A stretch of DNA of 8,852 nucleotides from IMG/VR virus record IMGVR_UViG_2711768071_000008, positions 1 through 8,852 of that record; one strand, 5' to 3'. Shown one piece after another: positions 1 through 8,852 of this stretch. Source of the DNA: a virus. Lineage: Duplodnaviria > Heunggongvirae > Uroviricota > Caudoviricetes. Under the pieces are notes generated by a model that saw nothing but the letters and a program-made list of their open reading frames with translations, was not told the origin of the DNA and searched no databases. Both the position numbers and the translations under genes were made by a program. How positions within the stretch are numbered: position 1 is the stretch's first letter; the number at the start of each line of letters is the position of its first letter.

Positions 1-35
1 CGAAACCATTTGATCATATGACAAGATGTGTATCC
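1..35 (+). ncRNA. 3' portion of IS10 antisense RNA-OUT (partial; 5' part is outside the window)
   Basis: In IS10, pOUT transcribes outward across roughly bp 115 to 47 of the element; bp 47-81 map to window 35-1 on the plus strand. The sequence CGAAACCAUUUGAUCAUAUGACAAGAUGUGUAUCC matches my recollection of the RNA-OUT 3' arm. Exact ends uncertain. Confidence 0.35.
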
Positions 36-81
36 ACCTTAACTTAATGATTTTTACCAAAATCATTAGGGGATTCATCAG
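1..81 (-). mobile_element. IS10 (Tn10-type) outside terminal end, partial; the element body lies beyond the window start
   Basis: The reverse complement of 1-81 reads CTGATGAATCCCCTAATGATTTTGGTAAAAATCATTAAGTTAAGGTGGATACACATCTTGTCATATGATCAAATGGTTTCG, which I recognise as the IS10 outside end. It contains a 10-bp AT-rich palindrome (45-54 / 59-68) and a GATC at 12-15. Recalled from memory, not searched. Confidence 0.85.
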
Positions 82-446
82 CGCTTCGCCTCTTCATCCG
101 TCACCCACTGGCTGCCATCCCAGCGCTGGTATTCTCCGTCTGGTGCAATAAATGTGCCATTTTCAGGAAGTTCCCCCAGTTCAGATATCGGGACTGCATT
201 TCCGGTTTCTGTTGAATAAACCGTTTCCCCCCGATGGTCTTCAACCAGACGCCATGAATTGTCAGCAGTATCAAACATTGCTGTAAAACCTTCGGGGATT
301 TCCGGCGGTACAATATCCGTACAGTTTGCGGGTAATCCGGTATGAGGCGGTATATAAGCGTCACCACTGCCGATAAATTCTTTTGTATCTTCAAGAAAAT
401 TAAATACACGAATGGTCCGTGCTTTATCGCTCATTTTAAAAGTCAT
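78..446 (-). CDS. Tail fibre assembly protein (Tfa / lambda Tfa / P2 gpG / P1 U family), C-terminally truncated by the IS10 insertion; 122 aa
   Basis: The translation has the conserved N-terminal chaperone motifs ([53 protein letters not shown]). Its ATG overlaps the fibre stop (TAATG at 444-448). Intact family members as I recall them are about 175-200 aa. The ORF ends at a TGA (78-80) supplied by the IS10 terminus. Confidence 0.8.
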
Positions 447-3412
447 TATGCAAGCCTCACAATATAGTTAAATGCGATGTTTTTGACGGTGTTTTCTGCG
501 TTACCAGTAGCGTTAACAGTGACGGTGTGTCCGTGTGAACCAATAGCAACAGTGTGCATATGAGCACCAATGCCGACAGTGTGCGCATGCGCACCAGCAG
601 ATTTGGTGTAAAGATTTACGGTGCCGGTACTCATATTTACTGTTTTGCCACTGCCGGCACTGACAGAAACATTTTCACCAACACCGTGATTATGACCACC
701 TGTGTTATTTGTTGATTTAGTTCCGTAGTCAAACGACGACGTGGTTTTCGTCCCCAAATCCGTACTGGATGCACTGGCACTGTGGGCGTGTGATTTAATG
801 CCGTCCTGTTCCTGAGACAATACGGCACGACCACTGGCGGGTTTGCCCTTAATCGTCCAGCCACGCATATCAGGGATCACGCCTGACGGATAAGCGGCTG
901 CAAGTTTCGGGTATGCAGATTTGTCAAAAGTCTGCCCCTGCATCAGGGCATAGCCAGACGGAACGGTATCTGATGGCCACGGGATTGGTGCGCCAGGCGG
1001 ATAAAACTGCTCTGATGGCGTATAGAGTGAATAAACTGTACCGTCCGTTAACCCTTCCGGCTTATTAGCAGAATATGCTGGTGACGTATGAATCGTCACG
1101 CTGGCATTACTGGTATAATCCCATTGAATATTTACACCAGTCGCATAATTTCCGATTGCAACGTAAATATCGTAAGTATCACCAGATGTATTAACCCAGG
1201 CAAAATTTGTAAACCCTGTCGATGTGCGCTGCCATAAAGCACCAGTAATCCCCTTCGGATTACCGTTACCTGCACGCAAAACAAGTTCAGATATACCTGC
1301 CTGTTGAGGTGACCCCACGTTAAATCCCGCGCCACCAATCAACGTAATTGAAACAACAGAACTTGCCTGCGGCATGGTTACAGTTGCCAGCTTGAACCAT
1401 CCTGCACCACCACTAAAAGACATTGTTGTGGAGTTGATTGTGCCTATAGACCGTGGGTTAAGTTCAATATCTTTAGAACCATCAAACGAAACACCGTTAA
1501 TAGTGCGCGCCGTCTGCAATCTGGTCGCCGTAGCAGCATTGCCGGAGGTATCCTGATCCCCTTTGGCATTGACGCCGGGAATTGAATCTTTTGACGTATA
1601 GACCTGCGCCCAGTCAGACCAATTGGAAGAATCAGTATCCCGCCGCGAACGGATATGTACGGGCGCATGGGCACCGCTCGTGCCGCTCCAGCCAATGAAT
1701 AACTCGCCTTCGCCAGCAGCGGTGGCACCTTTAAGGTGAAGCACATTCCCATAGGGAGAAGGGTAGCCATTGTTGTATGCCTCATACAGCTGAATCCCGG
1801 ATGTTCCCTGTGCATTCGCCTCCAGGGCCGTTACGCGACCGCGAGATACCAGAGTATTGATATTAATGTCAGCCGAACCATCGAACCTGACGCCATTAAT
1901 GTTTCTGGCTGTTTTTAATTTCGTCGTGGTGTCGGCGTTCCCCGCCAGCGCCCCGGTGATCCCACCGTTGAAAGTCTGGCGTGCACTCCATGTGTTAGCC
2001 GTGCTCAACAGGGGGATCTTTTCACCGCTGGTACCGAGTTCTCTTAAACCAAGGTATTGGATAACAGCAAGAACGCTTGTTTTGGCCAGAATATCGCGAC
2101 CGACTGACGTTAAGTCAGTCTGAGAAACAGTGTCTGTACCGGTAAAGTACGGCAATTTATTTGCACCTGTCGCAAGACCAGCAAGCGCGGTTAAAGTTGC
2201 ATCAAGTGGCTGTTTCCCTGCCAGCGCATTTGTCATTGTTGTCGCAAAGTTCGGGTCATTGCCCAGTGCTGCTGCAAGCTCATTCAGGGTATCAAGAGCT
2301 TCAGGTGATGAGCCGACCAATGCAGAGATAGCAGCCCGTACGTAAGCAGTCGTAGCGATCTGCGTATTGTTTGTGCCCTGTGCAGCCGTAGGCGCAGTAG
2401 GTATTCCCGTTAATGCAGGACTTGCTAAAGGAGCTTTAAGAGCCAGAGCATTGTTGATAGTTGTGCTGAAATTCGGGTCGTTATTGATCGCAGCCGCTAT
2501 TTCTTTCAGCGTATCCAGTGTGCCAGGCGCACCGTTGATAAGTGCAGTTATAGCTGCCTTAACAAAGGCTGTATTTGCGATCTGCGTGCTGTTTGTACCT
2601 TGCGCTGCCGTCGGCGCGGTTGGCGTTCCTGTCAGACTCGGGCTTTCTATTGGCGCTTTGGTATCAGCCAGATCTTTTATAGACTTAACAGCTTTAGGGG
2701 TAGCCGCCATTGTTTCGCTGTCGCTGTTAGTTGCGCTACTGAGCTGAACTAATCCCTTTTGCGTTGTGCTTGCATCCTGCGCCGTATACTTGCTTTTCGC
2801 CAGATCGTAGGCTTTTTTAACTGCCAGCGAACTTGCAGCAACATCACTTCTGGTACTGGTTACAGAGTCTGAAATATCAATGCCGATCGTGCGGTTGATA
2901 CGCTCGGATGTATCAATCATCTCCTGGGTAATAGCAGATACACCAGCAGGGATATTCACCGTACAAACAAGCAGCTCCCCATCACCTAACTGATATGAAT
3001 CGGTATAGATTCTGGCAACAAATTCAGCCGCATGAATATGTGACGCGGTATTCACCTGATAGGTATCTTCTCCAAGGAGGTATCTTCCCTTCAGCACAAT
3101 TGCATATTTCTTGCCTGCACTAAGTGCAAGAGAAATATCCTTACGTTGCTGAATAGTTACCTGGTAGAATTCACCAATATCCACCGACGCCGCGCCTGCG
3201 GTTTTATCACCATCCACTGAGGTGATTAACAGGTTCATCCCACCGCCAGGCTTAGGTAAGAAACCGGCATAAAATCCCGGGTCAACAATCCCCCTGAATT
3301 TTCGGTTTAGCGCGGCTGACAGATATGGTTCGTGGTATTGCACATCAGCCACCAGAGCCAACGACTCGGGTGATGGGTAAGTAACCGATGTGACAACTGT
3401 AACGTCATTCAT
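446..3412 (-). CDS. Tail fibre protein, mosaic (P2 gpH / lambda Stf-like repeats; T4 gp37 / lambda Stf-like His-rich C-terminal tip); 989 aa
   Basis: Long ORF. I place the start at ATG 3410-3412 (MNDVTVV) with an AAGGA ribosome-binding site about 9 nt upstream, because the 29 codons of the track ORF above it overlap the upstream gene. The translation contains [25 protein letters not shown], two copies of the LTG(T/I)[11 protein letters not shown]...[25 protein letters not shown] repeat, ILAK..VIQYLGL, and a C-terminus [50 protein letters not shown]. Confidence 0.9.
2039..2064. other. Serine DNA-invertase crossover site (hix/gix/cix/pix-like), 26-bp imperfect palindrome inside the tail fibre gene
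   Basis: TTCTCTTAAACCAAGGTATTGGATAA matches hixL (TTCTTGAAAACCAAGGTTTTTGATAA) at 22 of 26 positions and gix (TTCCTGTAAACCGAGGTTTTGGATAA) at 21 of 26, both sites as recalled. It has two 12-bp half-sites around a central AA and encodes the conserved VIQYLGLRE junction motif. Confidence 0.75.
2210..2659 (-). repeat. Two tandem copies of a ~225-bp coding repeat (about 75 aa each) in the constant part of the fibre gene
   Basis: Protein residues ~281-355 and ~356-430 are near-identical in pattern ([32 protein letters not shown]... versus [32 protein letters not shown]...). The DNA is visibly similar at a 225-bp offset, for example 2340-2415 versus 2565-2640. Confidence 0.7.
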
Positions 3413-3423
3413 TAAGCATATCC

Positions 3424-3858
3424 TTATGCTGTAGTCGTGTTTATGGCCATAACTGCGGTATATGTTTTGCCCACATACAGCGAGTCTTCCTGGACACAAA
3501 TAATGGCGATTGGCTTGTTCTCGTTATCCAGAACAACCAGAGTGTTGAATGGGTAGTTTTTCCCTTCCTGCAACTGGCTTTGATCAAGGTCCATTCGGAC
3601 AGTAATTATCCCACCTGAGTAGGTTGGCACGAGGTTGATGGTGCAAAATTGACTGGTCAGTTCTGCCAGATCGAAAGCCTTTGGCAGTTCTCCAATCTCA
3701 TAAGTGCCATCTCCTTTCTTAGTAACCAGCGAACTGGTACCGAAAACGGCCTTGCTGATTAAAAATCGAGAGCCTTTGTTAATGGACGATTCAGCGCGCC
3801 GCTGATAGTAATAGTCCAACAACTGACTCTTATAGAGGTTTGTTGAGACGTCAGACAT
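3424..3858 (-). CDS. Hypothetical phage protein, 144 aa, between the baseplate genes and the tail fibre (possible fibre-associated structural or assembly protein)
   Basis: Clean ORF with ATG at 3856-3858 and an AGGGAA ribosome-binding site about 6 nt upstream. Its stop lies 11 nt before the fibre start, in the same orientation as the operon. I recognise no motif. Its position matches what I recall of gene R in the P1 R-S-U operon. Confidence 0.6.
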
Positions 3859-3908
3859 GATTTTCCCTAATCAATGTTGTGAAGCCTCATTGTAAGAGAA
3901 GTAACTTG

Positions 3909-3933
3909 TCACCCCGCCCTGCGGACGGGGTGA
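3909..3933 (-). other. GC-rich stem-loop in the 78-bp intergenic spacer (possible attenuator, weak terminator or RNA-stability element)
   Basis: TCACCCCG (3909-3916) and CGGGGTGA (3926-3933) form an 8-bp stem with a 9-nt loop, starting 3 nt after the stop of the upstream gene. On the transcript it is followed by a moderately U-rich stretch (CAAGUUACUUCUCUUACA), not a clean U-run. Confidence 0.3.
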
Positions 3934-3936
3934 TTG

Positions 3937-4773
3937 TCAGGCGTCGCTATCCAGCAACAAATCATCTGCGCGTGTGCGATCAAACGTAGGTGTCGCTTTC
4001 ACAATAGTACCACCAGGCGTTGCGGTGATCGGGGCGCTAATCGACGTAACTCCAGTAAGCGAAGTTGTATCCGAAGTTTCAAACCAGCAGAATGCTTTTT
4101 CGGTATCAGAAATCTCGTTCAAAGTGATCATGTCGGCCTGTTCATTTACAACAACCGACAAATAGAGCGTAAGCCCATCAAACACTATATGCAGTGGCAG
4201 TAGAGGCTTTACGAACTGATTAAACTTTCTGAGAATTTCTTCTGTAATTGCGGACTGATCTATCGTGCCAGTAATCCCCATTGTCCGGGCCAGGTCGTTT
4301 ATGGGAATACTGATCATCCCTCTGGAAGTCAGAAACATCTCGCCGAATGTGCCGCCGGTAGTCTCCAGTGTGCTTTCTGGTATTAGAACCGTGCCATAGG
4401 GATGACGCTCAAGGTCCACCGGTGCATATATCGGATCCCATAAAACAGAAATACCGTTAAATTCGCGGTAAATTGTCTGGTTTATAGGGCGTTCAGTCCC
4501 CTTAAAGTGAATCTCATCAAGACGCTGTTGTAACAACATCGGAACGGAAGATGAGTTCGACGTTCTGATAGTAAAGAACTGGCCAAGTTCATTTGTCCTG
4601 GTCTCCAGATCCTCCTTGCTCATGGAAAAAATAGACTTCCGGTTGGTAATTCGCTCCAACCATGGGTCAACAAAGGTATCCATCATTGACTGAACCAAAT
4701 CAGCCAATGATTTATAGAGCAATGACTTTTGCTTAGCTGATGTAAGCCGGTTATTAAACCAGGAACGCTGCAT
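3937..4773 (-). CDS. Phage baseplate / tail protein I-like (P2 gpI / T4 gp7 / TssG position); 278 aa
   Basis: ATG at 4771-4773 overlaps the stop of the upstream gene (TGATG) and is preceded by GAGGAGGAG. The call rests on size and position after a J-like gene and before the fibre, not on a recognised motif. Confidence 0.6.
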   Translation of the reverse strand: MQRSWFNNRLTSAKQKSLLYKSLADLVQSMMDTFVDPWLERITNRKSIFSMSKEDLETRTNELGQFFTIRTSNSSSVPMLLQQRLDEIHFKGTERPINQTIYREFNGISVLWDPIYAPVDLERHPYGTVLIPESTLETTGGTFGEMFLTSRGMISIPINDLARTMGITGTIDQSAITEEILRKFNQFVKPLLPLHIVFDGLTLYLSVVVNEQADMITLNEISDTEKAFCWFETSDTTSLTGVTSISAPITATPGGTIVKATPTFDRTRADDLLLDSDA

Positions 4774-6206
4774 CACTCCTCCTCATACGAAATATTAAAG
4801 GTGGAGTTTTCTGTATCCAGATAAACGAAATCGTAAAAGCCGTTGGACTCATTCCACTCGACAAATTCCAGATAAAAGTCGCGGAAATAACCCAGCGTTT
4901 CGATAAATGCCCAAACGTCTTTTTTCTTGATTAGGATGTACTTGCCGACACGGTTCGGATCAAAGAAAGTTGAGTCACGCCCAAATTTTGTTTCCAGTGC
5001 CGACTTCAGCTCATCAGTCACGTTCTCAATGGTCAGGCTTGCCGATATCCGCCCGGTGATGGTGATCTTAAAGGGTAGTTTTCTGACCTCTTTATACGAG
5101 AATTTCTTGTTCAACTCATTCGGCACCTTCTTAAAGGCAGCCAGGATCATTTCTTCAAGCTCTGACTGGCTTTTGTTTGGATGCCATCCTGAAATAAATA
5201 TCTTATTGATATTCCGAACATTATAAGCACCATCTAATTTCTCTTGCTGGCCTTCGCCCCATGCCTTTACCCAGGACAGTCCCGGGATGTTACGCACCAG
5301 AAAATACGTATAGTCCCCGCCCCATACGACCTGATCATCATAGGCAAGGTAATATTGTGCACGATTACGTGTGATCTCCGTTGTTTCGGCATCGGTACCT
5401 GCGGTTATGGGTGTCGTTGTCTTAACTGAAATCAAATTAGCTAAATTAGCCGCAGAATCGACAGGCGTCAGATTTTGGCCAGCAACCAAGGTTATATCTC
5501 CGTTGGTGCACCATACCTTAAGCGTAATTGTCGAGCCTTCTGGCGGTATTTGCCCAATTAGCCCATCGCCGAATCGGACACCCAACTGTTCGGATGGTTT
5601 ATAAAACTCAACGTAGACCTGGCTTTTACTACCGGCTAACCGGAACATAGTGCTGGAAGACCACTGCGTGGTCTTACCATCGGTCGTCACGAATACTTCC
5701 AGCTTATAGCAGACAGCAGTGAGAGCCTTTGATAACACGACTTCCAGAAATTCTTTGGCTGCCGTAACGGTATATGTCACCTCCTGGATTTCCAACTGTG
5801 CCACTTCTACCGTACCGGTGCCGTCAACCAACCTGCATACATCCATAGTCATGTAAGGATACTGGTCGTCAGATATTAAAGGCATGTTTTTGGGGATTAC
5901 CGCTGGGGCATCTTCACTTGTGGCGGTGATCTCAATCATCCCCGATGACGGTGTTGGCTTGGTACCAACGTAACTATTCGTTTCTGCCGCTGCCAGGATA
6001 GAGGAACGCCGCGTCGCGGTCGATATAAAGCCTTCAGCCAGCGCCGCATCGGCATACTGAAAGCACCTGTAGACAATCTGGGTAATAAACAATGTCAGCA
6101 TCGAGACAAATTGAGAGCCGACAAACTTCGACCAGAATGAATCTTTCTCGACAAGCTCTTCAAACTCTGCACGAATACTGTCTTTAGTCGGTGTTGTTTT
6201 ACTCAT
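4773..6206 (-). CDS. Baseplate J-like protein (P2 gpJ / T4 gp6 / Mu gp47 family position); 477 aa
   Basis: Large ORF immediately downstream of the gp25/W-like gene with an ATGA start/stop overlap at 6203-6206. The assignment is by synteny of the W-J-I wedge trio; sequence motifs are not verified. Confidence 0.65.
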   Translation of the reverse strand: MSKTTPTKDSIRAEFEELVEKDSFWSKFVGSQFVSMLTLFITQIVYRCFQYADAALAEGFISTATRRSSILAAAETNSYVGTKPTPSSGMIEITATSEDAPAVIPKNMPLISDDQYPYMTMDVCRLVDGTGTVEVAQLEIQEVTYTVTAAKEFLEVVLSKALTAVCYKLEVFVTTDGKTTQWSSSTMFRLAGSKSQVYVEFYKPSEQLGVRFGDGLIGQIPPEGSTITLKVWCTNGDITLVAGQNLTPVDSAANLANLISVKTTTPITAGTDAETTEITRNRAQYYLAYDDQVVWGGDYTYFLVRNIPGLSWVKAWGEGQQEKLDGAYNVRNINKIFISGWHPNKSQSELEEMILAAFKKVPNELNKKFSYKEVRKLPFKITITGRISASLTIENVTDELKSALETKFGRDSTFFDPNRVGKYILIKKKDVWAFIETLGYFRDFYLEFVEWNESNGFYDFVYLDTENSTFNISYEEE

Positions 6207-6558
6207 AGCACCACGTCCTGTGTGATAGTTATATCCCTGATACGAATGGATATTTTCAACTTATCAAAAGCATCTCCCTCGGCTACTGACAAGCCAGAAA
6301 TCGGTATGTCAGGTAAATCTACCGTCAGTTTTTGCAACAGCATTGCCTCAACCGCAATTTGAACATGCGACAAGTTGGTCGGTTCGTGTTTAAACTGCGG
6401 TAAAACATTGCCCCATGACGGATCTCCGTATACCTCACCCTGATAAGTGTTTAGCCACTCATATAAACGAGCGCCCCAGGCCTCCTCCTGGGACTCATAC
6501 GTTTTTACGCCGGATAACTCCAGCGTCAGCAAAGGATCAATTTCGTTATTGTTGGCCA

Positions 6559-6559
<1 letters not shown>
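6203..6559 (-). CDS. Baseplate wedge protein, gp25 / GPW-like; 118 aa
   Basis: Small ORF. I prefer ATG 6557-6559 over the track's TTG at 6562; it overlaps the stop of the upstream gene (TGATG). Size and position directly before the J-like gene are typical of gp25/W/TssE-family proteins. Confidence 0.6.

Positions 6560-8852
<2,293 letters not shown>

What the first reader, a model, noticed from the sequence alone, without database searches (positions are those of the whole stretch)
1..90. IS10 outside end inserted into the tail fibre assembly gene
Positions 1-81 are, on the minus strand, the outside end of IS10 as I recall it, with the element body extending beyond the window start. The insertion junction is at 81/82, inside the codon for the last residue of the chaperone ORF. 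The flanking 9 bp at 82-90 (CGCTTCGCC) resemble the IS10 hot-spot consensus NGCTNAGCN and should be duplicated at the far end of the element. The element may be a solo IS10 or one arm of a composite Tn10, which typically carries tetracycline resistance.
Basis: partly seen in the sequence, partly recalled or inferred. Interest (0 to 1): 0.7.

Follow-up and report, generated by a model that had tools for sequence, protein, structure and literature searches.

The report
IS10 insertion splitting a phage chaperone gene
The first 81 bases of this contig are the end of the well-known bacterial jumping gene IS10, which has landed inside the tail-fibre chaperone gene of a P1-like phage-plasmid in an E. 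coli isolate; it is a real but ordinary transposon insertion.

Summary
Confirmed, and ordinary. Window 1-81 (minus strand) matches the outside end of IS10 at 81/81 bases. It is the IS10-Right type found in Tn10 of plasmid R100, and differs at 4 bases from the IS10-Left type. The window is a complete 8,852-bp draft contig of E. coli (CYGA01000059.1) carrying the P1-like tail operon sit-pmgA-bplA-16-R-S-tfa.

A sister assembly has the same DNA uninterrupted. Its identity to the window (one SNP in 8,665 bases) stops exactly at window 82, so the 81/82 junction is exact. The intact chaperone (Tfa) is 191 aa. The insertion falls in codon 122, and IS10 supplies the stop codon, so 69 residues are lost. 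These form the predicted C-terminal helical hairpin.

The 9-bp target (CGCTTCGCC) matches NGCTNAGCN at 5 of 6 specified bases and is the only such site in tfa. I predicted the ORF that would cross the far junction for a lone IS10 (inside end, 9-bp duplication, rest of tfa). That exact 78-aa protein exists (CTZ95115.1, E. coli). It sits next to accessions for the genes that follow tfa in the sister assembly. This indicates a simple IS10 insertion with a target duplication, not an arm of Tn10 at this site.

The other contig end is an IS100-like element interrupting sit. The phage is probably crippled. Novelty is nil and interest is low.

The parts
1..81 (-). Outside end of IS10 (element nt 1-81, IS10-Right type). 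The rest of the element lies beyond the contig end.
   Evidence: 81/81 identity to Tn10/R100 IS10 on the tetD side, and 4 mismatches to the gltS-side copy. The window is an entire contig.
59..81 (-). Terminal inverted repeat of the IS10 outside end (about 23 bp, CTGATGAATCCCCTAATGATTTT), the transposase binding and cleavage site.
   Evidence: The sequence is read directly. The extent of the repeat comes from established knowledge of IS10 and was not tested here.
1..36 (+). 3' half of the RNA-OUT antisense RNA gene of IS10, transcribed towards the outside end. Its 5' half and the pOUT promoter lie beyond the window start.
   Evidence: Rfam RF00240, model positions 35-70 of 70, 42.2 bits (gathering score 41), E = 7.5e-07, cut off at the 5' end.
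82..90 (.). 9-bp IS10 target site CGCTTCGCC (GGCGAAGCG on the gene strand); one copy of the target-site duplication.
   Evidence: Identity to the empty site in the sister contig starts at 82. It matches GCTNAGC at 5/6 and is the only such site in tfa. The second copy is inferred from the residues R-A-K-R in the far-junction ORF CTZ95115.1.
78..446 (-). Truncated tail fibre assembly (chaperone) ORF: Tfa residues 1-122 of 191, with the stop codon TGA (80-78) supplied by IS10.
   Evidence: Translation. The intact 191-aa allele is P0001 / L005 12967-13542. Pfam Caudo_TAP is cut at profile position 59 of 131. Annotated as CTZ95791.1.
446..3412 (-). Tail fibre gene S (988 aa). It is a mosaic of a P1-type constant part and a lambdoid-Stf-like distal part, and its product is the client of the disrupted chaperone.
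   Evidence: Gene call with Pfam Phage_fiber_2 and Collar. P1 identity starts only at window 1457. Window 216-1498 resembles lambdoid prophage stf/tfa genes at about 90%.
2042..2061 (+). cixR recombination site of the P1 C segment, inside S. The IS10 site therefore lies within the equivalent of the C segment.
   Evidence: Identical to the annotated P1 cixR region.
3424..8746 (-). Upstream P1-like tail genes: R (3424-3858), gene 16 (3937-4776), bplA (4773-6206), pmgA (6203-6562) and the 3' part of sit (6559-8746, from codon 402 to the stop after codon 1130).
   Evidence: 96-98% nucleotide identity to P1, P7 and JL22 with the same gene order. Gene calls. Position of the sit junction.
8747..8852 (+). 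Left end of an IS100-like (IS21 family) element that interrupts sit, with the istA start at 8832. The T at 8746 could belong to either the IS or the phage.
   Evidence: 95-98% identity to IS100 ends annotated with istA. The terminus TGTCACGAACGG was compared with a full copy. Identity to the sister contig ends at 8746.

Best explanation
A single 1.3-kb IS10 (IS10-Right type) transposed by the usual cut-and-paste route of the IS4 family. It landed in the tail fibre assembly gene (tfa, the functional counterpart of P1 gene U) of a P1-like phage-plasmid in an E. coli isolate. It used the only good match to the IS10 target consensus in that gene and duplicated 9 bp (GGCGAAGCG).

The window is the contig on the outside-end side of the insertion. 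The short-read assembler stopped 81 nt into the IS, presumably because IS10 is repeated in that genome.

The insertion splits Tfa after residue 122, and IS10's own TGA ends the ORF with no foreign residues added. The retained part is the beta-rich N-terminal region, which in this chaperone family binds the fibre. The lost part (residues 123-191) is the conserved C-terminal helical hairpin, which is thought to drive trimerisation of the fibre. The S tail fibre is therefore probably not assembled correctly. Together with an IS100-like insertion in sit, this means the element probably can no longer make infectious virions, although it may persist as a plasmid.

Shown here: the identity of the IS end, the exact junction, the empty site, the target match, the position of the truncation, and the existence of the far-junction ORF. 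Inferred: that one IS10 of standard length lies between the two contigs, the loss of chaperone function, and the loss of phage infectivity.
For: - IS10 end: 81/81 identity, IS10-Right type; partial RNA-OUT match.
- Whole-contig status and organism.
- Empty-site allele: sister assembly contig CYBW01000029.1 is identical over 8,665 nt apart from one SNP, and the identity ends exactly at window 82. The same intact 191-aa Tfa is found on contigs of four assemblies and one Logan run assembly.
- Target: 5/6 match to NGCTNAGCN, reached by 0.23% of positions, and unique in tfa. It also fits the relaxed consensus NRCNNNGYN. Both consensus sequences and the 9-bp duplication are as described in PMC4574204.
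- Domain loss: Pfam Caudo_TAP spans residues 72-188 and is cut at profile position 59/131. The AlphaFold model (mean pLDDT 79.6) has strands at 10-116 and helices at 118-152 and 158-176. Residues 122-181 align only weakly and not significantly (E = 0.36) with Mu Tfa 108-167, PDB 5YVQ. Domain roles are as summarised in PMC9608196.
Against: - The far junction was seen only as a protein sequence.
- That CTZ95115.1 and the window's CTZ95791.1 come from the same assembly is inferred. The grounds are the accession block and the fact that each half-ORF occurs on exactly one contig in the collection.
- The interior of the element (transposase gene, length 1,329 bp) was not observed.
- No functional data exist. 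A truncated chaperone, or the two halves acting together, might retain some activity.
- The absence of the four 'outside-end' ORFs is weak negative evidence, because gene callers might choose other start codons.
Confidence: 0.93

Rival explanations
1. The IS10 end is one arm of a composite Tn10 (IS10-Right, tet(B) region, IS10-Left) inserted in tfa, bringing tetracycline resistance onto the phage-plasmid.
For: The end is of the IS10-Right type, which forms the tetD-side arm of Tn10 in R100. The contig breaks inside IS10, which suggests more than one IS10 copy in the genome (inference).
Against: A Tn10 insertion would place an outside end at both junctions. The far-junction ORF found in the database begins with MRGSL, encoded by the IS10 inside end (ATGAGGGGATCTCTCAG). 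None of the four ORFs predicted for an outside end at the far junction exists.
Confidence: 0.03
2. A larger segment lies between the two tfa halves: two directly repeated IS10 copies flanking other DNA, mobilised through one outside end and one inside end.
For: Only the two extreme ends are seen. The contig break implies repeated IS10 sequence in the genome.
Against: There is no positive evidence for it. One outside end plus one inside end with a 9-bp duplication is the signature of a single IS10. Direct-repeat IS10 composites are rare (established knowledge, not tested here).
Confidence: 0.03
3. The junction is an assembly artefact: a short IS10 read overlap wrongly attached to the end of a phage contig, with tfa intact in the real genome.
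For: The IS10 part is short (81 nt) and sits at a contig end. Draft assemblies do produce chimeric ends.
Against: - The break falls exactly at the IS10 terminal base.
- It lies at the only consensus-like target site in tfa.
- A complementary junction with the inside end and the duplicated 9 bp exists on another contig.
- The intact 191-aa Tfa was found on contigs of four other assemblies and one Logan run assembly, but not on any contig of this assembly.
Confidence: 0.01

Closest known systems
IS10-Right of Tn10 (IS4 family; called ISVsa5 in NCBI annotation), as in plasmid R100 (NC_002134.1)
   Same: Identical over all 81 visible bases, including the terminal repeat and the 3' half of RNA-OUT. 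The target site resembles the consensus, there is a 9-bp duplication, and the far junction carries an inside end.
   Different: Here the element is a lone IS, not part of Tn10. It sits at a site not present in any complete E. coli genome or PLSDB plasmid searched. Its interior was not seen.
Bacteriophage P1 and P1-like phage-plasmids (Punavirus: P1, P7, JL22, RCS47)
   Same: The gene order sit-pmgA-bplA-16-R-S is the same at 96-98% nucleotide identity, and the cixR site inside S is identical.
   Different: - The distal part of S and the chaperone are of the lambdoid Stf/Tfa type, not P1 Sv/U.
- In the sister contig, 4.3 kb of the C segment is non-P1 DNA and cin is truncated.
- This copy carries IS insertions in both tfa and sit.
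Tail fibre assembly proteins of the Caudo_TAP family (lambda Tfa, E. coli TfaR/TfaQ, Mu/P1 gpU; Mu Tfa structure PDB 5YVQ)
   Same: Pfam PF02413 matches at E = 4.5e-32. The intact allele is 191 aa, as in most of the closest hits. The gene overlaps the stop codon of the fibre gene. The model shows a beta-rich N-terminal region followed by a helical C-terminus.
   Different: This copy is cut at residue 122. Similarity to Mu Tfa is marginal and not significant (E = 0.36).
IS10 insertion next to a truncated tfa gene in a lambdoid prophage of E. coli O126:H45 MIN10 (NZ_CP069677.1)
   Same: An IS10 outside end abuts a tail fibre assembly gene annotated as missing its C-terminus.
   Different: It is a different prophage at a different position (55 codons retained). 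The IS end is of the IS10-Left type, and the other side of the IS is a truncated PAAR-domain gene, so a rearrangement occurred there. It is an independent event.

Membership tests
IS10 (IS4 family) | Characteristic outside-end terminal sequence (CTGATGAATCCCC...) | tested here: met
   81/81 identity to IS10 of Tn10/R100, with 0 matches in 100 shuffles. 3,028 plasmid records carry it.
IS10 (IS4 family) | 9-bp target-site duplication flanking the element | tested here: met
   One copy is at window 82-90. The second is inferred from the residues RAKR in the exact-match far-junction ORF CTZ95115.1. This is evidence at the protein level, not the DNA level.
IS10 (IS4 family) | Preference for the target NGCTNAGCN (relaxed form NRCNNNGYN) | tested here: met
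   5/6 of the specified bases match and the relaxed consensus is fully met. Only 0.23% of positions score as well, and this is the only such site in tfa.
IS10 (IS4 family) | An inside end (CTGAGAGATCCCC...) at the opposite terminus | tested here: met
   MRGSL at the start of CTZ95115.1 is what the last 17 nt of IS10 encode (ATGAGGGGATCTCTCAG). The evidence is indirect.
IS10 (IS4 family) | RNA-OUT antisense RNA near the outside end | tested here: met
   Rfam RF00240 matches window 1-36 with model positions 35-70/70, at 42.2 bits against a gathering score of 41. The match is truncated by the window start.
IS10 (IS4 family) | 402-aa DDE transposase gene; element length 1,329 bp | not testable with these tools
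   The body of the element lies beyond the contig end. The other contigs of assembly GCA_001284285.1 could not be fetched.
Tn10 composite transposon | Two inverted IS10 copies, so an outside end at both junctions, flanking tetR/tetA(B) | tested here: not met
   The far junction carries an inside end. Whether tet genes are present elsewhere in the genome was not testable.
P1-like phage-plasmid (Punavirus) | P1 tail and baseplate gene block with high nucleotide identity and a cix site in S | tested here: met
   Identity of 96-98% to P1, P7 and JL22 over window 1457-8746, extending down to window 295 for JL22. cixR is identical. Replication, partition and immunity genes lie outside the window. 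P1 genes flank the region in the sister contig.
Caudo_TAP tail fibre assembly protein (PF02413) | Pfam domain match above the gathering score, with the gene immediately downstream of a tail fibre gene | tested here: met
   The intact allele scores 111.4 bits against a cut-off of 22.1. The truncated window ORF scores 31.2 bits and covers profile positions 1-59 only. The start codon overlaps the stop codon of S.

The most novel reading that the evidence does not exclude
The insertion may not fully inactivate the chaperone. It cuts Tfa almost exactly at the boundary between the fibre-binding beta-rich region and the helical hairpin, and it leaves two clean ORFs. One covers residues 1-122 with an IS10-supplied stop and no foreign tail. 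The other is a 78-aa ORF whose ATG lies in the IS10 inside end and overlaps the transposase stop codon (ATGA). [quoted passage not shown] The two halves might be co-expressed and act in trans as a naturally split chaperone, or the N-terminal half alone might alter fibre assembly or host range.
Probability: 0.05. Interest if true: 0.3.

Novelty: already known. Interest (0 to 1): 0.1.

Why it matters
The finding has little importance beyond annotation.

- The 122-aa "tail fiber chaperone" and the 738-aa "SLT" protein annotated on this contig are IS-truncated pseudogene products.
- Both contig ends are breaks at repeated IS elements.
- This copy of the P1-like phage-plasmid is probably defective as a phage. 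Closely related isolates carry the intact version, so the insertions are recent.
- It is a small, clean example of IS-driven decay of a phage-plasmid towards a plain plasmid, a process already described for P1-like elements (PMC10879196).
- There is no evidence that tetracycline resistance is linked to this site.

Tried and rejected
1. I searched complete E. coli genomes and PLSDB plasmids with window 1-1500 for the same insertion allele. No record covers 80% or more of the query. The apparent full-length hits H32 and H33 are an independent IS10 insertion in another prophage's tfa.

2. I tried to fetch the DNA of the far-junction contig through the look-up of encoding contigs, using the 538-aa neighbour, its exact-sequence id P0259, and P0262. 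A homologue search with the 538-aa protein returned only a 95%-identical representative, not the exact sequence. None of five further downstream proteins is a cluster representative. I therefore did not spend the third large search.

3. Tn10 at this site is rejected, because the far junction is an inside end.

4. An assembly chimera is rejected, because the complementary junction exists and the break lies at a consensus-like target.

5. I considered reading the lengths of the IS pieces at the two contig ends (81 and 106-107 nt) as the assembler's k-mer overlap. They are unequal, so nothing can be concluded from them.

6. A BLAST extension suggested that IS100 homology starts at 8736. Comparison with a complete IS100 shows that the true terminus is TGTCAC at 8746/8747. 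The extra matching bases are chance similarity in the flank.

Full report
**What the window is.** The window is an entire contig, CYGA01000059.1 (8,852 bp), of the draft assembly GCA_001284285.1, in reverse orientation. Its truncated chaperone is deposited as CTZ95791.1, "tail fiber chaperone; Qin prophage [Escherichia coli]". Both ends of the window are therefore assembly breaks, not biological ends.

All long ORFs lie on the minus strand. At 96-98% nucleotide identity they correspond to the tail and baseplate block of phage P1 and its relatives (P7, JL22, RCS47, Ro157c2YLVW). The gene order is sit, pmgA, bplA, 16, R, S and a tail fibre assembly gene. Identity to P1 itself begins only at window 1457. 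The distal part of S and the chaperone instead resemble stf/tfa genes of lambdoid E. coli prophages at about 90%. The P1 cixR site is present and identical at window 2042-2061. Everything to the left of it, including the site in question, therefore corresponds to the P1 C segment.

**Checking the observation.**
- The reverse complement of window 1-81 is identical at 81/81 bases to the outside end of IS10. Of 3,028 plasmid records with a match, 2,122 hold one covering at least 80% of the query.
- In Tn10 of R100 it matches with no mismatch the copy on the tetD/tetC side (L004 11001-11081), which is 1,329 bp long up to its inside end at 12329.
- It differs at element positions 24, 25, 27 and 47 from the copy on the gltS side. 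By the standard map of Tn10 (my own knowledge), the tetD-side copy is IS10-Right, the active copy.
- Rfam places the 3' half of RNA-OUT at window 1-36 on the plus strand. The match is above the gathering score and is cut off by the window start.

**The junction and the empty site.** The exact S protein of the window also occurs on a 56-kb contig of a sister assembly (CYBW01000029.1, locus L005). There the chaperone gene (191 aa) and sit (1,130 aa) are both intact.

An ungapped comparison shows window 82-8746 to be identical to L005 4667-13331, apart from one SNP at window 8225 (sit A576V). On the left, identity stops exactly at window 82. The empty site reads ...GAAGAGGCGAAGCG|TGATGCGCTG....

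The insertion is in codon 122. The native CGT (Arg) becomes CGC (Arg), with the C supplied by IS10, and the next three IS10 bases, TGA, end the ORF. The product is exactly residues 1-122 of 191, with no foreign residues and 69 residues lost.

**The target.** The 9 bp next to the IS, CGCTTCGCC, match the six specified bases of NGCTNAGCN at five positions. They fit the relaxed consensus NRCNNNGYN completely. Both consensus sequences, and the 9-bp duplication, are as described in PMC4574204. In the phage part of the window only 20 of 8,659 positions (0.23%) match at 5/6 or better. The intact tfa gene contains exactly one such site, and it is the one used. This is what a genuine IS10 transposition would look like. 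It is not what a random break or mis-join would look like.

**The far side: lone IS10 or Tn10.** I could not read the other contigs of the assembly, so I made predictions and tested them.
- For a lone IS10, the far junction would be the inside end (...TTATGAGGGGATCTCTCAG), then the duplicated GGCGAAGCG, then the rest of tfa. In the tfa frame this gives a single possible ORF of 78 aa: MRGSLRAKRDALINQ...SDFE.
- For a Tn10 arm, or any other outside end, the ORFs would begin MI(L/F)... or MCI(Y/H)....
- An exact-sequence look-up found the 78-aa protein (P0262 = CTZ95115.1, also WP_261289686.1, E. coli) on one contig of 20,923 bp. None of the four outside-end ORFs was found.
- Accessions CTZ95119.1, CTZ95122.1, CTZ95144.1 and CTZ95148.1 are the exact proteins of the 538-aa, 190-aa, odaE and darA genes that follow tfa in L005. 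That contig is therefore the continuation of the phage-plasmid beyond the IS.
- Without a target duplication the ORF would read MRGSLSDALINQ (my reading of the sequences). The observed RAKR reports the nine repeated bases.

I conclude that this is a simple insertion of one IS10, with a 9-bp duplication. Two caveats apply. The evidence is at the protein level. That both contigs belong to the same isolate is inferred from the accession block and from each half-ORF being unique in the collection.

**Likely consequence.**
- Pfam's Caudo_TAP domain spans residues 72-188 of the intact protein and is cut at profile position 59 of 131.
- An AlphaFold model built from 44 homologues (mean pLDDT 79.6) shows strands between residues 10 and 116, followed by helices at 118-152 and 158-176. 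The insertion removes the helical hairpin almost exactly at its start.
- Residues 122-181 align only weakly and not significantly (E = 0.36) with residues 108-167 of Mu Tfa, PDB 5YVQ.
- As summarised in PMC9608196, in this chaperone family the variable N-terminal domain binds the fibre tip and the conserved C-terminal helical domain mediates trimerisation and correct fibre assembly.

I therefore infer loss of chaperone function and failure to assemble the S fibre. This was not tested.

tfa is the last gene of its operon. A stem-loop followed by a run of T lies after its stop codon in L005 (my reading of the sequence), so polarity on further genes is not expected.

The transposase gene runs in the same direction as tfa. 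pOUT and RNA-OUT point into the window, antisense to tfa and S. [quoted passage not shown]

**The other contig end.** Window 8747-8852 is the left end of an IS100-like IS21-family element, with terminus TGTCACGAACGG and the istA ATG at 8832. It interrupts sit at codon 402. The annotated 738-aa "SLT" protein starts at a GTG inside this IS. With two essential morphogenetic genes interrupted, this copy is probably a defective phage that persists as a plasmid. IS-driven decay of this kind has been described for P1-like phage-plasmids (PMC10879196). The sister contig differs by a single SNP across 8,665 nt, so both insertions are recent.

**Verdict.** The open alternative is resolved towards a lone IS10. 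It is a textbook IS10 insertion into a prophage gene. It is useful for annotating pseudogenes and explaining the contig breaks, but it is already known in kind and of low interest.

Noticed in passing
window 8746-8852: The opposite contig end is the left end of an IS100-like (IS21 family) element, with the istA start at 8832. It is inserted in sit at codon 402 of 1,130. The annotated 738-aa 'SLT' ORF (6559-8775) starts at a GTG inside the IS. The contig is therefore bounded by IS sequence on both sides.
   Followed up: yes
window 446-2061: The tail fibre gene S is a mosaic. It is P1-type down to about window 1457, with an intact cixR at 2042-2061. Its distal part, together with tfa, is about 90% identical to lambdoid prophage stf/tfa genes. 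This suggests that the receptor-binding tip and its chaperone were exchanged by recombination.
   Followed up: partly
L005 11952-16269 (sister contig CYBW01000029.1): In the uninterrupted relative, 4.3 kb between S and lydC is not P1 DNA. It carries tfa, a second complete fibre gene (538 aa, phage_tail_N), a DUF4376 gene (190 aa) and an HTH_7 fragment on the same strand as S. Only the first 234 nt or so of cin remain, in convergent orientation. The invertase is broken and no cixL was seen, so the C segment is probably frozen in this lineage.
   Followed up: partly
window 8225: This is the only difference from the sister contig across 8,665 nt: T here and C there on the gene strand, giving sit A576V.
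   Followed up: yes
L001 2753-4246 (E. coli O126:H45 MIN10, NZ_CP069677.1): An independent IS10 with an IS10-Left-type outside end abuts a different lambdoid tfa gene, of which 55 codons are retained. On its other side is a truncated PAAR-domain gene, so an IS10-associated rearrangement occurred there.
   Followed up: partly
far junction (CTZ95115.1, not in the window): The ATG of the 78-aa ORF lies in the IS10 inside end and overlaps the transposase stop codon (TTATGAGG). It is preceded by GGGGAAA. This leaves a possible route for weak expression of the C-terminal helical half of Tfa.
   Followed up: no
window 8736-8752 and L006 2501-2516: The DNA just outside the IS100 left end is similar at two unrelated insertion sites (CTGTGCCGAC|TGTCACG here and CTGTGCCAT|TGTCACG in plasmid NZ_CP104504.1). 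This could be chance or a target preference of the IS21 family.
   Followed up: no

Follow-up and report, generated by a model that had tools for sequence, protein, structure and literature searches.

Tail fibre assembly gene split by one IS10 insertion in a P1-like phage-plasmid of Escherichia coli, with probable loss of chaperone function

The DNA analysed here (8,852 bp; hereafter the window) is the complete contig CYGA01000059.1 of a draft E. coli assembly (GCA_001284285.1), built from short reads, and each of its ends stops within a multi-copy insertion sequence (IS). On the left are 81 nt from the outside end of IS10, and on the right 107 nt that belong to IS100. All genes in the window lie on the minus strand in the order of the P1 tail module, namely sit (with an SLT domain), a gene for a 118-aa protein, a baseplate J/gp6-like gene (477 aa), gp16 (278 aa), R, S, and a tail fibre assembly gene occupying the position of P1 U. 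The host element of this last gene is a P1-like phage-plasmid, that is, a resident prophage. Between the two IS ends, the window differs from the corresponding contig of a sister isolate (L002) by one mismatch in 8,664 nt. The features on which the analysis relies are as follows.

1 to 81, minus strand: outside end of IS10 (IS4 family, ISVsa5-like), first 81 nt, identical at 81/81 positions to an annotated ISVsa5/IS10 copy.
78 to 446, minus strand: truncated tail fibre assembly gene (Tfa; position of P1 gpU), codons 1-122 of 191, from the open reading frame (ORF) and comparison with homologues.
82 to 90, no strand assigned: 9-bp IS10 target site, CGCTTCGCC on the plus strand and GGCGAAGCG in the sense of the gene, repeated beyond IS10.
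446 to 3412, minus strand: tail fibre gene S, 988 aa, with a P1-like constant part and a T4 gp37 / lambdoid Stf-type tip, from a match to PDB 2XGF and identity to P1.
2039 to 2064, plus strand: cixR recombination site inside S, without a partner, identical to the P1 cixR region at 26/26 positions.
3424 to 3858, minus strand: homologue of P1 R, 144 aa, a tail fibre or baseplate wedge protein, from Pfam PF26881 Phage_P1_tail_fiber_R (precomputed) and synteny with P1.
6559 to 8745, minus strand: C-terminal part of sit, about 727 codons, a predicted tape measure gene with an SLT domain, the intact Sit being encoded on L002.
8746 to 8852, plus strand: left end of IS100 (IS21 family) inserted in sit, the contig ending inside the element.

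The tail fibre assembly gene follows S directly, in the same order as on L002, and the two genes overlap in the sequence TAATG at positions 444-448, where the TAA stop of S meets the ATG start of the chaperone gene. The 122-aa ORF that begins there terminates in WVTDEEAKR. A first-pass annotation of the window had proposed that the stop codon of this ORF is supplied by an IS10 terminus, and this proves exact: window position 81 pairs with IS10 base 1, so that gene and element join at the very terminus of IS10, and the TGA consists of IS10 bases 2-4 (window positions 80-78). Codon 122 is composed of CG from the chaperone gene and C from IS10 base 1; because the resulting CGC and the native CGT both encode Arg, the truncated product corresponds exactly to native residues 1-122 and carries 0 foreign residues. 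The IS10 transposase is read in the same direction as the chaperone gene. IS10 prefers hot spots with the consensus NGCTNAGCN, and across the 576-nt gene no site other than the target used here agrees with it at 5/6 positions. Matches to the IS10 end are present in 1,880/5,426 E. coli genomes, and no record with the same junction emerged when the window was compared by megablast with the phage and plasmid collections and with complete E. coli genomes.

The far-side junction was predicted first: the inside end of IS10 should lead into a second copy of the 9-bp GGCGAAGCG and then into the remainder of the gene. The predicted junction yields a 78-aa ORF beginning MRGSLRAKRDALINQ, and an exact look-up identified it as CTZ95115.1, which shares an accession block with the downstream genes. 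The corresponding contig of the same assembly, CYGA01000049.1 (L014, of which 12.9 kb was read), opens with 82 nt of the IS10 inside end (81/82 identical to the reference copy), continues with GGCGAAGCG at positions 83-91 and codons 123-191 of the gene, and then reaches a terminator-like hairpin. Thus, the remainder of the chaperone gene sought beyond IS10 in the first-pass annotation does exist, with the missing 69 codons (123-191) on L014. Joining the window part to L014, with one copy of GGCGAAGCG and the IS removed, restores the intact 576-nt gene exactly. The 78-aa ORF takes its start codon, an ATG, from within the IS10 inside end and encodes residues 120-191; at L014 positions 61-91, this in-frame ATG lies 17 nt from the tip of the inside end with GGGGA upstream, and RefSeq names the product a tail fiber assembly protein (WP_261289686.1). 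An exact IS10 terminus, an inside end on the far side, and the same 9-bp duplication form a pattern that is not a matter of chance. Insertion of Tn10 in place of IS10 was also considered and rejected on account of the far junction, where the inside end shows that a single IS10 was inserted. A complete IS10 is 1,329 bp long, with the transposase gene between its ends; the window and L014 both stop 81-82 nt into the element, its interior having collapsed in the short-read assembly, and the remainder beyond the 81 nt in the window is therefore presumed.

Since the window is a short-read contig with both ends inside multi-copy IS elements, its end could be chimeric, in which case the real chaperone gene would be intact. 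Against this stand the join at the exact first base of IS10, the presence on a separate contig of the same assembly of the inside end together with an identical 9-bp repeat and the remaining codons, and an independent Logan assembly (run ERR175735, assumed to be the same isolate) with the same far-side junction. In addition, no intact copy identical to that of the sister isolates is recorded from GCA_001284285.1. Given the exact rejoining with L014 and the identical junction in the Logan assembly, a chimera is effectively ruled out, and this explanation is regarded as exceedingly improbable.

A second IS lies at the other end of the window and had gone unmentioned in the first-pass annotation. 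IS100 is inserted in sit, a predicted tape-measure / transglycosylase gene, at the 5-bp target CCGAC (positions 8741-8745), after about residue 403 of a protein that is 1130 aa long when intact, as on L002. The 738-aa "Sit" ORF of the window starts at a GTG (position 8775) inside IS100 and its first 10 residues are derived from the IS, so this ORF is an annotation artefact of a split gene. The predicted product of the far side, comprising Sit residues 1-403 followed by five IS-encoded residues (408 aa), exists exactly as CTZ95018.1 in the same assembly. A flank shared at the IS100 junction with plasmid pEcoFMU073332c was set aside as a coincidental 6/7 match and does not reflect the same insertion. 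Sit is the predicted tape measure of P1 according to one published account (PMC9024508). Because IS100 breaks this gene, tails can probably no longer be assembled, with or without a working chaperone, and the prophage is probably defective, as judged from the sequence.

The full-length form of the chaperone is known from close relatives. An intact allele of 191 aa (P0001) shares its first 122 residues with the window product at 100% identity. Sister contigs of related assemblies, including L002, encode it, and GCA_001283845.1 is the assembly of a sister isolate in which the gene is intact. A search with the 122 residues retrieved 773 homologues, the best 120 of which are 181-205 aa long, mostly 191, with a range of 189-205 aa given for intact homologues; a natural form of about 120 aa does not occur among these best 120. 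Records of the 122-aa form are limited to a single contig (CTZ95791.1). These lengths agree with the first-pass view that the protein is truncated relative to members of about 175-200 aa, and the alignment that it had suggested locates the loss in the C-terminal 69 residues. The intact protein matches the Pfam family PF02413 (Caudo_TAP) with 111.4 bits (E = 4.5e-32) over profile positions 1-127 of 131 and residues 72-188, and phrog_105 with E = 8e-82. The window copy scores 31.2 bits against the same Pfam profile (cut-off 22.1), over profile positions 1-59 of 131 and residues 72-120 only; it ends after residue 122 and lacks the helical domain of the full two-domain Caudo_TAP architecture. A comparison of N- and C-terminal identity among the homologues was discarded as biased, the hits having been picked with an N-terminal query.

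An AlphaFold2 model of the intact protein (mean pLDDT 79.6) places beta strands at residues 10-116 and helices at 118-152 and 158-175. In this model, the IS10 cut falls at the predicted boundary between an N-terminal beta domain and a C-terminal helical domain, the whole of which is removed. Residues 108-167 of the Mu Tfa structure (5YVQ_B) align to residues 122-181 in a weak match, and P1 U resembles the intact protein mainly in the same C-terminal region, with 21% identity. In Tfa chaperones, as summarised in one report, a variable N-terminal domain binds the fibre and a conserved C-terminal helical domain serves trimerisation or assembly (PMC9608196); in related systems, folded fibres require co-expression of the chaperone (PMC8174754). 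The position of the cut at the modelled domain boundary suggests that chaperone function is likely lost.

The same position raises the prospect that the split chaperone still works, with the 122-aa beta domain and the 78-aa helical fragment, the latter made from a read-through late transcript, together folding the fibre. The N-terminal fragment contains no foreign residues, the far-side ORF has its in-frame ATG and the GGGGA within the IS10 end and is called as a gene (CTZ95115.1), and single-domain short families exist in PHROGs: phrog_7290 (112 positions) covers the N-terminal part only and phrog_3792 (78 positions) the C-terminal part only. Since each of these families matches one part only, stand-alone Tfa halves are annotated elsewhere, although they may themselves be fragments. 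However, the mechanism proposed in the report cited above requires the fibre-binding and oligomerising domains to be tethered (PMC9608196), and nothing points to an association of the two halves. The 122-aa allele is confined to a single contig, close relatives all keeping the fused 191-aa form, and, because sit is broken too, selection is not maintaining virion production. A working split chaperone of this kind is very unlikely. The wider proposition that a natural split chaperone assembles the fibre, or that a free N-terminal domain caps or blocks fibres, is likewise highly improbable.

The fibre protein on which the chaperone would act is a mosaic. Within the last 317 aa of S, residues 119-294 match the T4 gp37 tip (2XGF_A) with E = 1.4e-77, in support of the gp37 / lambda Stf-type tip assigned in the first-pass annotation, and His-x-His repeats are visible in the translation of the tip. 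Positions 1457-3500 of the window have 97% nucleotide identity to P1, and positions of about 216-1498, comprising the tip and the chaperone gene, are about 90% identical to stf-tfa cassettes of chromosomal lambdoid prophages. A mosaic boundary can be placed within S near position 1457, with the P1-like part upstream in the gene and the tip and chaperone gene (about 82-1456) resembling lambdoid prophages; the chaperone part is 98.9% identical in E. coli STEC316. The mosaic structure of S fits a horizontal exchange of tip-chaperone cassettes.

In P1 and P7, this part of the genome belongs to an invertible segment, and the first-pass annotation had suggested that, if the segment inverts, the insertion might in effect lock productive infection to the other orientation. 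The corresponding explanation is that of a phase-variable host-range switch in which IS10 inactivates the C segment in one orientation while the other still permits infection. An intact cixR identical to that of P1, together with inversion of this segment in P1 and P7, speaks for such a switch. However, a second cix-like site (cixL) was not found at up to 7 mismatches in L002 or in the 12.9 kb read of L014. In place of an intact cin there are two fragments, an N-terminal one of 74 aa (resolvase) and a C-terminal one of 87 aa (HTH_7), which lie on opposite strands and are annotated in GCA_001284285.1 as CTZ95131.1 and CTZ95127.1, respectively. Moreover, what lies downstream of the chaperone gene, after the terminator-like hairpin, is a complete 538-aa fibre gene followed by a 190-aa DUF4376 gene, all on the same strand; the fibre gene carries a lambdoid Stf N-terminal domain (PF08400) and is not the P1 Sv' segment, and an inverted Sv'/U' set was not seen at the locus where P1 has one. 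The break in sit weighs against an infective orientation as well. The C segment thus appears frozen, and, as such, has no other orientation into which infection could be locked, so that the earlier suggestion is not supported and a switch of this kind is regarded as extremely unlikely.

Several further observations concern this region. The second fibre gene and the DUF4376 gene lie at positions 10622-12807 of L002 and 348-2533 of L014, and the cin region at 12915-13535 and 2641-3261, respectively. The 74-aa fragment of cin is P1-like and adjoins lydC, and the 87-aa HTH fragment represents a different invertase allele. One 74-aa protein from the 90%-identity cluster of this P1-like fragment is annotated in Salmonella phage SJ46 and is encoded on 94 contigs. 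The split state of cin suggests an old inversion or a replacement that brought in foreign fibre genes.

Taken as a whole, the locus is very probably explained by a single IS10 that split the Tfa-type gene of a P1-like phage-plasmid, leaving the chaperone most likely inactive, in the course of a recent IS-driven decay of the prophage. One IS10 transposed into a lambdoid Tfa-type allele at the P1 U position, taking the best match of the gene to the IS10 consensus and generating the 9-bp duplication, and the gene was thereby divided into a 122-aa N-terminal product with an IS10-supplied stop and a 78-aa ORF on the far side. The beta domain would normally bind the tip of the fibre, and the helical domain would bring three fibre C-termini together. 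With the covalent link between the two domains lost, trimerisation of the gp37-type tip of S would most likely fail, and the chaperone is accordingly most likely inactive. IS100 in sit is a second insertion, which would independently disable tail assembly. The IS10 insertion with its junctions and target duplication, the loss of the helical domain, and the presence of IS100 are directly shown; an inactive chaperone and a defective phage are inferred from them.

Some residual function is conceivable within this model. Partial activity might persist in the N-terminal domain alone or in the two fragments combined. Read-through transcription of IS10 may occur and, with the weak Shine-Dalgarno-like GGGGA before the 78-aa ORF, could allow production of the C-terminal fragment. 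Should the strain also have a Tfa protein of a related chromosomal prophage (98% identical, cluster P0003), that protein could complement in trans. The population may also be mixed, with some uninterrupted copies, which would be compatible with a short-read assembly.

The importance of the case beyond annotation is small. CTZ95791.1 (122 aa) and CTZ95115.1 (78 aa) are the halves of one pseudogene, and the 738-aa and 408-aa "Sit" proteins are those of an IS100-split gene; both pairs should be flagged as such. More generally, the locus is a warning that apparent short proteins arise from contig ends inside IS elements, and it illustrates how quickly resident P1-like phage-plasmids gain IS elements, since sister isolates that differ by 1 base in 8.7 kb have these genes intact. 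The allele also offers a ready-made truncation at a domain boundary for testing the two-domain model of Tfa; were the split-chaperone or fibre-capping reading true after all, it would show whether covalent tethering of the Tfa domains is required.

With respect to known systems, the intact allele belongs to the Caudo_TAP family (PF02413), which includes lambda Tfa, Mu and P1 gpU, and E. coli TfaQ/TfaR, by its profile match and two-domain layout. It shares with this family its location immediately after the fibre gene, the overlapping stop and start codons, and a gp37-type tip as partner. The window copy differs in that it retains residues 1-122 only, devoid of the helical domain, and is a fragment of a family member. 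Compared with P1 U, to which identity is only 21%, it is a lambdoid-type allele in a P1 backbone. The likeness to the Cin / C-segment switch of P1 extends to the same constant part of S, the same cixR, and the same position beside the lyd genes; the difference is that no cixL was found, cin is not intact, and no inverted Sv'/U' was seen, so the switch appears frozen.

The element itself behaves as a simple insertion of IS10 (IS10-right of Tn10; ISVsa5), with exact outside and inside ends, a 9-bp duplication, and a target matching NGCTNAGCN at 5/6 positions, in none of which is there anything unusual. An independent case exists in the chromosome of E. coli O126:H45 MIN10, where ISVsa5/IS10 cuts the tfa gene of a lambdoid prophage to 55 codons (L010, NZ_CP069677.1 3642572-3648938, locus positions 1266-2746); the other flank of that IS lies in a PAAR-domain gene, suggesting an IS-mediated rearrangement. 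The nearest parallels for the element as a whole are the P1/P7-backbone phage-plasmids pSvP1 and pTZ20_1P, for which Venturini et al. 2019 (PMC6906374) described an IS in sit, truncation of cin, and a C segment that is incomplete. The present element resembles them in all of these respects, backbone included, and differs from pSvP1 in that it carries IS100 in sit and IS10 in the chaperone gene, where pSvP1 has IS2 in sit and IS10 in nmpC (PMC6906374). Thus, the truncated chaperone gene is an ordinary and recent instance of IS-mediated pseudogenisation in a decaying phage-plasmid, an event of a known kind and not a new mechanism.

Follow-up and report, generated by a model that had tools for sequence, protein, structure and literature searches.

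The S tail fibre of a P1-like plasmid prophage is very probably a chain of modules with separate histories that ends in a gp37/Stf-type tip

Tail fibre genes that resemble several unrelated phages at once raise the question of whether they belong to a single fibre family or are assembled from parts with different ancestries. For the gene considered here, the original prediction favoured the second answer, namely a conserved proximal half like P2 gpH, a crossover site and a variable distal half with a tip of the T4 gp37/lambda Stf type. The window (the whole analysed stretch of DNA, 8,852 nucleotides) is an entire 8.9-kb draft contig, the ends of which lie in IS10, cutting tfa, and in IS100, cutting sit. 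Gene S occupies positions 446-3412 (minus strand); it belongs to a P1-like (Punavirus) plasmid prophage in E. coli and encodes a tail fibre protein of 988 aa, as defined from the open reading frame and its alignment to P1 gpS. The listed frame began at TTG 3499 (1017 aa), and the real start was set by that alignment at ATG 3412; residue numbers in the original prediction are therefore equal to the present numbers plus 29. The stop codon TAA (446-448) shares bases with the start codon of tfa (TAATG). A protein look-up identified the S protein as WP_053880920.1 (E. coli), and its full-length sequence forms a 90%-identity cluster of one in a collection of about 15 billion proteins.

The surroundings of S are those of a Punavirus. 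The gene order sit-pmgA-bplA-16-R-S is shared with P1, P7 and JL22 at 96-98% DNA identity over window positions 1461-8746, and among complete E. coli genomes, plasmids and phages the best match to the window reached 96-97% DNA identity, none being exact. The P1 late promoter LPs (3889-3907, minus strand; -22 box AAGTTACTT, -10 box TACAAT) is kept upstream of R-S-tfa with one spacer change relative to the P1 annotation, and gene R (3424-3858, minus strand; Pfam Phage_P1_tail_fiber_R) stands first in the fibre operon, so placed that R, S and tfa would be transcribed together from LPs. S shares with P1 gpS this operon and late promoter, an Sc part that is 98% identical, an identical cixR site at the Sc/Sv joint and, after it, the 0.6-kb terminal repeat of the C segment, whereas P1 Sv runs into a tip of the P2 H/Mu S type (...YINGIWYNVAQV) with a U-type chaperone and the S fibre does not, its aa 652-988 being of other types. 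P1 gpS is 97% identical to the fibre over aa 1-656 only (blastp), and SJ46 gpS matches aa 1-458 only. These limits, and the further ones described below, argue strongly that the S fibre consists of successive modules, each with a history of its own, and has a gp37/Stf-type tip.

The N-terminal part of Sc (aa 1-179; 2876-3412, minus strand) is specific to P1-like phages, with 98-99% identity to P1, JL22 and SJ46 and 43% to D6; no match was found to P2 H, lambda Stf, Mu S or T4 gp37, and none to P2 gpH even at E = 10. From its position, it presumably attaches the fibre to the baseplate. The C-terminal shaft of Sc (aa 180-455; 2048-2875, minus strand) carries Phage_fiber_2 repeats (Pfam PF03406, E = 6.8e-30, in two stretches) of the unit SPxLTGxPTAPTA...TQIATTAFV, and the repeated elements a0, a1, b1 and b2 annotated in P1 map to about 2213-2824. 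P2 gpH matches aa 180-458 only, at 59-66% identity (gpH 168-383, ending in ...EYLGL followed by QE at the cix position), and Mu S has the joint and a Phage_fiber_2 repeat in common with S; however, P2 gpH and Mu S are unrelated to S in the N-terminus, in everything beyond the joint and in the chaperone, which is of the G/U type, so that the homology of whole proteins, including N-terminus and tip, that would make S a P2 gpH-type fibre was not found. The predicted likeness of the proximal half to P2 gpH thus stands for aa 180-458 and falls for the Punavirus-specific aa 1-179, and assigning this half to P2 gpH as opposed to lambda Stf proved too simple, since lambda Stf also matches the proximal side, over the 130 aa that precede cix (aa 326-458 with Stf 394-526, 73%). 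The lambda side tail fibre Stf is orf401 plus orf314 in frameshifted laboratory lambda.

The Sc/Sv joint is marked by the predicted crossover site, the 26-bp Cin-type invertase site cixR (2039-2064, plus strand; TTCTCTTAAACCAAGGTATTGGATAA), which is identical over all 26 bp to P1 cixR, occurs once in the window and encodes ...QYLGL followed by RE... at the joint. DNA homology to P2 H, lambda stf and SJ46 stops at window positions 2045-2049, inside the site. Distal to it lies an adaptor shaft (aa 456-651; 1460-2047, minus strand), in which a domain of about 115 aa is set between two motif copies and for which neither a Pfam family nor a PDB relative was found by sequence; it corresponds to the 0.6-kb repeat that terminates the P1 C segment. 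Window positions 1461-2062 match both C-segment ends of P1 and JL22 (97% and 94.5-94.7%); being present at both ends, the repeat is therefore the same in both orientations in P1. Consequently, of the distal half described as variable (446-2038), positions 446-1460 merit the term, and the first 0.6 kb after cix (1461-2062) does not, being constant in P1.

Both predicted copies of a TAR-x-INGV-x-FDGS-x-DI shaft motif lie within the ranges foreseen for them (1460-1525 and 1856-1921). Copy 1 spans aa 501-516 (1865-1912, minus strand) and copy 2 aa 634-649 (1466-1513, minus strand), both reading TARxINGVxFDGSxDI, and copy 2 is the last element shared with P1, the homology to which ends at window position 1461. 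In their best 29-aa register, 20 residues are alike, and none of 100 shuffles gave more than 12; a recent duplication is ruled out by the DNA of the copies, which is only 60% identical. A megablast match to the P1-like phage MH422554 breaks off at 1908, inside copy 1, directly after which that phage has an extra motif unit. In the 120 nearest relatives of aa 456-803, the motif is present in one to seven copies and the C-terminal tips are of at least four types.

The presence of cixR suggests that S could belong to an active Cin-type switch, in which the segment distal to the site inverts and alternates two tips, as in P1, P7, D6 and JL22. The site is intact and the same as that of P1, and JL22, with an S protein 91% identical to this one, has cin, a second, inverted 0.6-kb repeat and a Mu-type Sv'/U' set. 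We nevertheless consider such a switch improbable, because only one cix site and no inverted repeat occur in the window, and because a sister contig from an independent assembly (56 kb, with uninterrupted genes and one substitution in 8.67 kb) has neither a second cix within 3 mismatches in 23 kb nor an inverted repeat. Its invertase consists of two fragments only, an 87-aa HTH_7 part and a 74-aa Resolvase part on opposite strands, and its further fibre gene lies on the same strand as S. An invertase of another prophage could act in trans, yet the partner site is missing. A partner cixL, an intact Cin and two alternative Sv/U sets were thus found neither in the window nor in the sister contig, and with cixL and an intact invertase absent from the latter, switching by inversion is unlikely. 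We caution that the contig stops inside IS elements, and the rest of tfa and sit, a cixL or an invertase could therefore lie elsewhere in the genome.

Leaving the switch aside, the modular reading continues beyond the point at which P1 homology ends. The middle module (aa 652-803; 1004-1459, minus strand) is predicted to be all-beta and was not found in P1, P2, Mu, lambda or T4. By tblastn its relatives are in JL22 (95%) and the T5-like Salmonella phage Kenya-K18 (67%), with weaker ones in T2 gp37 (48%) and FelixO1-like phages (about 40%). Sequence searches with aa 456-803 returned neither a Pfam family nor a relative of solved structure, and NCBIfam gave zero matches anywhere in S or Tfa. An AF2 model of aa 456-803, made from a 30-sequence alignment, is poor (mean pLDDT 53.7), with only aa 652-795 reaching pLDDT 62-79 and strands as the only secondary structure, and a Foldseek search of the PDB with this poor model gave weak partial matches to tailspike-like beta-sandwich parts (6TGF, E = 2.5e-5, TM 0.32).

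The tip (aa 804-988) bears out the likeness to T4 gp37 and lambda Stf that had been proposed for a distal segment and for the C-terminus: the stretches quoted in the original prediction match both proteins, with a phmmer E value of 1.4e-75 for the T4 gp37 tip (PDB 2XGF; blastp 65% identity, over aa 792-988 only) and an E value of 4e-80 for lambda Stf (Stf 530-774 with aa 804-988, 60%). Mapped with the domain limits of T4 gp37 D10 and D11 (PMC6957217), the collar domain (aa 802-873; 794-1009, minus strand) corresponds to D10 residues 811-881 and matches the Pfam family Collar (PF07484; 45.9 bits, cut-off 24; E = 5.5e-12), the needle (aa 874-971; 500-793, minus strand) corresponds to D11 (882-1009), and the C-terminal strand that returns to the collar (aa 972-988; 449-499, minus strand) corresponds to D10 residues 1010-1026 and is invariant in T4, lambda and JL22. 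The tips of S, JL22, T4 and lambda have 113 invariant columns, including the non-repetitive collar, with stretches such as KSAYPKLA and PDMRG, and the last 20 residues; in DNA, the collar is 87% identical to lambda stf. S therefore shares with T4 gp37 the collar, the first and last parts of the needle, the His-x-His motifs, the C-terminal strand and a chaperone gene immediately downstream, as in gp37/gp38, whereas no similarity to T4 gp37 exists proximal to aa 792.

The gp37 tip of T4 consists of a collar and an iron-binding needle, the distal residues of which bind OmpC/LPS (PMC6957217; PMC5221442). In S, the needle has five His-x-His motifs along its putative ascending and descending strands, starting at H875, H907, H942, H951 and H960 and aligned with the T4 motifs at 883, 915, 980, 989 and 998, compared with seven in T4, eight in lambda and six in JL22. 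By analogy with T4, these motifs would bind iron, and the tip would form trimers, bind metal and contact a receptor, the needle being held together by the His-x-His ladders and its short variable centre making the contact. That centre (aa 910-939; 596-685, minus strand) is the only block not conserved among S, JL22, T4 and lambda, and presumably serves as the receptor-contacting head. It resembles neither T4 nor lambda, being about 30 aa long against about 60 aa of unrelated sequence in T4 and about 85 aa in lambda Stf. JL22, whose modules follow the same order from end to end at 91% identity, differs at this very place, its needle centre and tfa having diverged (75% DNA identity; Tfa 61%), and neither a cixL nor an invertase is found near S here; the near-identity of its DNA (97%, window positions 716-8746) stops at 716, and a weaker match of 75% is confined to 216-595. 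The T4 residues equivalent to the needle centre, 937-955, set OmpC/LPS binding (PMC5221442, PMC6957217). Since the segment of S aligned with T4 930-965, in which this contact maps, is unrelated and half as long, the OmpC/LPS specificity of T4 cannot be transferred to S. We raise, tentatively and as rather doubtful, the possibility that the tip is a minimal natural gp37/Stf needle with five His-x-His rungs, a 30-residue centre unlike any characterised and a receptor unlike those of T4 and lambda; if the tip folds with its Tfa, it would give P1-based delivery vectors a compact scaffold on which to engineer host range.

In these features S agrees with the tip-plus-chaperone family of about 215 aa that, according to the available part of the report by Magaziner & Salmond (2022; PMC9659904), is common to T4, lambda and more than 200 other phages: the homology is confined to the last 200 or so aa, including the Collar and a His-x-His ladder, divergence is centred on the region of receptor specificity, and a gp38/Tfa-like gene follows directly downstream. 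It differs in its carrier, no P1-like phage being described in that part of the report (PMC9659904), and in a chaperone gene that is cut by IS10.

This gene, tfa (78-446, minus strand), which overlaps the stop codon of S, encodes the cognate tail-fibre assembly chaperone of the lambda Tfa/T4 gp38 type (61% identity to lambda Tfa and 34% to T4 gp38), not of the U type. The outer end of IS10 (1-81; annotated as ISVsa5 family) is inserted in it at the target GGCGAAGCG and cuts it at codon 122, the stop codon being supplied by IS10, whereas the sister contig has a full-length Tfa of 191 aa; the cut protein matches the Caudo_TAP profile only over profile positions 1-59 of 131. In Tfa proteins, an N-terminal domain binds the fibre and a conserved C-terminal domain drives trimerisation (PMC9608196), and it is the latter that IS10 removes. 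With IS10 in tfa and IS100 in sit, it is thus unlikely that working particles with this fibre are assembled, unless the Tfa of a resident prophage substitutes.

That S is intact between two cut genes might be taken to mean that it is kept for a function in the host, such as masking a receptor from other phages, for which there is a precedent in the chimeric StfE2 of prophage e14, a fibre-derived protein of a cryptic prophage that blocks T2 adsorption (PMC12529663). We consider this very improbable because S sits behind a phage late promoter, because a gp37-type tip would not be expected to fold without its chaperone, and because the IS insertions are very recent, as judged from the single substitution relative to the uninterrupted sister contig. 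For this last reason, the intactness of S is uninformative about selection.

Evidence for the mosaic itself comes from comparing the fibre domain by domain, which revealed the breakpoint pattern that had been predicted and supports its reading as horizontal exchange of receptor-binding modules; uniform homology to one fibre family without a breakpoint near cix was not seen. Homologies break at window positions 2045-2049, 1908, 1461 and 596-716. In lambda Stf, the blocks matching aa 326-458 and aa 804-988 abut at ...EYLGA followed by GENSAFPAGAPIPW, exactly at the cix position, so that S has 349 extra residues between them; the N-termini of S and lambda Stf are unrelated. Codon composition also changes along the gene, third-position GC (GC3) being 0.546 in aa 456-651 and 0.362 in aa 652-803 (P = 9e-4), with steps at module borders (0.41 and 0.36 for the neighbours of aa 456-651). 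The GC contrast that had been suggested as a check on the two sides of cix was not significant overall (P = 0.27), the heterogeneity lying at internal module borders instead.

It could be argued that S is a single fibre family that has diverged unevenly, its likeness to T4 and lambda reflecting ancestry of the whole gene, given that all segments are fibre-like and rich in glycine, serine and threonine and that PHROG fibre families overlap one another; this has next to no plausibility, because each homology begins and ends sharply, passing at shared positions between 60-97% identity and no detectable similarity, lambda Stf joins blocks that are 349 aa apart in S, and SJ46 is 98% identical through residue 458 and unrelated beyond. 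Nor do we give any appreciable weight to a gp37/Stf likeness that is compositional (His-x-His motifs and glycine-rich repeats) or convergent: the needle region is indeed repetitive, but the invariant columns extend through the non-repetitive collar and the last 20 residues, 2XGF is matched at E = 1.4e-75, the DNA shows 87% identity with lambda stf across 292 bases, and the cognate chaperone gene is homologous too. A chimeric assembly of reads from a P1-like and a lambdoid prophage, conceivable for a short-read draft contig that constitutes the whole window and ends in repeats, is practically dismissed by the occurrence of the same 8.67 kb within the 56-kb contig of an independent assembly and of the same architecture in complete records (JL22 and O111 and O26 plasmids).

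A modular S fibre is an ordinary case of a process recognised long ago, the trading of fibre modules among phages. For P1, P2, lambda and T4, fibre genes of mosaic make-up were reportedly described in 1989-1992, and the mosaic of S is therefore of a kind already known; with the principle dating from those years and the tip family catalogued in 2022, current understanding is unchanged. What S adds is a clean, fully dissected case of a fibre gene built from exchangeable modules, whose joint maps are useful for designing chimeric fibres in P1-, P2- or T4-based delivery or therapy, and a reminder for annotation that the labels 'S', 'Stf' and 'gp37' each cover only part of such proteins.

As to how the modules may have been exchanged, the joints coincide with sequences that are conserved, namely the cix site, the shaft motif and the His-x-His flanks of the receptor-binding centre, which fits recombination there; the route could have been either homologous recombination between such sequences or the action of an invertase on cix-like sites. 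The tip would have arrived together with its cognate chaperone gene of the lambda Tfa type, and the exchange partners were probably the Stf-Tfa modules of lambdoid prophages carried by most E. coli. Relatives of the tip-plus-tfa DNA at 80-91% identity are present in 3,866 of 5,426 complete E. coli genomes and are nearly all chromosomal.

The fibre gene S (minus strand, 446-3412) is confirmed to be a mosaic, and the original prediction of a variable distal half ending in a T4 gp37/lambda Stf-type tip, with a breakpoint near the invertase crossover site, is supported with corrections; the relatives differ from segment to segment, and homology to P2, lambda and SJ46 ends inside that site, cixR. 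Mechanical ORF calling had started S at TTG 3499, giving 1,017 aa and an overlap with the end of gene R; alignment with P1 gpS places the P1-homologous start at ATG 3412, giving 988 aa, so 29 residues of the listed translation are not protein and the residue numbers first proposed equal S numbers plus 29. The split proposed in that longer numbering (30-483, 484-830 and 831-1017) matches the real module borders almost exactly.

Local blastp against proteins of P1, JL22, SJ46, D6, MH422554, P2, Mu, lambda and T4 resolved S into modules, and the best PHROG family differs for every segment. Residues 1-179 matched P1-like phages only, at 98-99% in P1, JL22 and SJ46. In D6 the identity over this stretch (window 2876-3412) is 43%, versus 82-87% over the next two modules, which argues that the proximal fibre end has also been exchanged among P1-like phages. 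Residues 180-455, which contain Phage_fiber_2 repeats and the a/b repeated elements annotated in P1, are related to P1-like phages and to P2 gpH (59-66%), and lambda Stf matches the shaft over aa 326-458 (73%). The proposed resemblance of the proximal half to P2 gpH thus holds for aa 180-455 but not for aa 1-179; S shares only this shaft with P2 gpH and is otherwise not a P2 gpH-type fibre. Residues 456-651 matched P1, JL22 and D6 and are the counterpart of the 0.6-kb repeat that forms either end of the invertible segment of P1 and JL22, with remoter relatives in P7 (79%), Gifsy-2 Stf, Vibrio phages and gp37 of Acinetobacter phage 133. Residues 652-803 have no counterpart in P1, P2, Mu, lambda or T4; their identity is 95% with JL22, 67% with a T5-like Salmonella phage, 48% with T2 gp37 and ~40% with FelixO1-like fibres. 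The gp37/Stf tip occupies aa 804-988. Sequence searches with aa 456-803 hit neither a Pfam family nor a PDB relative, AF2 gave a low-confidence model of this stretch, and NCBIfam had zero matches in S or Tfa.

Both predicted copies of the shaft motif were found, the first at aa 501-516 (nt 1865-1912) and the second at aa 634-649 (nt 1466-1513). Aligned together with flanking sequence, the two agree at 20 of 29 residues, where shuffled sequence gave 12 at most; as DNA they are only 60% identical, which points to an old duplication. In the 120 database proteins closest to aa 456-803, motif number ranges from 1 to 7 and at least four C-terminal tip types occur (...FNYIVRLA in 29, ...TWYNAGSI in 17, ...TWYNVAQV in 10 and ...ICIIEEFA in 9).

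The breakpoints are sharp at several of these borders. The 26 bp at 2039-2064 are identical to P1 cixR and occur once in the window, and DNA homology stops within them for P2 H (2045), lambda stf (2049) and SJ46 (2045). The protein joints (slash) read ...QYLGL/RELGTS in S, ...EYLGL/QETVN in P2, ...QNLGL/QETVN in Mu and ...EYLGA/ in lambda. In lambda the shaft thus runs directly into the collar; relative to lambda Stf, S carries 349 residues inserted between the shared shaft and collar, and lambda homology restarts at 1001. P1 homology ends at 1461, directly past motif copy 2, and the match to the P1-like phage MH422554 stops at 1908, within motif copy 1, where that phage has an extra motif unit. 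The GC comparison suggested for the two sides of cixR gave no significant difference in GC3 between distal and proximal parts; from module to module, GC3 was 0.41 for aa 181-455, 0.55 for aa 456-651 and 0.36 for aa 652-803 (P = 0.005 and 0.0009 for the two steps). Such joints could be the work of an invertase on cix-like sites or of homologous recombination between conserved stretches.

The predicted C-terminus was borne out: the last 200 residues of S matched the crystallised T4 gp37 tip (2XGF) with an E value of 1.4e-75 and lambda Stf at 60% identity. Homology to the solved tip is thus established at the sequence level, and in every feature that can be read from sequence the tip belongs to the T4 gp37/lambda Stf family. 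A four-way alignment of S, JL22, T4 and lambda has 113 invariant columns, spanning the collar, the needle start, a run of three His-x-His motifs and the final 20 residues. The sole unconserved block lies at aa 910-939 (nt 596-685) and measures 30 residues in S, ~60 in T4 and ~85 in lambda. In T4 gp37, D10 comprises residues 811-881 and 1010-1026, and D11, with seven iron sites, residues 882-1009 (PMC6957217); mapped onto S, these limits place the collar at aa 802-873, the needle at aa 874-971 and the return strand at aa 972-988, the needle holding five His-x-His motifs versus seven in T4. OmpC/LPS binding is set by T4 residues 937-955 (PMC5221442; PMC6957217), which align within the unconserved block, and T4's specificity therefore cannot be carried over to this fibre. 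By analogy with T4, lambda and Mu, the fibre would be a trimer docked on the baseplate by its N-terminus, with a needle whose His-x-His rungs bind metal and stabilise it, a variable needle centre touching the receptor and folding dependent on Tfa.

The tfa gene overlaps the S stop codon; its product shares 61% identity with lambda Tfa and 34% with T4 gp38, was unrelated to P1 U by blastp, and is, by homology, the cognate chaperone of the S tip. The overlap (TAATG, 444-448) suggests translational coupling of fibre and chaperone. A lambda-Tfa-type chaperone beside S is in keeping with the rule that tips of this family move together with their chaperone (PMC9659904). Relatives of the tip and tfa DNA (80-91%) are present in 3,866 of 5,426 complete E. 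coli genomes, nearly always on the chromosome, and resident lambdoid prophages are therefore likely to have been the donors. Fibre mosaicism of this kind is already known: exchange among P1, p15B, e14, Mu, P2, lambda and T4 fibre genes was reportedly described in 1992 by Sandmeier et al. and by Haggard-Ljungquist et al., lambda and T4 tips are said to be functionally interchangeable (the work of Montag et al., 1989), and P1-like phages with stf/tfa-type modules, such as JL22, are already deposited and annotated.

The long ORFs of the window are all on the minus strand, and in megablast against phage records 1461-8746 or more is 96-98% identical to P1, P7, RCS47 and JL22. P1 and JL22 annotations give the genes as sit, pmgA, bplA, 16, R and S, followed by the tail-fibre assembly gene, with the P1 late promoter LPs conserved upstream of R (3889-3907). 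By its constant part, cixR and terminal repeat, S is assigned to the P1 gpS family; the tip and chaperone of P1 itself are missing, and the inversion switch is absent as far as the element is visible. An exact-protein match identified the window as the entire contig CYGA01000059.1 (GCA_001284285.1) in reverse, and a 56-kb contig of a second assembly, the sister contig, shares 8.67 kb with it apart from a single substitution. S corresponds to WP_053880920.1 (E. coli), the sole member of its 90%-identity cluster.

Insertion sequences disrupt both tfa and sit. The outer end of IS10 (1-81; transposase annotated as ISVsa5 family in matching records) lies at one edge, the window ending inside the element. 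It entered tfa after codon 121 at the near-consensus target GGCGAAGCG, matching the IS10 target consensus NGCTNAGCN at 5 of its 6 specified positions. IS10 supplies the tfa stop codon; in the near-identical sister contig, CYBW01000029.1, Tfa is full-length (191 aa). The insertion thereby deletes the conserved C-terminal domain, which in Tfa proteins probably drives trimerisation (PMC9608196). At the other edge, the left end of IS100 (IS21 family; 8746-8852), including the istA start (ATGGTCACTTTTGAGACAGTT), has removed the first ~400 sit codons and thus left only the C-terminal ~729 of about 1130-1140; the listed 738-aa GTG ORF (6559-8775) extends into IS100. Over 8.67 kb, a T/C substitution at 8225, in sit, is the only base differing from the sister contig, so both insertions are very recent. 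Insertion sequences commonly erode this region in P1-like plasmids (PMC6906374).

Only a single cix site and two invertase fragments are present in the sister contig, and this lineage is therefore probably unable to switch tips. Downstream of the intact tfa of that contig (13588-16501) lie two genes on the S strand, one of 538 aa whose product has a lambda-Stf-type N-terminal domain (phage_tail_N) and one of 190 aa with DUF4376, and then the invertase fragments (87-aa HTH_7 and 74-aa Resolvase), which face opposite ways; a second cix site was not found in this stretch, which looks like a rearranged, locked inversion region akin to that of SJ46 (95% over 1.1 kb). In JL22, a gene annotated as serine acetyltransferase (sacF, 4054-4530) lies within the invertible fibre segment between U' and tfa, and resembles an unusually placed cargo gene.

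Follow-up and report, generated by a model that had tools for sequence, protein, structure and literature searches.

In the Din family of inversion systems, which includes those of P1, Mu and e14 and the Hin system of Salmonella, each of two inverted 26-bp sites is occupied by a dimer of the invertase. The sites are then joined in cis by an enhancer to which Fis is bound; both strands are cleaved at a 2-bp core, the subunits rotate, the ends are religated and the DNA between the sites comes out inverted. In an intact element of the kind considered here, Cin or a Pin-type substitute would pair cixR with its inverted partner, assisted by the Fis-bound enhancer, and a segment of 4-5 kb would flip. 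The flip would join the constant 5′ half of the fibre gene S to either of the variable 3′ halves, each accompanied by its chaperone, and so switch the host range. The order of elements common to P1, JL22 and pC21-4 is cin, cixL, Sv′, U′, (sacF,) tfa/U, Sv, cixR, Sc. The cin-Sv′-U′-U-S region of P1-like phage-plasmids has already been described as highly variable (PMC9603915). Here we describe one such region in which the crossover site has very likely outlived the switch that it served.

The DNA analysed, called the window below, is 8,852 bp long and makes up the entire draft contig CYGA01000059.1 of the E. coli assembly GCA_001284285.1. It holds the P1-like tail operon sit-pmgA-bplA-16-R-S-tfa, all of it on the minus strand and with gene calls that match P1, and window positions 1457-8746 are 97.6% identical to P1. 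The gene order from sit to S, together with the high identity, places the operon in Punavirus, the P1-like phage-plasmids. Its features are as follows.

1-81, no strand assigned: contig end, which we take to be the outside end of IS10 (known IS10 sequence; many IS copies matched in the search).
82-446, minus strand: 5′ part of tfa, the tail-fibre assembly gene, about 121 of 191 codons (translation; comparison to STEC316 and the sibling contig introduced below, whose homologues have 191 aa).
446-2051, minus strand: variable C-terminal region of S (Sv), by now apparently fixed in its present orientation (P1 and JL22 matches; lengths of the inverted repeats in P1 and JL22; Pfam PF07484).
2039-2064, no strand assigned: cixR, Din-family crossover site, with 12-bp half-sites at 2039-2050 (variable side) and 2053-2064 (constant side) and the core AA at 2051-2052 (published cixR, P1 alignment and matrix score).
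2052-3412, minus strand: constant N-terminal region of S (Sc), spanning codons 1 to about 454 and including Phage_fiber_2 repeats (gene call of 988 aa; P1 annotation; Pfam PF03406; end of SJ46 homology).
3424-3858, minus strand: gene R, 144 aa, first gene of the R-S-tfa late operon (P1 annotation; Pfam PF26881).
6559-8746, minus strand: sit (tape-measure/transglycosylase), of which IS100 has left the 3′ 728 of 1130 codons (sit of the sibling contig has 1130 aa; homology ends at 8746).
8747-8852, plus strand: left end of IS100 (IS21 family), with the istA start codon at 8832, at the contig end.

The P1 late promoter LPs is conserved upstream of R, at 3889-3907, as seen in a promoter alignment. 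Within Sv, the stretch 1457-2050 is that 0.6-kb part of the C segment of P1 that forms an inverted repeat, the match to P1 starting at 1457. The remainder (446-1456) is a receptor-binding tip of the JL22 type with a Collar domain, a type common in E. coli P1-like plasmids. Records of the JL22 type match the window down to 295 or 412. Below about 411, tfa is of a chromosomal Mu-like prophage type and is 98.7% identical to the gene of STEC316. The preliminary description of this DNA had listed 78-446 as the chaperone gene, but this gene is not intact: IS10 cuts tfa at codon 122 of 191 and provides the stop codon. The open reading frame ends at a TGA (78-80) that belongs to IS10, which also supplies the last base of the final Arg codon (83-81), and the truncated gene covers only positions 1-59 of the 131 in the Pfam Caudo_TAP profile.

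The 26-bp sequence at 2039-2064, TTCTCTTAAACCAAGGTATTGGATAA, occurs once in the window. In a table of Din-family target sites cixR is listed as TTCTCTTAAACC AA GGTATTGGATAA (PMC3241671 Table 3), and the window sequence is identical to it at all 26 positions. Agreement with other members of the family is 22/26 for cixL, 21/26 for hixL, gix and bixL, 20/26 for pixL and bixR, and 19/26 for pixR. An earlier estimate of 21-22 of 26 positions for the family resemblance was therefore right but understates the exact match to cixR. The imperfect palindrome noted at the same time is also real, 16 of the 26 positions agreeing with the reverse complement of the site itself. The annotated cixR of P1 (NC_005856) aligns to the window without mismatch, both flanks included, and from the P1 annotation and this alignment the P1 crossover at 36480/36481 corresponds to 2051/2052, inside S. 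Homology to SJ46 stops at the site as well. The proposal that a Hin/Gin/Cin-type site marks the junction between the constant and variable parts of the fibre (Sc/Sv) thus stands, and so does the peptide assigned to it: read on the minus strand, in the frame of S, the site codes for VIQYLGLRE. In the 988-aa S, whose start is the ATG at 3412, this peptide occupies residues 450-458; in the longer frame of 1017 codons used earlier, which starts at a TTG at 3499, it occupies residues 479-487.

The site has the layout expected of the family, namely two imperfectly symmetric half-sites of 12 bp about a 2-bp core, in keeping with the family consensus. Scored with a half-site weight matrix derived from 15 sites of the family, it reaches 30.7 bits, inside the range of functional sites, with the runner-up in the window at 9.6. 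Two hundred dinucleotide-preserving shuffles of the window yielded no match to the 26-bp site at three mismatches or fewer. A loose core pattern, AAACCNNGGTTT with 2 mismatches allowed, was also tried; it gave 7 matches against 4.2 expected and was dropped as uninformative. By its sequence, the 26-bp element is a true cixR of a P1-family phage-plasmid, a textbook element that was already known.

In relatives, the site bounds a segment that does invert. When the junction predicted to follow inversion (cin, cixL and then Sv of the window type) was used for comparison, five complete E. coli records matched it end to end. One of the five, pPEC209_3, has the same length as pC21-4 (93,854 bp), the same annotated proteins and an identical left flank, and the 5,440 bp between its sites are the reverse complement of those in pC21-4 (99.98%, one indel). 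The two are inversion isomers, and hence a segment carrying this very Sv flips in nature.

What lies beyond the IS10 could be read from a second contig of the same assembly. The first 82 bp of CYGA01000049.1 are the IS10 inside end; GGCGAAGCG comes next, and after it the remaining codons of tfa. In the window, read on the minus strand, GGCGAAGCG comes immediately before the IS10 outside end that closes the contig (window 82-90 reads CGCTTCGCC on the plus strand), and the sibling contig carries GGCGAAGCG once. The occurrence of the 9-bp GGCGAAGCG at both ends of the IS10 is that of a target duplication, which points to a simple insertion of IS10 into tfa, and the shared duplication makes CYGA01000049.1 the neighbour of the window. 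From the two different ends and the duplication, we infer that one plain IS10 lies between CYGA01000059.1 and CYGA01000049.1. A target duplication can thus serve to link a draft contig that ends in an IS with the contig next to it.

Beyond the IS10 come, in this order, the 3′ part of tfa, a fibre of 538 aa (phage_tail_N), a DUF4376 protein of 190 aa, a fragment of 87 aa, a fragment of 74 aa, and then lydC, lydA, lydB, hdf and darA. The second fibre gene and the DUF4376 gene are on the same strand as S, and the fibre is complete with its own N-terminal domain. The two fragments are what is left of invertase genes. The 87-aa fragment, on the plus strand, matches Resolvase positions 116-144 and HTH_7 and represents the C-terminus of a pin/gin-type invertase. 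The 74-aa fragment, on the minus strand, matches Resolvase positions 2-80 of 145 and is an N-terminal remnant of Cin. Cin of P1, in the same Pfam comparison, shows both the Resolvase and the HTH_7 domains in full. The fragments do not overlap, are in opposite orientations and derive from different source genes. Of cin about 234 nt remain, with a frameshift after codon 61. The enhancer sequence annotated in P1 is kept at 72 of 72 positions within this remnant, where it would provide a Fis-dependent enhancer in cis.

The exact S protein was found in one other assembly, GCA_001283845.1, on a contig of 56 kb (CYBW01000029.1), here called the sibling contig. It has no IS in tfa or sit and differs from window 82-8746 by 1 substitution; bases 83-9727 of CYGA01000049.1 are 100% identical to it (9,645 bp). 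The arrangement on the sibling contig is uninterrupted: an intact tfa of 191 aa, the second fibre, the DUF4376 gene, the 87-aa and 74-aa reading frames, and lydC to darA. The decayed architecture as a whole was seen in four draft assemblies and one Logan assembly and was absent from all 5,426 complete E. coli genomes searched. Among complete E. coli genomes and plasmids in the collections searched, none had the IS junctions of the window, nor did any have the whole of this architecture. The last 83 aa of the intact chaperone, used to look in the protein collection for the tfa fragment on the far side of the IS10, returned only unrelated Mu-like phage remnants from other samples.

The preliminary description had proposed an invertible cassette and had placed its other components beyond the IS10: the partner site, the invertase gene, and an alternative fibre with its chaperone in inverted orientation. 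In this genome the search covered 12.9 kb beyond the IS10 and, from the site in the opposite direction, 6.7 kb; in total 21.7 kb were scanned (the 8.85-kb window and the 12.9 kb of CYGA01000049.1) of a plasmid that is probably 90-100 kb in size. The half-site matrix detected no second cix-like site in the window, in the 12.9 kb of CYGA01000049.1 or along 23 kb of the sibling contig. The runners-up in these sequences score 7-10 bits, the level of the shuffles (mean top score 7.5, maximum 12.5), whereas P1, JL22 and SJ46 each yield, with the same matrix, two sites of 27-32 bits. The 12.9 kb past the IS10 contain no intact serine invertase (Resolvase plus HTH_7), just the two fragments of 74 and 87 aa. 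They also contain no inverted Sv′/U′ pair of fibre and chaperone genes, those that follow tfa being on the strand of S. The components that had been placed beyond the IS10 are thus absent from this stretch, and neither a second inverted site nor an intact invertase gene occurs within the first 5 kb or so. It was also considered whether the uninterrupted short-read contig across the 0.6-kb repeat proves that there is no second copy of the repeat; this argument was dropped, as the copies differ by 3% in pC21-4 and pPEC209_3 and an assembler could cross them.

The idea of an invertible cassette is therefore sound for the relatives and fails for this genome, where partner, enzyme and cargo are gone. 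We are highly confident that cixR is an orphan in a decayed prophage, the rest of the inversion switch having been destroyed. With one site and no enzyme, the segment would be unable to invert, S would be locked to its present Sv, and the 26 bp would just code for VIQYLGLRE. Inversion thus appears to be absent from this strain, as judged from the anatomy of the region. The damage goes further than the switch. As IS10 splits tfa and IS100 splits sit, the prophage is very probably unable to build tails or fibres, that is, defective in this strain.

How the switch may have been lost is suggested by SJ46. In SJ46 a 74-aa remnant of cin lies beside a full-length pin of 193 aa in the opposite orientation, and there are two sites and an inverted fibre/chaperone pair. 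The present lineage matches SJ46 in two stretches: one runs from darA as far as the 3′ 289 nt of pin (97.9% identity), and the other begins at the crossover site, takes in sit and continues into the tail genes upstream (94.1% identity; L011 1239-11374). Between the 3′ 289 nt of pin and the crossover site it has no similarity to SJ46. The block of tfa, second fibre and DUF4376 gene matches chromosomal prophages instead (UMNF18, STEC316), and that similarity stops at the junction with the pin fragment.

These comparisons suggest a history in three steps. The ancestor would have been SJ46-like, with cin already truncated and an oppositely oriented pin in its place. A fibre block from a chromosomal prophage would then have replaced the 5′ 293 nt of pin, the left site and the inverted Sv′/tfa′ half. 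Later, and in this strain only, IS10 would have entered tfa and IS100 sit. This order would be the simplest history that we infer from the sequences compared. An origin of the right-hand junction by homologous recombination between cin and a pin/gin-like gene was considered and rejected: the fragments are oppositely oriented, and SJ46 already has that arrangement with a full-length pin.

The loss of the flip-flop may have been compensated, the fixed tip being joined by a second, complete fibre captured from a chromosomal prophage; alternatively, the block may have been captured by invertase-mediated recombination at the crossover site. We regard either version as improbable. If compensation did take place, virions would have carried two receptor-binding proteins at once before the IS hits. 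The captured second fibre, it may be added, has a phage_tail_N N-terminus and a DUF4376 partner.

Another view is that the site still recombines, with a distant partner or a quasi-site and an invertase acting in trans, giving rare large inversions or the exchange of fibre modules between replicons. Invertases of the Din family can stand in for one another, and an intact one elsewhere in the genome (for example, Pin of e14) could bind the site. That this lineage ceases to resemble SJ46 exactly at the crossover site fits a past exchange of modules, but the break is equally well explained if the sites acted as short islands of homology. Moreover, an invertasome needs two sites and an enhancer in cis on one supercoiled molecule, and the 21.7 kb of this genome hold no candidate partner above the shuffle level. 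Recombination in trans is for these reasons very unlikely.

Also very unlikely is the view that the site is one end of an intact cassette whose partner site, inverted fibre and chaperone, and cin/gin/pin gene lie just past the IS10. Such an arrangement is seen in P1, JL22, pC21-4 and SJ46, the site is unmutated, and the 72-bp enhancer survives whole in the cin remnant. Against this, the DNA beyond the IS10 in the same assembly (12.9 kb) and in the sibling has no second site or inverted pair and just the two non-overlapping invertase fragments, and the 9-bp duplication and the uninterrupted sibling contig back CYGA01000049.1 as the true neighbour. Finally, although short AT-rich near-palindromes are common, a chance palindrome with no historical tie to an inversion system can be dismissed given the exact identity to cixR, the P1 gene order at 97.6% identity and the empty result of the 200 shuffles.

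We thus return to an orphan cixR in a decayed prophage as the preferred reading. A perfectly conserved crossover site does not prove that a switch is present, and the useful result here is the negative one. Its value is mainly in correct annotation, and the locus adds one more case of a reshuffled cin-Sv′-U′-U-S region in P1-like phage-plasmids.

Among known systems, the G segment of Mu (gin, gix) shares the logic of the locus, with a site that agrees at 21 of 26 positions and codes for VIQNLGLQE at the Sc/Sv junction; in addition, the 87-aa fragment and the DNA downstream of it are 80% identical to the 3′ region of gin. Mu differs in belonging to another phage family, and the present locus has only a C-terminal invertase fragment and no gix sites. 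The resemblance to the C segment of P1 (cin, cixL, cixR, S/U, S′/U′) is as follows: cixR is identical and in the same position in S, the adjoining 0.6-kb repeat, the operon from sit to R and the late promoter are shared, and the 5′ end of cin is kept nearby with its enhancer. Unlike P1, this lineage has no cixL and no Sv′/U′, its cin is a remnant, its fibre tip and chaperone are not those of P1, and it would show no inversion. The Salmonella phage-plasmid SJ46 (Punavirus SJ46) has the same backbone and the same succession of a 74-aa cin remnant and an opposed pin-type gene. It differs in keeping the 193-aa pin, two sites (29-32 bits) and the inverted fibre/chaperone pair, all three of which this lineage has lost, and the variable segments of the two have no similarity from the crossover point onward. 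E. coli plasmids of the JL22/pC21-4/pPEC209_3 type, in contrast to the present locus, have an intact cin, cixL, Sv′, U′ and sacF inside the segment, and a tfa that departs from that of the window below about 411. They share with it the same cixR and an Sv tip that is about 96-97% identical, and their C segments are found in both orientations.

The C segment, the DNA inverted between cixL and cixR, occurs as natural inversion isomers in two relatives, the plasmids pPEC209_3 (7472-12911 of the sequence examined) and pC21-4 (7472-12910). These are E. coli P1-like plasmids, one Korean and one Chinese, and both are 93,854 bp long. The terminal inverted repeats of their C segments extend over 594 bp, with no more than 97% identity between the two copies. 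In the Salmonella phage-plasmid SJ46 (2769-3796 of its sequence examined), a full-length pin gene adjoins a 74-aa cin remnant in the opposed orientation. The crossover sites of SJ46 are a pair of its own (TTCGCCTAAACCAAGGTATTGGATAA and TTCTCCTAAACCAAGGTTTTTGCGAA). In the protein collection, 94 contigs carry the truncated 74-aa Cin protein type.

The tail-fibre assembly gene, tfa, has been hit by a simple IS10 insertion, which is seen at window 1-90 and at 1-91 of contig 49 (CYGA01000049.1) of the same assembly. The outside end of IS10 is on the window and the inside end on contig 49, and the target duplication is 9 bp long (GGCGAAGCG). This insertion, with its 9-bp duplication, allows the window to be linked to contig 49, both being draft contigs. 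Farther along the same P1-like replicon, downstream of ddrB, lie IS1 fragments and a porin gene of 370 aa (10852-11526 of contig 49; 12079-12412 of a second sequence examined), a layout that is not alike in the sibling assemblies.

A second element interrupts sit, of which the window contig keeps only the 3′ 728 of 1130 codons:

8747-8852, left end of the IS21-family element IS100; the start codon of istA is at 8832

The far side of the IS100 insertion in sit was not found. Upstream of R, the P1 late promoter LPs is conserved, with its elements in the minus strand: a -10 sequence, TACAAT, and a -22 box, AAGTTACTT. A G+C rich hairpin (CACCCCGTCCGCAGGGCGGGGTG) lies immediately upstream of LPs, past gene 16; promoter and hairpin together fall within window positions 3889-3938.

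The tfa gene also contains a mosaic joint (window 295-446), and the match of JL22-type plasmids to the window stops at 295 or 412. Immediately after tfa and in the same strand, the P1-like plasmid carries a second fibre gene and a DUF4376 gene (348-2533 of contig 49, equivalent to 13588-15773 of the sibling contig CYBW01000029.1). This fibre gene is complete, encoding 538 aa with a lambda-Stf-like phage_tail_N N-terminus. The remaining tfa (window 76-460) shares 98.7% identity with a gene of a chromosomal Mu-like prophage of strain STEC316, and the second fibre/DUF4376 block matches chromosomal prophages, that of UMNF18 at 88.6%.
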